A DNA stretch of 64,000 nucleotides from Rhodosorus marinus CCMP1338. Lineage: Eukaryota > Plantae > Rhodophyta. Below, piece by piece: positions 1 through 64,000 of this stretch (the stretch's first letter is position 1; the number at the start of each line of letters is the position of its first letter). The notes below the pieces were generated by a model. It was not told the origin of the DNA. It did no database searches and saw nothing but the letters and a program-made list of their open reading frames with translations. The DNA is taken from positions 1,116,001 to 1,180,000 of the forward strand of contig JAMWBK010000003.1 of NCBI GenBank assembly GCA_029953675.1, in the 5' to 3' direction. The translations under genes were made by a program, and so were the position numbers.

Positions 1-1982
1 ATGATCTTTCAAAACCTCGAATACACAGCGGAGGCTTACAAAAAACAAATCTCCCAAGACCTACTTATAGATGAGATTCACGTTGGAAAGAAGTTTCTTA
101 CCATCTCCAAGTTGAAGGTCAGTCGATATGCACATCGAACGGATCTCTACCTCCCACAATCTGGTGAAGTTACCGCATTGACATCACGTACAAACCCTAA
201 GTAGCCATTTTGAGCCATGGAGAAATTTAGTTCAATAGACAATCAACCATTTCAGTACATGTTCATCCAATCATAATATTTGGGAGAATAATACAACCAA
301 TCGAGAAACGTATCGAAGTCAGTACCAATCATTAACGATTCAAGTTCGAACCGTCTCCAATCACTTTGGGGAGCTTACACTCTGTATAATAATATTTACC
401 GGGGGGGTTATTATTCTTGGCAAGTTACTGAAGAAGATTAACGTCAACAAATAATTGCTCTGATATTTTGCATTGCAAGTGATTGTTAACCCCTTAATTT
501 AATTTTGTGTGTTCATCAAAAATCTACTTTTTCAGAAAAACGAGCGTTCGGAGGTGGCAAACGTAGAGAAATGTTTTTGTATTCATGGGCACAGACGGAC
601 GATATCTAAATTTTGATTGGAGAATTTATGCAGGTCAATCATTGATAAATGGATAAAATAGAAGTTTGCTTCGTTTTAATTGGATGGTCAACGGTAGTCG
701 TACGACAAGTTGTTGTCGTTCGGGATCTACTCTAACTTTTTATTGTTTTTTGTTCCATATTTCAATATTGCCAAATATCGCTTGCGATACCGCTTTCAGG
801 TGGAGGATTAGTCTCGTGGGTGAGCCGGAGCCCAATGTGGTTTCCGATGTTGTGTAGGTAATAGTCGAACCTCTGAACACCAGGATCCATCTTGCTTTGT
901 GTTCACTGTTTCTTGCGGAACTTTGGCTGCCTCGATGCCCTGTGACAGGTCTGCCCTGGTATATTGGGCATGAGGTCTGGAACCCAGCAAGCTCTTGTTT
1001 TGAATTGCTGTTTTGGCTCCGGGGGTTCTGCAAGCTCGAGCTAGGTAGTGTTTTCCGGTCGACGCGGCTTGCCAGGTAGAGAAACTATTAGCTGACAAAA
1101 TCTGGTTCGCTATCGCCTCGAATTCGAATCATCCGGCTGCACCATGGCATACTGCCGAGATAGACTCGTTTTAGTACTATACAGGAGTCGTATAACTTTC
1201 CACCTCTCGCGGCTTGATGCATCTCTACAAGGTACCGCCCTCTTGCTTTTTTGAGAAATTTAGAACAACAGCGCCGGAAGAATCCTTTCATATCATTTGA
1301 TTGGCGTCACGAGATGCCTAGCCGTCGCCCGTCCCTCGCGGAATAGGTTCAGGACGGTACCGATCTACTTTCAACCAATCCACCAGTCCAATTCCTTCGA
1401 TTCCGCTCTCGACTGGGCCATTTCTCAAAGCTGCATGCGGAGGCGGGAAGCGGCCCAGGGGACCTTGGACCGCTTCTGGTTCTCACTCCTCAGACTCTGG
1501 TCTAATTCAAAAGAAATACACACTTAACGGGCTGTTTGGTCGTGAAGAACCCCCAAGGGTCTTTCATGTCTACTTGTCGCACAGGGCCTCATTCAAACGC
1601 GGCAATGCTTTGCAGTTTCCCCTGAGCCGTTCTGATGGTGCACTTTCACATTCTGCTGTAAAATACTACTTTCTGGCCCAGATGACCAAAAGTCCCTCAG
1701 GCAAAAGGGAATGAAGAGCCCGTCGTGTTGAGTTTGTCGCTGTTCAGGTGTTTCCAGAGAAATCTTGACGCCGAATGCCGTAGCTGAGGCCGGCAGTGAT
1801 CCTTCCCCATAAATTGCCTCGCCTGGTCGGCAAGCTAGAACCTGAGATCTCCCGAGCGCAGAAGAAAGGAGCTCTCGCAAAGGGCGTGGTACCCAAGCCG
1901 GAAATGAATTTCATCCTGGCCACGCAGGTAACTCTCAGGTCCTGTACGAGTTGTCTTTTTTTTCCCGAAACCTGAAGAGGAC

Positions 1983-2378
1983 CTGAAGAGGAATATGAAA
2001 CTAACGAACCTGAAGCTACTGAACCCAACAATCTACAGAACACATCTCCGCATGGCGGCAGGCCATCGATTGCTTCATCATCATCATTGCTTCCGCGAAG
2101 ACATCCGGAACTGGTTGCCGAGCTTCTGACTTAAGACGTTTCAGCGGGAACTGCGGGGGCCGTCCTCATCAGGCCGTAGGCAAAGCTATGAGGGGGTTAA
2201 AGCAGTGCTGAAAATCCACCTAGATTTTGTTTGTATAGAATTTACATAAGAATAGCCATTAGAGTTGTTACAACAGGCCGTCCTCGTCGTGAAGTGACGA
2301 GCCGTAAGAGGGATCTGAAGAGGAATATGAAACTAACGAACCTGGAGCTACTGAACCATATACCGACAATCTACAGAA
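1983..2378. repeat. Dispersed direct repeat, two copies (~1983-2040 and ~2315-2378)
   Basis: CTGAAGAGGAATATGAAACTAACGAACCTG(A/G)AGCTACTGAACC (43 bp, 1 mismatch) followed by ...ACAATCTACAGAA in both copies, 332 bp apart. Confidence 0.9.
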
Positions 2379-5320
2379 GCCTTTTCTTCTGGTCCAAGTA
2401 GAATCTCCTTTGTCCTTGGGAGAAAAGCAAAAGTTGCTCGATGTACCACAGTTGTTCAGGTAACCGGACGATTCTTTCTACCACCCCCACTCCACCCAAA
2501 ATTCATTAAAATTAATTTCTAACTGTCCCATACAAGTGAAAATCCGATCCAGAGAAGATGTCCCAACTGTCCCGTCAAGACAAGCGCATGAGAAATCCCC
2601 TTGACAGGTTGTACCCTGTCCATTTTTAGTGTCAGGGACTTTCTACCTTTAGTGCCAGTGTTCCTATTTTTAGTCTCCGAGAGTTTCTACTTCAAACTCA
2701 GTGGGGCGTAGTTTACAGTAACCGTGAATATAAGACCAAGCTCTGCTAGATCTGGGAGGGAGGTTTGAGTGGAGACCAGTTGGTTCGAAAGTTACTAACA
2801 AGATGCCCAAAAATTTCTTTTCCTTTCATCCCCATGTTCTTGCGAGTTTCGGGCAGCACTCCGGCGCGGTGGTTCTTCGTTTTGTTTTAATTTTTTCTTG
2901 CGCACGCGGATGCGTACCTCGAAAGGTTCAATTATACTAAAAAAAAGCTTGGTGGTGTCCATATTTTTTTGAATTCCAGCTCGAATTCAGTATATTTTTG
3001 TGATTCTAATTTAGTAGAATTATCCTTAACTAGGGATCGACAAGGATGTCGTGCGCCAAACGACGAAGTGCCAAGCCTCCAAACCGGCCAGAGCTGATTC
3101 CCGGGAAAACCAGGCAGTGATGTAGGTCACTCGCAACCCTGTCAAGTCGGGTCCAAAATTGAACGGATTAGCGAAGGCACTTGTTCATGTTACCCTGGAC
3201 TGAATCACTGAGGCACGCAAGACCACGTCGGTCAGAAGCGGCTTCCCGATTTTTTGCTCTGAAAGTTGCCAGGTTGAGCTTGGAACAGTCTCTCGGAGAT
3301 AGAACGAGAGCTGGCCTTCGGTACGGGCCTGGAGCACTATCCAGTTGCCCCCCTGTGGTAGTATTGAGATATTTCTCTGAAATATTCTCGTTGTGTATAG
3401 ATCGTTTAGCACCAGATTTTGACAAGCGATTCGGATCAAGTCTGTGTCGTCTTGAATTTCAAACTCCAGGACTGAATAGTTTTCCAGGATTTCAGTGAAT
3501 ACGGTCATTCAACATCATAGTGCTCTAGGTTGCCATGAGGAACCATCGCCGATGGATTTCTGATCGGATACGAACATGCGCCGGGTCGTTCACCCTCCAC
3601 TAGGCAACAGAAAAGAGATCTATCCTTTGGCCGCTCGGAGTAAAACGTGAACAGCTTCGGGGCTTTTTGGTAAGGGAGTGAACGGATTCAGGCATACAGG
3701 CTCGGCGGCCAGGAGCAAGAGCGAAATTAGGAGTCACACTCGTGCAGATTCTCTCATCAGGTGTAACTATTCTGATTAGCGCGTATCCAACCCCGGACCG
3801 CGACTTTTGAACCAGCTTGCCGGAAGCAGATCTCCGTCCTTCTCGGGATCTGCCGCGAACGGCGGGGAGTTTGCGAGAGTTTGCAGTATGACATTATTGA
3901 TCGAACCCGCTGTCCTCTAAAGTACATGATGATGGACTTGGCCATCATCACCAAGTACTAAACCAGGTTCGCACATGACTCGCACACGTCTAGCTCGAGC
4001 AAACTCTCAAATGCTCAGAACGGCTCCCCAAGTTTAGTACGAGCTTTCAGAAAAAAAGAAAAAAAGCTTCAACTCCCCGCTTGAAATCCATAATAAGGAT
4101 ACAGAGTTGCAAAGTAGAGCATAATCCCTGCTCCGGATTCCCCAAAACTAGCCCCCCCGCACTGCCAGAGTGTGGCAGCTAACTATGTTCCACCCATCCC
4201 ACAACGGCGGTCCATTATCAATCAGCGGAAAAAAAATTTCCCTCATTAAAAAAATCATCCAAAAACAGCACCAGAAAAACAGTAAACTCTTCAAAAGAAG
4301 AACCAAACTTCCGTTCAAATTCATATGTTCTCAAATATCCAAAATAAAAAAGCGAAACCCACCAAAAATGAATTTAATTGCCATTTATTATTTCTTCTAC
4401 ATAGCATCCAATTACCATTCGTTTTTATCCTTGAGAACGGCACTTTCTCCCACGTTAACTGGCCTCCATTGATTTTCCTTAAAATAGGAAAATATCCTAA
4501 CATATGATCCTCTAAGCGCCTCTCCCGCTTTCAACAAAAAATTACAGATTCCTTACATTGGAAATAAATATTCCTTGATCAGTGAAGAACCCCCCCTTGC
4601 AAAAACCACAAAAAAAACAATTCTGCGCGATCCAGACATATCCTTCACCCCTCTACTTCTTGTTTACCATGAATCCAAATTCATCAAAACCAGCTCTAAA
4701 TTTCAAAGTTTAGCTTCAGGTTATGCAAATTACTATACCACCATGGTGACTATTGAGATTTTTTTTTTGTTCACAGTAAAAGTCTTGATTACGGGTCCTC
4801 GAAAAACCGATAAAGACCAGATCGGTGGTGGTGGTCAGTTACAACTGGGGTTATTATTTCGTTCTTCTGTGGTCATTGTTAAGCCCTTTCTGGGGGTTCC
4901 ATTTCCACTTTTTCTTTTTTCTTTTTGTAGAATGTTTTGTGGTTTACTTTGGATCTTTTCAATTTATGTTATTAAAAAAAAGGGGGTTGTGTCCGGTTGG
5001 GTAGACAAGGATGAGGGGGGTTTGGGTTGTGGTTATGTTTTTGTTTTTGTTTTTGAAAGGGATTTTGGATTGTTAGATTGGCTAAGGGGTGGATGAGTTA
5101 TAGGAATTGGTCGGGGGAAAAGGGGGTGGGAGTTCTGATGATTGGTATGAGGGAGAAGATAGTTTGGTCGGTAGAACGCTGGAAAGGGTGTGGGGGTATA
5201 TGGCAATCGGTAGAGTTTGAGACTTGTAGGAATGAACAAGGATTGAGAAATATGGTGAAAGGATGACATGAGGAGAGATTTGAGCTGATCGTTTGTGGGT
5301 TTGGTAGAGTTTGAGGGGAG

Positions 5321-6572
5321 ATGGATCTGTTAGGATTCGTCGCGAGAGTCAATGGTGTGACCAATGACTTGGCGTTGAATTTCATAAATGACTTTGTGAT
5401 TGAGAAATGCGTTCTCGGGAAGGCACATCCAGTGCCGTTGGATGAAGCGGGAGAGTTGAGATTGTGGGTGGTGACCTGGATGTTCGTTTACTTCGGGACA
5501 TTGGTCTTGTATTTTCTAGCAGCAGGGTTTCATTACCTGCTATTTTTCGTGCTCTTCAAAGAGAGGTAGGCTGTCAGACTCTGCTGCTGGTCTGGACTCC
5601 CACCCCCAGATCATTACGACTGTTGGCTCATCTGCTGCGTGTGTTTTGTCCATTTGAATGATGTTAGTTATATTCCTGACTATAAACCCAACTACAAGGA
5701 GATGTGGAGAGAAGTCAGGTTCAGTGTGACGAGTTTGGTGACAATGTCAGCGATGGTAACACCAAGTGAAGTACTTGTACATAAGGTGAGTTGGGAGTGC
5801 TGGTTATGAATCGTCTTGTCAGGAACAATCTGTTTACCAGTGTTGCTCTTGCCCTCAAACATTTAGGGGTTCACGAAACTGTATGAAAATGTTGATGAAT
5901 ACGGGTTAGCATACTTCCTTTTGTCACCGATTTTGTTCCTGTTGTTTTCGGACTTCATCATTTATTGGGTGCATCGATTCCTGCACCACCGGCTTATCTA
6001 CAAGTACATCCACAAGCCCCATCATTCCTTCGTGCATACGACGCCATTCGCGGCGTTCGCATTCCACCCTCTGGATGGATACATGCAGGTATCATATCAA
6101 TGAATACTAAGCATCACGTCTACCTGCCTACTCGGTACTGAACTTCATCCATCGCCGCTCTTTGTCTTGCGTCCAGGGAGTTGCGTACCATATTTTTGTC
6201 TACTTCATTCCTTTTCACACTTTCATGCACTTGGCCTCGCTTGGAATTGTCGGCTTGTGGACGATTAATATTCACGATAGAGTGGATATGGGTATCCCGC
6301 TGATCAACGGTGCGGGACATCATCGAGTGCATCATTTGACGTTCAACCACAATTATGGCCAATACTTTATTATCTTCGACTGGTAAGTCGGAAATCGTTC
6401 CGTGAGCGTCCTGTTACTGTCCCGACAAACGGATGCACTGGCTGATCTTAGCTCTGGTGTAAATTCTTTTGTTCCCAGGCTCTTTGGCACCATGAGAGAC
6501 CCAAAGAAATGGGGCAACTTGATGGAGTCAGAGGAGTCCGTTTACGGAGATGATGCCAAAAAGATTGGCTGA
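5321..6572 (+). CDS. ERG3: Sterol C5-desaturase / lathosterol oxidase (fatty acid hydroxylase superfamily), 5 exons
   Basis: Spliced product has the three His boxes HRFLH, HKPHH and HHRVHH, plus FAFHPLDG and NYGQYF..DWLFGT. GT-AG introns start near 5566, 5786, 6089 and 6383. Confidence 0.9.
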
Positions 6573-7016
6573 AGTTTGCTTGAAGGTTTTGCGTACCTCT
6601 TCTTTTTTGTGCACTCGAGTTTTACTCTGCGTGCCAGTTTTTTTTTGTCGTTCCGTGGGGGTTAGAAGAGTTGTTGTGTACGGCTCTTTGGGGCCAGGTA
6701 ACCGACTGGACGTTTACTTTTTCGTCGTCGTCTCGTGTTTCCGAAGTTGTAGACTAGTCACGTTAAACTGTGCTTTTACAGAAGCGCGAAAAAAATTTCT
6801 AGCAAGTCGGAGGAAAACCGCGTCCTCGGATTTACCTCCTGTGGAGGAAACAGCTCCGTCCGCAAAGGTTCCGCTCACGCTCGCGAGCGGACACACGCGA
6901 GGGATCGCTTTAAATAGATCAGCGAATGCAAAGCCTTCCGCTCGTTCACGTAGTTTGGTGCTGACGATTGTTGAGCGGGAATCTGATCTTGCGTGGGCAG
7001 AGTAGAGGCCGATTTG

Positions 7017-7881
7017 ATGTTCAGGATGAACGAAGGCCAACTATTTGCTCCGGAGTTGTTCGAGTCGGAAGAGGATAAGGAAGAAGAGCGTGTTTTCAAT
7101 ATCCATGGCATACAGGTTAGAATATTTGCGTGCCCCGATCACATGCAGATGACTGCTTCCGGCGCGTACAGAAGAGTGTGGCCCTCTTCCGTCGCGCTCG
7201 CGGAGTTTGTCCTATCGAAGGTTGGTTCACAAATCCGTAGCCAGAGTCGTCTCCGAGAATCTCAAATCAGTTTTGTCCGCATGCTTTTCGCAACAGGATC
7301 TTGATTGGTTCGGTGACTCATCGATTGCCAAGGATACAGTTATTGAACTAGGTGCCGGGGCCGGCCTCTGCGGTATTAGCTTGGCAGCATCTTTGAGGTA
7401 CAAGGAGGTATGGGCCACACCCACTCTAGGGGTTGAATCTTACTCAACATCGACACGAATTTCATCCACCGCGTTGACGTAGGTTATTCTAACAGACATT
7501 GATCGGGACGTTCTGAGGCTCCTTCGCCTCAACGTGCAGTTATACAAGGACACAGCTTCGGTAGAGGATCTATCATGGCAGGACATAAACAAGTCACATT
7601 TGCTTGCAGAAAAAAATGCTCACCTTCTTCTAGGTGCGGACGTCACCTATGATCAAAGCGCAATTCCGGCACTAGTCAAGTGCGGGGCAACATTGCTCCC
7701 AAGAGGTGGAGCGTTTCTGCTTGCTCTCTCGTTTCCTCGCTTTGCTGACCGCGTTGCGCAGGTCGAGGAACATGCCGCGCTTCATGGCTTTGTCGTACAG
7801 GAGATGCAGTGCGAGAAAGAGGTAACAATACTGCGGCTATCATGGCAGAAGGTTGGAGGTGAAACAGATCCTTTTTCGTAG
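7017..7881 (+). CDS. SAM-dependent protein-lysine methyltransferase, METTL21/EEF1AKMT-like, 3 exons
   Basis: Motifs VWPSSVALAEF, VIELGAGAGLCG (motif I), VILTD and LLLGADVTYD, joined across two GT-AG introns. Confidence 0.85.
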
Positions 7882-8526
7882 CTGTACTACGATGAAATCA
7901 ATATTATTTCGTCGATCGGTAAAATCATCGCATAAGCAATCTCCTTTGGCGTCGATTTGGCCTGGAAACTCCATGTGCAAAGTTCGCAAGCTAGAGTGTT
8001 TATTCAAGGCGATGGAGTAAGACGAATTACGGCCTATTTTACCAGACCATGATGAACCGATCCTTTACCCAGTCATTTGCCCGGGGATCGAGCTGCCCGC
8101 AAACTTGAGACAAAGAGGAAGACAAGAGGACAGATTTCGCGGTTGTCCAGGAAGCTAGTTGCTTTAAGAGCTGTTGAATGCAGCTTGCCTCACGTAGGTT
8201 CCTTGGTAGTTAGCTGTATGGACGCCCTATAAATAAAACGAACAAGCTCCTTCCAGATTATTGTGCTTCAGGACTATTTCAATCATTTTCGGTAAAAGAC
8301 TGAATGCAGTCTTTTAGATTTTTTTTTAAAGTTTGAATTTTTAACGGCGAAAAATGTCAACTGCGTGAAGAAGGGCAAGGTCTGATGACGCTTTGGAAAA
8401 GACCTTCAGGCTGTGCTGAAGTAGTCTAGACTTCTGTGCTTAGCAACTAATCCGGGGCCAAGCGTTTAGAAAAGCGTTTGAAGGCCGGTATTGGACGCCC
8501 CTTCGCCGAGGATACGTGGAAGAAAA

Positions 8527-9567
8527 ATGGCAGTGACATCTGCTCTCCTCGGCCTTGATTCGATTCGAGCGGATTTGAAGGAGCTCGGCTATCATCACAG
8601 CGCGGCTGTCGAGGAGGAAGACATAATTACTGCTACAGAGAGGCGACTTGAAGTCATTAAATGGCTGCTGGACAGGTTCGTAGAGAGCAGGAATCATGCC
8701 CACCTGATCGACGCTGACGACGATCTGGAAACCTCTGATTTGCAGGTTCTCTGAAGGGAGTGGTGAAGATTTCAGCATCGCCCACGGCGTGAATGGTCTT
8801 AGCAAAGCCTTGATAAGGTTAGGAATTAGTCTTGATCAAAATTCCGCACAGGAAATGCTGAAGCCGTCCGTGAGCCACCCAACGAGTAAGTCTGCCGGAC
8901 TGCTGAGGAACTTAATTGACGTAGCTATGTCCGTCATCATACCCGTTGATCTCAACTCTGTGCTTCATTTGTCGAGCCTCATCATCAAAAGCTCTGAGGA
9001 CTCTCCCAAAACGCATCATATTGCGAAAACTGATGTTGCCAAGGAGATGGAAAATACGCTGGACGGTGTTCTTGAGAGACGGCGGGAACTGGAAGAAAAG
9101 GTGGCCAGCATCGTCTTGGTTGAAAACAGCCGTAAAGAATCCAATTTAGAGGTAAGTCGCTCTGAGTGTTAGCTGAGCAGGCAGAGGTCGAAGCTCAAGC
9201 CGTCAGGGGTTTTACGTTTTCGCATTTCCAGGTCGCAAATATTGACGAGATTGGAGCATCGGTTGCTGAAGCACAGAAAGACTGTCAGAGCTTTCGAGAG
9301 GTCGTCGAGAGGGTGCTGGAAATCGATCGCCGATGGATGTGCCCTCGTGAAGAAGCAGGCTGGAGAGAACGAATATCCGAATGCACTGCTGCCGAGGAGA
9401 GTGTTCACAAGTTTAGCACCGACGTAATCAGCATTGTATCGAGCAAAGACCAGATCGCTGACTTGTCGCGATCGATTACAAGTTATCGGCTTGAGCTGAA
9501 TCCAGTGGTTACTGAGAGTCTTTCAGAGCTCTCGGCCGCCAACGCTGTGTTGGAGAGCATTAATTAG
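8527..9567 (+). CDS. HAUS7/AUG7-like (augmin subunit 7) coiled-coil protein, 3 exons
   Basis: With introns 8676-8775 and 9152-9231 the protein reads LKELGY...ERRLEVIKWLL...LSKALIRLGIS...LLRNLIDVAMS, followed by coiled-coil-like sequence. This resembles the HAUS7/AUG7 N-terminal pattern as recalled; no search was run. Confidence 0.55.
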
Positions 9568-10731
9568 AACCAATTTGGCGTTGCATAAGGAAAAGACGCC
9601 ACAGCGAGGAATGGTTTATTTTGAAAGGGTACTGTTTTATCTACCTCACACACACCTCAACTATCAAGATGACAAGTCAGTGCTTCCCAGGTAGGCCAAT
9701 GCGTGATCAGATCTGCAAGCCGCGCAAGTACCCGGTCCAGAAAGGTTCGAAGGTTTCTGCAAGCCCGCGCAAGTTGCTTAGTACACCCAAAACAAGAGCA
9801 TTCGTACAATTTCGTACAAACAACATTATGCCCCTACCCTTCTACATTTAGCCTTAGATTGTAATTCATAATAAATATTCCATCTAGTCCTTATAAATTT
9901 CATCCAATGCCTCCCTTAACCCGCTCAACCTCTGTAGTTATTTTAGAATTTTAGGTATCCCGCCGGTGACGTTATACGTGGGGCCTAGTTGGAAGCGCAA
10001 AACATTGAGCATAAACGATCAAAAATAAGCTAAACTCTATTTTTGCAATCACTCCCCCCCCCTACACATCCGACCATCTCATCTCACGCCGACATCGACC
10101 AGGAAGACATTAAACTAATTTCTCATCAAGGGGTTATGGTCCGGTCTAATAATTAATCTTGAATCAACAATAAACAAAACAAAAACAAAATAGTTCTTAC
10201 TTCGCGAAGTACGAGAAAACGAAAACACCTCGGACCAAAAAAAACCTTCCCCCGAACAACCCCACCCTCTAGTTATTACTAAAACCCTATCCTCCGGAAA
10301 AACTAAAAACGGTTCAAGGCATCCTTAGATATCTATAGGGGAAGTAAAAACTATTCCAGTATTCCAATATATGCTATTTATTATTTTTAAAATATTAGAA
10401 ACGGAATTTCCAAGACGTTTGCATAGGGTGGGGAGATGGATTTGTATGCCTTCATTGGGTTGGGGTTTTCAGGGGGGGTTTGGGACGATGCTCTTGTGGC
10501 TTTTTCTTTTGAGATTGTGGATGGGATTGTGCTCGAGATGGAAAGTGTGAGTTGGTGGTTGGGGAGCCGGAGGAGTGAGGGGGAGGGCAGGAGGAGTGGA
10601 ATATTGAAGGAATTGGAGAGGAGAGCGTAGGAGCGAGAGTTTGGTGGCTTGGGTAGTCGAGGATTGGATTGAAGAGGAGTATTTTTTTTTGTTTTTGGGG
10701 GGGGGGGGCGGGGTTAGGTTGTGGATTAGCC

Positions 10732-11639
10732 ATGGCGTTTGTGAGTGGATGTGGAGGTCTTGGGGTGCCTGGTGGGAGGGCTGCGGTATGTTCTCGGGAG
10801 ACGAGCTTTGGAGGACAGGCAGTGGTTGCTGTTCCGGTTGGTCAGAGGGCTCAGATGCCCGTGGCGCCTGTGTTGCCGACGATGCCGACTATTGAGGCAA
10901 TGGTGAGTTCTCCCGGCTTTTTTTTTTTTGGCTTTGGTCTGTTGTGTGCTGTGTGAGGGCTTTTTGAGTGAGAAACTTTGGTTGTTTTGGTCAAAGTTGT
11001 GCGGGATGAGAACAATGGCTCTTGCCGGAAAGCGCATTCAGCTTGGTTGCGGGTTCGGAAGGCCCCGCTCAGCGCGTCGTGTGAGCGCAGGGGTTGAATC
11101 CAAGCTTGATTCCTTGTCCTGAGCGTCGTATGGGTGCAAGAGTGGATCTTTTTTTTGGTGCCCCTGCTGGTATTCTGTTGGCTAACAATGTTTCCCTTTT
11201 TGTTTGTGTGTGTATGCAGCGTCACAGAAAGAGGGGACGCAAGCTGAACAAGCCTGCCGACCAGCGCAAGGCTTTGCTGAGAGCTCTTACGACGGAGCTG
11301 ATCCGACACGGGCGTATTTCGTCAACTCTCGCTAGGTGCAAGGAAGTCCGTCGATGTGCTGACCACATGATTCAGCTTTCCAAGGATGGATCTTTGCATG
11401 CTAGAAGACAAGCTATGGGGTTAGTTGCTCTTCGTCCGGACTATTACGTCGTTTTACATTTTAACTCACCGGAACACGTTTCTTGTTATAGATTCATTTA
11501 CGATAAGCAGCTTGTGCACGCTCTGTTCGAGCAGGGAGCGGAGAGGTACAGGGAAAGGCAAGGTGGATACACACGTGTACTCCGCACCATGCCTCGAAAG
11601 GGAGATAATGCGGAGATGGGTATTATCGAGCTGGTTTAG
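10732..11639 (+). CDS. rpl17: Plastid 50S ribosomal protein L17 with N-terminal transit peptide, 3 exons
   Basis: Exon 1 is MAFVSGCGG...(transit peptide-like). After intron 10903-11219 the sequence reads M|[33 protein letters not shown]...[12 protein letters not shown]...[14 protein letters not shown], the bL17 signature. Confidence 0.95.
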
Positions 11640-12384
11640 GGCCCACGTAAGTTGTGCGTCATAATTGCGAGAGCGTGCAAATTAAAAAGAAACCCACTGT
11701 TCACAAGTTATTCCTGGTCGAATCTTCCGGATTCCCTCGCGCGGGGTTAAGAATTTTCTTGCCTGCCTAAAAAGCTACCCTAAACTCCGGAGAGCAAGAA
11801 GAAATCGCTCCCCTCTCGCATCCCAGACTTTCGCCGGAACGATACGAAGTCTTTTCCGCTCATCCGATGTGTCCAGGCTCAAATCCAAGGTCTGGAAATC
11901 GGCCAACTCATCCCAATGTAGGTAACCCCTCAGCCCGTATTCCCGAACCCTCCAGAAGACCCTTCCAAGAAGGGACCGGTCTCGCCCAAACAGTAACCCT
12001 AGACCAACGTAACCCCCTCACCAAACAGCTTGCAGAAAACTGTGAACATCCAGCCCTCCTTTTCATTCACATGTGAACTCCTGAGCAGGGCATGCACTCC
12101 ATCGTTGTCAGCAATCCGAATGGTTCTTGCCTCGTGTAACTCTGTATCGCTACTCTGGCGACCCTTGGTGTTATCGGCCTTCAGCTCAGGTGTGAGAGGG
12201 ACGTGGCTGGAGGATGGGTTTCATGTTCTGGCTCAAGGCCTACTGATTTTGCTGGAGGATGAGCTTTGGAGAGTCTTTAGACTGGGATGGACATGGGAGG
12301 AGGATTTGAACCCCTTTTTTGCGCTTTTGTTCTAGTGCGCTGTGCGGTTGGGCGGGCGTTTTAAATATCTAGTGTGGAAAAACG

Positions 12385-15300
12385 ATGGGGAAACGTGGGA
12401 AAGCTGAGAAGTCTCTCCTCGCTTCGGAGGCACTAGCACTGCACAGAACGCTTCTGGCTCAAAAACCTCCTCTGCTGAGCGTGTATCGGATGCTGATTCA
12501 AGCCCAGCAGGGCTTGAACGAGATCCCAAAGAGTAGGCTTAGTAATGCCGACCAAGCTGGAGCAAATGATCTAGCCGCTGCTGTTATGGAATGTGCGCTT
12601 AGGCTGACTGGAGAACCGGGTCCAATCAGAAGGAGCACTCTCACACTACTGCGGCAGCTTTTGAAGATCATCACGTCAGATTCGCTGTTGAACATGATGG
12701 ACGTGGTATTGCACCCTCTCCAAAACCCCTTCTGAAGCACGACGCGGATTTCCTAAGCCCTTGCCTGCTTTTTGGTTTCCATTCTGGATAAGATCCAAGG
12801 CCTACTTACACAGAAACATGATGAAGACGAGGAGCGGGTTAGCCCAGCCGCAACTGCCGTGGTGACTAGCGTTCTCGTATCAACTGGACTCCTCGACCCT
12901 CAGATCGTTTCGAAAGCCTTGTCCAATGTTCTACAGCGGATGAAGAAGACCTCACTCAACGAGTTTTCAGTCACTGCCGCCGAGATCCTGGCAGCGATGG
13001 ATTCTACTGACTCAAAGACTCTAGACAAGGTGAGAAGGTAGTCTCCTGGAATGTCTCAGCTAATATAATACTGAGGATGGACCAAGTCCTCACTCTCGAT
13101 TTCACCGCAAGCTCACAATGCCAACACGTGTTTCCGAGCTCAGATACAAGAGCAAATATCCACAAACAAGGACGTTCCTGGAGAGGGTGGGCCGTTCTTA
13201 GCGTTGCTGTTTGCCACTGCAAATTCGACAAAGTCAGCGATGCAGAGCCTGAGCAAGATCGCATGTAAAGGGACATTTTCAACACGATCGAACTGTAAGA
13301 AGCTCTGGGCAATTACTGCGGCGGTCTGCTTTTGTAACATTGCCGCTCGTAAGGCAGTGGCTGAGGCCAGCGCTTCTGCAACGAGAAAAGGTGAAGATGG
13401 GGATTTTTATGAGGATAAGACCGCGGCAGAGGAGTCCGAGGAGGAGGCGCTTAGACTTGCTCTTCAGCTCGCTTGGAAAGCGGACGTTGGCGATGAAATC
13501 ACTCTCCTCTCTGCGGTACTGCAGAATGCGGTTGCAGAGTCGCCACACCTCGACGTGCAGAAAGCTATCCTTGTTGCACTGGAAGGACAGGATTCATCAA
13601 AGCGCGATCCATCCGACTTGACGAGAAGCATCATTGAGGCGTTTCTGGAGAATCAAACAGTTCACAAACTCATGGATGTCCCCGCGTTCTTGCTGGGAAT
13701 TTTAGCTGATGAAGCTTCGAGCTATGTAAGCACAGCCCTATCATAGTCGTTCCTATGCGTTGGACTTCCACGTGAGGAACTTGTGCTGATCAGGAGGAGA
13801 CTTGCGGCTTGCTGGGTGAATCTCAGATCGGGGAACAGGGCCAAGGAATTGCCGCCAGACTGATAACGTTCGTTGCAGATCGAGTCGACGTAGGAATCTG
13901 CCTGGGAGGATCCAGGCTGAGAGGAGTACTCGAACTAGTAGACAGCATTCGGTATAGTGAGGACGATTTTGCTAGAGACTCGTGCGCGACACTATGCGCA
14001 GCGATTGCGAACCACGTTCCACACCTCCGAGAAACGGTACTGTCCCGCCGAGCGATCGTAGCCCGCGATCCATCACGAATTGGATCGTTTTCTCACGAGT
14101 GTATCGTGTTCTCCGTTTGCTTCAGCTGCTTGCTCAAAGTCTGGAAGGGCTTCGAGTTGCAGATCTTTCTCTTTCCACCGCGGCACCTCCAACATCGATG
14201 GACGAGCTTCCTCTGGAGTTTGTACATGTACTCGGGCACGCGGCAATCTTGGCAGGTCTGGTGGAGAAGGACAGCGTCCGGGCTGGGGTAATTTACGTTG
14301 CAAAAGCCTCGGTAGTTGGAAGCGTCGAGTACTTATCAGCTCCACGTTTGCCGTACAGGTTCCATCGGCGTTGCTGCACCGATGCTGCGAAGACGCTTTG
14401 GCCTTCTTGAAGGTCCATTCTGCAGCTCTCAAGGGGAACGCCTCTAGGTTAGTTGCGCTTGCACGACGAAGGGTTGGATGGGGGCTCCTCGCTGCCTTTG
14501 CCAGGGCAAAATTGCTGAAGAGTAACCACCTCAAGAACTTGCCCACACTCCTAAAGCATGAGCTGGCCATTGAGATGCCGAGCCCAAAGGACTCTAAGAA
14601 TTACTACGAACTGGTTCTTCATGCATCATCGAGAGCAGCGGTAGGCACATACCCCACAGCAGAAACCGAACATTCAGCGTCCACTAATAGTCAGCGTGTG
14701 GCTCATCGCCTTTCTAGGCCTTGGCCGCAATAGCGGAGTGCCTCGAGGCAGGACTCTTGATTCTCGGTGTGGATAACATACTGGGCGCCGCTGCCCGAAG
14801 ACTGGCTTTCCATGCTGATGCTCGACATTCAGCATCAAGCGATAGTCAGCGCTCTCTGAGCGATAAAGTGTACAGAACAGAGGCTCCTAGACTATTTCAC
14901 TGCGTTCGACTGGCCCCACCATCGGGTTCGTTTGGCGACATCTTATACTATTTGGCGTTGGTTCAGCTCAGCTTGTCCAACCGGCGCTCGGCTGCCGACA
15001 TCACTCCTGAGTGTCCGATTAGTTCCCTTTTCAGCTTGGAGGTACAAAGCACTTCAAGTTTGACAGGTGACTTTTGAGTTGAGTGTACGTGAGACTGAAT
15101 GAGTCAGCTCCTTTTTCTGATGCACGCTGATCTCTAACCCCCAGGGTACCTACCATTGTTCCGACGCGTTGCTTTTCGGGTTTGTGACCAGTGCATTACC
15201 TGCTTTATTGTCAGTCAAAACCTCGAGAGAGATTCTGCTAGTCGCTGTGACGGACTTGAGCGACATCTCTCCGTCTATCTGTACATCTTTGGCGCTTCAG

Positions 15301-18300
15301 ACAGCGATGCGAAAGGACGTGAACTCGTCGAATGTGTTGTCAAGAGTACAGGCTGTATTGCGTCGAGTCGTGCATCAAAACACAGCCGTCGAAATGATCA
15401 ACGTTTTTGAACTCCCGCAGGAGGTCCAAGTTGCCGCGTCTGCGTACCTTGAGTTGTCAAGGACGGGAGGGCCATCTCTCTGGAGAGGATTCGTTTCCCT
15501 CATGGCTGGACTTTTAAAGTATGATCCAGACGGCCAAACTGGGCTTAAGGAATGAACGCTTGCCTTGCTGAACTATCACTGATTGGTCCTGTGCTTCTGT
15601 GTGGCGTTAGTACTAGTTTGGAATCCAACGTGAACATAGCAATAGCAGCAATCGCGATTCTTACGAGTTTGGAAAAGCTCTGTGGAAACCCCGGCTATAC
15701 TGGGGAGAGCGCTATAATAGACGCTACGGTAAGCGCTGGTGTCTTTCGCCCTTCCTCGTCCGGCGGGAGCACTTGTTCCAAGCCCCCTTTTTTTGGACTC
15801 TTTGCTGAATCTATTGTCCTTCTGGAATAGCTGCGAGCGTTGGAGAGCTCGAACCCTGCTTTGAGGTATCTTGGTGCCGGAATGATCTGCGAGAAAAATC
15901 CTTACGTGAACAGAAACTCGGAAAAGCTGCTCTCAGTAAGTTCTTCACAGAGATTCAATTGTGGCAATGTTGAGGCAAGACTTCATATCCCTTCCTGGGT
16001 TTGAGCTCTTTGCACTTGAGGTAGAGGTCTAGTTTCATCAGCTCAGTGCCGTTTGGTTCCTCAATACGTTTGTGCAGGAGCTTCTAAACGGACTGATTCG
16101 TTACCAAACCTCAAATTCTGTTGTATATGCTCCACCGGGCAATCTTGTCGCTGCTGAGGCGCTGCTCGAGCAGAGCGGGGAGGTTGACTCGTATGGGTTT
16201 GCTGCAGCTGCGGTTCTTGAAGCCAGTCGAGCGGACAAGAGCTTCGTGTTATCTCGTGCTGCGGTAGGGTCCGCGCAGGAGTTAATTTGCGAACTAATTG
16301 CCTGGGTACTGCCACAAAAGGCTTCTACGAGAGCGGCAGCATTGGAGGCCCTGCACAATCTCTGGGGAGTGCTCCTGGATCAGGACTCTTCCCGCGCGCC
16401 GTTGACTGTAGACTTTTTCTGCATTGGGGGCTTAACCGTTGACAGAGTAAGAAAAACTGCTCTTGATATTGGGGGAATCGCCTACCGGCAAAAGGAAGCG
16501 ATGCTGACCGCTGTTGCTCTTTGATTTTTTCATGACGCCATCCTGAGCAGCTTCGTGTTGCCTTGTTGGAATCTTTAAGCTTCAATACAGGCACACCTTC
16601 CCTTGAAGTGCGCAAAAATGCTCTTCGTTGCATTGCTCAACTGCGGAGAGGGCTTGCACTGTCTCGGCTCCTTGTAGCCATGCCCGAGCTGCCGGAGGCC
16701 CTGTTCCTGTGCATGAATGGGCCAGCGTTGGCAGAGGAGAAACAAATTCAGAACGAAGCTCTCGTCGCACTTCTCAGTCTCAGTCAACTGGACTCGCACC
16801 GCAGGTGCTCGTATTGGTTGCAGCTTTGCAAGGAAGTTTCGATGGGAGAACTTCGAGCGATCAAAGGTTTTGCATCGTCGAGTTATGCTGATGACCAACG
16901 CATTGTAGGAAACGGTTCGTTCGCAATTACCAAACTCGCTTTACGAAAACCCTAGAGAGATGAGACGCTGATTCCGTGAGTCGAATCGATTGCGATGATG
17001 GGTCACAGATTTTCCGAGGGCGGCCGCCGCAGCGGTGACCAGGTGTTGTCTTGAGTCCATGATTCAGCTGCGGAAGGAAGCGGGGAAAGTGCCGGACAAC
17101 CGCTGGATCGATCCTTGCGTACTAATATTGCAGCGCATGAGCACCTCCGTGGATAGTACGGCGATCGGAACTGTTCAAGGGCTGTATGTGGGGCTCCGAC
17201 TTGTGGAACTTTTCCCAGCGAAGGACCTTTTGTTGTACAGCGCTCAAATTCAGTCGTCGTTGAACGCACTATTTTCGCCATCGCAGCATCCAATTGTGGG
17301 TCTCTCCTCATTAGCTCCCTGCTGTCACCTTCTAAGCTATTAACGCCTGTGTGTTATTTCTGGCCTTGTTGAAACGCGTTAGGTTGTATCTGCTGCTGCA
17401 CAGGCGACCAGCTCAATGGTAGTTCTAGCATCTGGGTCGGTACTGTTCAGCGGAAGAATGGTGGCGAGGTTTCATGACATTGATCGCTTTCCAAGCATCT
17501 ACCAGTACGATCGATTCTCAGATATGGACGGTGCGCGAACTGTGCTGGCATTGATAACAGCGAGTGCTAGGCTAGTCTGCGACGCTGTGGAGAAAGAGCT
17601 TGGAGACGTTTTAGTAGAGCTGAAGCCAGCTCTGCCCAAGATGTCAACGGTATTCGCTGCAGTGTCTGGGGATATTGGAGCAGCTGTGTCCTTTGCGCTG
17701 AAGAAACCATCCAAGCGACCATTGAAATCGCCTTTCCAGAATGGTAGTGCCGTCACGGTGGCGGATAGGGGAGTGCTGGACGCGATCCGTTCCTTGCCCC
17801 CGGATATTGTTGTAGCAGCGGTATACCTCCTTCCTCTACCTGAGCAAGACTTGGATATAAGATGGAGCAATGATCAGTCTCCGGGAGCAAAGTTTGTAAC
17901 CTCAACGACCATGGAAAAGGCGAAAATTCTTTTCTCTCTGTTGATTTATTTTCTGCTCGACAGCCGGTCGCGAACGCGCCTGTCTAACGCACAGAGGTGG
18001 GCCGAACTGTTGAGCAAGAATTCTAGGGCGCCTTGCTAATCCAGTCAACCTGCTCACGATTTGACTTTAACGAAACAGGAGAAGGTGCAGCTCATGTCTG
18101 ACGTTTATGCTAAAGAGACTAAGGAGTCACCTCTCTGAGGGAGAGGTAAAAGCGACACTCAAGTTGGCGCTTGACAACCGAACGGAAATGGACGTGGCTG
18201 AGTTGTTGAAGTGCTTGGTAATTGAAGGCAACAACAGCTCCATGATCACGCCGATGCAGACCTACCAGTCGCTGGTGGATAAAAATGGACACCCGAATGG

Positions 18301-19149
18301 GCCAGACGTGTTGGCTCTGGCCAAAGCGGTCGCCCTCTTCGAGGAAGGTGAAGCGCGGAAACGAGCGCTTTGGGCAACCGTTCATGTGCTGACCCAAGAT
18401 CCGGATCGCTACTCCAGTATGGTCGTTACCGAGGTGATTCAAGAGCTCTGCAAGGTATGAGAATCAGCTTGAACCGGTGTCGATGTACCCTATCAATCGT
18501 TTTTACGCCGAGTTTCTTACGGAATTCCCTCTGTCGCCCGTCTTGGCTCGCTTTGTTCCACGGATAGTGTGCTGGAGAAGCTGATCTCCAGACCCTTGTG
18601 GATTGGGGGCTTGCGTCGAAGAAGAGTATTGGGATGCTTGTAGCGGCGGTTACGACGTCCGCGACGGATAGCTATGTGATAGATGCCAGCTTCATTCGTC
18701 ACGTCCTCGAGCTTGTTGAAGACATTGATGAGGACGAAGACCTGACAGCTTTCCATGATCCTGCGATGGAGACCGCGCTGCTGAAGATGTTCAAGTCGTC
18801 GGCGACCGGCGAAATGAAGTCAGAACTTGTCTCAAGAATGTGCGTATTGGCGTGCGGTTCGACACCGTTGGGAAAAGTTTTCCTTAAGCTGCTCATAATG
18901 GCCCAAAACGCTGCTACGTCGGAGAGGGATAAGGAGGCAATTGGATCCATCCTTTTGATCACCCTGGTCTATCACGCGTGCTCAACTGAATCTGAAATCG
19001 CACCCTTGGCCGCCGAGGTCGCCATGCGAATAATCACAACTGACGTCGAAGTCTCGAAGGACATCATGAGCGATATGAAAACGACTCGAAAAGCTGCGTT
19101 CGAGGCTTCTCTAAGAAGCGCAGTCCAAGGACGAAGCGAAAAAGCATAA
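12385..19149 (+). CDS. Large multi-exon HEAT/ARM-repeat protein, HEATR5/Laa1/SWEETIE-like (AP-1 accessory factor)
   Basis: A chain of in-strand Leu/Ala-rich helical ORFs linked by GT-AG introns over 6.8 kb. Segments LLLYSAQIQSSLNALF and C-terminal KDIMSDMKTTRKAAFEASLRSA resemble HEATR5/Laa1. Family call is from memory. Confidence 0.6.
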
Positions 19150-19337
19150 TCCGTTGAACACCTCTTATCACAAAGCAAACTATCCTGGCTGACCAGGGTT
19201 GACAGCAACATAACCCTTTGGATTAGGGAAGTGGACACCACATTGAAAAACTGCTCTTGATGTTCAAGCTCTCCGAATAAGCTTCATCTCTGTATATACA
19301 AACTATAACAAAAGGACCGTTTTGCACAAGTAGCGCC

Positions 19338-20643
19338 CTAAGTACCTTTGAGAAAGTCAAGTAGTCCGAACACTGTGTAGGCAAATGAAGGACAAAAAAA
19401 ATTACACGATTGAGAAGGTCAAAAGAAAAATCGTTTTTGTCAACGCAAGATCAGCGCAGTTACAACAATGCTTGCCGTGACGTAAGGAAGATATGCATCG
19501 TTCTACATCAGGTAGACGAGCCTTGTAGGAGGCTGCAGATCTACAAACGACGACCAAGGTTGCCTTTTCCAATCTTCTGATTAGTATGTTCTTGCCGAGT
19601 TTTGCTGAGACCATGGAGGATGAACTGTCTGACACTGCGAGTTTGCGATTTTGTGCAGAGGAAAAACTGCGCTTGAGATTTTCTTCTCAATTCCAATGTT
19701 CTATACTGTAGCTACGCCTAGGACAGTTTGTGTGTTTTACGCACTTATGTCAGCCGCGACGTTCAAAAAGCTTTGGACTTCTGCGAGGACTACGGTGTGA
19801 TTGGGATGTCGCGATGGATACCACACAGAGCTCAGGATGTTGTAGTCGTATTCAGACATGCTCGGTTTCAATAGGATGGCGTACTTAACACCTTCCTTTT
19901 CCTCCACTGTTCAAAGAAGAACATTCGACTCAGGCGGGTATCGCATCAAACGTTTGGTGGGGAGCGGCTCGTGAAAGAGATGACGGGTGGGAAGCTCTTA
20001 CGGTCTCTCATGATTGGAGTAGCCAAGTTTTCCATGATGAAGTAAATTCTTGATGAAAAATCCTCAAATAAAGCCTCGTAGTTCTCGGCGCGAGCGCTCA
20101 TATCGGCGAGTTTCTCCGCGTATTCATCAACAAAGGCGAATAACAACTCTGACGCCACCAAGCGACCAAATCTCTCATCCTATGATATTACGCAGAGTCG
20201 TAGTTTGAACACGGAGTTGTGCTATTCTTCAAAGGTGCTGATGCGGGGAAGCTTACGTCTTCTGAATCTGATTCCAAACAGCAGATCACTCTTTGTTGCT
20301 GGCTTCTGCTCACAAACACCATTGTATCAACCACATGAAGCGCCACTAGCAGTAGACATTCGAAACAGAAACACGGGCGTCTGTGAACGGGACTACATGT
20401 GACCTCGACAATCCAAAGACGAATACAATGGGGTTCCCGATACGTACGTTTCTCAAACTTCATATGAGTGAATGGTACTTGAACCTGTTTCTGTGAGAAG
20501 TCGATCAGTGCGGTGATCAAACCCGCTATAAGCCCAGTCCTTCCATCCGGTTGTTGTATTCGATCAGATGACTCGATTTCAAATGACGTTTTGTAAAGAA
20601 GCAATCCGCTCGCTCCAGATATCAACATAAACTTCCTAATCAT
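19338..20643 (-). CDS. Longin/roadblock-like small-GTPase-regulator-type protein, ~6 exons
   Basis: N-terminus MIRKFMLISGASGLLLYKTSF...GLIAGLITALIDFSQ fits longin beta1-beta2-alpha1. A plausible in-frame splice path can be traced to a TAG at 19338-19340; the later junctions are less certain. Confidence 0.55.
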
Positions 20644-21628
20644 GGAGTTCTCTCAAAAGTCTAGTCCAACTTCAAAAAGGGAAACACGCAAAAATTCTCG
20701 ACCATCACCAAGCAGCAATGAGCTAAAAACATTCCCCCGCCACTATGCTCCTACTCCTGATACTTCCGATTGCTCATCAACTTGATCCTGAAATCTCCTA
20801 GATCTGCGTAAGCGCAGATCCTCCGCAAATCTTCTGTGATATCAAAACTTTCTTTCTCAAACGCCTCGCTCCAATTTATCTTCTTTACCCTAGCAAAGTC
20901 TGTCCATCCACTTCAACAATATCTTAATGGATTCCCTTCCAGATCGGTAGTGAACACGTTGAGTGTACTGAACCGTATGTTTTATACAGTTCGTGATTGA
21001 ATCTTTTAACTGAAAGAAGTCTTGAGGCAGGTTATATCTATCAATCTAATCTATGGAAGTAGTACCCGCACCTCTCACCACCAGAACAGCTCGCTGGTCA
21101 ATGGCATCTTCTACATATCCAGTTTGGATTTGGCAATGATGGACGCTCACGACTATGGCACGGATGGGCTGTGTAGATGCTGAGTGCTCTTTGCATCCAT
21201 CGTTTGTCCTTAATTTTGGGAATTGGTTCAGAGGATTTGAAAAGCTTCGTCTCTACTTGGTGGTAGAGTATGTGCCACTGCATTTAGGCTACGGCGTGCT
21301 CTTGAGAGAGAGTCACCTATTCAACAAGTTAGTACGTACGCCGGCTTGTGGTTCACTCGCATTACCCGTTGGCTTTTAGGATTGCGGGAAACCGCGGTTG
21401 TTCTCGCGACCTCGCAGTCTTCTGCATTGCCATGTCACAGGGCCGGACGGAGCAGGAGATTTATCGGCCACCGTGCCCGAATGCGAAACTCAGCGTCTTA
21501 TCGTTAGGTCCAGCAAATTAACTTTGATGACCAGCTAGAGTGCCGATATCCTCGCGCCCTTATCGACCAGACAAGTTTGGGTACCTAGACTTGCTTTCAC
21601 ACAAACAAAATACAAAACAAAGCCCAAC

Positions 21629-22984
21629 CTACTTCACTAGATGAGCCTTGCCATCTGATATTCTTATTTTTTCTAAGGCTGGCATGTCATCATAATTGAC
21701 AAGCTCCTCCACTGGTCCCGGCGACTCGTTCGTGTCCGAGCGAAGGAATCCTGAGCAGAAAGGGAGACATTCAGATGGATCTGCAAAACCAGCGCGGAGG
21801 CGGAGAAATTGCCCAACCCACCTGAAAACGTGTTTTCTTGCTCCCTCCTGTACTTTATCCGACTACTTCGTAGGCTCTTCTCAACCTCATGCATCTCTCT
21901 CAAAGTTTCCCTCATCACCGGATCATTCGGGTTTTTCCGGATTGCGAAAACGAGATCATCATGAATCTCCACGATAAGATGCTCTGATCATACGTACAGA
22001 GGATACACAGGGTATTTAGGACTACTAGCTCACTACGGAAGAGTGAAAAACTTTCATTCCGTCTCGACCGGAGGTTCTTACGTTGCTTTTCAATGTCCCA
22101 GAACTTGCCTTCGGCCTCCTTCTTCATTTCCGATTTAACCATCTCCAGATGGCATACGGCTCGTCTATATCGGCCTTTTACGTTTTCGGGATCTATTCGA
22201 ACAGCCTCTGAAAAGTCCCACAGGGCATCTTCATACTTTCACACGTCACAAACGAAAACGCGCGCCAGAGATGGACCAATGTCAGCTAATCGATCACACG
22301 TCTAATAGATTTGACTGCAGGCAAGCGGAAGGGACAGCTTTTGCCCTTGCACCACCGTTCAGAAATGGACAGAAACCCCCGAATTCGTAAGATGGACACG
22401 ACCCCGTTGTAGGATTCGTCTTCACCCGATCCATACGAGAATCTTGTTCATTAACTAAGATACGGGCGCCATTTCCTTCCTTTTCTCAACGTCAAGCAGT
22501 AGCCGCAAATTGTTTTCTCGTGTTCTGTAAACTTACGTGGCCCAGTTTAAGTCTACATAATCCCCTGTTCAGATGGCAAGGGCACTTGAACACATTGATA
22601 ACATGCCTCTGCTCTTCACTGAGCGAGGCCCATTCCTCCTTTCCAATAAAAACATTAACGAACGCGACATCATACTGCTTCCAAGCTTTTTCAATCTCCC
22701 CAGCCTTAAATAACGCGTTTCCCTTGTCTTTCTCAATGCTCGCCAATCTGATCTTCTCTTCAATACTCAGAAATTCACCAGTAAACCCTGGCGAGTCAAT
22801 GCCTTCCTCAGCCTTTTCACTGCCCTCATCCGATTCAACGCTTTGGTGATCTTCCGGGTCCTTACCAAACAGAACAATACAAACAACAAACAGTATACCA
22901 TAAGAATATCATTCAGCCTTTCCGTTCTCATAGATATCAAGCTTCACCAAAACTCATTCTTACCCTTGCAGAGTCCTCCATCAT
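21629..22984 (-). CDS. TPR-domain co-chaperone (FKBP/Cyp40/AIP-type TPR, no PPIase domain)
   Basis: EKDKGNALFKAG...HLNRGLCRLKLG|YEDALWDFSEAVRIDPENVKGRYRRA gives three TPRs. A predicted last exon has DDMPALE. Introns are GT-AG. Confidence 0.8.
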
Positions 22985-23165
22985 TTGCTTGAGCAAACCT
23001 AAACCCACGAATACTCTGAACCTCTTCACTAGCTGAATGCAATCCCTCTTGAAAGAGAAACAGCAAACTATGTAGTAACTGCTGCGCGCTCACTCCGCTG
23101 TATCCTCTACTCCATCAAGTAGTTCCACTTCAAGAGACTCGAAACTTGACATTACTTTGGCTGAG

Positions 23166-23850
23166 TCAAGCCGGGTGGGTCCTTTTTGTTGGCATCTGAG
23201 TCTCTGAACAGGAAGCGATAACGTCGTTCCTTTCAATACGTGACTTTCAAGTTTCTTCTACGCTCGGCTTTGAAATTGTAGCTCTAGCTTACCAGTCGTT
23301 GCCAGCTTACTGACTGGACCTTCTAGGAGGACGCCCCTCCACGAGGGTGACTTGTTTCCATTCAATGTGCGGGGATTATGCGATCTTTTTTCTGCTTTCC
23401 TTGCGGCGCTAGGGTTCCATCCATCTTCAGCACTGCACTCTCGCTTCAGTCGAATAGCCTTCGTACCTTGCCACGAGTAGAAATCTAGAATATATGATGT
23501 TTTCGTTGGTGACGGTTGGATTGGTTTCCAAGGACACTACTTGAACTCGCGATTTGAAGTTAGAGCAGAGCAGGTTTTTGAGAGATCGAGCGCCTTGAAT
23601 CCGCCCTGGGACGAGAGAGGCCTTGCCTTCTTGAGCGAACAGGAATTCGAGTAGATGCAAAGCCTGAAGTTGGATTTGCTCGTGTTCGGACAGCTAACCC
23701 TAGTCATCCACTGGATGAGCGTATCTGTAAGATCTCATAGAGATGGGAGCGTTTAGTTAGCACTGTCGGAGCGCTGACCAAAGCCCGAATTAGTGAACGT
23801 CAACTGCGAGAATTTCTCTGCTGGTGACGACTGTGTCAAGGCAATGTTCC
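23166..23850 (-). CDS. Hypothetical multi-exon protein (start not resolved)
   Basis: Several canonical minus-strand GT/AG pairs join into one frame: DTLIQWMTR|ALHLLEFLFAQEGK...LLVA|SAEDGWN...ATT|ETQMPTKRTHPA*. No family recognised. Confidence 0.35.
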
Positions 23851-24110
23851 TTTGGCTATTGGTTATTAAGTAGTGGGTTTATATGTCCGCTCTTTCGACG
23901 TTCGCACACTAGGAAATCTGTCACTCGCGCCGCCGTCTGCTCAGAGCAAATCCTCGAAATGAAAAAAAATGAAAATAGCCTAGATATTCACACGATTTTT
24001 TGTTCTCCTATTCATTCTTTCATTGACTCAAATTTTCGCAAGCTTGACTTTGGCAGCTGCATTTTCTTGGGTTGAAGTACGCTGAACATTGCCGAAACGA
24101 AAGAGTCCCG

Positions 24111-24556
24111 CTATCGAGCCTCATACTGCATCACACGCGTGGTTCTTCGTTTATATAAGATTCGGCAACCACAGGCTTTGCAGCGTACTGGATCTCCCGG
24201 CTTGATACGATTGATCGACCCACAATCTGTACATTAAAATTCCACAAGGCAGGAGAAGCGCACAAAACATGGAGACGCGTGTTAGTAGAACGAAGTAGTA
24301 CGAAGCGTCCCAAGACAACGTTCCCAGGGAACAACGCAGTTCTAAGAGTCCAACTATAAGACGTCGATCCAAAAGTAAGAGGTTTGACGAAGCTTTCATG
24401 CAACAATAAGCGTAAGAAGCCGAAGAGTAGCAAGGACAAGTCCAAGACCAGACGACAAAGCAAACCGCAACCGCAATATAGTTCATGGCCAGCTTTTCTC
24501 CTACCTCCACACTGACAAGCCATTTCTGGCCGGCCATCTGCCGTCCTAGAATCCAT
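24111..24556 (-). CDS. RPB12: RNA polymerases I/II/III shared subunit RPABC4/RPB12, 2 exons (not shown as such in the ORF track)
   Basis: Exons 24505-24556 and 24111-24226 give MDSRTADGRPEMACQCGDCGSINRIKPGDPVRCKACGCRILYKRRTTRVMQYEAR*, the RPB12 zinc ribbon. Confidence 0.95.
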
Positions 24557-24899
24557 CCTCAAAAACTAAGGCTATTCCTGATTCCGTGTGAACGTGAAGA
24601 GCACCTTCCTCCCACGCCCTCGGTCGCTCGGTTTCCTCAAATTGTGCTCTGTGCCTGATATCTTAGTATACATACATTCGTGGCCGTAAATAAACTCGTA
24701 ATTTCACAAATTGCGGTGCATTTGGTAAAAATTTGATTCGAAATACATCTGAAGAGCTGCGGCATTTTCGTTCTTTGCATTTAAGTTGCATGGTTGCTAT
24801 AGAGCCGAATTAACCATTATTTAAGACATACTATCGTTAATTAATGGTTTTGAGATTCATTTTTCTTAGTGAAATGAGACAAAGTGGTGATATTGGTCT

Positions 24900-25700
24900 T
24901 CTACTTCCGTAGATTTACGTTCGTTGTGGTGAAGGTTCTGGGGTGTTCGGGCGGCGCTGTGGCCTCCATCGCACGCGAAAAGGCTTCGCGCTTTCGGGAT
25001 AGAGTCCCGTGGCGGAATCCGTGGTTTCTGCATTTTCCAGTGAACGATCAAGCCATCCCGTGTGTACCGTTTTTCGGACTTGCAGCATTACTGAGCAAGA
25101 GGAAGCTGCAGCTCCGGCTAGCTTCCGCGTTGAGCCGTGTTTCAATTGTTAACCTCTTCCGAGCACGTCTCATTGAGCACTGGCTTACCCACCAACATGC
25201 AAAATTTCGGACAGGCAAGATGGAGGTCTACGAAGTCAGTTCAATTTATACAGTTTTCGGAGCTTCTGGTCAGCGTGCCCCCTCAGGAGGAGACGCCCTC
25301 AACTTACTCGAGGAATGCTCGAATTTTCTCCGTGTCATTTCTTGCTGTGTAAGCTCACAACCACCTCCTCTCGGGTCACGATGGAGCAAACGGACGATCA
25401 AATCCGTTCCGAACGCAGCTTTCTGTCCGTAAGATTAAACAGGGCGGAACAAACGCGGAGCACAAAGCCAGCACCGTCCATAACCGGAAGGGCTTCAACG
25501 ACGCGCGGGGCAAAGACAACATCATTATCATGAGTAAAGGGAGGCACTGATGACGCGCGTCCATCAACAAGCAGCGTTTAGAGCGCCAGTATGTCAAGGG
25601 CAACTCCGGGAGGAGGCTATCAACACTTCCGGGGTCTCTGGGACGGACGTGACGAAGCCAGCGAGAATTAACAGCATCTAACAGACCTAATTGCTATTCC
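24900..25700 (-). CDS. Possible hypothetical spliced gene, frame and ends unresolved
   Basis: Strong minus-strand GTAAG donors near 25277 and 25189 with matching AG acceptors near 25228 and 25091, downstream of a promoter-like block. No recognisable domain. Confidence 0.25.
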
Positions 25701-26982
25701 TGATCTCGTTTGTGGGGAAGGATTGCTTCTGTATCCACTGAGCTATCGTCACCATTGCATATAAAGAATAATACCATTGTGAAAGTCTAAAAGCTCACAT
25801 CAACGATCACAGTATACTTCACCGCACGCATACCTAATGATAACAATAGGTCTAGCCGATGCAGAAGCAGATTTTCCCCGTAGAGGAGATCAGGGATACT
25901 AGGGAACTACCACTTTCATCATCGATACCATTTGTCCCACTCTCCAACCCGACAGTCCCAGTCGTTCCCCATCCAACTCTGACAAGCAACATAGAAACCC
26001 CCAGCTAAAATCATTTTCTACTTAATTTGTTTTGGCGCCAAATCATTATCGTATATCAGCAATATTACTATGAAAATAATAAACTAAATTAAATTAATAT
26101 TACCTAATAAACTGTAAAATAAAGTATTTATATTTTTAAAAAGACGATGTTTGTCAGTTGAGGGTTTTCCTGCTTGTGAGGATTACCAAAAAAAAATGGT
26201 GGAAAGGGCACAAAAACTGCGTACTAAGGATTTTGAGTTTTGATGGAGTTGCGCGGGGGCGGGGGGGAAGGGAGAAAGGCTTCTTGTTTGATTGACTATT
26301 AAGGATGTAGGTGGAGATGCTTTTGATACTCTTGAGCTTTTGTAGTGTGTATGGAGCAGTACATATGAGGGTCTAGCTTTCTGTTGAGTGGAGGATTTTT
26401 GGGGTGGAGCTGTTGAAAATGGGACCTGCGGTGGATCAACTGCATTTTTGGGGTTGTTGAGCGGAGTATTGGTTTTTTGTGGGTCTTTGACGGAGGAGGT
26501 TCTTTGTTTGATTGGTATTGTTTCTTTATCTGATTGGTAGTGCCTTTGAGACCAAAGCAGTTGAGAGGGTAGCTGTAGTAACGTATGGGGTTTTTGAGAA
26601 GAGTTTTGGTTTGACTGATGAGGGAGAGAGAGCAGTTGAGAGTATGCTCTTTGGAGATGAGACGTTTACTAGAGTCCCATGCAGATGGAGTGCTTCCCCG
26701 GTGTTGTGATTTCAAAGGTTACTGTTAGGAAGTAGGTGCGCCCAGAGAGTATGTTTGGTCGGCAAAAACACATGCGCTTGGATCCGTGTTTGGGGTTTGA
26801 GGGTGTGTCTCAAGTAACCAGGCTTTCCGGTTTCACTGTGGAGTAGAAAATACGGATTCTGCAAGCGGGTTTTGGCACGGGTGAGTGTTTCTTCGGTGAC
26901 TTGGGCGTTGTTGCAATCTGGAGAGTCCCCAACCAGCGCAGGTGGGTGCAATGGGGACTACGCTCCTAGGTAACGACATTGT

Positions 26983-28376
26983 ATGGATACAAGATCAGTT
27001 TTGGGATATAGGTAAGCTTGACGTACAACTCGGGGAGATAGGCATCCAGGAGATCGGTAACGCAACCCCTCAGATTTGAGCCTGACCAGCAGACTTTTTT
27101 CTGTCCACAAGGGACGTATCTTGGTCCAGACCCAGGTTTTGCTGACCGGATCCGAGACCACGCGAGAGGCCATGGGTCGGAGGTCGCCATTATATCATCA
27201 AAGACGGACCATTACGCTGTATTTAAATGCGCGACGCGAAGACGGGGAGGTGATCAGAAACACATCCCGAAGCACACGAAGAGAGTCACTGAATGTCCGT
27301 TTTACATAAGGGTAAGGATGATTTTACGCAAGTGCACTTATTGCATTTTGTCGTCTTCCTGGCCAGGTTCGTAGACCCTGGCCAGGAAGACTGTTTTCCA
27401 CGTCGGCTGAGGTGGTTTTCTTTACCGCGTCAGTCGTTGCTCTAGACATACATTTGACACTAGGATCAGCTTCGGGGAACGCCGTTCCGTTCGTTGAGTG
27501 CTTAAGTCTCTGTTCAATGTGAATGTGTAGGCAATAATGTTGAAAAAGTCCTCCCTGACGGGTCTGGACACCTTTCCCGGGTATCGCAGGAAGTTGCTTC
27601 TGGAGAAAATGTTTGGAGGCAGGATTCCGACGTCGGGAGGTTTCATGGAGGGGTGGTACGTCGCGGCAGGGAACCCTAGACATGTAGGGCACTATATGAA
27701 GCAATTTCCTAGAGGTCCGACGCCAAGCAGAGTACACGAGCGCATGAAGGGTAAGCCGCTCGAAAGGGAGAAGGCCAAGGTATCCAAAAAGAATAGTTCT
27801 GAAAAAGCCGTCAAGGGAAAAGCTCGAATGCAACGAACAGCCGCTGCTAAACCCGCAGACAACACTGATGCGGAGAATATTGGTGCCAGAATATCACGCC
27901 TCTACCTAAGGGCTAGTGCTCAGGATAGGAAAGCAATAGTACTAGCCGTGGAACAACTCGAGGCAAACCTCTCTTGGAAACCGTCCGACGACGTCAGCGT
28001 TGTGAACGCAGGAGCTTTGTCTTCGATGGTTGGCAAGCAGATTTTTTTCCCGCAAGTGGTTGGTCAGCAAGGGTTCTATGCTCAGCAAGGTGTTCAACAA
28101 GGACAGGCCTTTTTCGGTCAGCAGGGCCTTGTGAACCCTATGGCAGGACGGCAAGGGATGTTTGAACCTCAGCTCGGTCAACAAGTGCCTGGCAATCATC
28201 TGACGGCTCAGCAGGGATCACCAAATCACGTGGCGGGTGAGCAACATCTGGCTGCAACAGGAGCACATCAAGGAGCGTCAAACGCTTCCGCTTCTGTTGA
28301 GGAGCAAGGACCCGTTGATGCCGATGCCGATCAAAAAGGGGCCCAGGCATCGATCAGCGGTCCCAGTCGTCGCTAA
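26983..28376 (+). CDS. FAR1/AFT-like (WRKY-GCM1 fold) zinc-finger DNA-binding protein with Q/G-rich C-terminus
   Basis: Introns 27012-27073 and 27312-27530 give IRDHARGHGSEVAIISSK...VFKCA...KRVTECPFYIR|A...GWYV...HVGH (C..C..HxxH) and then GQQG-rich low-complexity sequence. Further upstream exons are possible. Confidence 0.55.
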
Positions 28377-29421
28377 CCAATGTTTGGATTCACCACACCA
28401 CCTCCCGGGCTTATTTTCTATGTGTATAGCAAGATGATATATTATCTTCAGTCTTCTGAAATGTCAATTCAGTTTCGGAAGGAAATTTCTATATAAACTC
28501 TGGATGACCTGGTCCTTTCCAAGTCTTAAACTAGTTACTGGTGCAGTATCAGTAATTTGGTGACCATGAATACCCATCCACCGGTAGAACGACATCAGAA
28601 CGGCAACCTGGAATCGCAGCGATCAACGAAATTGAACTCCTTGATGTTTTCAGTACTTCCCACTCGCACGATCCAAAATATCATTTTAAAGTTATAACGC
28701 AGCAAGCAAACATCTCTCTTCAGAAGTTAACAGCTCGATATCTTGCCCCACAGAAGACAAATGCAAGACTTCGCCGTCTTCTTCCGAGGTATCGCGCCCC
28801 GGTTGAAAATCCACTGGCTCGCTGATAGAGAAAATACCTAGCAAGCTCAGTGAAACAGACGATCGACTCTGGAGCTAGTGTCTGAGACCATCCAGAACAG
28901 ACTTAGATCGCGCTGACTCGACCCCATCCAACCAACTCGGTTCTCTATCTTGCTGGTTCTCTAATAAAGATTAAGGAGGATACCATGGAGAACGTTCTTT
29001 GAGAGTTCTAGCTTCTTGGTCTATACAATTATGACCGTTCTCAGCTTTACAACTAGAGAAACTATATAACATCTGACAGGATTTATGGAACTCGACCACA
29101 ATAAGAGGTTGACCAATTCCTCCATTGAGGTGGGACAGAATCTTTTAGGATCTTGTTAGGCATGTTGGCAATCCGGATTGGAGGGGATGATGCTGTGGGT
29201 GATTGTATTGGAGTGAGGATGTGACTACGGGGAAGATTGGGCGGTTGATCAACTGAGTTTTGACGGTTGCAGGCTTCGAGTCGAACCGAATCGAGCTTGC
29301 GGTTTCGTTGGTGCATATGGTAGTGTAGATCTATAGTACGCTTTTTGTTTTGTGTATGGTTTGGTGGTCTCGAACTGAGGATCTGAACTTTCTGAGGTGT
29401 GGGTAAGATCTGGATTAGAAA

Positions 29422-30781
29422 ATGGTTAGTCCGAAGGAGGCGAATGGAGATCTAAAAGGCGATCTCGAGCCTGATCTGGAGAAATCTGAAGGGATTGTGC
29501 GAAAGGATGATGGTGCTGAGCAGCAGAAGGATGGTTCTAGAGTTCGCTTTTCTGAGGAGGCGACAATTATTCGTCATCATGAGCAGTCAAACGGGGATGA
29601 TGCTTCAGCGTCGGAGGAAGATGCGGGCAATCAGAAGAGCGCTAACCGTCGAGTTCGCTTCGCTGGGGAGGTTGTCATTGAGGAAGAGGAGGTTCAAGGC
29701 CCACCCGATGAAGACCAGAACGAGCCATTAGAGGACGTTGAAAAAGACGAAGCCGAAGAGGAGGATTTTGAGGCTGAGGACGATGATGAGGATGTAGATG
29801 GCGAAGAAGACGATTTCGAAGCGGATGATGAAGATGCAGGAGAAGACGGTGTTGATCTAGAAGCACGTAAGCAAATGCAATACACCGTTTTTACGTCTCC
29901 AACAATTTGAGCAGAAGATGTTTATCATGTCAGACCACCTTTCGCTTTCCACCCCTAACAGTTGGAAGCCTAACTGATGTACTCCCAAATCAAGGAGCTC
30001 TCCTAGAACTTCTTAAATCGGGCAAAGCTGGGAAGAACGAACTGATCGAAGCGACCAAACGAGGAGACCTCGAAACAGTAGGTTTCCCGTACAGCTCTGG
30101 ACAAGAGTTTTGCAGTCCTCGTTCGTGCCTTCAATTCCTCTGAGCGATTTCGTAATCCTGACGTTGATGCGATTAGGTTGCAAGCTTGCTAACTGATGCG
30201 AAATGGATCGAAGCGATCGACGATGTCGATATCTTTGACTACACCGCTCTACACTTTGCATGTGAGGAGGGACATCTGGCAATCGTCAGTGCTCTTCTGG
30301 CAGCGCGTGCCGACATCGAGTGTGCGACAAAAATGCATTTCTCAAGACCTCTTCATTATGCGGCTTTTAATGGACATCACGACGTAGTCCTGGCACTGGT
30401 ACGATTCGATCGCTTTGCTTTCACTCAGTGTCTTTGGGCAGATTCGATGTGAAAACTGAGCACGGTGGTGCTTTTGGGATTCTTGTTTCTAACGAATTCT
30501 AGGCTAAAGCTGGAGCTGACTTGGAAGCTAGGACAGATGACGGGCGGACACCGCTATTCCAGGCGAGTTTTAACGGTCACTGCTCAATTGTGGAAGCGCT
30601 TCTGGATCTTGAAGCGAACCATCTTGCCAGGGACACGGATGGTCGATTACCACTGGACGTCGCTGAAAATGAGGAGACTAGGAAAGTTTTGCAGGCCATT
30701 GGAATGAAGGTACTCACTGAAGAACAGAAAGAAGATACACTAGTGGAGCCACGCATAGGGTCGAAGAGGAAATCCGGCTAG
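29422..30781 (+). CDS. Ankyrin-repeat protein with acidic N-terminus and two RVRF motifs
   Basis: Ankyrin consensus in TALHFACEEGHLAIVSALL, RPLHYAAFNGHHDVVLAL and TPLFQASFNGHCSIVEALL. D/E-rich first exon and GT-AG introns. Confidence 0.85.
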
Positions 30782-32347
30782 GAGCTATCGTCAACGAGAA
30801 GAAAGGAAATTGAATTAGAAGGTTTAATAGTTATACGTTGAAGGGCCCGGCGTCGATGTCGGTCTGTATAGGCCTCACGGACACAAGCCAGAAGGATTGC
30901 GCTGTGTATACGCGCTCGTCTCAGTGTGAGTCTGAGAGGTTTTTCTGTCGGTTGGATGACACGATCGACGAAAAATGAATCAGGCTGATGCTCAAGCCTA
31001 GGAATCCGGATGAGCGCTGTGGTTGGGCTGCTTTGGTGCCTGACCTAGGACTGCGTAAGGAAAGCAGCTAGAGGTTTTCGGGGATACGGAACTGGTCATG
31101 GGCTCCATTCCTCAAAGGGGCCAGGATACGAGTCCGGTCGCGAACAGATGAAAGCCGTATAGATTTATGGATTTACTTTGAGCATCCCACATAACAGTAA
31201 AGACAGTCGTGAAGCCAATCTCTCCAGGACAGATTAACAATGTAACTCGATCAGCAAGCAACGGACGTAGAGCCCGTAGGTACGGAAGAAAACGAGAGCT
31301 CTTTAAGATTTTCGGGTCGTGGAGATGCAGGATCGGACATCCACCCCTGGAAACCACTCGGGAATGCGCTTCGAGGTCAGGTTCCGTGTGGGCAGTGTTC
31401 CAATTCGCTTATCTGGTTGATCGATCCGAGGCGCTTGCTGCTGACCCAACAAAGCCAGCTTCGTAAGACCCGAAGAAGAGAGCTGAACATTGGCTGGAGC
31501 AGCGATAAGATCGTTTCAAATTCTTTCCAGGGAACCTTTTTCTTGGGCATCCAACCAAGCAACACCTACCTTGTGGACATCAAAGTTGTCAAATCTCGGC
31601 AGAGAGCTGTACAAGACAAGCCGTGTCGTTTGGCTTAGTTTATCATGCTGGGATCTAGGGGTTGCCCCTCGGATAGCCAAGGGTAGGATCGCAACGCGTG
31701 TCGGTTTAGTTGTACAGTCGTCCGCCCGGACTTGTGTTAATGTTAGTGGCGGTTAGTAAGAGCCGATCCTAGACTTCAATCGCGCTGTAGGATACAGTGG
31801 AGTTACTTAGAAGTAGCTGTTACCATATTAGAATCGCAAGGAAGACCATAGTAGACGGCTCTAGGCCGAACTTGTCAAGGTAGAAGAAGAATAAAGTAGC
31901 GAATTCTGGGTACACATGATATCAGACTTGATTAGGTTTGTTCAGGGGTCCTGTCCTGCCTTCGGGAGTCCTCCAGGGAGACCCAAAATTTGTGAGATCC
32001 GTTTCATTAGACTATCGCTAATGGAATATCGGACCGATTTATCCGACCGTATTTATGAATAGTGAACGTTAGAAAACCTCTATTTTATACAATCAGTTTT
32101 TTCAATATCGTATACACAACAAAATTCTAACGGTCTATTACAAAGTCCTAATAGTCTATGCGTTGTCAAAACGATGTTTACGGCGGCTCGATTGGATGGA
32201 AGCTGACTTGGTCCTTGGGGATCTGTGGATCGATGAGGGATGAGTTATCGGAAAGTTCTGAACTTGATGATGAAGGGCGATGGGATGGTGATGGATTGCT
32301 GGCGATCGAGATGAGCTTTTGCATTTCCTTTGTTGGTGAGAACGAGG

Positions 32348-32782
32348 ATGGGAGCGTTTAAAGTTCGATATATGGAAAGTGGGGATTACGATAGGGGACT
32401 ATTTGAGGTTTTACAACAGCTGACAGCGAGTCCTAAAGTTGAAAGACAAGTGTTTGAAAAGCTCTTGGAAGAGGTTAAGGGCGATGGATATTATCACTGG
32501 ATGGTCGTTGAAGTTGACGGCCTTGTCGTTGGATGTGGGTCTCTTGTCGTGGAACGCAAGCTGATACATTCTTGTGGATTAGTCGGACACGTAGAGGACA
32601 TTGTTGTTGATGAATCTTTTCGCGGTAAGGGGGCCGGAAAGGCTCTGCTTGAAAAGCTCTCTGGAAAAGCGAAAGAAGTAGGATGCTATAAGGCGACTCT
32701 CGATTGTCAAGATGACAGAGTTCCGTTTTATGAAAAGTGTAATTACAAGAGAAGAGGAGCTCAGATGGCTCTTTATTTCTAG
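32348..32782 (+). CDS. GNA1: Glucosamine-6-phosphate N-acetyltransferase (GNAT), intronless
   Basis: ERKLIHSCGLVGHVEDIVVDESFRGKGAGK...GCYKATLDC...FYEKC is the GNA1 signature. Confidence 0.93.
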   Translation: MGAFKVRYMESGDYDRGLFEVLQQLTASPKVERQVFEKLLEEVKGDGYYHWMVVEVDGLVVGCGSLVVERKLIHSCGLVGHVEDIVVDESFRGKGAGKALLEKLSGKAKEVGCYKATLDCQDDRVPFYEKCNYKRRGAQMALYF

Positions 32783-33126
32783 ATTAGGACTAAATGAGGT
32801 ACGGCAATTTTCAACTTATGCTTGTTTCGTATTTGTTGGTTCCTTCCTTGCTTTCGGCTGCTCCGTCTATCGTGATGAATATGTGTTGTGCACCACTCAC
32901 GAAAACCGACAAAAAGGTGCAAACCTTTTTGGTTTATGTTGAGAAACACCACACTCCAAACATGAATCCTTCTGACATAACGGACTAGGGGATCCCTTCA
33001 CTCTTCCATCCGCATCGTTTTCTGGCTGAGAGGATTCTTCCTACGCGATCAGCTAAGCCTTCTCATTCACTCTTCTGTCTTTGTTTGTTTTGACAAAGGA
33101 AGAATCTCAAAGCGACGCGATCCGCT

Positions 33127-34033
33127 TCAAGATTTGAACATATAGCCATGATTCAAAGGGCCCTGGCCTTTGCCCAGGGGTTCTGCGTTAGACATAGCCT
33201 CATACACGTACTGTTTGGCCCTTTCAACCGCTGATGGGATGGATTCTCCTCTTGCCAACCACGCGGCGCAAGCCGATGCCAGAGTGCATCCAGTTCCATG
33301 CGTGCTTCTGGTGTTTAATCGTGGAGCGGCGAAGGCTTGAAACTCGTTTCCATCGTAGAGTATATCCACGGAAGCATCAGAGTTTTCAGCATGACCACCT
33401 TTCACCAGGACGGCACCAGTACCGCCAGAGCCCTGGATAAACTTTTGCAGATCATATGCCGCCCCCTTTGCGTCTTCGTTGGAGACAACTTCACGTCCCA
33501 ACAACGCAGAAGCTTCGGGCATGTTTGGTGTCAGAAGTGTCGCCAGCGGTAAAAGTTCGGACTTGAGGACAGAGCAAGCATCATCTTCTAGAAGCTTGCT
33601 CCCTGAAGTAGCCTAGAAACACCCCTCAAAGCATAGTTTAGATCCCATGTATAACTCGTTATTGTAACCGTAAATAAACACGTTTTAAACGTTGAGTTGT
33701 AGGGCTCCTTACCACCATGACTGGATCGACTACCAGATGAGCTGGCTTGGAGGAAGCTAAAAGCCCTGCAACTTCTCTGATAACCCGCTGGTTGGCTAGC
33801 ATTCCGGTTTTCACGGCATCGAAACCGATATCCGTCGCTACGGCGTTGAACTGATCCCGAATAAACTCGATCGGTACTGGATGGATTCCGTGCGTACCCA
33901 TTGTATTCTGCGCGGTCAGTGCGGTTACAACACTCATCCCGTAGACGCCATTCGCGACGAACGTCTTCAAATCAGCTTGGATTCCAGCACCTCCACCGCT
34001 ATCAGAGCCGGCGATCGTCAGCACCCTCTTCAT
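33127..34033 (-). CDS. thiD: Hydroxymethylpyrimidine/phosphomethylpyrimidine kinase (N-terminus may extend upstream), 1 clear intron
   Basis: VLTIAGSDSGGGAGIQADLKTF, AVKTGML, VVDPVMV|ATSG, LLTPNMPEA, VLVKGGH, THGTGCTLASA and GQGPLNH. Confidence 0.93.
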
Positions 34034-35157
34034 TTCTGGTGAAACGCTTTCCAATTCATCATTTGTCGCCCTTGAATATCTGCTATGTCTACACAACGAG
34101 CTTTGGTTCTCCTCAGTTCATAGATTCAGCGCCGATCTTGCAAAAGGGTCAACACATGCCCGCTGGGAATACGTCCATGGTCGATCATGCGTGAGACTCG
34201 GAAGGAAGAACCGCTTTGCGTGATGAGGCTTCATGCGAAGAGCAGCGTCTGACATCGGGATTGGGAGGTCTACTATTGACGCACCTCGAATCTTTCCGAG
34301 GTGTTCCGCTTGTGTGGGTGGAGCAGTCCGGAACTATCTGTATTTGATTTTTTGAAGAAACCATAGGTTAGGTTTTTGGAGTTGACTCCTGTGCTTGACC
34401 TGTCGAGAATGTTCACATCAGATAGTACTCATCGCTTGAAATACAAGACTTTAAACTATGGGGCCTGTCTGTGAACTCTAGCGATGGGAGCCTGAGACTT
34501 TCGAGGAAAAAATCGACCGCGCTACCGGTTTTTACGGCAGTGTTTAATGCCCGCCAGATCTGTGCAAATTTGGTCAGAACAGCAAAGAGAAAAACATAGC
34601 TTTGGTAAGCCTCATGAGCTATCAGCAGAAGTTTGAACGGTGCGAGCATCTGCTACTAGTCCAGGATGCACCAGCGACACAAAAGAACCACTAGAAGTGT
34701 CCTCCTCTACAAAAACTTATGCAATAAACTAAAACTCTCGATGTCCATTCGCTATACATATTTGAATACTAATAATAAATATCCCCATCTTGGTAATATT
34801 ACAAAGGAATCAAAAGTATTACACAGAAATAAGTTAATTTTGTGGTACATCGTTAATTCTTATAAAAACAAGTTATTGTTGGCGTGACTAGAAATATGGT
34901 GCGAAAGCGGTGTTCCTATAGGTTGCTGACAAGAATTGAAACAATGTAATAATTTAATGAAGATGGCTGTTTAGGTTTTTGAACTGTTTTAGTGGGGTTT
35001 TTGAGTGGTTTTAAATGGTTTTTTTTCATTTGTGGCGTTTTGAGCGATGAGGAGGAGGGCTTTTGGTTGATGTGCTGCTTGCTAGCGGATAGTCTGATGG
35101 AGGTGATGAACTTGATGGCAGTTATTGTCGGATTGTTTTAGAATCAGAAGCAACAAG

Positions 35158-36223
35158 ATGGGAAACGTTCAGACGATGATATCTGTGGGCTCAATTTTGG
35201 TCGCGACTGGGCCCAGTTGTGTCATGTTTTTAATGTTTGTTTTGCCGAGACCTAATCTTGTCGTTGTGTCACTTATCGGGTCGTTTTGGTGGTACGTATG
35301 AACGTTTTTCCTGGAGTTGGTTCGCTTTTCGGTAAGTTTTGGTTGTTTTCTCCCGTCAGTATGGTTGAATCGTCCTTGCTTCTCAACCCACCTAGGTGCC
35401 TGGCGATGTTTCTGGCTTCCGCTTTCTGGTGGGCGATACCACCCTTACGAGAAACATTTGGCTGGGTCCAATTTCTTACTGTATCATTTCAAGAAGCGAT
35501 GAGGTGGATTTTCTTCCTTCTGCTTCATTTCACAGTTTCCCGATACGAAGATCTCAAGGTTGTCGACAAATTAATGAACTGCTTTTCTGCCCTAGCTCCG
35601 AAAGACCTAAAGACTTGAGGTCGCAAACTGACGCCATCTGCTCGTCCCGCTGTGTACAGTGCTTCGTAAGGTTTGGAAGAAAATCTGTTGTCGTGCAAGG
35701 GGTTGCAATTGGTGCTGCATGGGGTGTGATGTCTGCGCTGGTCAACTACGTGGCATACCTACACGATTTCTACACACAGGACGCCTCAATATACACTAAC
35801 CTCTGTCCCATAAACTTTTGGGTAGCGAGCGCATCTTTCGCTTGCGCCTTTTCAATTCTCCATATAGCGCTCTCAACGCTTGCCTGGCAAGCTTACGTCG
35901 TGGAGAACCGCTGGATGAAAATATCTTTGTTGTTCTTGATCTATCTCGTCCACCTTGGCTTCGCTGAACTAGGTACGAAAACAAACAAAAAGAACAATCG
36001 TACTACCCCTGGCTACAGTGCTAAGCTTGTGAACAGGCTTGCTAGGAAACATTTTTGCTCCTCTCTAATCGCTCGCGTTACGCTTTGGCTAATAGGCCTC
36101 GGAAACCTCAATGCTAATGGATGTATTTGGACGATGGCGGTCACTTGGTCAGTACTTGGAGCTTTGTGTATAGTAACAGCTTACTTCACACTCAAAAGTC
36201 TTCAGAAGATCGCTCAACCTTAG
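35158..36223 (+). CDS. APH1: Gamma-secretase subunit APH-1-like multi-pass membrane protein
   Basis: MGNVQTMISVGSILVATGPS...FQEAMRW...AIGAAWGVMSAL...LCPINFW...SILHIAL...YLVHLGFAELGNLNANGC matches the APH-1 GxxxG, conserved His and 7-TM layout. Confidence 0.75.
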
Positions 36224-36472
36224 AGCAAACAAAGACTGCTTATGCTGTGTAAATATATACGACTTTTAATCTATTGAGCAGACGTCATCTGGATCCTTTG
36301 TTTTCATCAAGAAGACTATCAGCACCTAGACAGACTCTCCCGTTCCGCCTGATGAGGTTGGTAAAGGTCTGGCTGCTTGCAGAAAGTTAGTCAAGGCAGT
36401 GGATGTTGAGCTAGTGGTTAAGATGTAATGTGCAAGCAGATGAAGGGCGGCTGATCAGCAGTGCCTAGCTTC

Positions 36473-39400
36473 TCAGGCGACGTCCAGTTGAGTACGAATG
36501 TTCATTGCCGCGAGTTCGTTTGCAAGGTACTTGAAGACGTATGGCAGGTTGACCCGCTTCAGCTGGTCATTGGAGTGTCCGCAGCTCTTGCAAGTGACTG
36601 TACGCTCCGAGTTCGGTCCTCGAGTTTGGAGTTTGCTAAGGGGACTGAGCACAGAGCGACAATTCGCGCATACCCATATCGAATGAAGATCTGATGAGGT
36701 TGAAAGTCTGGTCAATCATTAAGCGGGGACAAATGAATGACAGAGTGAGCATCATAAGGGACTGGCCGCTGCTTCTGATTCAAATACAATACCTGTCATG
36801 AAGCAAATAGGCTGCTCCATATCCTAGAAGCGCATCCCTCTCCATCTCCCCAAATCGAATTGCCCCACCTACCTTACGACCACGTATGGGTTGTCTAGTC
36901 AACGGATTGATTGGGCCGGTTGACCGAACCTGTCGTTTGCCACAACACTCGTTAGCCTAATCCAGTCCCAAAGGGCCATATCCATTGGTGCGGCATACCT
37001 GAAACTTGTCGCTAACCATATGGCGTAACCGCTGGTATTGAACAACCCCGGTAAAAATCTCTACGTTGAAGGGTTCGCCTGTTTGCAAAAGATTTTTGAC
37101 CACATAATCAGCTCTACGGCTCTCCACGGCTCGCTGACCGTAGCGAACTAGGCGTAGTTGCTTACCTGTATAGCCCGAGTAAAGGGTTTCATTTCCATAG
37201 AATGAAAATCCCTGTTGCAGAAGCTGCTCTCCGAAGTAGTCGAAAGCACGCCGCTTGTCATCGAATCGAAAGGGTGTGGAGTCCTGAAACCTTCCATGGA
37301 GAGCGCCTGCCTTTCCGCACATGCTCTCGACCATCATCCCGATCGTCATACGTGAGGGAAATCCATTCGGGTTGAAGAGGATATCTGGAATAATTCCAGA
37401 TTCCGAGAACGGCATATCGCTCTCAGGCCTAAACATTGGCAGCAGTCCTGACTAGTGAGCGACACCGGATTCCCCTGTACGCGGTATTCAAGTCGGGGAA
37501 AATATTGTATTACCAGTGCGAGGATAACGTTCCCTTCTGGCCAGCTCGTGAAGCAAATTTGTCTCCAATAACTGGGTCTCGGCGGTACCGCAAGCGAATG
37601 ACTGCTCGCCTGCATCCACGATTCTCGCTACCCGCACTGGGTGCGAGTAGTCGTACCTTTGTGTCAAATGATGTCGAGAACCTAGTGAGCGAGAATAAGG
37701 TCTCTCAAGCTGCAAAGGAGTTTTAAGTACCTGATCAACCGTCGCCGTCTCCATTGCTTTATGGTGAAAGACTTTGGTTCTCCTCATCATTTTTTCTGTA
37801 AATTTGGGCGAGCTCTCCTTGAGCGTGGGATAATGGCACAGCCAGAGCTCCTTTGAAACTCCTTACCTCCATCGTCAATATCGTCCGTTATCGCGTACAG
37901 AGGATCTCCTTGCTTAAGGACCGCTCCGACATGCGGGAGTCCATCACGTCCTAGAAAGTCGTTCTCTTCGGGGCATCCAAACTGCTTCTCCTTGCCAGCT
38001 GCAGTCGCGTTCAAGAACCGATAACGAAAAAGGTTGTCAGAGATGAATCCCTCCAGTGAGAACAATATCTAATCTCAGTTCGCACCTGCGGTTTCATCTA
38101 GATCTACTATCGTCGTTGTATAGATGAAAGCCTGGCAAAAACCTCGTTCCAAGCTGGCCTTGTTTATGACCATAGCATCTTCCATGTCGTATCCAGTGTA
38201 GCTCAAAACTGCAACGACCGCGTTGATACCGTTCGGAAATACGTCAACTCCCAGTGGGTCCTGGGACACTTTGTTTCTCGCTATAGGAGTCTGCCCGGTG
38301 AGCAGCCTGTATGTCTTGGAGTCAGATCGTCTTTCGAACATGTGACAGGGCGTTCCGAGCGCCTGCTTTCCCATTTGGCACTGGTACATATTTCGTGGAC
38401 TTTGATTCATGTCCGAGAACGGCGTGAAGGACGCCAATACGCTGAGAATTCCCGTCGCGGATATTTCTTCGTGGGAAAAGCCCTCTTCCTGCTCCTCTTC
38501 CATCCCATCGTCATCTCTGACAGCGCTTCGTATCCTCAGGTGAATCTTTCATAAGATGGTGAACCAATTTTTAGCATTTGTGAATGAGGCGTCGGTCCGC
38601 TGCGCAATCCAATTCAGTCTGAAGAGAGGTGTTTCGGTGCTTACCTGCTCAAAGGGCCCCACACTCTCCTCTACTGCTGCAGATCCAGCCCGGAGCCATT
38701 TCACGCGTCGCAACAGGCGCGCTGGGGAGCTGAAGAGGAAGACACCTGCGTACGGACCACCCCTTCTCCGTGGGATGTGAGATACCTCTGTATAGCTTGG
38801 CAAAGTTGAGAAATTGTCATCAACCTTGCAGCTTCGCAATCTCCGAGTCAGAATTGAGGCGGATTCTCCATCCTCAACAAAACCGATCACGCGGCCGTCC
38901 GCGACTATGGGTATTGTAGACTTCATGACCGTATTCACAGCATACCCGATCTTCGTGGGCGGTAGAGCTCCTAAGGAACCCACAAGAGCTTCGACCTTTG
39001 AAGCATCTGCAGGGGAATCCAGTGATACGGTTGCTGCAGCAGTCAAGTGGTTGAGAAGTCCTGGAAAAGCACCAGAGTTGGAAATCGATTCTTCAGTTGC
39101 TAGTTTGCTTTGATGATGCATGCGTCGTTCTTCGTGCAACTCGTGAGCGCATACCACACGGGGCCCCGTCCGGAGTGTGAACGGGGCAGATAAATCCCCA
39201 CGCATCTGGAAGCAGCTTCCGAACTGATGTGGTCTTAACATCATTAAAAAACTGGCCTCGGTGAATGCATCGAAAGTGCGCCAGAAATCTCCAAAAGTTG
39301 ATCCTCTCCGCGACAACCGCGTAGCCGGAGGCCTGAAGCAGGTCGAGGCCAGTCTGGGTCTGCAAGTTTCCAGTAGCTAGAAAGTACTCCATTTTCCGCG

Positions 39401-40888
39401 TAATATCACGTCGACCTCTGGATATCAAACTTGTCAGGTACTTTGGTGTATGAAATTCTGCAATTACACGAGCTCGGGACTTCGGACCTCTGACGTCCTT
39501 CTCGAATAGTGCAGATATGCTCTTCAGGTACTCCTCCAGTTTCTCCCTGAGGTAGATCAGGTAGAGATGGCCAGGAAGCAGCACCTCTTGGTTCATGAGA
39601 GCATCGGGGTTGTCCTCCATGACCTCTCCACGCACGAGGGCCAGAAGCTTTTTTATCATCAGAACCAGCATATCCACCTTCGCAGCATCGAGTGTCGATG
39701 ATTCATCCTCATCGTGGTACGTACTCAGATGCACCAAGACGTACTGCCGTAACAGCTGCTTACCGGCTTCAGCGTTGTTGAGATGGGGTGGGCTCTGTAG
39801 CGGGGCTCGGAAGCGGGAACCTAGGAGAGTCAAGATTTGATGCCGATTTCCGCGGTGAAGGTCCGCCGCGTCCTTAATCATGGCAATAGCTCGTTCACGA
39901 ACGTACTGATCTTCCGCATTGTGCCCAACTATTCTGTCGAAAACATCGCTGTCCGTCGCTTCCCGGTGGAGCAGCGCTCTGATTACAGTCACAACAGGAA
40001 TGAAATACTCTTCTCGCCGAATCGTTATCCTCAGCATGACGCCGCCGGATGTTAAATAATGCAAATGGTTTGTTTTGGAAGACTGATCAGGTCTGCAGCA
40101 TCTCATAGACACTGCAGCATCGGAGTAGAGAACCCCGCGATTTCTATTGTTCGACCTGTGCAGCCCGATGACATGATGTCTTCTATTTACAATCACCATA
40201 CGAACGACCTTGGAGACGGAGAGCCGGTATGCTCACTCTCAGTAAGATCGCATAGTTCTGGGTGAGACTTGCAACTACAATCCATACCTTTTCCACGCCG
40301 TTGATAACAAAATACCCTCCGAGCTCGTATTCTTCTTCATTCTTTCGTACCAACTCTGCGGGTGTCAAACCTTCGAGATTACATTTGGAGCTTCTAACCA
40401 TGACCGGAATATCGCCCAACCTGCGAGTCAGTCTCTCCAGGATTTCGTCATTATCCGTTCGTCGAAAGACTAGTGTCCCGAACAGACCTCCCTTGTAACA
40501 GTCAGCACGGGATGAAGAGCACATTTAGAATATGAAGTAGCGCAGTGACTGCTCCAAATCTTTGCAACACTACCTTGTACGTTGCGTGCTGCTCTCGAGC
40601 ATGTCTGGGAAGCACCTTTGCAGTTCCTTCTGAACTTCCGGAAGCGGTTCTATGTCCTTGATCGGGTTTCAACACGTTCATATCTTCCAGGCTTATACTT
40701 ACAGCTGCAAGAGACGATTCATCCGGGGGCTGAAGAATAACGGGTTCAATCTCCCTTCTCATCAACCTCAGCCCTTGCCCCATGGCATAGTCGAAAGAAC
40801 CCACATGAGGCTGGATCAAATTCCTCAGCAGATCCAACCTCTCACTCTCTGCTCCGCTTAACGTGGAAGGCTGAACTTCGGAAACCAT
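36473..40888 (-). CDS. RPA2: DNA-directed RNA polymerase I second-largest subunit, multi-exon
   Basis: [28 protein letters not shown]...[33 protein letters not shown]|[68 protein letters not shown] and [16 protein letters not shown]. The Pol I-specific variants are present. Confidence 0.96.
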
Positions 40889-41628
40889 TCTGCGCGTAAT
40901 TGTCTCCCTTAACAACCTCCTTGACGGTCTTCCGTCCCCAACTCCAGCACTCCGTCCCGCCGCGTCGGAGCTGCGCCAGCGCTCCTCCGATACGGATGAA
41001 ATAGTTAACTCAGAACGCAGGAACGGCAACGCTGAACCGTATCAGAATGGAGTGTGCCTAAGTTTTGGAGAATCTGAGCGAGCAAGAGCAAAGGAGTCGT
41101 GCAATAGTCAAGGTCTAGAACGATACCAATTTTACTATCCCAGTTGAGAGGGGCTGACCTCGTTCATCGCTAGAGTGGTTATCCGTTGAGGGACACTTGG
41201 ACTAGCCCTCGGACTGATTAATTCCGAATTTTCGTTTTTCAGCAGTACAGATGTACCGCCATCCAACGAACTGTTCATTCGGTAGTCGACCAACTTAGAG
41301 ACGTAACGGCATACCATTCCAACATCCTTGCCTGGTAAGACAGATGGGACTGACCACGGCGGTGATACGCGTTTTATTTTAACAAATACATGTATTAAAA
41401 AGGGATGGGACAAGTAAAGTGGGCAAGAAGTGGGACAGTTGCCGATAGAGAGCAACTCTCCCGCAACCGGACTGTCATTTGGGAGGGCTGCTCATTTTTT
41501 AGAAGAGTGCTCCTCGAGTGTCATGAAGTCCAGGGGGATGCGTTTAGCGTATTGGATTTTCGTTTTTAAGTAACGCTGGTTAGTAGTGAGTATTGGCATG
41601 TGCCTCGTGCGCCATCGGGTGACCCAGA

Positions 41629-43830
41629 ATGGTTGGATTTGTCTTCCTAGGAAACCTGATCGGGCTTCAACCTAGTCTGGCTTTGGCTATCGAACGAGGT
41701 GTAGTCGAACGCAAAGGGACTTATCAGAAAATTGATAAACGAACTCTTGAAGTCGAGCCGGTGGTGGATAAGACGCCAGTAGAGTGGCGACCAGTTGTTG
41801 ACGACACAGTGAGAGTCTACCAAAACGCAGAAAGTCGGCTCGGGTTGAAGCTTTTGGCGGTTCTTATCAGAGGATCGGTAGCCAAAGGTGTATCCAGCGG
41901 TTTGAGCGGGCCCTCTGATCTCGACTCTCTGGCCTACTTCGAAACAACGAAGCCTAAGAATTCAGAGGTTCTATTTCGAAACTGGATGTGTCAAGAGGGA
42001 CAGACCCTCGTCAACGCGATCGTACTCAAGTACGGGCTTGCGTCCAAGATTGGTAAGCCACCAGAGCGTACACTGGAAAAAAGCTTCTTCTATCCTGTGC
42101 TTAGTGCCAGTGTTTGTTTCGTCAATGCCCTGCCCGACAGAGATCTGTCCGTATTTTGTAATTGATCGGACTCAGATTCCAAACAAATTCACTGCCGCAA
42201 CCCAGAGCGTCGTCGCCTACGGACTTTGGGATGCTGATAAGAGCGCAAGGGTTCCAGAAGTCAAACTAGCGATCGACATTCGCGCTGACCTGAATCGATC
42301 TCTAGCTGATGGACCATCCAAGGAATCCACTCAGTGGTTTCTGAAGAAGGCACTCCGTGCTGGGATGGAATTGAGCTTCAGAGAAGTTCTCTATTTTTCT
42401 CGGGACTTGCTCCCCTGCTATGAGGCCTGTGCGAAGCTATCTCCGGAGATGGAACCCCTTTTTCTCGAAGCCCTGCAAATAGCCTGTGGAGCAGAGTCTG
42501 ATATCTCGGTCACCCTGTCAGTAATGCGCGAGATGGCTATGTGGGTAGAGACCCAGCACATGGATGTGCTGGCTCGGGACAGCGCGTCGGAACCCAAACA
42601 CCTTAGTGAAATATTGGTGGATCACAAGGATGAGCCTGACTCCAACTCGCCTGCAGATTTACGGAGCGCTTTTTGTTTGTTCTTTCGGGACCTCATTCCG
42701 AGCACAAACGAAGTTGATGAATCGTCGCTGCTGACAGACCAGTTGCCGCTTGTGGCTATTAGACCGATTCATCAAGTACGAGAGGCCAGCCTCCAAGAGG
42801 ACTGGCGAAAGAGCTTCGCGACAGAAAGTGAAGCTGTTGTGTATAGAGGTGTGTGAAACTGGAAAGAGTCAAAAGGTCTGGTAGACTTCTTTTCAGTGTA
42901 TAGAAGAGCTGAAGTTGTGCCTCGCCAAAACCTGCTTCTGCGGCAGGTGGTGCAAAGTCATGGCCCGCCATTCGTAAGTGGACTCTGGGATACCTGGCTA
43001 GGCTTCTCGGAGATCAAATCGAGGTTTTGGTATCCCCTTCAAACGTGTTCGTATATTGCCGAGAGTCCCACCCATGGATAACCTCGGGTGCGCATTTCGA
43101 TAGAACCAAAGGAATCGCTCGATACGAGCCTGAATTATTCTGGCTGAAAGTGATTCACTACTGCAGGCACTTTTACTCCGACTAGTCGACGGACTTTCTT
43201 GGCTCCCGATGAGGTCCTAGAGCGGATGCGAGGGGAAGCAACAAAAAGGCCGCTTTTTTTTCACCCAGGAGAGGAAAGACTTTACGTCCAGTCCAGAATT
43301 CCACCAGCTCTTCTCGATAAAGACGCCGAGCGATTGCAGAATGTCATCGGTGCGTTTTGAGAACTAATTTTGCCCGTTTTCAACAGTTCAGCTGGATGAC
43401 CTTCCCGTTGCGCTATATTTTCCCGGCCGGTCCAGGGTTCGGGGCTCAAGCTGAGAGAGTTTGGATGTCCACCGCCGGAAGTGTTTCCGCACTGCACTAC
43501 GATGACGCAGACTCCTTCCTTGTACAGATTAGAGGGACGAAGAGGGTTATTTTTGTCAAGCCGGATGACCTCGATAAGCTTGCGTGCTTCCCAGTGGGAC
43601 ACCCACTGGGAAGACGAAGTAGAATCGATATCACAGAGGGCGACACTTTCGGAGGAAACTCTTCAGCGAGGCATGCGTCATTCTGGCGGGAAGCGGATAG
43701 TCGATGTCTTTCCGTCTTGCTTCATCCCGGAGATATTTTATTCTTTCCAGCGCGATGGGCACATTACATTGAAAGCGTAACAGCGTCAGTTTCTCTCACA
43801 TACCGTGTCCTGCGCGGGCACGGGAGATGA
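41629..43830 (+). CDS. Putative fusion of a Pol-beta-superfamily nucleotidyltransferase and a JmjC/cupin 2OG-Fe(II) oxygenase
   Basis: N-part LIRGSVAKG...SDLDSL...SKI|EIC and WFLKKALRA...SRDLLPCY; C-part ERLYVQSRIP...VWMS..GSVSALHYDDADSFLVQIRGTKR...PGDILFFPARWAHYIES. The parts are linked by GT-AG sites with no promoter-like gap. Each domain is well supported; the fusion is inferred. Confidence 0.65.
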
Positions 43831-43963
43831 CATACTAGCAGGGAGTAGTCAGCACTTGCTGGGTCAAGAAGTTCGCAACTTTTTTGCATTGTTGTCAGAA
43901 AAACTCTTAGTATTTGATTGTTCCCATCGACGTCTGCCGCGAATGGCCGACTGCTTCAAAGCG

Positions 43964-45441
43964 TTAACGCTGTTTTGCGAGCTTTGAATTCTCTGCTGCC
44001 AGGGCTTTCGCTCGAACGAGCAGCTTGTGTTTTGCTCGTCGCACTATGCGCTTAGTTCTTATGTGGTCCAATTTCGACCTGTACTTCTGCAAGTCCTCCT
44101 CTTTCAAAAGATGGTAGAAGATCTTCATTGTATAAAATGCATCGTTTCCTGCGTTGTGCAGGTTGTTATATTCAATGTCCATTGCAGAGAGTAAATTTTC
44201 GACACTTGTGCTCTCCCTCATCTGCAGCAACTGCCGGCTTAGTCCCTGCAGACACGAGAAAGCGAACACGCCCGACCGGTCAGCATCATTCCACCAACAG
44301 AGAGGTACTAGTACAATAGATCCTACTTCGGTATCGAGAACTTTGCTCAAGTCGTCGAAAGTGAAGCCGCTGTTCTTAAGAAAGTCCACGTCACTCTTGA
44401 AATTATGTCCAAGGACAAACCCTGCCCTGGACACTAGATCCGACAGCTGGCTGAAAATGGTGGCCTGGCCCGCAATCTCCGACATGCCAAAGTTGAAGTG
44501 GTCTCTACGATCAGGGACATACCTTCCAAGGAAAACGAAAAAAAAGGCGCTGAGCTCTTTGATGGGGTTGCCCCGAGCAAGCCTTGTCATCCACGTTGAT
44601 ATTGAAGTCTCACCTTCCATTTCTGCGAAACGCGTTTTCTCGGACAACGAAATGCTTGCAGCTCAATATATTGAGCTCGGGCACTGCCAAATCCCCCTTC
44701 AGCTCAAACAGCACCGCTCCGATTTCCAGCATTTTGGATTGATCTCGTTCCCAGGCCTCGACATCTATGGAGAGCAGCTTCGAGCCCTGGGCACGCCAGC
44801 GTTTGCATACATAATTAGTACAACGAGCGGGGGGACGATAAAGCCAAAAACAAGGAGTATGACCCCCGGCCAAACACGGTCCTCACCCCTTCAAGCTTGC
44901 TTCTGAGATTCGCCATTAACGCGGTTTGTCGTTTTGTCGCCTCCTCTGCCCTTTCCTGAGATTTCAGTTTATCTCTAACCTTCTTGTTGTGCTTGCTCAC
45001 ATCCCGGAGAAGCTGCGTAATATCCTTCACATCCTCGTACTCCGCTCTAGTAAGCTCATGCCAGTCTTCCTCCGCCGCCGACTGAATCGTGGCTACCTCA
45101 CCAGCAGCAAAGGCCTCTGCTGTTTCCTTCATGGAGGCAAAAGCAGTGCTATTGACAAATAGGTCCTTAAATACCAAGCCATTGAGGGTGACGGGTTCCG
45201 GACGAGAGCCAATGAATAGTTCGGCTCCGCAACATCTTAGAACTGCCTCTTTCAGCGCAATGTCGAAGGACTCTCGTTTCTCTTTTGGTTGACCTCTCCC
45301 CCATGTCCTATGGACATGGGGGAGAGGGAAGTGCCCTTCCTCCATCCTCCGTAGGAATGGAAACTTGGCTAAAACAGTTTGTCTCAACCCGTAGAACCTG
45401 CTGGCAATTGCCGAATCAACAATCGACGGACTAAAAGACAT
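43964..45441 (-). CDS. DEDDh 3'-5' exonuclease, Gfd2/YDR514C/QIP-like (start approximate)
   Basis: ExoI SIDVEAWERDQSKMLEIG, HFVVREN..RNGR|YVPDRRDHFNFG, ExoII GHNFKSDVDFL and ExoIII LHNAGNDAFYT. Confidence 0.8.
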
Positions 45442-46331
45442 CCCCGCAAAAAGCTACTAGATGCCCAGCAACCATCATCGATGCACCTTTCAAGTCATCA
45501 TTCCCTCATCGTCAGCATTCCTTCCACAGCGTCGAGTTTCAAACCCACAAAAATCCCGGGCGCATATACTCTCAACGTCCTGAAGCCACACAACGTCATC
45601 TATCAAGGCCAAATGATGTAGGACTTAAACAGACATTACCAGTTACATTCGTGGTAGAGGCTCACGACATCAGGGGAATGAAGCAAGTAAACCATAAGCT
45701 TATCAAGAGGTTCCGTAAAAAAGAAAGCAGAGCTGATCTAGGTTCGGTTGGGAGATATTGGACAACAAGGGTTCTTTCAGTTTCCGTCTCACTAGGGTTT
45801 TAAGTCTTTACCACATGTTGTATTCTCGCCGGGGGCTCCGATTTCACTCGACTTAGGTAGGTGGTCAGAACTCAAGAGTGAGTTGGATTTTTGCTTGTTG
45901 GTAGAGTTCTTGGTGAGCTATGTAAGTCGTTGGTTCTATTTCGGTTTGCGCCTGGCAGTCTTGTCCCTTGTGGGGTTTTTGCCCCTCCCCCTCTTTTGCG
46001 GGATTTTTCTCTGATCTTTTTGGCAACTTGGGTTTTGCTTGGCGTTCGGTGTTCGTAAATTTGCTCTTATTCTGCAGTTTGGCACAATAGTGGTTCCTTG
46101 TTGCGTTGCCCCACAATCCCCAGTTGTTTGCTTTGGTGGTACAATGCTGCAGTGTTTCTTGAAGCCCGAGCATCGCAGGTTACTGGCTACCGGTACTCTC
46201 CACACTTGATAGCTACCAGCCCCACGATGGGCTCGTAGGGAATGTAGGAAAACTTGCTCGAGTGTAGATTGGTTCCCTGACTAGACCTTCTTAATGTAGC
46301 TCAGACTAGACCTCAGACTAGACCTTCTTAA

Positions 46332-46454
46332 TAGGGTTGTGCCAAGTGGGTCGGGTTTTTCTCTGTTTACCCCTCTAAACCCCCCTGTTTTCACGGGTTT
46401 AACCAGGTCTGGGTCATGAAGAGCGAAGAACACGACCCACTTGGCACAACCCTA
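46332..46454. mobile_element. 123-bp MITE, hAT-like termini
   Basis: 22-bp perfect TIR TAGGGTTGTGCCAAGTGGGTCG (30 bp with 2 mismatches), flanked on both sides by TTCTTAA. No coding capacity. Confidence 0.85.
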
Positions 46455-47168
46455 TTCTTAATGCAAACATCGATTTAAGAAAACAAAATCGATATGTTAA
46501 ACATCGATTTAATCGTTTTCAAAACTCAATTAATTTGGCTCTTCTTTCAATTTTTCACGAATACAAAATCTTCGTCGTATCCAATCAATTAACCAATTAA
46601 CATCATTCAATACCAATCAAATCTTAAAATATTAATCTTTCGAAATATTTTATGACAATCATCCTATTTATTCATTTTTTCACTACGAACCATTCTCGAA
46701 CCTGACTAGCCCAAAACTCTTTTCCGCGCTAGGCAGCAAAATGAAATTCTTGTTCGGGACTTTTACCCCCTTCCTAAAGAATCGTTTTTGCCATGAATGC
46801 TGGCTATATTCATAAACAAATATTTCTTGATAGCCAAATATCTCATCGGAATAAACAGAGAAAAACCTACCCCTTCCGTGTTTTATAGATATTGTAGAAG
46901 TGGTTGTACACGTACGAAGTACAAAGGGTGGCAATAATTTACGTAATCACGATATATTGGGTTTCTGAGTGTACTAAATAGTTTGTGCCTAGAGTCGAGC
47001 TTTTTGGGGCGACTGTCTCCTTGGGCTTGACAGTAGTCTAGATTACTTTCTCTATTCGATCATAGCGTGGCTATTAGAGAGGTGCTGGAGCGAAGGATTA
47101 GGGAAGCTGCTGGAGGTGTTAGGGTGGATTAGGAGTTGATACGATTTGGATAAATAAAATTGAACAAG

Positions 47169-47554
47169 ATGGAGGTGGCTCAAAGTGCGATGAATCTTCC
47201 GCTCGCGAGCTTCTTTGCGGATTCTCTGAGGTTGTTGCGAAGGTGTACGAAACCCGATAGAAGCGGTGAGGGGTTGAGCGTTTCCCTTGCGTTCATGGGT
47301 TGTATTTGCGTCTCCTTATTGGTCGCAGATTGGGATTAGGAATGTTAGAGAGTCTTGTTGATGTTGTTGTAGTACTGACCAAGCTACGTTTTCCTCTCTT
47401 TTGCTTTTTTGTTTGGGTGCTCGTCAAACTAGAATACCTGAAGATCGCCGGTGCTACAGCAGTGGGCTTTGCCATCATGGGCGGTATTGGATTCGCGGTT
47501 AGACTCGTACATATTCCAATCAACAATCTTCTTATAGGTACGCTACAGCCTTGA
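47169..47554 (+). CDS. SSS1: Protein translocon subunit Sec61 gamma, 2 exons
   Basis: Intron 47266-47432 joins ...[15 protein letters not shown]|[36 protein letters not shown]. Confidence 0.95.
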
Positions 47555-47941
47555 TCCCGAAAACGGATCTTTTTCTGAAATCTAAGAGATGCGCGGTTCA
47601 ACTTTGAATAGGATAACACCAACGCGAGCTCAGGAAATTCTTTTCTAGATGATGCGCAGTGGATTCTCTTTGAGCCTGTGTTATTGCCAACGTGGACAAG
47701 TGGAGCGTGGGCCTCTGGTCAGAAGTCCTCAAACATGTTTCTTGGGCGAACAAAGCCCATATCTTTTTTCTAAGAAATCATATAAAAGTGAGCGCTATCA
47801 GAATAGTTACGTTCTTTTCATCTCAGCCGCTCGGAATACATCAAAGTTAGTGCTGTTAGTCGAATCGAGCACAAGCAAAAGGCGGACTCCACAGCTACCC
47901 AGCTACATCAAGAGGGTTCAGTTTCAGCTCCGCTAACATTT

Positions 47942-49431
47942 TCAGGAGTTTCTAATGATCGGTGAGACGATCATTTGCGAGCCCATTTCCAATAATCGCG
48001 GAAGCAACCTTCGGTGCTCCGGAATAGTCTTGTCCGTTGGCACGTAATCAAGTCGAACCTGGCCTCTCAAGGACTGTACCTCGCCACTGTATCTCATGAA
48101 ATGCTTCCTCGTGCTCGACGTCGCATGGATCACAAAATACTTGACGCCATAGCTGGCAAGGGCGCGGACTAGGACATCATGCAGGTATCTGAACAAGCCG
48201 TTCTTTCTCCGAGCCTTATGGGTTGCAGCGAATATCAGCTCCGCCGCCGTGTTATCCCCGAGAAGCCGAAAAGTACACAAGCACAAAACCTCATCATCAA
48301 GACGTAGAACTAGAGTGCGATGCATAGAATTATCCCAGTGCCGATGTTTGGCGCTTCTCAAGCTGGCGTTTATATATTCCACGTCCATCCCGTTGCGCCC
48401 ATCCACTGCTGCGAAGCATGTGTTTAGCATCTTCTGCGCTTTCTCCCACAGCTCGCCTCGTGTGGTACTCCCGATGAGTTCCAATTCGTACGCCTAGTTA
48501 CAAAACAATAAAAGAAACACTGTGAGGCTGAAGCTGCCATGTTTGCCCTCGATGGAGTGCAATATTAGAGTAACGCCAGGATATTCAAGCAGTTGATGTC
48601 AGTGCCTACCTCGTCACTGAAATCTGGAAACACCGTGGGCAATCTCTTGCTCTCGTCACACAACACTTCACGGAAGTGTAAGTCAAACTGATCAACATTA
48701 CTTAGGCAACTCTCAGAGCAGTGCCATTGGTCGTCGCTGGGCCGGGGAGGCTTCATTGAGTCAGGCATGCAATACGTGTGAAACCCACGGTTGCAGCTAT
48801 CGCAGAGGAATAGTTTCCCTGGATCATCCCCTTTGAGACATGTCTCACAAATGGCGAGGCATTCTTCCATCTCACGGAGTACCGCTTCTTGCTGTATACA
48901 ATGCTCACAATACCACTGCAGCGCGAGGTTGGTCACGTTGTTGCAAACTACATGCTCCCATACATGACAAGATTCGCACTCTACCATCTGTCGTCCATCA
49001 TCGTGATCAACTCCACAGACGCTGCAGAGGACCTTCTCCAACCCAGACCATCGTCTTCTCTTTTTACAATTCACAGCGTGTTTCCTAAGCACCGGCACCG
49101 ATGTATACACGCGACCACAATTCGAGCACGAGTAGTTCTTCCTCAAGGGAGTGCTGCGCTCGTTCGGTTCACTTGCAAGTCCAGGATAGTCTTTCGACTT
49201 TGGGCGCCTCTTTCTCGATTCCCGTTCTCGCCGCTTTGCCCTCTCGTGCTTTACCTTAACCCGACTAGGTTTTACTACCTCAGCAATACTTTCCTCATCC
49301 TCATCCAGGTTTTTCAACCATGCCAGCGCCAAAGCAAAACGCCTTTGACTCGCTGTCCTCTTACCACGAATACCATCCTTCTGACATCCTTCCAATCCTA
49401 CCCCAGGCCTTCGCAGCACCTTACCCGTCAT
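47942..49431 (-). CDS. Zinc finger + tandem PHD + GNAT acetyltransferase protein (IDM1-like architecture)
   Basis: CSNCGRVY..LRKHAVNC; PHD1 CSVC...MVECESCHVWEHVVC...WYCEHC; PHD2 CETC...LFLCDSCNRGFHTYC...WHCSESC; second exon AELIFAATHKARRKNGLFRYL...LASYGVKYFVIHA. Confidence 0.8.
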
Positions 49432-50226
49432 CGCACCAAACACATGAACGAAAACCTTAACTCCTACGCATCCTCAGCATGTCTACCTCCAACCTCTATT
49501 TCACCATTAATCACCTTCAAACATCTTAAATACTCTTATTTTCCCCGCACCTCACCACCACCAGAAGTTTTGCTTCACTAATTCAACCGCATAGTACCCC
49601 AGCCCCATCACTCCAACAACCCTACCATCACGTCTTACATCATCGAACAGAAACGTGCAGCATACTTATCATAGGGGTAAATTTTCCCGAAAAATTTCAG
49701 ATTTTTGTATTAAATAGATATATTTCGCCTTCTGAAGGCGTATTGACTAGTTTTATAGGGGGTATCACCTCCCATTCCAATTTTTGGTCTTAGGATTTGC
49801 TCAGATGGGTCTTCTGCTTAACATATTCTAGCAACACCCCTGGTAGAACGTTGCAGTTTCATTTCGTCTAATTATAGTTTTCAAAAACAAATGCCAACCA
49901 AAGGAAAGTGGATAGAAATCTAGGACTATTAACCCTGGGGGGGTACAGGTTGGCTGGAATTCTTGTGTTCGATTTGTTTTCAATAAAACAATAAGAATTG
50001 TTCCAAACGACCTCACTGGCCTCTCCCTTTTTTTATTGTTAAAAGCAAATTCTTGTCCCATCTCTTTTCCTGGCCAAGAGCAAATTTCTTTTATTAGCGA
50101 ACTGAATGTGTCAGAGGCCATATAGACATTCCATATTATCATTGTGGAGGTTTTGATTTTTGGTGCTTATGTACTCATCTCATCATCGCGTCTACCTAAA
50201 CTGTTATGTAGGGAGGCCGGTGGCGA

Positions 50227-53200
50227 ATGCAGCGTAGGGATATTTTAGCAGAGGATTTAGCAAGAGGTAAAACCCCGACGGCGTGGTATAGTGAGGAATA
50301 TCAAAAAAAAGTTGTCTGGAGATAATGGATCAGGCGATTGAGGAGAGTGAAATCCCTCATGAAGAAGGAACGGAAGGAGGTACCTCTTTCCCTGAGCTCT
50401 CAGCCAGAAAGGCCGTGCTCTTTTCTTAAAGACGCGCATGTGTCTGTTCTGGTATCGAAAGTGTATGTTTCTGTATACGCGAAGGGAAAGGACTTTGGTG
50501 TTGCTTATTTTGACCCTGTCGATCAAGAGCTTTTCCACTGCTAGTACGATGAGTGCCACTGTCACTAGCGTGTGCTTTTTTTTAGTTTTCTTTTTTCTTA
50601 TTTGATCGCTCCGAGCTCATGCGCGTGCTCCATGTCCAGCGTGAAGAATTCAGAAGCTCCGCATAGCACGCTTCGGTCAGTCCTTGACGGAATACCCAGG
50701 AAAATCTTTATTCTTTCGAACAAGGTAATAAGCCAACGGTCTGCTAAATACCTCGATTACCAAAGGACCTGGTCCAAGCTGAGGTTTCGCTTGCTCACCG
50801 AGTCCTTTGCGTAGACGAAGTCCTTGCTGAGCAAAATGTCTTTCGAGGGAGGAGGTACGCACGGAGTGGCCTATCCACCAAGAAAATAAACGCCTAACCT
50901 ATCTTAGGGGGAAATCACACCCAGACCGAAGCTCGAGTTCGTACAGAACACAGGGTGTTGAGAGCCCAGGAGCAGATGTGACCGAATCATCCTGCAGCTT
51001 TGGTCAAGTGGAAACGGCGACCATAATCCAGGCCTCTGAATTCAACTACGAGACCGCCAAGCATCGAGTTACCACAATATCGGTTGCTGGAATGCGAAAC
51101 GATCTTTCTCACCAGGAAAGGCTCAACTATCTTTCATCCAAGTTAGACTTCACTGTACATACTCCGGTCCAAGCGCTCGGCGGCCTAGTCTCCTTTTTGA
51201 TCAAGAACAATCTCTTTCGCACATCCCAAGGTTCGCCCTGTACAGCAACGTCTGATCAATGCGTGTTTGTAGTCGTTTCTCCAAACCCTTGTATCCGGCA
51301 TGTTGCTCTGCAAACAGGAGCCCCTTTCTATGTGAACGACATCAAGAGGTTTGTGCCAGAGAATCTAGTAGTCCTCGGTGAGCTTACAATCCGAGGGCTG
51401 CAGGTGTTCCACGAGAACCCACATCCCGCGATCTCGGGCAGCTTGAAATCCAAGGAGAGTTCGTCTCTATACGGAGTGGCAGACAAAACTAAGAGCTTTC
51501 ACGGAAAGCGGCTCCTACGCAAGTGGTTTCACTTTCCCCTAACGGATCCAGAGGCAATAACTTCACGACTGGATGCCATCGGAGGACTCCTAGCGCCACA
51601 CGCTATTTCTCTGCACAAGGAAATGTCACAGGCACTATGTGGCATCCGGAATGTGAAACTCTCAACTCAGAAGTAAGATACGTGCACGGAATCGCGCCAT
51701 TGGAGTCAGCCTCATATTTGCCTTGACGCTCCAGAATTGTTCAGGGTGGGTCTAGCGTCAACGACTTGGCGAACGTGTACAACAGTGCAGTTTCGATTCT
51801 TCGCCTTCGCGATATTTGTTGCTCTCTGGAAGCACCCAATTTCAAAAACCGGGTAATTTGCTTCTCGAGCGAATCAGCGCACGCCATACCTGCAAAAACT
51901 GGGCTGATTCCAGTTGCGCTCAGGCCTTCGACATGTTAGTTCAGACAGGGGACCCCGACTGTATCCGGCAACTTCGAGATTTGCTAGAAGAATCAATCAA
52001 CTTTGCGGACTCAAAAGTGGAGGGAAAAGTGTGTATCAGGGATGGCTTTGACCAAGACGTTGACAGCTTAAGGCACTCCTATATGGGTCTAGACAGTTTT
52101 CTCACGAACGTTGGAATTCAAGAGATGAAAAGGTTTTGTCAATCACGAGGGCCAGCTCTTGAACCGAGTCCTGAACAAGTGCGAATTTCATCAGTACCTT
52201 AAGCATCTTGTCTTCAACGCCCACATGCAAATCAGACTGCGGAGAGATGGGTTTCTGCTCAGCAAGTTGCACGTCATCTACTATCCGCAAATCGGATACT
52301 TAATTGTGCTCGATGTCGAGGTTCTTGAAGATTCATCTCTGGACACTGGAGAGTCAAACCTGAAGAGAATCGACCTTGACTACATGTTTTCCTCCAAGAA
52401 CCATTTGTACTATAAGAGCAAAATCATGTACGAGCTTGACAACGAACTTGGGGACATTCATGGGATCCTCGTTGTAAGCAACCCAATCAAAGAAGCCATT
52501 GGCATTTCCATCCTGCGTCTTCTGTTTTGAAAACCAGCCTCAACCTGGTCGATCAGGACGCTCAAGCCAAGGTTCTCGAGAAAATTCTGGAACAACTCAG
52601 GCCTATATTTCCTAGTTTGCTTGACGCTGTCGATGCAGCGTCAGAAGCTGATTGCCTCCTGTCACTCGCCATAACCGCTAGAGAATTGAACTGGGTGCGT
52701 CCAACATTCGATCGAGACTGTTGCATTGAAATCACAGAAGGGCGGCATCCTCTTGTGGAAGCTGTAGATTCGTCGTTCGTCCCAAATTCTTCAACCTGCG
52801 GTAAAGGGGAAGTCCACCTTGTCACAGGGCCGAACCTCAGCGGAAAAAGCGTCTATCTTAAGCAGGTAAACGCAGTTATGTGCACCGACGCGCAAACTCC
52901 ACATTCATCAGGTCCTCTTCTAACTGCTTTACAACGTGCTGGCGTAGGTTGCGCATGTCGTCTACCTCGCTCAAATCGGCTCATACGTACCTGCTTTTAG
53001 CGCCAAGCTCGGATTGTTCGAAAGCATATTCACAAGATTGTCAAGTCCTCAAAGTGTCTCAGAGCAACGATCGTCCTTCCTCCTGGACTGCTCCCAGGTG
53101 ATTCTTTTTTATCCAACACCGCTGATATCTTGACATGATGATGAAGCACATCTCGTTGAGGTGTTAACACGCGCGCTCTTGCGTCCTTGACGAGCAGATC

Positions 53201-53903
53201 ACAGAAGGTTTGACCTTCCGGAACCGGCGAAACCTCGTGATCATCGATGAATTTGGGAAGGGGACAAGCGAGGCGGATGGAATCGCCCTGATGGCATCTG
53301 TTATATCCGAATTTTTAACAGCACGAGAGGTGATAGATGCGAATACGACTTCACAACTGGTCGCCGTGAAATTACTTGTAGCTAACTCGTCCTCCTCGCG
53401 TGCCTGTGCAGTCGTCAACAGTACTCCTGATGAGCACGCACTTCCATGAAGTCATTGCCTCAAACTTAATACAAGATCCGTTCAACCGCCTTAAACTATT
53501 CTCCATGAGGACTTTGGTGAAGGAGACTTCATCAGTTGATGACCTCCTCCCCAGGTAACGAGCGATTCCCACGTCTTTCGTATTTCTTTAATTACTGATC
53601 TGCAGTGGCATGCGAGGGTTTCCATCCAGCAAGCAAGTGGCTTACTTGTACAAGCTCGAACGTGGGCTTCTTTCAAGCGAGTCCCATGCGGTCTCATGTG
53701 CCCTGCTTTGTGGAGTGGACAAGAAAGTTCTGAGAAGGTTTCTTCAGGTCCGTGACTGCATATCAAAGTGCAGGCCGGTTGAATCCGAGGAAAATGGTCC
53801 ATGGGATCGAGCTCGTAAAGCCGAGATTGCGTCCATAGTCCGATCTTTCGAGCAATTTGATGTGGAGAACGGCGACCTGGATTCGCTCCTCTCGAATCCA
53901 TGA
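50227..53903 (+). CDS. MSH5: MutS homolog 5 (meiotic crossover factor), multi-exon
   Basis: LQVFHENPHPA...KESSSLYG...GKRLLRKWF, VIYYPQIGYLI, EGRHPLVE, TGPNLSGKSVYLKQV, IIDEFGKGTSEADG and STHFHE. No N-terminal mismatch-binding domain was seen, as expected for MSH4/5. Confidence 0.9.
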
Positions 53904-54278
53904 ACCAACTCGTCCCGGTCTAAACAGGCCTATTCGACGATGCTTAACGCAAGAGCAGTCACTGAAGCAGTCACAAACGCTATCTAAAGCTAAATCAAAC
54001 AAAGCTACAATCAAACGAATTTAAAGATGACCACGCCCATACCGGAACCCCAACCCTAACTGATTGCTTCACTCGCGCCGATTCCAGAGCCGAACGACCA
54101 AACGAATGTCACTCTGCACTTAAATTCGAGCTGCATGCTCATGAAGAGGCCATTGGCGATCCTGATTGTAACCATCTACGGGCAACATATCAAACAAAAG
54201 GGACTGCCAGAATTTGAGGCGGACTCAAGAGCTGTTATCTTCGGTTTGGGTTGATGCTCACACCTGCTGCTTCGTGAC

Positions 54279-55767
54279 ATGAGTGGAGAAAATCTGCTCC
54301 TCGACGCTGTTGCGGGGTTTGCTGGACATGTAAGTCGTCGGGTTTCGGATCTGAACGGCGCAATAGAATCGCAGAGATGCAAATTGCTGAACAATTGCAC
54401 ATCAGCGGCGCCCAAAACTAACAGAAAATTCGAGGTGAGGGGCTTAGATCGGCCGTCTGTAAATTTTCTGAAGGTCTGATCCGTCCTCGAGTTTCTTTTC
54501 ATCCTTCTTTTTCTATTTCGACTTTAGCTCCCTGGACATCCATTTGTGAACTTCTTTTCACGATTTTTCGTGGCAAATGCGCGCGAGCCTGACCAGGAAA
54601 ACACGACATACTTTGCTGCCGTTGACCGAATCATTGCAGTAGGAGACATCCACGGCGACTTGGGTGCGCTCAGAAACGTGCTGAAATTGTCCAAACTCAT
54701 AGGCAGTAACGATGAGTGGGTATGCGAGATACTGCGTCAATCTCTGGCAATGGTCCGTGCTTCTTATCCCATTCCTTCTGGCTCGTGGGTAGGTTGGCGG
54801 TGGAACTGTTCTTGTCCAAGTAGGAGATTTGCTCGACCGTGGGGATCAAGAGCGAGCCGCCTTTGAGCTGCTTCTGAAATTGAGAGAAGATGCCAAGAAG
54901 CATGGAGGTGCTGTCCATATACTCCATGGGAACCATGAGATACTGAACGTTTCACTCGATTTTCGTTACGTGACACCTGGTGGATTTGTCGATTTCGAGC
55001 CCTTAGCAGACCAAGCGAACGAGAAACTCGGAAAGCTTCCACCCGCAATAAGTGAGGTAGGCATGATACTGGGCGAATCACATAGACTCAAAACTCGTGT
55101 CTCCATCATAGTCACTCAACCTCAAGAACTCTCATCGTGTTGATTGAGCAGACAATCAAGGGACTACCCGAGTTCATGCGGTCGCGCGCGTGGTCGCTTC
55201 GGCCTGGTGGGCCGTTCTCAAACAGAATATCCAAGAATCAACTTGCGATTGTGATTGGAGAAAACGTGTTTGTTCATGGCGGGCTTCGTCCAACACACTT
55301 GGCCGAGCCGGGAGCCCTGGAGACAATGAACGGCGCATGTCGTGCGTGGATGCAAGGACGCACTGAAAAACCATCATCCTTGAAGACTGGCAAGAGCCCT
55401 GTGTGGATGAGGAGTTACTCTTTGGGATCACCGAAGATTGGATCTGACGAATGCAATACTCTTCAAGCTTCGCTTGATCTGATTCCAGCGAAACGAATGA
55501 TTGTTGGGTACGGTTCTTCATGATCAATTATGTCAACACAATGTTACCAGATACTGAAAGAGTACTTCTTAAATATTTATCCTGCTCAGACACACGCCAC
55601 AGCAACAGGGAATTAACGCAGCTTGCGCCGGAAAAGTCTGGAGAATAGACACCGGAATGTCCGCCGCATACGGAGGTCCCCCGGAGGCCCTCGAGATTAC
55701 TAAACGGAGAATACGTGTACTTACCGCAAAAGGCTGGCGCTCAGCCCATTCCCGCTCATTAAACTAA
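54279..55767 (+). CDS. Shewanella-like protein phosphatase (SLP, PPP family), probably organelle-targeted
   Basis: GDIHGD, QVGDLLDRG, GNHE, FVHGG, RMIVG|HTPQ and WRIDTGMS, with an N-terminal extension. Confidence 0.9.
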
Positions 55768-55796
55768 ACTAGGAAGTTTCCTAGTTTAGTTTAATG
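55757..55796. repeat. Perfect 19-bp inverted repeat with 2-nt spacer, overlapping the SLP stop codon
   Basis: CATTAAACTAAACTAGGAA-GT-TTCCTAGTTTAGTTTAATG. Confidence 0.95.
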
Positions 55797-57230
55797 TAAG
55801 TATTAGCGCTTATTATGTCGAGCAAATAAAGGAACCCATGTTTTTCATTCACCTTCCCCGTCATCTGTATGGAAGCTATTGCCTTATACCCATTGCCCGC
55901 TGTTGGGAACTTGTCGGATGACACGGGCTCTCCCAAAAGTAGATCGGAGCGTATGCCCATGTTCTAACTTAGTACTATTTTTCTTCAGAAGAAGGAGTCT
56001 GAACACCAGAAACAGATGTTGTCTAGAAATAGATAGTTTTGTCATAAGACATGCTTATTTAATGTTCGTGCGTAGAATATATTATTGAACATGAGAAAAA
56101 TTTGTTTCAGGTCGATGATTCTTTAACCTAGAATAGTCTGTTGTCAAAATTCGTGTACCCAGAAAAAGATTTTTTTTGAACTATTGGTTTCTACATTTGG
56201 GAGAGGTTGACGATGAAACCCACAATAGGAATTTACGTTTTGATCCGACTGGTCAGTATATAATCGAGGTTGTCGTAATTGCAAGGGTTTTGGAAGGGAT
56301 TGAGGGGATATCTTTGCGCACGGGCAATGTCTCTCAAATGAGGTTCTACCGATGAGCGACTATTGCTGGTTGAAAACTATTCCAACCGCGCCCGTTCACT
56401 ACATGTGACCGTGGCAATTTTTGGCTACAACTCTCCCCCTGTGGTTTTTCTTTGATCAAGAACGTTCCGTTTGCTGTGTGTCTGTAGGGACCGGGAGCGG
56501 TTCACAAGCTTGTGCTTTTTGAATAGTTGTTTTCGCACAGGTAGAGTAGGTTCACGGCGGACTAATTTTGCAGTACAAGTAATCGAATGGTCAGGACCGG
56601 CCGATGCGTACGATTGATCTCTCACAGGCAGTATGTGAACACACAAAACCGGAAGAAAAGCTTGCGCTTAGAACGCTAGCGTAAAGTTCAGGAGTTTGAC
56701 GGAAAGAAATCGAAATGAGTAGATAAGGCTCATCGACGTGGTTCGTATTGAAGCTAAGTATGGGACGCCTCTCCAACCTTATGACGAAGAGATGCTCTTG
56801 CCGCTATTGGACATTGTTGCGATGCTAGATGGGGCTGACAAAGTCCCACCCTCCAGCGGGTTAAGGGTCTATTGAAGTGCTAAGGTCTGTGTGGTCGCTA
56901 CTGCCAGTGTTGACATGCCGCTCTCAGAGGCCGGTCTGGTACGGAGCGATTTCTAGAAAAGTGATCCCAGCCCCTACAAACCGTAATCATCTTTGTATAA
57001 ACTGCTGCGAACAGCGTATAGTACTTAAGAACTGGTGACGTGGTCCAACTGCCTGCGGCATAAATGCGCTTCTGTTAAGGGTGCAAGGCTTCCAATCGGA
57101 GAAGCGCTTCAGTACGACATACGACGAGATCTAAACACGATAAACAGCGTGGGCCGTCGGCGGCACTCCGCGTAAACATCCCGCCCTCAATGTACTGCGC
57201 TGCATATCGTCCTCAGCTGGGGTCAGCTAA

Positions 57231-57385
57231 ACAGGGGATGGAGTGCGAACACCTTTGACACGCATGGGCTCCGAGCTTCTATAAGGATGTTGGCTCTTCA
57301 AACTGTGAAAGCTCCGCCCGCAAGATACCATCACTGCATCCCGCCCAGGGACAGGAACTGGAGTGCACACGCCTTTCACACGCAT
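57231..57385. repeat. Imperfect direct repeat with exact 120-bp period
   Basis: GGAGTGCGAACACCTTTGACACGCAT (57240) vs GGAGTGCACACGCCTTTCACACGCAT (57360): 22/26 identical, both preceded by ACAGG. Confidence 0.7.
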
Positions 57386-59413
57386 AACTACTGACGTTGC
57401 GCTTACATACAATCTCCGCTGGGACAGGCTGTTCCTGCAACAACATGTAGCCCATATAGAACAGAAAGGGAAAGATTCAGAACGCATTCCGGGAAGTTTG
57501 GAAAACAAATTCTGATTCTCAACATTCCAAAAGGGACCCATCATGTGTGCTTGGTTTTTGCAATCATTGCGTTATGCGTTCAGACGAACGAGATCCCGTA
57601 AATTTAATCCTATGGGTGATTGTTCCCCTTTCAGAAGCCAAGTTTAGAATCGGCATATTGCCTACGTACCTTTCGTCGGGGTCGCAACTCGGTAGTCCTA
57701 ATCCGATTACGTGTACAAGCTCACCGCGCATCGGTCCCGGTTCCACACGCATCCGATCTCTTCAGGACACCCAGCCTACCTCCAGACCAACCTGACGCAA
57801 CAAAATCGTGAAGCGCACCATGATACCGCCATCCTTTTGAAAACGAGTCAGTGGATCTCCCGCTACCGTCCTCAAATGAACCTATGAGAAGACCATGCTA
57901 CCGATGACTAATACATTAGAATCAACAAGTGCATATTAAAAACAGTCTTGCTGCCAAGGAGTCATTCACGTGGTTCCAACCTCGCATCAACAACAGCTCA
58001 ATCCCAAGACCAGGAGCTAGTTCTCCCCACTCATAATGTAAGAGCGTCTCAGTCAACATTCTACTAGGTTAATTGATGTCGCCGTTGGCGGTTTTGATAA
58101 AAAAAAAAAGAGTCCATCGATACCTCCACCCTGAAGCATACTTTTACTAAATGGGCGGGAATTCATCCAATATATTTGCTACACATGTTTCTAAATAGTT
58201 CACGAAGCTTTGCTATTGGGCAATCCAAAAAGCGCTTGATGCAAGGATTTTTCGAAATAAGTGACACAGTAATGTGAAAATCTAAAGTTTGTAGTCGCAT
58301 AAGAGATATTGTATTCAAGCACAGGCCTTAAACACAGGCAAACATTCAACCAGCAAAACAAAGCAAACATAGTTTGAGGGGTAGAATCGCTAGAGGTCGA
58401 GAGACTGATTTCACAAAAGTACTAAAACTCGGCTATTCCAAGTGGGGCTTAGGGATATATGTCAATGAAAAAACCCCTGTCCACGTCTATATACCACCCC
58501 CGTCGGAATTTTACACTCTACCTCCTTCCCCCCCCCCTTTAGAGAGGACATGACGTAAGCGGAGTATTTCAGCTTAATAATTAGTTAAAAATGAAAGTAG
58601 AGTTTGCAAATGGTGTACAAGAATCCAAAAAATGTGCATCTAACAATCCGCCAACGCTGAAGGCTGAAATTTTCCTCTAAAATCAAAAATTTTGGTTTAG
58701 GTGACGCTTAAAGAATTTTTTTGTATGCCAAACCCCTCGACTCCTGAAAAAAATCACCCTATGAAAAACCCCCCGTTTTCAACCATGAAATTGGGAAACC
58801 TAAAGAAATGTCCCAGAAGAAACCTCGTCTTTCGAAGGCCAGGAGAGACGAAAATGGAAAGGTTCGAGAACGGAATGCAAATTGCCCACCATGGGGTTAA
58901 TTATATCTAGTTTTAGAATTAGCTGTATGGACCAGAAACTCACGGGAGGGGGGGGTTGAATTTCGTTTCGAATGGGGTTCACGTCGGACGGGTTCCGGGG
59001 AAGAAGATGGGCTGGAGATATATATCGGTCTGGAGGTGAATGGAATTTCTAAGTGTAGTTTTGTGGAAGTTGAACAATTTTTCTTGGGGGGTTTGGCAAG
59101 GGAAACAGGAGAGAGGTCTTTTTTCATTTAAGGAGGAGGGTTGGACAGAGTTGCAAGTTGTGGATTTGGATTTGGTCTGATCCTCGGTATTTCTTGAGGA
59201 AAGGAGGGAGATCAGATTCGGGTGGTTTGTGGCGGATCCGTGTGGCAGTGCTGGAAGGAGGTGTGATAGGATATGTTAGAGTTGGTCGTGGCGGGGATGA
59301 TCTGATTTGGTTGGTTTTGAAAAGTTTTTTTTTCGTAATTCAGAGTTTGGAGGGAGTGAGTTCGTGCTTTTTGTTGTTGGCTTTGCTGAGATCGGATCTG
59401 CTGGAGTGGAAAG

Positions 59414-61789
59414 ATGGTTGAGAACGCGGAAGCAACGGAGGCTGTTGTAAGCGGTGAGAACTCTACAAAGGTAAGTCGTCTGAGTTATCAAGCTGCTTCT
59501 GTTTGGTTTTCTGTTGTCTCTTCATCTTTGGGTAATCGAGGTCGATTATAACACTGTCGTGGAAGGAGTTTTCGAGCTCTCCCGATTTTGGAGATCGTGA
59601 GTTCTAGTGTATTCTGACCTGTGCTTTTTTGGCTTTAAAAATTTTTCATTTAGGGAATGAGTCGGGCTGTGAAGGATCTTAGGGATGCTGGTAATGCTCA
59701 CGTGGCCAAGGGAGCTTGGTCGCGGGCTATTAACTGCTACAACAAGGCAATAGAGCTTGATGGAAACAGTGCACCCCTTTTCAGCAACCGCGCTGCGGCA
59801 GAATACCTGAACCAAGCGTATGATGCTGCATTTGAGGATTCTTTAAAGGCGATCTCCATTGATCCAACGTGGTGGAAGGGCTATAAATGGAAGGGTCTGT
59901 CGTTGATAAAGCTCAAGCGCTGGGTGGAAGCTGTAGAAGTCCTGGAGAAAGCTTGTGAGCAGTTTTCCGATGTTGCTGAACTCAACGAGAATCTGGAGAC
60001 TGCGAGGAACGAACTGGAACATGCCCAGAACTTGCTCTACGTTCTTCCGGGTCCGGAGATGATGAAGAAGCTTGATGGAATTCCCGTGTTCATTGTTACA
60101 GATGAACAGGGACAACCCTTCTTCATAACATACGAAGACGGACAGCAGGTAGGTGGCGCTGGGTCTCGTGTACTTCCGCGCCGTTTCGAAAAACTATCTT
60201 TCTGACCTGCCGTTCCGGCTCATGTCCAACTAGGTTTGTACATTTTATTTCCAACACAGCGATGCGGTTTCAACCTTGGATTGGATCAAAGAGGAGAACC
60301 CGTCTCTGGGAGAGAGGGCTGTGGTTGTAGTGATTTCTCTCTCGCAAGCTTTTCAAATGGCGCAAGACACACAGCAGCAGTACCAGAAGGAGGAGGAAGC
60401 CGCGGCTGCCAAGAAGGCGGCAGAAGCGGAGACGCAAGGTGAAGAAAATGCTGTGGAGAATGGGGAAAATGAGAAGCCTGCCGGGGAGGAACCGGCTCCC
60501 GAAACGCAGGAGGCGGAGAGCAAACCCTCTGCAACTACAGAAGAGAGTACAGGTGATGCTGAGATAGCTGCTGGTGCGGTTGAACCCAAGGCCGGTGGCG
60601 AAGATGCTGAGAAAGCGAAGGATGATGACGTGCTGGATGCTGATGTTCCCTTGGCGTTCCAGTTCCGACCGGAACTCAGTCAGGTTGGTATCCCACTAGA
60701 GAAATTACGACATGGAGGAATTGGCTCCGCTACCAGGCTGGGGGCGTGTTTGAAGTGTACTGCGCGCGCTGAACTGATTCCTCCTGATCTGCTCACCGCT
60801 CCAGGTTGAGGCGGCTGTCGAACTTCACAACAACGAGAGTTTGAGAAAGCTTTTCAAACCAGAGTTGTCTGAGGAGAGTACAGAAGGGCAGGGCAAAGAG
60901 GGCGGAGAGGAGTCCAAGGATGAAAAGGAGGACTCCGCCAAAGTTGCTGACTCGCCGGTTACACCAGATGTCGAGGAACCCAAGAAGGAAGAAGCCGAAC
61001 CGGTTGCGGAAACGGAGACAGCAGAGGCAGAAAAACCCGAGGACGTGGCTGCGGCTGATGCGGATCCAAACGAAGAGGAGGTCACTGTTGATAACTTCAA
61101 CGGAATCCCGATCTTCCAGGCAAGAGGATTGACGCTCTTGCTTAGTGGCAAGCGGTTTATTCCTCTGTTTTTCTCGAAGAAGGACCTCGAGGACGCTTGG
61201 ATACAGCTCAACAAGACGGTCACCGAGGGTATTCCTGAAGAGACTGAAATTGACGTCGGGACTCTGGAGGAGGTGCTGCGACGCATGGTCGACGGAGACG
61301 CCAAGGAGTTTGAGAACGTGATTTTTGTTCCCACTCACAAGTCATTGGAGAAGGTCGGCCGGTAAGGATTGGTTGCACGTTCTAAGATGGGAAGTTTCTA
61401 GCTTTCTCTACTGACCGGGTTGGTTTTGTTCAATATCTTCCAGCGACTTCCCTCTGGATCACTTGACAAACTCAGCATTTTTCGGAAGAAAAAAGATGAG
61501 CGCTTTTGTCGAGGCGAAGAAGATAGCCGCTGTCGGCGGAAGCAAAGAAGCCGTGAGAGAAGCGATTCAGAAGGAGCTTATCCAGCGAGTTGATAAGGAG
61601 AGATATGCCGAGCAGTTGGATAGTATTTCGAAATCCGTGAAGAAGCCAGTGATTAACAAGCCCATCGCATCGAAAGCGGCGGTGAAGCCGAGGAAGAAGA
61701 GAGATCCCCTCGCTGCGAGAACTGCGCAGGTCAGCGCAGCGGCCTCAACACCAGACGCGCCAAGTGATAATACGCCGGCATCGTCGTAG
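59414..61789 (+). CDS. TPR-Tic22 fusion protein with acidic insertions, ~5 exons
   Basis: N-terminal 3xTPR (RDAGNAHVAKG, LFSNRAAA, WWKGYKWKG) runs in one ORF into Tic22-like KKLDGIPVFIVTDEQGQP; later AFQFRPELSQ|VEAA, FNGIPIFQA, IPLFFSKKDLEDA, IDVGTLEEVL and VIFVP. Confidence 0.8.
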
Positions 61790-62982
61790 ACCTGCATTCG
61801 GCTGCTCTAAAGCGAGGGCGTCTCTTACCGCGTTCGGGTTTGCTTTCTAAAAGCCAAGGCCCTGAACGCGCAGCACTATTTTGTCCAGATAGACAGTGCT
61901 TATGCTCCGAGGCGAGACGGGATTTTGCGTTGCTGGCGCAATGGACACGGGTGACTAGGGAAGCCTTGGCTTCGTTACCAAGGCCTTGCTCCTGAAATTT
62001 GAACAACCTCTCACAACGTGTAAGAAAATAAACTATCCTATTGCCCAGCAGATCTTTGGGAATATGCCTAGCTTTTGTGTAAACTGAACAAACCCCGGCC
62101 GCGTCCCATTCAGAGCTTTACAATGTTGAAATCCCCCCTTTTGCCCAACGTGATTTTCAAACAGGCCTAATTAGTAATGATATTTAAGAATATATTACAA
62201 ACAAATTGGGAGTCATCCCCCCCGGTGTCAATTCGCACAGTTTTCCCTGCGAAAAGCTGACTCGATATGTGCGAGCGCTGACTGCCGGCCATCGGGGGAA
62301 GCAAGCAATGATTGATATAAAAACCAGCACCGTAGTAGCTAATCAGAGAGCGGAGATGCACAGACCAGCGCAAAATCAGCAAAGAATTTACAGAACAGCA
62401 CGCGCAATGGAAAGCCGTCCCAACCCAATTGTCCGTAAAACCATGGCAACTGATCCACATCAATCAAGTGGCAGAGTATCTTGCAACTACTTAGCAGAGC
62501 AAATACCCAGACCGATTGACTTTCCATATCAATGAACTTACCCCGATCTTTATCAGAAGCGTCGAAATGAGAATGTTGTCCCAATACCAGCACGCAACAC
62601 CCACCCCACCTCCCCCCTCGCTCGTCACCGTTGGGATCGGTGGGTAGCACCGTTCGGGAGGGTCAATAGAATCCTATTGGATGAAATATTTTCTCATTGG
62701 GGGGCCCAATGGGAATACTTTCGTTGAACGTCAATGAGTTAGGGAGGGTTTTCAAGGACTTATTAGTAGAAGGATGAAGTGAAAGAGGGTGAGGAGAGGA
62801 AGGGCGGTGAGTGCTGATGAGGATTGAAATATCAGCTAGGAGGACAAAACCTGGATTGTGGTAATTAGGGGTTCTTGGATGCGTAGGAGGTTTTATTGGG
62901 CGTGGGGAGGGGCAGGATTGCGAGGTTTGACACGAGTCGGGAGGAGTTGAGTTGATTTATTTACTTTTGTGTGTTTATTTCG

Positions 62983-64000
62983 ATGGAGCAGGATAGCGAT
63001 TTGATGAGCGCGATTTATGCTCATCTTAGACGAGCAGGATTGGATCGAGCCTGTACAGTTTTGAGGAAGGCTGGTGTTAAGGTGCGGTTCTTACAAGTTT
63101 GATTTTGTCTGGATGATCTGATGATACTTGGGGTTCGCCTTACTGAAGTTTGCTCTGCTCCTTGGCTTTTCTTTTTGTTCCGTAGGAGCCGACAGAAGAT
63201 GGAGAATCATTGCTCGAGATGTGGAGGAAGCGAAAGCTGAGTACTGACGAAGGGGAGAGACCGGGGAAGAAGGTGAAGAAGAGTGAGAGTGAGGACGACA
63301 GTGAAATGTCTGACTCTGAGGATAGTAGTGCATCCGATAGCGATGATGAGGAGAGCGGCGAGGGCGAGGCTACGACTGGAGATATCTCTAGAAAGCGGGG
63401 CCGAGACGAAGAAGAAAGCGATGAAGACGGCAGCAGCGAAGATGGAAGCGACGAAGAGGAGAGCAGTGAAGAAGGTAGCGATGAGGATGAAAGTGACGAT
63501 GATAGCAGTAAGGAAGAAAGCAGCAATGAAAGCGATGAATCCAGCGTGGAGGAGAAGGGCAAGAGGAAGCAGGAAAATGCCAAGGAAGAAGAATCCAGTA
63601 GCGAGGAGGAGAGTAGCGACGCAGATGATGAAAGCGATGCGGAAGAGAGCGAGGAAGAGAGTGGAAAAGATATAAGCGATGAGGAAGAAAGTAGTGATGA
63701 CAGCGGCAGTGGCGATGAGGAAGAAGATGGGGACGAGGATAGCAGCAGTGATGACGAGGAAGAAGATAAGCACAAGGATAGCAGCACTAGTGATGAGGAA
63801 GAAGACAAGGACGCGGATAGCAGCAGCAGTGGTGAGGCAGAAGATGGGGACGAGGATAGCAGCAGTAGTAATGAGGAAGAGGATAAGGACGAGGATAGCA
63901 GTAGTAGTGATGAGGAAGAAGACAAGGACGAGGATAGCAGCAGTAGTAATGAGGAAGAGGATAAGGACGAGGATAGCAGTAGTAATGATGAGGAAGAAGA
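62983..64000 (+). CDS. Nopp140/Srp40-like nucleolar phosphoprotein (LisH + acidic Ser-rich repeats), truncated by window end
   Basis: Exon 1 (62983-63081) MEQDSDLMSAIYAHLRRAGLDRACTVLRKAGVK is LisH-like. After intron 63082-63185 an open S/D/E-rich frame runs off the window. The diagnostic C-terminal domain is not visible. Confidence 0.65.
63697..64000 (+). repeat. Coding tandem repeat, 39-bp unit (about EDSSSSNEEEDKD), ~8 copies visible
   Basis: GAGGATAGCAGCAGTAGTAATGAGGAAGAGGATAAGGAC and variants, in frame within the acidic ORF. Confidence 0.9.

What the first reader, a model, noticed from the sequence alone, without database searches (positions are those of the whole stretch)
41629..43830. 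Nucleotidyltransferase-JmjC hydroxylase fusion, possibly plastid-targeted
Seen: a GS...DxD Pol-beta NTase motif (RGSVAKG...SDLD) with a helical C-lobe, then a JmjC domain with an intact HxD...H iron triad (HYD...WAH). They are on the same strand, with only ~500 bp of exon-like and GT-AG sequence between them (including ERLYVQSRIPPALL) and no AT-rich promoter block. The N-terminus begins MVGFV, reminiscent of the Phe-containing red-algal transit peptide start. Established: minimal NTases adenylate RNA, proteins or small molecules, and JmjC/cupin-8 enzymes hydroxylate proteins or tRNA (e.g. TYW5, FIH). Inference: a two-step modifying enzyme (hydroxylate, then nucleotidylate the new OH, or a coupled RNA modification) for which I know no characterised example.
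Basis: partly seen in the sequence, partly recalled or inferred. Interest (0 to 1): 0.75.

Follow-up and report, generated by a model that had tools for sequence, protein, structure and literature searches.

The report
Adenylyltransferase–hydroxylase fusion enzyme in algae
A red-alga nuclear gene really does encode one protein joining an antibiotic-adenylyltransferase-like enzyme to an oxygen-dependent protein hydroxylase of the FIH type; the same uncharacterised fusion recurs in several algal lineages, so it probably carries out a coupled modification that nobody has yet described.

Summary
Window 41629-43830 (+) is a five-exon gene of Rhodosorus marinus whose translation is identical to NCBI hypothetical protein NDN08_003108 (616 aa). 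Transcript contigs from related Rhodosorus strains cross the junction of the two halves with introns 1-3 spliced out, so the fusion is one mRNA.

Residues about 17-294 form a two-domain nucleotidyltransferase. Pfam misses it in this protein. It has 215 HMMER relatives, conserved G-S...D-x-D...E residues, and an AlphaFold model whose best PDB matches are AadA, AAD(9), ANT(4') and LinB. Residues about 343-616 form an FIH-like JmjC/Cupin_8 hydroxylase with intact iron and 2-oxoglutarate residues.

The "500 bp spacer" is exons 3-4 of the JmjC domain. At least 18 sequence clusters share the architecture. The named ones are red algae, green algae and a haptophyte. In 17 mostly cyanobacterial loci the free-standing transferase sits next to a different JmjC gene. 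Both halves are under purifying selection.

Plastid targeting is not supported for this protein: only 16 residues precede the conserved fold. The hydroxylate-then-adenylylate mechanism remains an inference. I found no paper on this fusion. I rate it a new variant of known enzyme kinds, of moderate to high interest.

The parts
41629..42052 (+). Exon 1. It holds the start codon, a 16-residue uncharged N-terminus (MVGFVFLGNLIGLQPS), and the NTase alpha/beta core with R81-G82-S83...G87 (41869-41889) and S96-D97-L-D99 (41914-41925).
   Evidence: The ATG is preceded by an in-frame stop two codons upstream, both in the window and in transcript L001. The motifs are invariant in alignments A3 and A4.
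42053..42140 (+). Intron 1 (88 nt, GTAAGC...ACAG). It splits the codon of E142, the putative third catalytic carboxylate.
   Evidence: It is spliced out in transcript contig L001. The spliced model is identical to P0001.
42141..42848 (+). Exon 2. It holds the rest of the NTase core (E142), the helical bundle lobe (W207, K210, R214, R229-D230, C234), an acidic disordered linker (residues about 295-342, 42599-42742), and the first strands of the JmjC domain (LPLVAIRP...VVYRG).
   Evidence: The Cupin_8 match starts in this exon.
42849..42946 (+). Intron 2 (98 nt, GTGTGT...GCAG).
   Evidence: It is spliced out in both L001 and L002.
42947..43087 (+). Exon 3, N-terminal part of the JmjC domain (GAKSWPAIRKWTLGYL...VFVYCRESHPWITSG).
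   Evidence: It aligns to FIH residues about 60-110 and is conserved in the fused homologs.
43088..43166 (+). Intron 3 (79 nt, GTGCGC...GCAG).
   Evidence: It is spliced out in L001 and L002.
43167..43349 (+). Exon 4, part of the JmjC domain. It includes ERLYVQ (43274-43291); Y464 aligns with FIH Tyr145, a 2-oxoglutarate ligand.
   Evidence: FIH alignment. Y464 and Q466 are invariant in the fused family.
43350..43435 (+). Intron 4 (86 nt, GTGCGT...CCAG). L001 retains it and L002 splices it. Its 3' part (43387-43435) is in frame with exon 5.
   Evidence: Homologs lack the peptide it would encode.
43436..43830 (+). Exon 5, the double-stranded beta-helix core. It carries H506-x-D508 (43492-43503), K521 (within 43534-43545), the H541-P-L-G-R545-R546 motif (43600-43617), H595 (within 43756-43776), and the stop codon at 43828-43830.
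   Evidence: Pfam Cupin_8 and JmjC_2, the FIH alignment, invariant columns, and Foldseek FIH at E=2e-20.

Best explanation
The gene encodes a conserved bifunctional algal enzyme.

Module 1 (residues about 17-294) is an AadA/ANT-type nucleotidyltransferase, made of a Pol-beta-like core plus a helical bundle. Enzymes with this fold use Mg-NTP, usually ATP, to put a nucleotidyl group on a hydroxyl of a bound substrate.

Module 2 (residues about 343-616) is an FIH-like Fe(II)/2-oxoglutarate JmjC oxygenase. Enzymes of this type hydroxylate a C-H bond, typically the beta-carbon of a protein side chain.

An acidic, disordered linker of about 50 residues joins the two modules.

The most likely mode of action is that both modules work on one shared substrate. 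The most economical coupling is that the oxygenase makes the hydroxyl group and the transferase then nucleotidylates it.

Shown: the gene structure, the single mRNA, both folds, both sets of catalytic residues, conservation of the fusion, and purifying selection.

Inferred: catalytic activity, the identity of the substrate (protein side chain or small molecule), the nucleotide used, and the order of the two steps.
For: Gene and mRNA:
- The spliced translation is identical to NDN08_003108 of Rhodosorus marinus.
- Transcript contigs L001 and L002, from strains about 86-90% identical in DNA, cover 41503-43467 and beyond with introns spliced.

NTase half:
- 215 HMMER relatives were found. They are mostly bacterial proteins of about 265 aa, half of which reach Pfam NTP_transf_2.
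- R81, G82, D97, D99, G169 and R214 are invariant in the 92-sequence alignment; S83, G87, S96, E142, R229 and D230 are nearly invariant. K210 is invariant in the 30-sequence alignment.
- A profile of the family hits solved NTases by sequence.
- The AlphaFold model has pLDDT 82. Its top Foldseek matches are AAD(9), AadA, ANT(3'')(9), ANT(4') and LinB, all at probability 1.0.

JmjC half:
- Cupin_8 scores 81.9 bits and FIH gives E=4e-19. The equivalents of Y145, H199, D201, K214 and H279 are present.
- Foldseek matches FIH at E=2e-20.

Fusion conserved:
- About 18 clusters at 50% identity carry both halves. They include Klebsormidium nitens, Pterosperma, Gracilaria domingensis and a Chrysochromulina cluster.
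- Catalytic residues of both halves are conserved in these proteins.

Selection and packing:
- dN/dS is 0.23 for the NTase and 0.29 for the JmjC part.
- The full-length model has pTM 0.81, which suggests the two modules pack in a defined way.

Independent link between the two enzyme kinds:
- In 17 loci, mostly cyanobacterial, the free-standing NTase lies tail-to-tail with a JmjC_2 oxygenase gene.
Against: - No activity, substrate or product is known for any member of this family.
- This protein itself does not reach any Pfam NTase model; the assignment rests on transitive homology and a predicted fold.
- The TM-scores to the ANT structures are only 0.4-0.5.
- The cyanobacterial JmjC neighbour belongs to a different JmjC subfamily (ROX/YcfD-like). 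It is convergently oriented, so it is not co-transcribed with the NTase. Many other bacterial homologs have no JmjC gene nearby.
- Fusion alone does not prove sequential chemistry.
- I could not inspect the inter-domain geometry (PAE, distance between active sites) of the model.
- The transcript evidence comes from related strains, not from the sequenced one.
Confidence: 0.6

Rival explanations
1. The two catalytic modules are both active and target the same macromolecule, for example a translation-apparatus or repeat protein, but at different sites. One site is AMPylated on an existing Ser/Thr/Tyr and another is hydroxylated. There is no hydroxylate-then-nucleotidylate sequence.
For: Some NTases of this superfamily AMPylate proteins. 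MNT antitoxins appear among the fold and sequence hits, and DrrA among the sequence hits; 4 of 30 bacterial relatives touch Pfam SidM_N. The relatives of the JmjC half (FIH, JMJD5, JMJD7, TYW5) and the ROX-like cyanobacterial neighbour mostly act on the translation machinery or on repeat proteins (established knowledge of those families).
Against: The best full-length fold matches are small-molecule O-adenylyltransferases, not protein AMPylators. No candidate target is known.
Confidence: 0.2
2. The enzyme tailors a small molecule or peptide natural product, or detoxifies one, rather than modifying a protein.
For: The closest folds all act on antibiotics. One bacterial homolog (P0200) sits inside an NRPS cluster that also carries TauD-type 2OG hydroxylase domains. 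The same NTase family is also found fused to GNAT and APH-type phosphotransferase domains, which are typical of small-molecule modification.
Against: The JmjC half is closest to protein hydroxylases, with 24-26% identity to FIH in the structural alignments. Most bacterial homologs lie in unrelated housekeeping contexts. No biosynthetic cluster surrounds the algal gene; its neighbours are RPA2 and a DEDDh exonuclease.
Confidence: 0.15
3. The NTase-like half is a non-catalytic nucleotide-binding or regulatory/scaffolding domain of an otherwise ordinary FIH-like hydroxylase. Another possibility is that it auto-AMPylates the enzyme to regulate it.
For: This protein scores below every Pfam NTase threshold. 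Pseudo-NTases such as MiD51 and NF45/NF90 appear far down the fold-hit list.
Against: G-S, D-x-D, the third carboxylate E142, and the K210/R214/R229-D230 set are invariant or nearly so across eukaryotic and bacterial members. dN/dS is 0.23. This pattern is expected of an active enzyme.
Confidence: 0.05

Closest known systems
AadA / ANT(3'')(9), AAD(9), ANT(4') and LinB: two-domain antibiotic O-adenylyltransferases (PDB 5g4a, 6xz0, 7uy4, 6p01, 3jyy)
   Same: They share the Pol-beta-like core followed by a helical bundle. They share G-S...D-x-D plus a downstream Glu, which is the catalytic base E87 in AadA by established knowledge. They are a similar size, about 260 aa. They are the best Foldseek matches at probability 1.0.
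   Different: Sequence identity is only 11-17%, and TM-scores are 0.4-0.5. This family has its own invariant signature (W207-x2-K210-x3-R214, R229-D230-L-x-P-C). No Pfam DUF4111/AadA-type match was found. It is fused to an oxygenase, and there is no evidence of an antibiotic substrate.
FIH (factor inhibiting HIF, HIF1AN), the asparaginyl/aspartyl/histidinyl beta-hydroxylase of HIF-alpha and ankyrin repeats
   Same: It is the best sequence match (E=4e-19) and the best fold match (E=2e-20, 24-26% identity). The Tyr145, His199-x-Asp201, Lys214, Arg238 and His279 equivalents are present, as is the HP..R.S.(V/I)D motif.
   Different: The position of FIH Gln239, which contacts the target Asn, is Arg here and in the whole fused family (HPLxRR). 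FIH's insert around residues 165-185 is absent from the spliced protein. The C-terminal dimerisation helices are absent, because the protein ends just after the last beta-strand. An NTase is attached at the N-terminus.
Bacterial free-standing homologs of about 265 aa, annotated 'nucleotidyltransferase domain-containing protein' (Patescibacteria, filamentous cyanobacteria, Ideonella, Trueperaceae, Bdellovibrionales)
   Same: They are true homologs of the N-half over its full length, with 25-31% identity and E down to 1e-16. They have the same invariant residues.
   Different: They are not fused. Their function is unknown. In cyanobacteria they are paired, as neighbours, with a ROX/YcfD-like JmjC_2 gene rather than an FIH-like one.
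MNT-HEPN systems and other protein-AMPylating NTases (GlnE-like and DrrA-type domains)
   Same: They share the minimal NTase core and the G-S...D-x-D motif. They appear among the sequence-profile and fold hits.
   Different: These hits cover only the core of about 100 residues. No HEPN partner or R-x4-6-H motif was seen. The helical lobe here resembles that of the ANT enzymes.

Membership tests
Pol-beta superfamily nucleotidyltransferase (ANT/AadA-like two-domain class) | hG[GS] x9-13 D-h-[DE]-h motif on the first strands of the core | tested here: met
   L-I-R81-G82-S83...S96-D97-L-D99-S. In the 92-sequence alignment R81, G82, D97 and D99 are invariant, and S83, G87 and S96 are nearly invariant.
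Pol-beta superfamily nucleotidyltransferase (ANT/AadA-like two-domain class) | Third acidic residue on a neighbouring strand | tested here: met
   E142 (K-I-E-I-C) is nearly invariant as E or D. It lies on strand 138-148 of the model.
Pol-beta superfamily nucleotidyltransferase (ANT/AadA-like two-domain class) | Alpha/beta core followed by a helical bundle, similar to solved ANT structures | tested here: met
   The AlphaFold model has pLDDT 82.4. The top 14 Foldseek PDB hits are AAD(9), AadA, ANT(3'')(9) and ANT(4'), with probability 1.0 and TM 0.43-0.52 normalised by target length.
Pol-beta superfamily nucleotidyltransferase (ANT/AadA-like two-domain class) | Match to a curated NTase profile (Pfam PF01909 or PF18765) above the cut-off | tested here: not met
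   This protein has no NTase family hit, even at E<=10. Of its relatives, 15 of 30 bacterial and 9 of 29 long ones match PF01909 at E<=0.01, so the link is transitive.
Pol-beta superfamily nucleotidyltransferase (ANT/AadA-like two-domain class) | Nucleotidyl transfer to a substrate hydroxyl | not testable with these tools
   This needs an enzyme assay.
FIH-like JmjC / Cupin_8 Fe(II)-2OG oxygenase | Cupin_8 or JmjC profile match above the cut-off | tested here: met
   PF13621 scores 81.9 bits against a cut-off of 27.4 and covers profile positions 7-243 of 252. PF08007 scores 38.7 bits.
FIH-like JmjC / Cupin_8 Fe(II)-2OG oxygenase | His-x-Asp...His iron triad | tested here: met
   H506, D508 and H595 align with FIH H199, D201 and H279. 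They are invariant in 21 fused proteins.
FIH-like JmjC / Cupin_8 Fe(II)-2OG oxygenase | 2-oxoglutarate ligands (FIH Tyr145, Thr196, Lys214) | tested here: met
   Y464 and K521 are invariant. Ser stands at the Thr196 position.
FIH-like JmjC / Cupin_8 Fe(II)-2OG oxygenase | FIH orthology: Gln239 substrate contact and C-terminal dimerisation helices | tested here: not met
   Arg546 replaces Gln239, and the whole family has HPLxRR. The chain ends about 10 residues after the last strand. The protein is therefore FIH-like but not an FIH orthologue.
FIH-like JmjC / Cupin_8 Fe(II)-2OG oxygenase | Hydroxylase activity | not testable with these tools
   This needs a 2OG-turnover assay and product analysis.
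Plastid-targeted red-algal protein (Phe-type transit peptide) | Cleavable N-terminal extension ahead of the conserved mature domain, rich in Ser/Thr/Ala and basic residues and poor in acidic ones | tested here: not met
   Only 16 residues precede the conserved domain. They contain no basic residues, no acidic residues and one Ser/Thr. Residues 15-22 are already a modelled helix of the fold.
Plastid-targeted red-algal protein (Phe-type transit peptide) | Phe within the first few residues | tested here: met
   F4 and F6 are present. The second red-algal-like homolog, P0004, starts MLGF. On its own this is weak evidence.
Plastid-targeted red-algal protein (Phe-type transit peptide) | Predicted or observed plastid localisation | not testable with these tools
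   No targeting predictor was available. Several fused homologs of unknown taxon do carry presequences of 39-53 aa with almost no acidic residues, rich in S/T/R/P, so organelle targeting in the family remains possible.

The most novel reading that the evidence does not exclude
The fusion, and the paired genes in cyanobacteria, make a modification not yet described. A JmjC oxygenase installs a hydroxyl on a protein side chain or a metabolite. The attached AadA-like transferase then caps that new hydroxyl with AMP or another NMP. The result would be an O-nucleotidylated hydroxy-residue used for regulation in photosynthetic organisms.
Probability: 0.2. Interest if true: 0.85.

Novelty: new variant of a known kind. 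Interest (0 to 1): 0.6.

Why it matters
Both halves belong to well-studied enzyme superfamilies. Their covalent combination has no characterised example that I could find, and databases label these proteins only as 'JmjC domain-containing' or 'hypothetical'.

The fusion is conserved in red algae, green algae and haptophytes. A gene-neighbour pairing in cyanobacteria echoes it. Together these argue for a real functional coupling between 2OG-dependent hydroxylation and nucleotidyl transfer.

If that coupling is confirmed, it would add a new two-step modification chemistry. It would also give FIH-type hydroxylases, known mainly from animal oxygen sensing, a function in algae. And it would assign a first function to a widespread family of uncharacterised bacterial nucleotidyltransferases.

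Tried and rejected
1. My first model for intron 4 used donor 43343 and acceptor 43387. It kept FSWMTFPLRYIFPAGP, which aligned well with FIH's insert. I rejected it for three reasons: transcript L002 and the NCBI model splice 43350-43435, that intron is canonical and of typical length, and none of 15 fused homologs has the extra peptide.

2. I considered an ER signal peptide because the N-terminus is hydrophobic with an A-L-A motif. I rejected it because the LALAI stretch is part of the conserved first helix of the NTase domain.

3. The weak Pfam Npa1 hit in the helical lobe (E=6e-4, below the cut-off) was dismissed as spurious.

4. Direct searches of the N-half gave nothing useful: nothing meaningful in the PDB sequence search and nothing in NCBIfam.

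5. The two word-indexed protein searches with full-length queries returned only the three Rhodosorus proteins. A full taxonomic census of the fusion was therefore not obtained.

6. I tested for a cyanobacterial (endosymbiotic) origin of the N-half by comparing profile scores. Cyanobacterial homologs score no better than Patescibacteria or Ideonella, so the origin is unresolved.

7. The first genome-contig scan, with a 30-sequence alignment, failed because it had no conserved stretch. A tighter alignment worked.

8. I asked whether the cyanobacterial JmjC neighbour is the ancestor of the algal C-half. Its HMM barely detects the algal domain (E=5e-5, 12 bits), so the two are different JmjC subfamilies.
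Full report
**What is in the window.** The region is eukaryotic nuclear DNA with short GT-AG introns. I assembled the + strand reading frames between 41629 and 43830 into five exons: 41629-42052, 42141-42848, 42947-43087, 43167-43349 and 43436-43830. The result is a 616-aa protein. The only close database match is NCBI 'hypothetical protein NDN08_003108 [Rhodosorus marinus]', which UniRef names 'JmjC domain-containing protein'. It lies on a 3.35-Mb contig. The final spliced translation is identical to it. The window therefore comes from the red alga Rhodosorus marinus, and a fused gene model already exists in public annotation. The precomputed Pfam domains for that protein are only Cupin_8 and JmjC_2, so the nucleotidyltransferase half is unannotated.

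**Is it one gene?** Two JGI transcript-type contigs come from related Rhodosorus strains that are 82-92% identical in DNA.

- L001 (1711 nt) is collinear with 41503-43467. Introns 1, 2 and 3 are removed precisely and intron 4 is retained.
- L002 (3367 nt) splices introns 2, 3 and 4. It then runs on into the convergent downstream gene.

It sits inside the JmjC domain, because the motif VVYRG|GAKSWPAIRKW is split by it. The Cupin_8 match already begins in exon 2. The start codon is firm. An in-frame stop lies two codons upstream, both in the window and in L001. The caveat is that the transcripts are from relatives, not from the sequenced strain.

**The C-terminal half.** Residues about 343-616 match Pfam Cupin_8 at 81.9 bits, against a cut-off of 27.4. 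Among solved structures the best matches are as follows.

| Structure | E-value |
|---|---|
| Human FIH | 4e-19 |
| JMJD5 | 1e-14 |
| JMJD7 | 1e-7 to 2e-6 |
| TYW5 | 4e-5 |

In the FIH alignment the key residues correspond as follows.

| FIH residue | This protein |
|---|---|
| Tyr145 | Y464 |
| Thr196 | Ser |
| His199-x-Asp201 | H506, D508 |
| Lys214 | K521 |
| Arg238 | R545 |
| His279 | H595 |
| Gln239 | R546 |

All are present except Gln239, which contacts the target asparagine in FIH. The full-length AlphaFold model has pLDDT 83.5 and pTM 0.81. Its best PDB fold matches are FIH (E=2e-20, 24-26% identity), then JMJD5, TYW5 and JMJD7. The chain ends about ten residues after the last beta-strand, so FIH's C-terminal dimerisation helices are missing. 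This half is FIH-like, predicted active, and not an FIH orthologue.

**The N-terminal half.** Pfam, NCBIfam and a direct PDB sequence search found no NTase in this protein. An exhaustive HMMER search of residues 1-342 against 1.84 billion representatives found 215 proteins at E<=1e-3. Most are about 265 aa and align over residues 25-280.

- Half of a sample of these hit Pfam NTP_transf_2.
- Sources name them 'nucleotidyltransferase domain-containing protein'. They come from Patescibacteria, filamentous cyanobacteria, Ideonella, Trueperaceae, Bdellovibrionales and others.
- In a 92-sequence alignment R81, G82, D97, D99, G169 and R214 are invariant. S83, G87, S96, E142, R229, D230 and C234 are nearly so. 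K210 is invariant in the 30-sequence alignment.
- This is the G-S...D-x-D...E signature of Pol-beta-type NTases, plus a family-specific helical-lobe motif.
- A profile of the family hits solved NTases by sequence: an MNT-like protein at 4e-5, with kanamycin NTase, a DrrA-type domain and AAD(9) at 0.01-0.05.
- An AlphaFold model of residues 1-342 has pLDDT 82, and above 90 for most of residues 12-290. It matches AAD(9), AadA, ANT(3'')(9), ANT(4') and LinB at Foldseek probability 1.0, over about 260-280 aligned columns and with both domains covered.

More precisely, it is an AadA/ANT-like two-domain O-adenylyltransferase fold. Residues 295-342 are acidic and modelled as disordered. They form a linker.

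**The fusion is a family, not a one-off.** Among the HMMER hits, about 18 clusters at 50% identity carry both an N-half match and a C-half match. The named members are these:

- Klebsormidium nitens GAQ89297 (a charophyte).
- Pterosperma sp. CCMP1384 (a prasinophyte).
- Gracilaria domingensis KAI0557364 (a red alga; the gene model is truncated).
- A 47-member cluster that includes a Chrysochromulina fragment and marine metagenome proteins labelled 'HIF hydroxylase'.
- An MMETSP transcript, P0004, that is 42% identical over the N-half.

The rest come from unnamed assemblies. All named sources are photosynthetic eukaryotes. The census is incomplete, because the word-indexed searches did not recover these proteins. 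In a 21-sequence full-length alignment the catalytic residues of both halves are invariant or nearly so. The family motifs Y-x-Q, L-H-x-D, G-x-K-R, H-P-L-x-R-R and W-x-H are conserved. Between the window and L001, dN/dS is 0.23 for the NTase, 0.39 for the linker and 0.29 for the covered JmjC part. Both modules are therefore maintained by selection.

**An independent link between the two enzyme kinds.** I fetched 80 bacterial genome loci that encode the free-standing NTase. Clustering their neighbours showed one recurrent partner.

- The partner is a protein of about 390 aa with a JmjC_2 domain (PF08007, E about 1e-28) and an intact H-x-D...H triad.
- It lies tail-to-tail with the NTase gene in 17 loci: 16 from the genome scan plus locus L003 (Limnoraphis robusta).
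- In 14 of these loci the gap is -45 to +251 bp. In the other three, including L003, it is 1.9-2.6 kb.
- The loci span Lyngbya, Arthrospira, Capilliphycus, Phormidium, Pseudanabaena, Leptolyngbyaceae, Pantanalinema, Spirulinaceae and Halomicronema, plus two uncultured bacteria.

This JmjC is only remotely related to the algal C-half (E=5e-5). The genes are convergent, not co-transcribed. The evidence is therefore suggestive rather than strong. Still, it shows the same NTase family associated with a JmjC oxygenase a second time. Elsewhere the bacterial context varies. One homolog sits in an NRPS cluster with TauD domains. Other relatives are fused to kinase, GNAT, APH or HxlR domains.

**How it probably works.** All solved enzymes with the N-half's fold bind Mg-ATP between the two lobes and adenylylate a hydroxyl of a bound substrate. 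FIH-type enzymes create a hydroxyl. This is established knowledge of both families. A tethered pair, apparently packed in a defined way (pTM 0.81; inference, since the PAE was not available), most simply acts on one substrate. Hydroxylation followed by O-nucleotidylation is the most economical coupling. I give about 0.6 to 'bifunctional enzyme with both modules active on a common substrate'. Within that, I give about 0.2-0.3 to the strict hydroxylate-then-nucleotidylate sequence. The rivals are:

- modification of the same target at two sites;
- tailoring of a small molecule or peptide;
- a regulatory or pseudo-enzymatic NTase.

The Gln239-to-Arg change, conserved as Arg-Arg, hints that the target differs from FIH's asparagine and may be anionic. 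That is speculation.

**Plastid targeting.** The conserved domain begins at about L17. The motif L-x-x-A-[IV]-x-x-G-x-V...G aligns with the bacterial proteins, and residues 15-22 are a modelled helix. Only MVGFVFLGNLIGLQPS is therefore available as a presequence. It has no charged residue and one Ser/Thr. That is short and atypical for a transit peptide. On the other hand, P0004 also begins MLGF. Several fused homologs of unknown taxon carry presequences of 39-53 aa with almost no acidic residues, rich in S/T/R/P. All named hosts have plastids. For this protein the claim is not supported. For the family it stays open. No predictor was available.

**Novelty and verdict.** Four literature searches found no paper on an NTase-JmjC fusion. 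Both folds are known kinds. The combination, its conservation in algae and the cyanobacterial pairing are undescribed as far as I could check. I rate it a new variant of a known kind, with interest 0.6.

Noticed in passing
L017, L020, L021, L022, L023, L036, L037, L049, L056, L057, L065, L067, L076, L078, L084, L088, L003 (about 8800-12600 in most loci): In 17 loci, mostly from diverse filamentous cyanobacteria, the free-standing homolog of the NTase half lies tail-to-tail with a ROX/YcfD-like JmjC_2 oxygenase gene of about 390 aa. In three loci (L003, L021, L022) the two genes are 1.9-2.6 kb apart; in L003 an ABC transporter gene lies between them.
   Followed up: yes
L009 6001-6951 (same contig as L044): A 316-aa homolog of the NTase half sits directly after a 1902-aa NRPS that carries a TauD hydroxylase domain. 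The contig is from an Acidobacteriota MAG. This is a second context in which the NTase family is paired with a 2OG oxygenase.
   Followed up: partly
window 43350-43435: The 3' part of intron 4 (43387-43435) is in frame with exon 5. It would encode FSWMTFPLRYIFPAGP, which aligns with an FIH insert, yet all fused homologs lack it. One related-strain transcript retains the intron and another splices it. This may be intron retention or a remnant of former coding sequence.
   Followed up: partly
window 43831-45441 and L002 1447-3367: A convergent, intron-containing DEDDh (DnaQ-like) exonuclease gene ends 133 bp from this gene's stop codon. Transcript contig L002 joins the two genes, which implies that their 3' ends overlap.
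   Followed up: partly
window 38549-41029 (-): The divergent upstream neighbour is the second-largest subunit of RNA polymerase I. It has Rpb2 domains 1-3 and the Rpa2-specific domain. It shares an intergenic region of about 600 bp with the fusion gene.
   Followed up: partly
window 46330-46850: A 38-nt inverted repeat (46330-46367 / 46419-46456, 89% complementary) is followed by an AT-rich block with GC about 0.31. It may be a small hairpin or MITE-like element, or a promoter/terminator region.
   Followed up: no
L002 1-700: Transcript contig L002 carries frameshifts in the N-terminal coding region, retains intron 1 and lacks the equivalent of window 42159-42322. It is either an aberrant isoform or an assembly artefact in that strain.
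   Followed up: no
proteins P0038, P0055, P0092, P0141 and others: The same NTase family also occurs fused to protein kinase, GNAT acetyltransferase, APH phosphotransferase and HxlR domains in other uncharacterised proteins.
   Followed up: no

What the first reader, a model, noticed from the sequence alone, without database searches (positions are those of the whole stretch)
59414..61789. TPR co-chaperone domain fused to Tic22, with no plastid transit peptide
Seen: the TPR triplet and the first Tic22 motif (KKLDGIPVFIVTD) lie in one uninterrupted ORF (59657-60205), so the fusion does not depend on splice prediction. The predicted first exon (MVENAEATEAVVSGENSTK) is acidic and unlike a transit peptide. 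Two long Glu/Ala-rich loops are inserted in the Tic22 fold, and there is a basic C-terminal tail. Established: Tic22 is an intermembrane-space preprotein chaperone of cyanobacterial origin, and plant Toc64 uses a TPR clamp to bind Hsp90/Hsp70-preprotein complexes and has been proposed to associate with Tic22. Inference: this could be a single-chain version of that hand-off, or a cytosolic or outer-envelope repurposed Tic22 acting as a precursor chaperone.
Basis: partly seen in the sequence, partly recalled or inferred. Interest (0 to 1): 0.78.

Follow-up and report, generated by a model that had tools for sequence, protein, structure and literature searches.

The report
Red-algal TPR–Tic22 fusion co-chaperone gene
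This is a real five-exon gene of the red alga Rhodosorus marinus that joins an Hsp70/Hsp90-docking TPR domain to a complete Tic22 chaperone domain with no plastid-targeting leader; the same unstudied protein occurs in every red-algal class beside the ordinary Tic22, so it is a candidate cytosolic helper for plastid protein import.

Summary
A five-exon GT-AG model (59414-61789, +) gives a 634-aa protein. It is 100% identical to GenBank KAJ8906622.1, a "hypothetical protein" of Rhodosorus marinus.

Architecture:
- a short acidic N-terminus;
- a three-repeat TPR domain of the Hop-TPR1/SGT type;
- a complete two-lobed Tic22 domain interrupted by two disordered Glu/Ala-rich loops;
- a conserved helical extension and a basic tail.

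The fusion does not depend on splicing. R. marinus transcripts show every junction, and the Cyanidiococcus orthologue is a single uninterrupted ORF.

The protein is not unique. About 70 orthologues cover all red-algal classes. None was seen outside red algae, within the limits of the searches. Red algae also keep a canonical Tic22 of 300-370 aa with a Phe-containing presequence, which forms a separate clade. The fusion is therefore an ancient paralogue, not the red-algal Tic22.

The five carboxylate-clamp residues are K-N-N-K-R in nearly all members. In R. marinus they are R-N-N-K-W.

No paper describing the family was found. The most likely role is a cytosolic or plastid-surface co-chaperone that links Hsp70/Hsp90 to plastid-bound clients. 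That role is inferred, not shown. The Toc64-to-Tic22 "single-chain hand-off" reading is not supported. I rate it a new variant of a known kind, of moderate interest.

The parts
59414..59470 (+). Exon 1: start codon plus 19 codons (MVENAEATEAVVSGENSTK). Acidic N-terminus, not a transit peptide.
   Evidence: GT donor at 59471. There is an in-frame stop 8 codons upstream and no other start codon. The same N-terminus appears in R. marinus transcripts P0001 and P0087. An isoform, P0290, starts at Met21 instead.
59654..60148 (+). Exon 2: whole TPR domain and the first strand of the Tic22 N-lobe (residues 20-184).
   Evidence: It lies in one ORF, 59657-60205. The junction sequences STK|GMSRAV and GQQ|VCTFYF are present in transcript P0001.
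59666..60031 (+). TPR domain, residues 24-145: three TPR motifs plus a capping helix, of the Hop-TPR1/SGT type.
   Evidence: Pfam TPR_1/TPR_2/TPR_11 score about 1e-10 to 1e-11. Hop scores 5e-28 and SGTA 1e-12 by sequence. AF2 pLDDT is 96-98, and Foldseek gives TM 0.91-0.94 and rmsd 1.0-2.0 A to SGT, Sgt2 and Hop TPR1.
59888..59890 (+). Codon TGG = Trp98, at the position of Hop Arg77, the fifth carboxylate-clamp residue.
   Evidence: Clamp positions read R29-N33-N64-K94-W98 here and in P0001. In family members that cover all five positions they read K-N-N-K-R, or R-N-N-K-R in Cyanidiales. R98 is at least 90% conserved in alignment A1.
60032..60386 (+). Tic22 N-lobe, residues 146-235. It spans intron 2 (60149-60233).
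   Evidence: Pfam Tic22. Invariant P163, F165, Q173-P174-F175-F176, Y189-F190. pLDDT 89-96. 100% identical to the other R. marinus strain.
60387..60641 (+). Acidic loop 1, residues 236-320 (Glu 25%, Ala 24%, net charge -19).
   Evidence: Composition. pLDDT is below 50 for residues 276-317. Length ranges from 11 to 200 residues among orthologues. 72% identical between strains, against 100% in the lobes.
60642..60837 (+). Central Tic22 strand-helix, residues 321-345 (PLAFQFRPELSQVEAAVEL). It spans intron 3 (60684-60804).
   Evidence: Invariant F326, F328, R329. It corresponds to the canonical MVFRFYPD..QV motif. pLDDT 82-91.
60838..61074 (+). Acidic loop 2, residues 346-424 (Glu 25%, net charge -17).
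   Evidence: Composition. pLDDT is below 50 over most of residues 351-423. Length ranges from 11 to 268 residues among orthologues.
61075..61468 (+). Tic22 C-lobe, residues 425-528. It spans intron 4 (61362-61443).
   Evidence: This is the best Pfam Tic22 stretch, residues 414-515. Invariant N431, F432, G434-I435-P436, F438, G442-L443, G486-T487-L488-E489. 100% identical between strains.
61469..61639 (+). Conserved C-terminal helical extension, residues 529-585 (…AKKIAAVGGSKEAVREAIQKEL…). It is specific to the family.
   Evidence: Conserved across all classes: A544, G551, R558 in at least 90% of sequences, and A560 invariant. Helices at 542-549 and 554-584. No Pfam family matches it.
61640..61789 (+). 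Disordered basic tail, residues 586-634 (contains KPRKKR), plus the stop codon.
   Evidence: Net charge +7. The tail is net positive in 66 of 70 family members, although the proteins as a whole are strongly acidic. pLDDT below 50.

Best explanation
The locus is the Rhodosorus marinus orthologue of a protein family found across red algae, in which a Hop-TPR1/SGT-type TPR domain is fused directly to a complete Tic22 domain. The two modules are separately folded and flexibly linked. The Tic22 lobes are interrupted by two variable acidic loops, and are followed by a conserved helical extension and a basic tail. The family is an ancient paralogue of the canonical, presequence-bearing Tic22, which red algae also retain.

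Most likely mechanism: the protein stays in the cytosol, perhaps held at the plastid surface by its basic tail. There it acts as an adaptor co-chaperone. The TPR groove docks on the C-terminal EEVD tails of cytosolic Hsp70/Hsp90. The Tic22 lobes, which are a holdase fold with hydrophobic pockets in the solved Tic22 structures, hold plastid-destined clients in an import-competent state. These clients could be transit-peptide precursors or outer-envelope proteins.

Shown here: the gene structure, the domain identities and folds, conservation across red algae, paralogy with canonical Tic22, and the absence of a presequence and of any transmembrane segment.

Inferred: the location, the Hsp70/90 partnership and the clients.

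Confidence in the anatomy and family assignment is about 0.95. Confidence in the cytosolic plastid-import co-chaperone mechanism is about 0.4.
For: - Gene model and identity to KAJ8906622.1.
- Domains by sequence: Tic22 at 102 bits and TPR at about 1e-10. A Tic22-only profile hits Chlamydomonas Tic22 at 9e-30, Anabaena at 1.4e-14 and P. falciparum at 2.5e-14.
- Domains by structure: the AF2 domains are confident. Foldseek finds four solved Tic22 structures (TM 0.59-0.80) and SGT/Sgt2/Hop-TPR1 (TM 0.91-0.94).
- Domain linkage: pTM is only 0.57-0.59, even for a loop-free orthologue. The domains are therefore not rigidly packed against each other.
- Splice-independent fusion: transcripts and the single 2013-nt ORF in Cyanidiococcus.
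- Distribution: about 70 orthologues, including Chondrus, Gracilaria, Pyropia, Porphyridium, Erythrolobus, Galdieria, Cyanidioschyzon/Cyanidiococcus and Rhodosorus.
- No presequence: N-termini are short in most complete orthologues, and the clamp is K-N-N-K-R in almost all of them. The maximum 19-residue hydropathy is 1.16, so there is no membrane segment.
- Canonical paralogues: they carry Phe at positions 2-8, few acidic residues and a hydrophobic stretch. That matches the Phe-based red-algal targeting motif described in PMC12531127.
- Separate clades: 100% and 84% bootstrap.
- Purifying selection on the folded parts: Tic22 lobes 100% and TPR 95% identical between strains, against 72-80% in the loops.
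- From established knowledge: TPR domains of this clamp class bind the EEVD tails of cytosolic Hsp70/Hsp90.
Against: - There are no localisation, binding or genetic data for any family member.
- In R. marinus the clamp is R-N-N-K-W. Loss of the Arg equivalent to Hop R77 may weaken or change peptide binding in this species.
- Plant Tic22 itself reaches the intermembrane space with an atypical signal, so absence of a classical presequence does not prove a cytosolic location.
- Absence outside red algae is only weakly tested. The word-index searches have limited sensitivity, and the exhaustive search listed only hits above 203 bits.
- I could not show that R. marinus itself has a canonical Tic22. 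I showed it only for Purpureofilum, which I place in the same class from memory, and for other red algae.
- The KPRKKR tail also resembles a nuclear localisation signal.
Confidence: 0.42

Rival explanations
1. It is an envelope or intermembrane-space Tic22 isoform that enters the plastid without a cleavable presequence. There the TPR domain binds a translocon component, such as Toc75/Omp85 POTRA domains or TIC subunits, rather than cytosolic chaperones.
For: - The Tic22 domain is complete and its core motifs are invariant.
- All functionally studied Tic22 proteins act in the periplasm or intermembrane space (established knowledge; structures 4ev1, 4e6z, 8xks, 8xqw).
- Plant Tic22 uses a non-standard targeting signal (established knowledge).
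- The degenerate clamp in R. marinus suggests that EEVD binding is not indispensable.
Against: - A folded TPR domain starts within about 20 residues of the N-terminus, with an acidic leader.
- Red algae already have a canonical Tic22 with a presequence.
- The TPR is of the class that binds cytosolic Hsp70/Hsp90, and its clamp is conserved in nearly all orthologues.
- It has no hydrophobic sorting segment, unlike the canonical paralogue.
Confidence: 0.15
2. It is a general cytosolic Hsp70/Hsp90 co-chaperone with no specific link to plastid import. On this reading the Tic22 fold was simply recruited as a generic client-binding (holdase) module, as in SGT or Hop.
For: - The TPR resembles SGT, Sgt2 and Hop most closely.
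- NCBI named the Porphyridium orthologue SGT-beta.
- No targeting signal or membrane anchor is present.
- Nothing in the sequence specifies plastid clients.
Against: - The Tic22 fold is otherwise known only from cyanobacterial and plastid protein-transport contexts (established knowledge).
- The family is confined to a plastid-bearing lineage, as far as the searches can see.
- The SGT-defining N-terminal dimerisation domain and Gln/Met-rich C-terminal domain are absent.
Confidence: 0.22
3. It is an artefact: a chimeric gene model that joins a TPR gene to a neighbouring Tic22 gene, or a model that misses an upstream transit-peptide exon.
For: - The gene has four introns.
- Within the single ORF 59657-60205 alone the Tic22 profile match is weak (E=0.11).
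- Some orthologue models carry long odd N-termini (P0045, P0059).
Against: - The TPR and the first Tic22 strand share one ORF.
- Transcripts from R. marinus span all junctions.
- The Cyanidiococcus orthologue is a single 2013-nt ORF.
- About 70 orthologues share the architecture.
- There is an in-frame stop 8 codons upstream of the ATG, and the transcript ORFs start at that Met or at Met21.
Confidence: 0.02

Closest known systems
Canonical Tic22 (pea Tic22, Arabidopsis Tic22-III/IV, Chlamydomonas Tic22 in 8xks/8xqw, Anabaena Tic22 4ev1, P. falciparum Tic22 4e6z, red-algal canonical Tic22 such as Cyanidiococcus CCYA02G0637)
   Same: It has the same Pfam family (PF04278) and the same two-lobed fold. 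The core motifs (PVF…GQP, FRF/FQF-P, G-[IV]-P-[IV]-F…KGLT, PLFF-K-DL) are retained.
   Different: - It has no presequence or hydrophobic sorting stretch. An N-terminal TPR domain takes that place.
- It has two long acidic loops, a conserved C-terminal helical extension and a basic tail.
- It forms a separate clade from red-algal canonical Tic22.
- Its location and function are untested.
Clamp-type TPR co-chaperones: Hop/Sti1 TPR1 and SGTA/Sgt2 (also CHIP, PP5, RPAP3)
   Same: It has three TPR motifs plus a capping helix. Structural similarity is TM 0.91-0.94 with rmsd 1-2 A. The family consensus keeps all five carboxylate-clamp residues.
   Different: - The partner domain is Tic22, not DP/STI1, a Gln-rich domain, a U-box or a phosphatase.
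- There is no SGT-type N-terminal dimerisation domain.
- In R. marinus the clamp reads R-N-N-K-W.
Toc64 / OM64 / OEP61 (plant organelle-surface TPR docking proteins for Hsp90/Hsp70-bound precursors)
   Same: The concept is shared: a clamp-type TPR domain placed in a plastid-import context. The OM64 TPR is among the structural matches (6q3q and 6hpg, TM 0.89-0.93).
   Different: - It has no amidase-like domain and no membrane anchor.
- The TPR is N-terminal rather than C-terminal.
- It is soluble.
- It is not homologous outside the TPR.
- From my own knowledge, not tested here: Toc64 is reported absent from red algae.
At5g62650-type Tic22-like proteins of land plants (529 aa, non-canonical, function unknown; PMC3652856)
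   Same: It is another long, divergent Tic22-domain paralogue that coexists with canonical Tic22 and is uncharacterised.
   Different: That clade is described as specific to land plants. Only about 335 of its 529 residues are Tic22-like, and no TPR is mentioned. I could not retrieve those sequences, so any relationship is untested.
Tom34 (animal cytosolic TPR co-chaperone for mitochondrial precursors)
   Same: It is a functional analogy only: a soluble TPR protein that links Hsp70/Hsp90 to organelle-bound precursors (own knowledge).
   Different: It has two TPR domains, no Tic22 domain, and serves a different organelle and lineage.

Membership tests
Tic22 family (PF04278 / TIGR00995) | Profile match above the curated threshold | tested here: met
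   Pfam Tic22 scores 102.1 bits against a cut-off of 23, in two stretches. The Tic22-only profile scores 9e-30 against Chlamydomonas Tic22. The NCBIfam TIGR00995 subfamily scores only 81.8 bits against a cut-off of 413. The protein therefore belongs to the superfamily but not to that narrowly defined subfamily.
Tic22 family (PF04278 / TIGR00995) | Two-lobed (butterfly) Tic22 fold | tested here: met
   AF2 lobes have pLDDT about 85-96. Foldseek probability is 1.00 to 8xks_I, 8xqw_Q, 4e6z and 4ev1, with target TM 0.59-0.80.
Tic22 family (PF04278 / TIGR00995) | N-terminal targeting presequence leading to the intermembrane space or periplasm | tested here: not met
   The N-terminus is acidic and only 19-23 residues long, has no Phe, and is followed directly by the TPR. 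There is no hydrophobic stretch. Canonical red-algal Tic22 proteins have both features. Actual localisation cannot be tested with these tools.
Tic22 family (PF04278 / TIGR00995) | Preprotein binding or chaperone activity during import | not testable with these tools
   This needs biochemical assays.
Clamp-type TPR co-chaperone domain (Hop TPR1 / SGT class) | Three TPR motifs plus a C-terminal capping helix | tested here: met
   Seven helices span residues 17-145 with pLDDT 96-98. TM is 0.91-0.94 to 1elw, 2vyi and 5lyp.
Clamp-type TPR co-chaperone domain (Hop TPR1 / SGT class) | Five carboxylate-clamp residues (Hop K8, N12, N43, K73, R77) | tested here: inconclusive
   The family consensus is K-N-N-K-R, which meets the feature. 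The window protein and the other R. marinus strain read R-N-N-K-W: three identical, one conservative change and one non-conservative change.
Clamp-type TPR co-chaperone domain (Hop TPR1 / SGT class) | Binding of Hsp70/Hsp90 C-terminal EEVD peptides | not testable with these tools
   This needs ITC, fluorescence polarisation or pull-down experiments.
Toc64 / OM64 | Amidase-like domain, N-terminal membrane anchor and C-terminal TPR | tested here: not met
   There is no amidase Pfam hit and no hydrophobic segment (maximum hydropathy 1.16). The TPR is N-terminal.
SGT / Sgt2 | N-terminal dimerisation domain and Gln/Met-rich C-terminal client domain flanking the TPR | tested here: not met
   The TPR starts at about residue 17-24, and the C-terminal partner is Tic22. 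The "SGT-beta" name of the Porphyridium orthologue rests on the TPR alone.
Cns1/TTC4 (the UniProt automatic name of this protein) | C-terminal wheel domain | tested here: not met
   There is no Wheel-domain Pfam hit, even at E up to 1-10.

The most novel reading that the evidence does not exclude
TPR-Tic22 is the missing cytosolic guidance factor or soluble receptor of the minimal red-algal import system. On this reading a periplasmic chaperone fold of cyanobacterial origin was moved to the host cytosol and wired to Hsp70/Hsp90. It would recognise Phe-type transit peptides or outer-envelope clients and deliver them to Toc34/Toc75. That would be a lineage-specific solution, parallel to plant Toc64/OEP61 and to animal Tom34.
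Probability: 0.3. Interest if true: 0.75.

Novelty: new variant of a known kind. Interest (0 to 1): 0.55.

Why it matters
Plastid import has been worked out almost entirely in green plants. From my own knowledge, red algae are reported to lack several plant receptors (Toc159-type and Toc64), and how precursors are chaperoned to the red-algal envelope is not known.

This protein is universally conserved in red algae and under strong purifying selection. It couples a cytosolic-type Hsp70/Hsp90 docking module to the one chaperone fold that is specific to cyanobacterial and plastid protein transport. That makes it a concrete, testable candidate for the cytosolic step.

It also matters for bookkeeping. 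At least one database entry called "Tic22" in a red alga (Galdieria sulphuraria XP_005704591.1) is a truncated model of this paralogue. Inventories and phylogenies of Tic22 may therefore have mixed the two proteins.

Galdieria partita is genetically tractable (PMC12145455), and so, from my own knowledge, is Cyanidioschyzon merolae. Localisation and knockout tests are therefore practical.

Tried and rejected
- Exhaustive search with the full-length profile A1 instead: the list was flooded with multi-TPR proteins. Only 13 of the 150 listed carry a Tic22 domain, and all are of red-algal type. The listing cut-off was 203 bits, so weaker non-red fusions are not excluded.
- Word-index search with A2: it returned only 16 hits and oddly omitted most full-length family members. 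I therefore use it only for the paralogues it revealed.
- Look-up of a likely stylonematophyte canonical Tic22 (P0144) in genomes: nothing on record. A canonical Tic22 in R. marinus itself is therefore not demonstrated.
- Cluster look-ups gave no taxonomy for the unnamed Logan and JGI hits.
- Galdieria partita proteome supplements are not held, so there are no expression data for g2524.
- Seven full-text searches found no description of a TPR-Tic22 protein. An eighth was uninformative.
- Membership of Toc64, SGT and Cns1/TTC4: considered and rejected (see the membership tests).
- A chimeric gene model or a missed upstream transit-peptide exon: considered and rejected.
- Second AF2 run on the loop-free Porphyridium orthologue, to see whether the TPR and Tic22 domains pack rigidly: pTM 0.59, so no fixed arrangement is predicted.
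- The NJ tree is a rough distance tree built on columns defined by the fusion family. It contains one green, one apicomplexan and three cyanobacterial sequences. It supports two separate red-algal clades, but it cannot date the duplication relative to the red/green split.
Full report
**What is at the locus**

The region 59414-61789 on the + strand contains a five-exon gene with canonical GT..AG introns. The exons are 59414-59470, 59654-60148, 60234-60683, 60805-61361 and 61444-61789. The 1905-nt CDS encodes 634 aa. This model is 100% identical over its full length to GenBank KAJ8906622.1, "hypothetical protein NDN08_003115 [Rhodosorus marinus]". The window is therefore nuclear DNA of the stylonematophyte red alga R. 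marinus. Other ORF fragments in the window are ordinary eukaryotic genes: Rpb2, MutS, a PHD finger and Aph-1.

**Checking the gene model**

- Transcript-derived proteins from other R. marinus strains show every junction. P0001 (MMETSP0315) contains STK|GMSRAV, GQQ|VCTFYF, LSQ|VEAAV and KVGR|DFPLD.
- P0087 and P0290 read into intron 2, and P0290 starts at Met21.
- An in-frame stop lies 8 codons upstream of the ATG at 59414. No upstream ORF resembles a targeting exon.
By itself that ORF gives only a weak Tic22 score, E=0.11.
- The stronger splice-independent evidence is the Cyanidiococcus orthologue, which is one uninterrupted 2013-nt ORF with the same architecture.

**Domain anatomy**

- Pfam: Tic22 (PF04278) scores 102 bits against a cut-off of 23, in two stretches. 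TPR_1, TPR_2 and TPR_11 score about 1e-10.
- PDB by sequence: the N-terminal 120 residues resemble Hop (5e-28; TPR1 domain 56 bits), SGTA and Sgt2. The remainder matches Chlamydomonas and Plasmodium Tic22.
- A profile of the Tic22 part alone, with the loops removed, matches Chlamydomonas Tic22 at 9e-30, Anabaena Tic22 at 1.4e-14 and P. falciparum Tic22 at 2.5e-14, across both lobes.
- AlphaFold2 with a 39-sequence alignment gives pLDDT 96-98 for a seven-helix TPR domain (residues 17-145) and about 85-96 for the two Tic22 lobes. pLDDT is below 50 for residues 276-317, most of 351-423, and 586-634.
- Foldseek against the PDB returns four solved Tic22 structures (8xks_I, 8xqw_Q, 4e6z, 4ev1; target TM 0.59-0.80). 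It also returns SGT, Sgt2 and Hop-TPR1 at TM 0.91-0.94 and rmsd 1-2 A.
- pTM is 0.57. It is 0.59 for the compact, loop-free Porphyridium orthologue. The domains are therefore predicted to be well folded but not rigidly packed against each other.
- The two inserts (residues 236-320 and 346-424) are 25% Glu with net charges of -19 and -17. The tail (586-634) has net charge +7.
- There is no membrane-like segment. The maximum 19-residue hydropathy is 1.16, and it falls inside a beta-strand.

**The family**

A search of 5.8 billion proteins found about 70 proteins with the same TPR + Tic22 architecture at E below 1e-50. The named ones are all red algae, covering every class sampled: Rhodosorus, Chondrus, Gracilaria, Pyropia, Porphyridium, Erythrolobus, Galdieria, and Cyanidiococcus/Cyanidioschyzon. 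After these, the list drops straight to Hop-like proteins.

An exhaustive HMMER scan of 1.84 billion cluster representatives with the full-length profile listed 150 proteins. Only 13 of them carry a Tic22 domain, and all are of the red-algal type. One of these, P0150, was new and resembles the Cyanidiales members. The other 137 are multi-TPR proteins. The listing stopped at 203 bits, so a weak fusion outside red algae is not excluded.

Conservation is concentrated in four regions: the TPR, both Tic22 lobes, the central FQFRP strand, and a family-specific C-terminal helix (…AK.IA..GGS.E..R.AI…). The loops vary from 11 to more than 200 residues. Between the two R. marinus strains the Tic22 lobes are 100% identical and the TPR 95%, against 72-80% for the loops. 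The tail is net positive in 66 of 70 members, although the proteins are strongly acidic overall.

**No transit peptide, and a separate canonical Tic22**

In most complete orthologues the TPR begins 5-35 residues after the first Met, and the leaders are not presequence-like. Red algae also encode a conventional Tic22 of about 300-370 aa that contains PF04278 only. It was found in Cyanidiococcus, Compsopogon, Agarophyton, Purpureofilum, Gracilariopsis and Porphyra.

The N-termini of these canonical proteins have Phe at positions 2-8 and few acidic residues, followed by a hydrophobic stretch. That matches the Phe-based targeting motif of rhodophyte transit peptides summarised in PMC12531127.

In a bootstrapped neighbour-joining tree of the Tic22 domain, the fusion proteins form one clade (100%) and the canonical red-algal proteins another (84%). 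The fusion is therefore an ancient paralogue that was present by the last common ancestor of the sampled red algae. It is not "the" red-algal Tic22. I could not confirm the canonical copy in R. marinus itself.

**The clamp**

Aligned to Hop TPR1, the five carboxylate-clamp positions (K8, N12, N43, K73, R77) read K-N-N-K-R in almost all members that cover them. They read R-N-N-K-R in Cyanidiales. In the window protein and in the other R. marinus strain they read R-N-N-K-W. Trp98 is the codon TGG at 59888-59890. The family therefore looks like a true EEVD-binding co-chaperone class, but this species carries a non-conservative change at one clamp residue.

**How it most likely works**

The facts shown are:
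- a soluble protein with no presequence;
- a TPR module of the class whose known ligands are the C-terminal tails of cytosolic Hsp70/Hsp90 (established knowledge);
- a flexibly tethered Tic22 module, a fold known only as a periplasmic or intermembrane-space chaperone for proteins in transit;
- a basic tail;
- strict conservation in a plastid-bearing lineage alongside a normal Tic22.

The best-supported inference is a cytosolic or plastid-surface adaptor co-chaperone that holds plastid-destined clients and exchanges them with Hsp70/Hsp90. I put the probability of this at about 0.4.

The rivals are:
- a general cytosolic co-chaperone with no plastid specificity (about 0.2);
- an intermembrane-space isoform imported without a presequence (about 0.15);
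- a gene-model artefact (about 0.02, effectively refuted).

The protein has no Toc64 features, and the canonical Tic22 still exists separately.

**What is already known**

Databases hold these proteins under several names:
- "hypothetical protein" or "tetratricopeptide (TPR) repeat protein";
- "Tic22-like protein" (Gracilaria domingensis);
- "Small glutamine-rich TPR protein beta" (Porphyridium);
- "Cns1/TTC4 wheel domain-containing protein", the UniProt automatic name for this very protein. Pfam does not support it;
- "chloroplast inner membrane import protein Tic22, putative" (Galdieria sulphuraria XP_005704591.1). This entry is only the C-terminal half of the fusion gene.

Full-text searches of the held library found no paper that describes or tests a TPR-Tic22 protein. 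The Tic22 evolution paper PMC3652856 used Cyanidioschyzon data and noted a different non-canonical Tic22-like clade in land plants (At5g62650). It does not mention TPR.

**Verdict**

The gene is an annotated but unnamed member of an uncharacterised family found across red algae. That family is a new variant of the Tic22 kind, fused to a clamp-type TPR. Interest is moderate (0.55): it is a concrete candidate for the cytosolic step of red-algal plastid import and can be tested in tractable red algae, but every functional statement is still inference.

Noticed in passing
P0001 (R. marinus MMETSP0315 transcript product, 790 aa) versus window 60387-61074: The other-strain transcript repeats a block of about 150 residues (end of loop 1, the FQFRP strand, loop 2 and the start of the C-lobe) twice. 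This explains its extra length. It could be a transcriptome assembly artefact or a strain-specific tandem duplication.
   Followed up: no
window 59471-59653 (intron 1) and 60149-60233 (intron 2): Some transcript-derived ORFs from R. marinus read through intron 2 (P0087 and P0290 end …GQQVDAAGSCVLDSLSRN). P0290 starts at Met21 (MSRAVKDL), which suggests isoforms that retain an intron or lack exon 1. None adds a targeting sequence.
   Followed up: partly
P0074 = Galdieria sulphuraria XP_005704591.1: This database entry is named "chloroplast inner membrane import protein Tic22, putative". It is a truncated model, the C-terminal 308 residues of the TPR-Tic22 paralogue. It is not the canonical Tic22, so published red-algal Tic22 inventories may mix the two.
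   Followed up: partly
window 59414-61789 (UniProt A0AAV8UZV8): UniProt's automatic name for this protein and its transcript fragments is "Cns1/TTC4 wheel domain-containing protein". No Wheel-domain Pfam match appears, even at permissive thresholds.
   Followed up: yes
window 59888-59890: Trp replaces the otherwise at least 90% conserved clamp Arg (Hop R77 equivalent) in all R. marinus sequences. It is a one-base change from CGG or AGG. It may mean altered peptide specificity in this lineage.
   Followed up: partly
Galdieria partita genome (GpartN1_g2517 and GpartN1_g2524): TOC34 (g2517, named in PMC12145455) and the TPR-Tic22 orthologue (g2524) are only seven gene numbers apart. This is probably coincidence.
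   Followed up: no
C-termini of orthologues P0050 (Erythrolobus) and P0051-P0055, P0064 (Bangiales): The Erythrolobus protein ends in …KKGGCCGSC and the Bangiales proteins end in …APVSAC. A basic stretch followed by terminal cysteines could be a lipidation-type membrane anchor.
   Followed up: no
window 35396-36223 (+), 39093-40199 (-), 48565-49443 (-), 50978-51676 (+), 54546-55523 (+): ORF fragments of ordinary nuclear genes: Aph-1-like, RNA polymerase Rpb2 domains 2-3, a PHD finger and MutS domain III. By reading the GDIHGD and GNHE motifs, there is also a metallophosphoesterase-like gene just upstream of the locus.
   Followed up: partly
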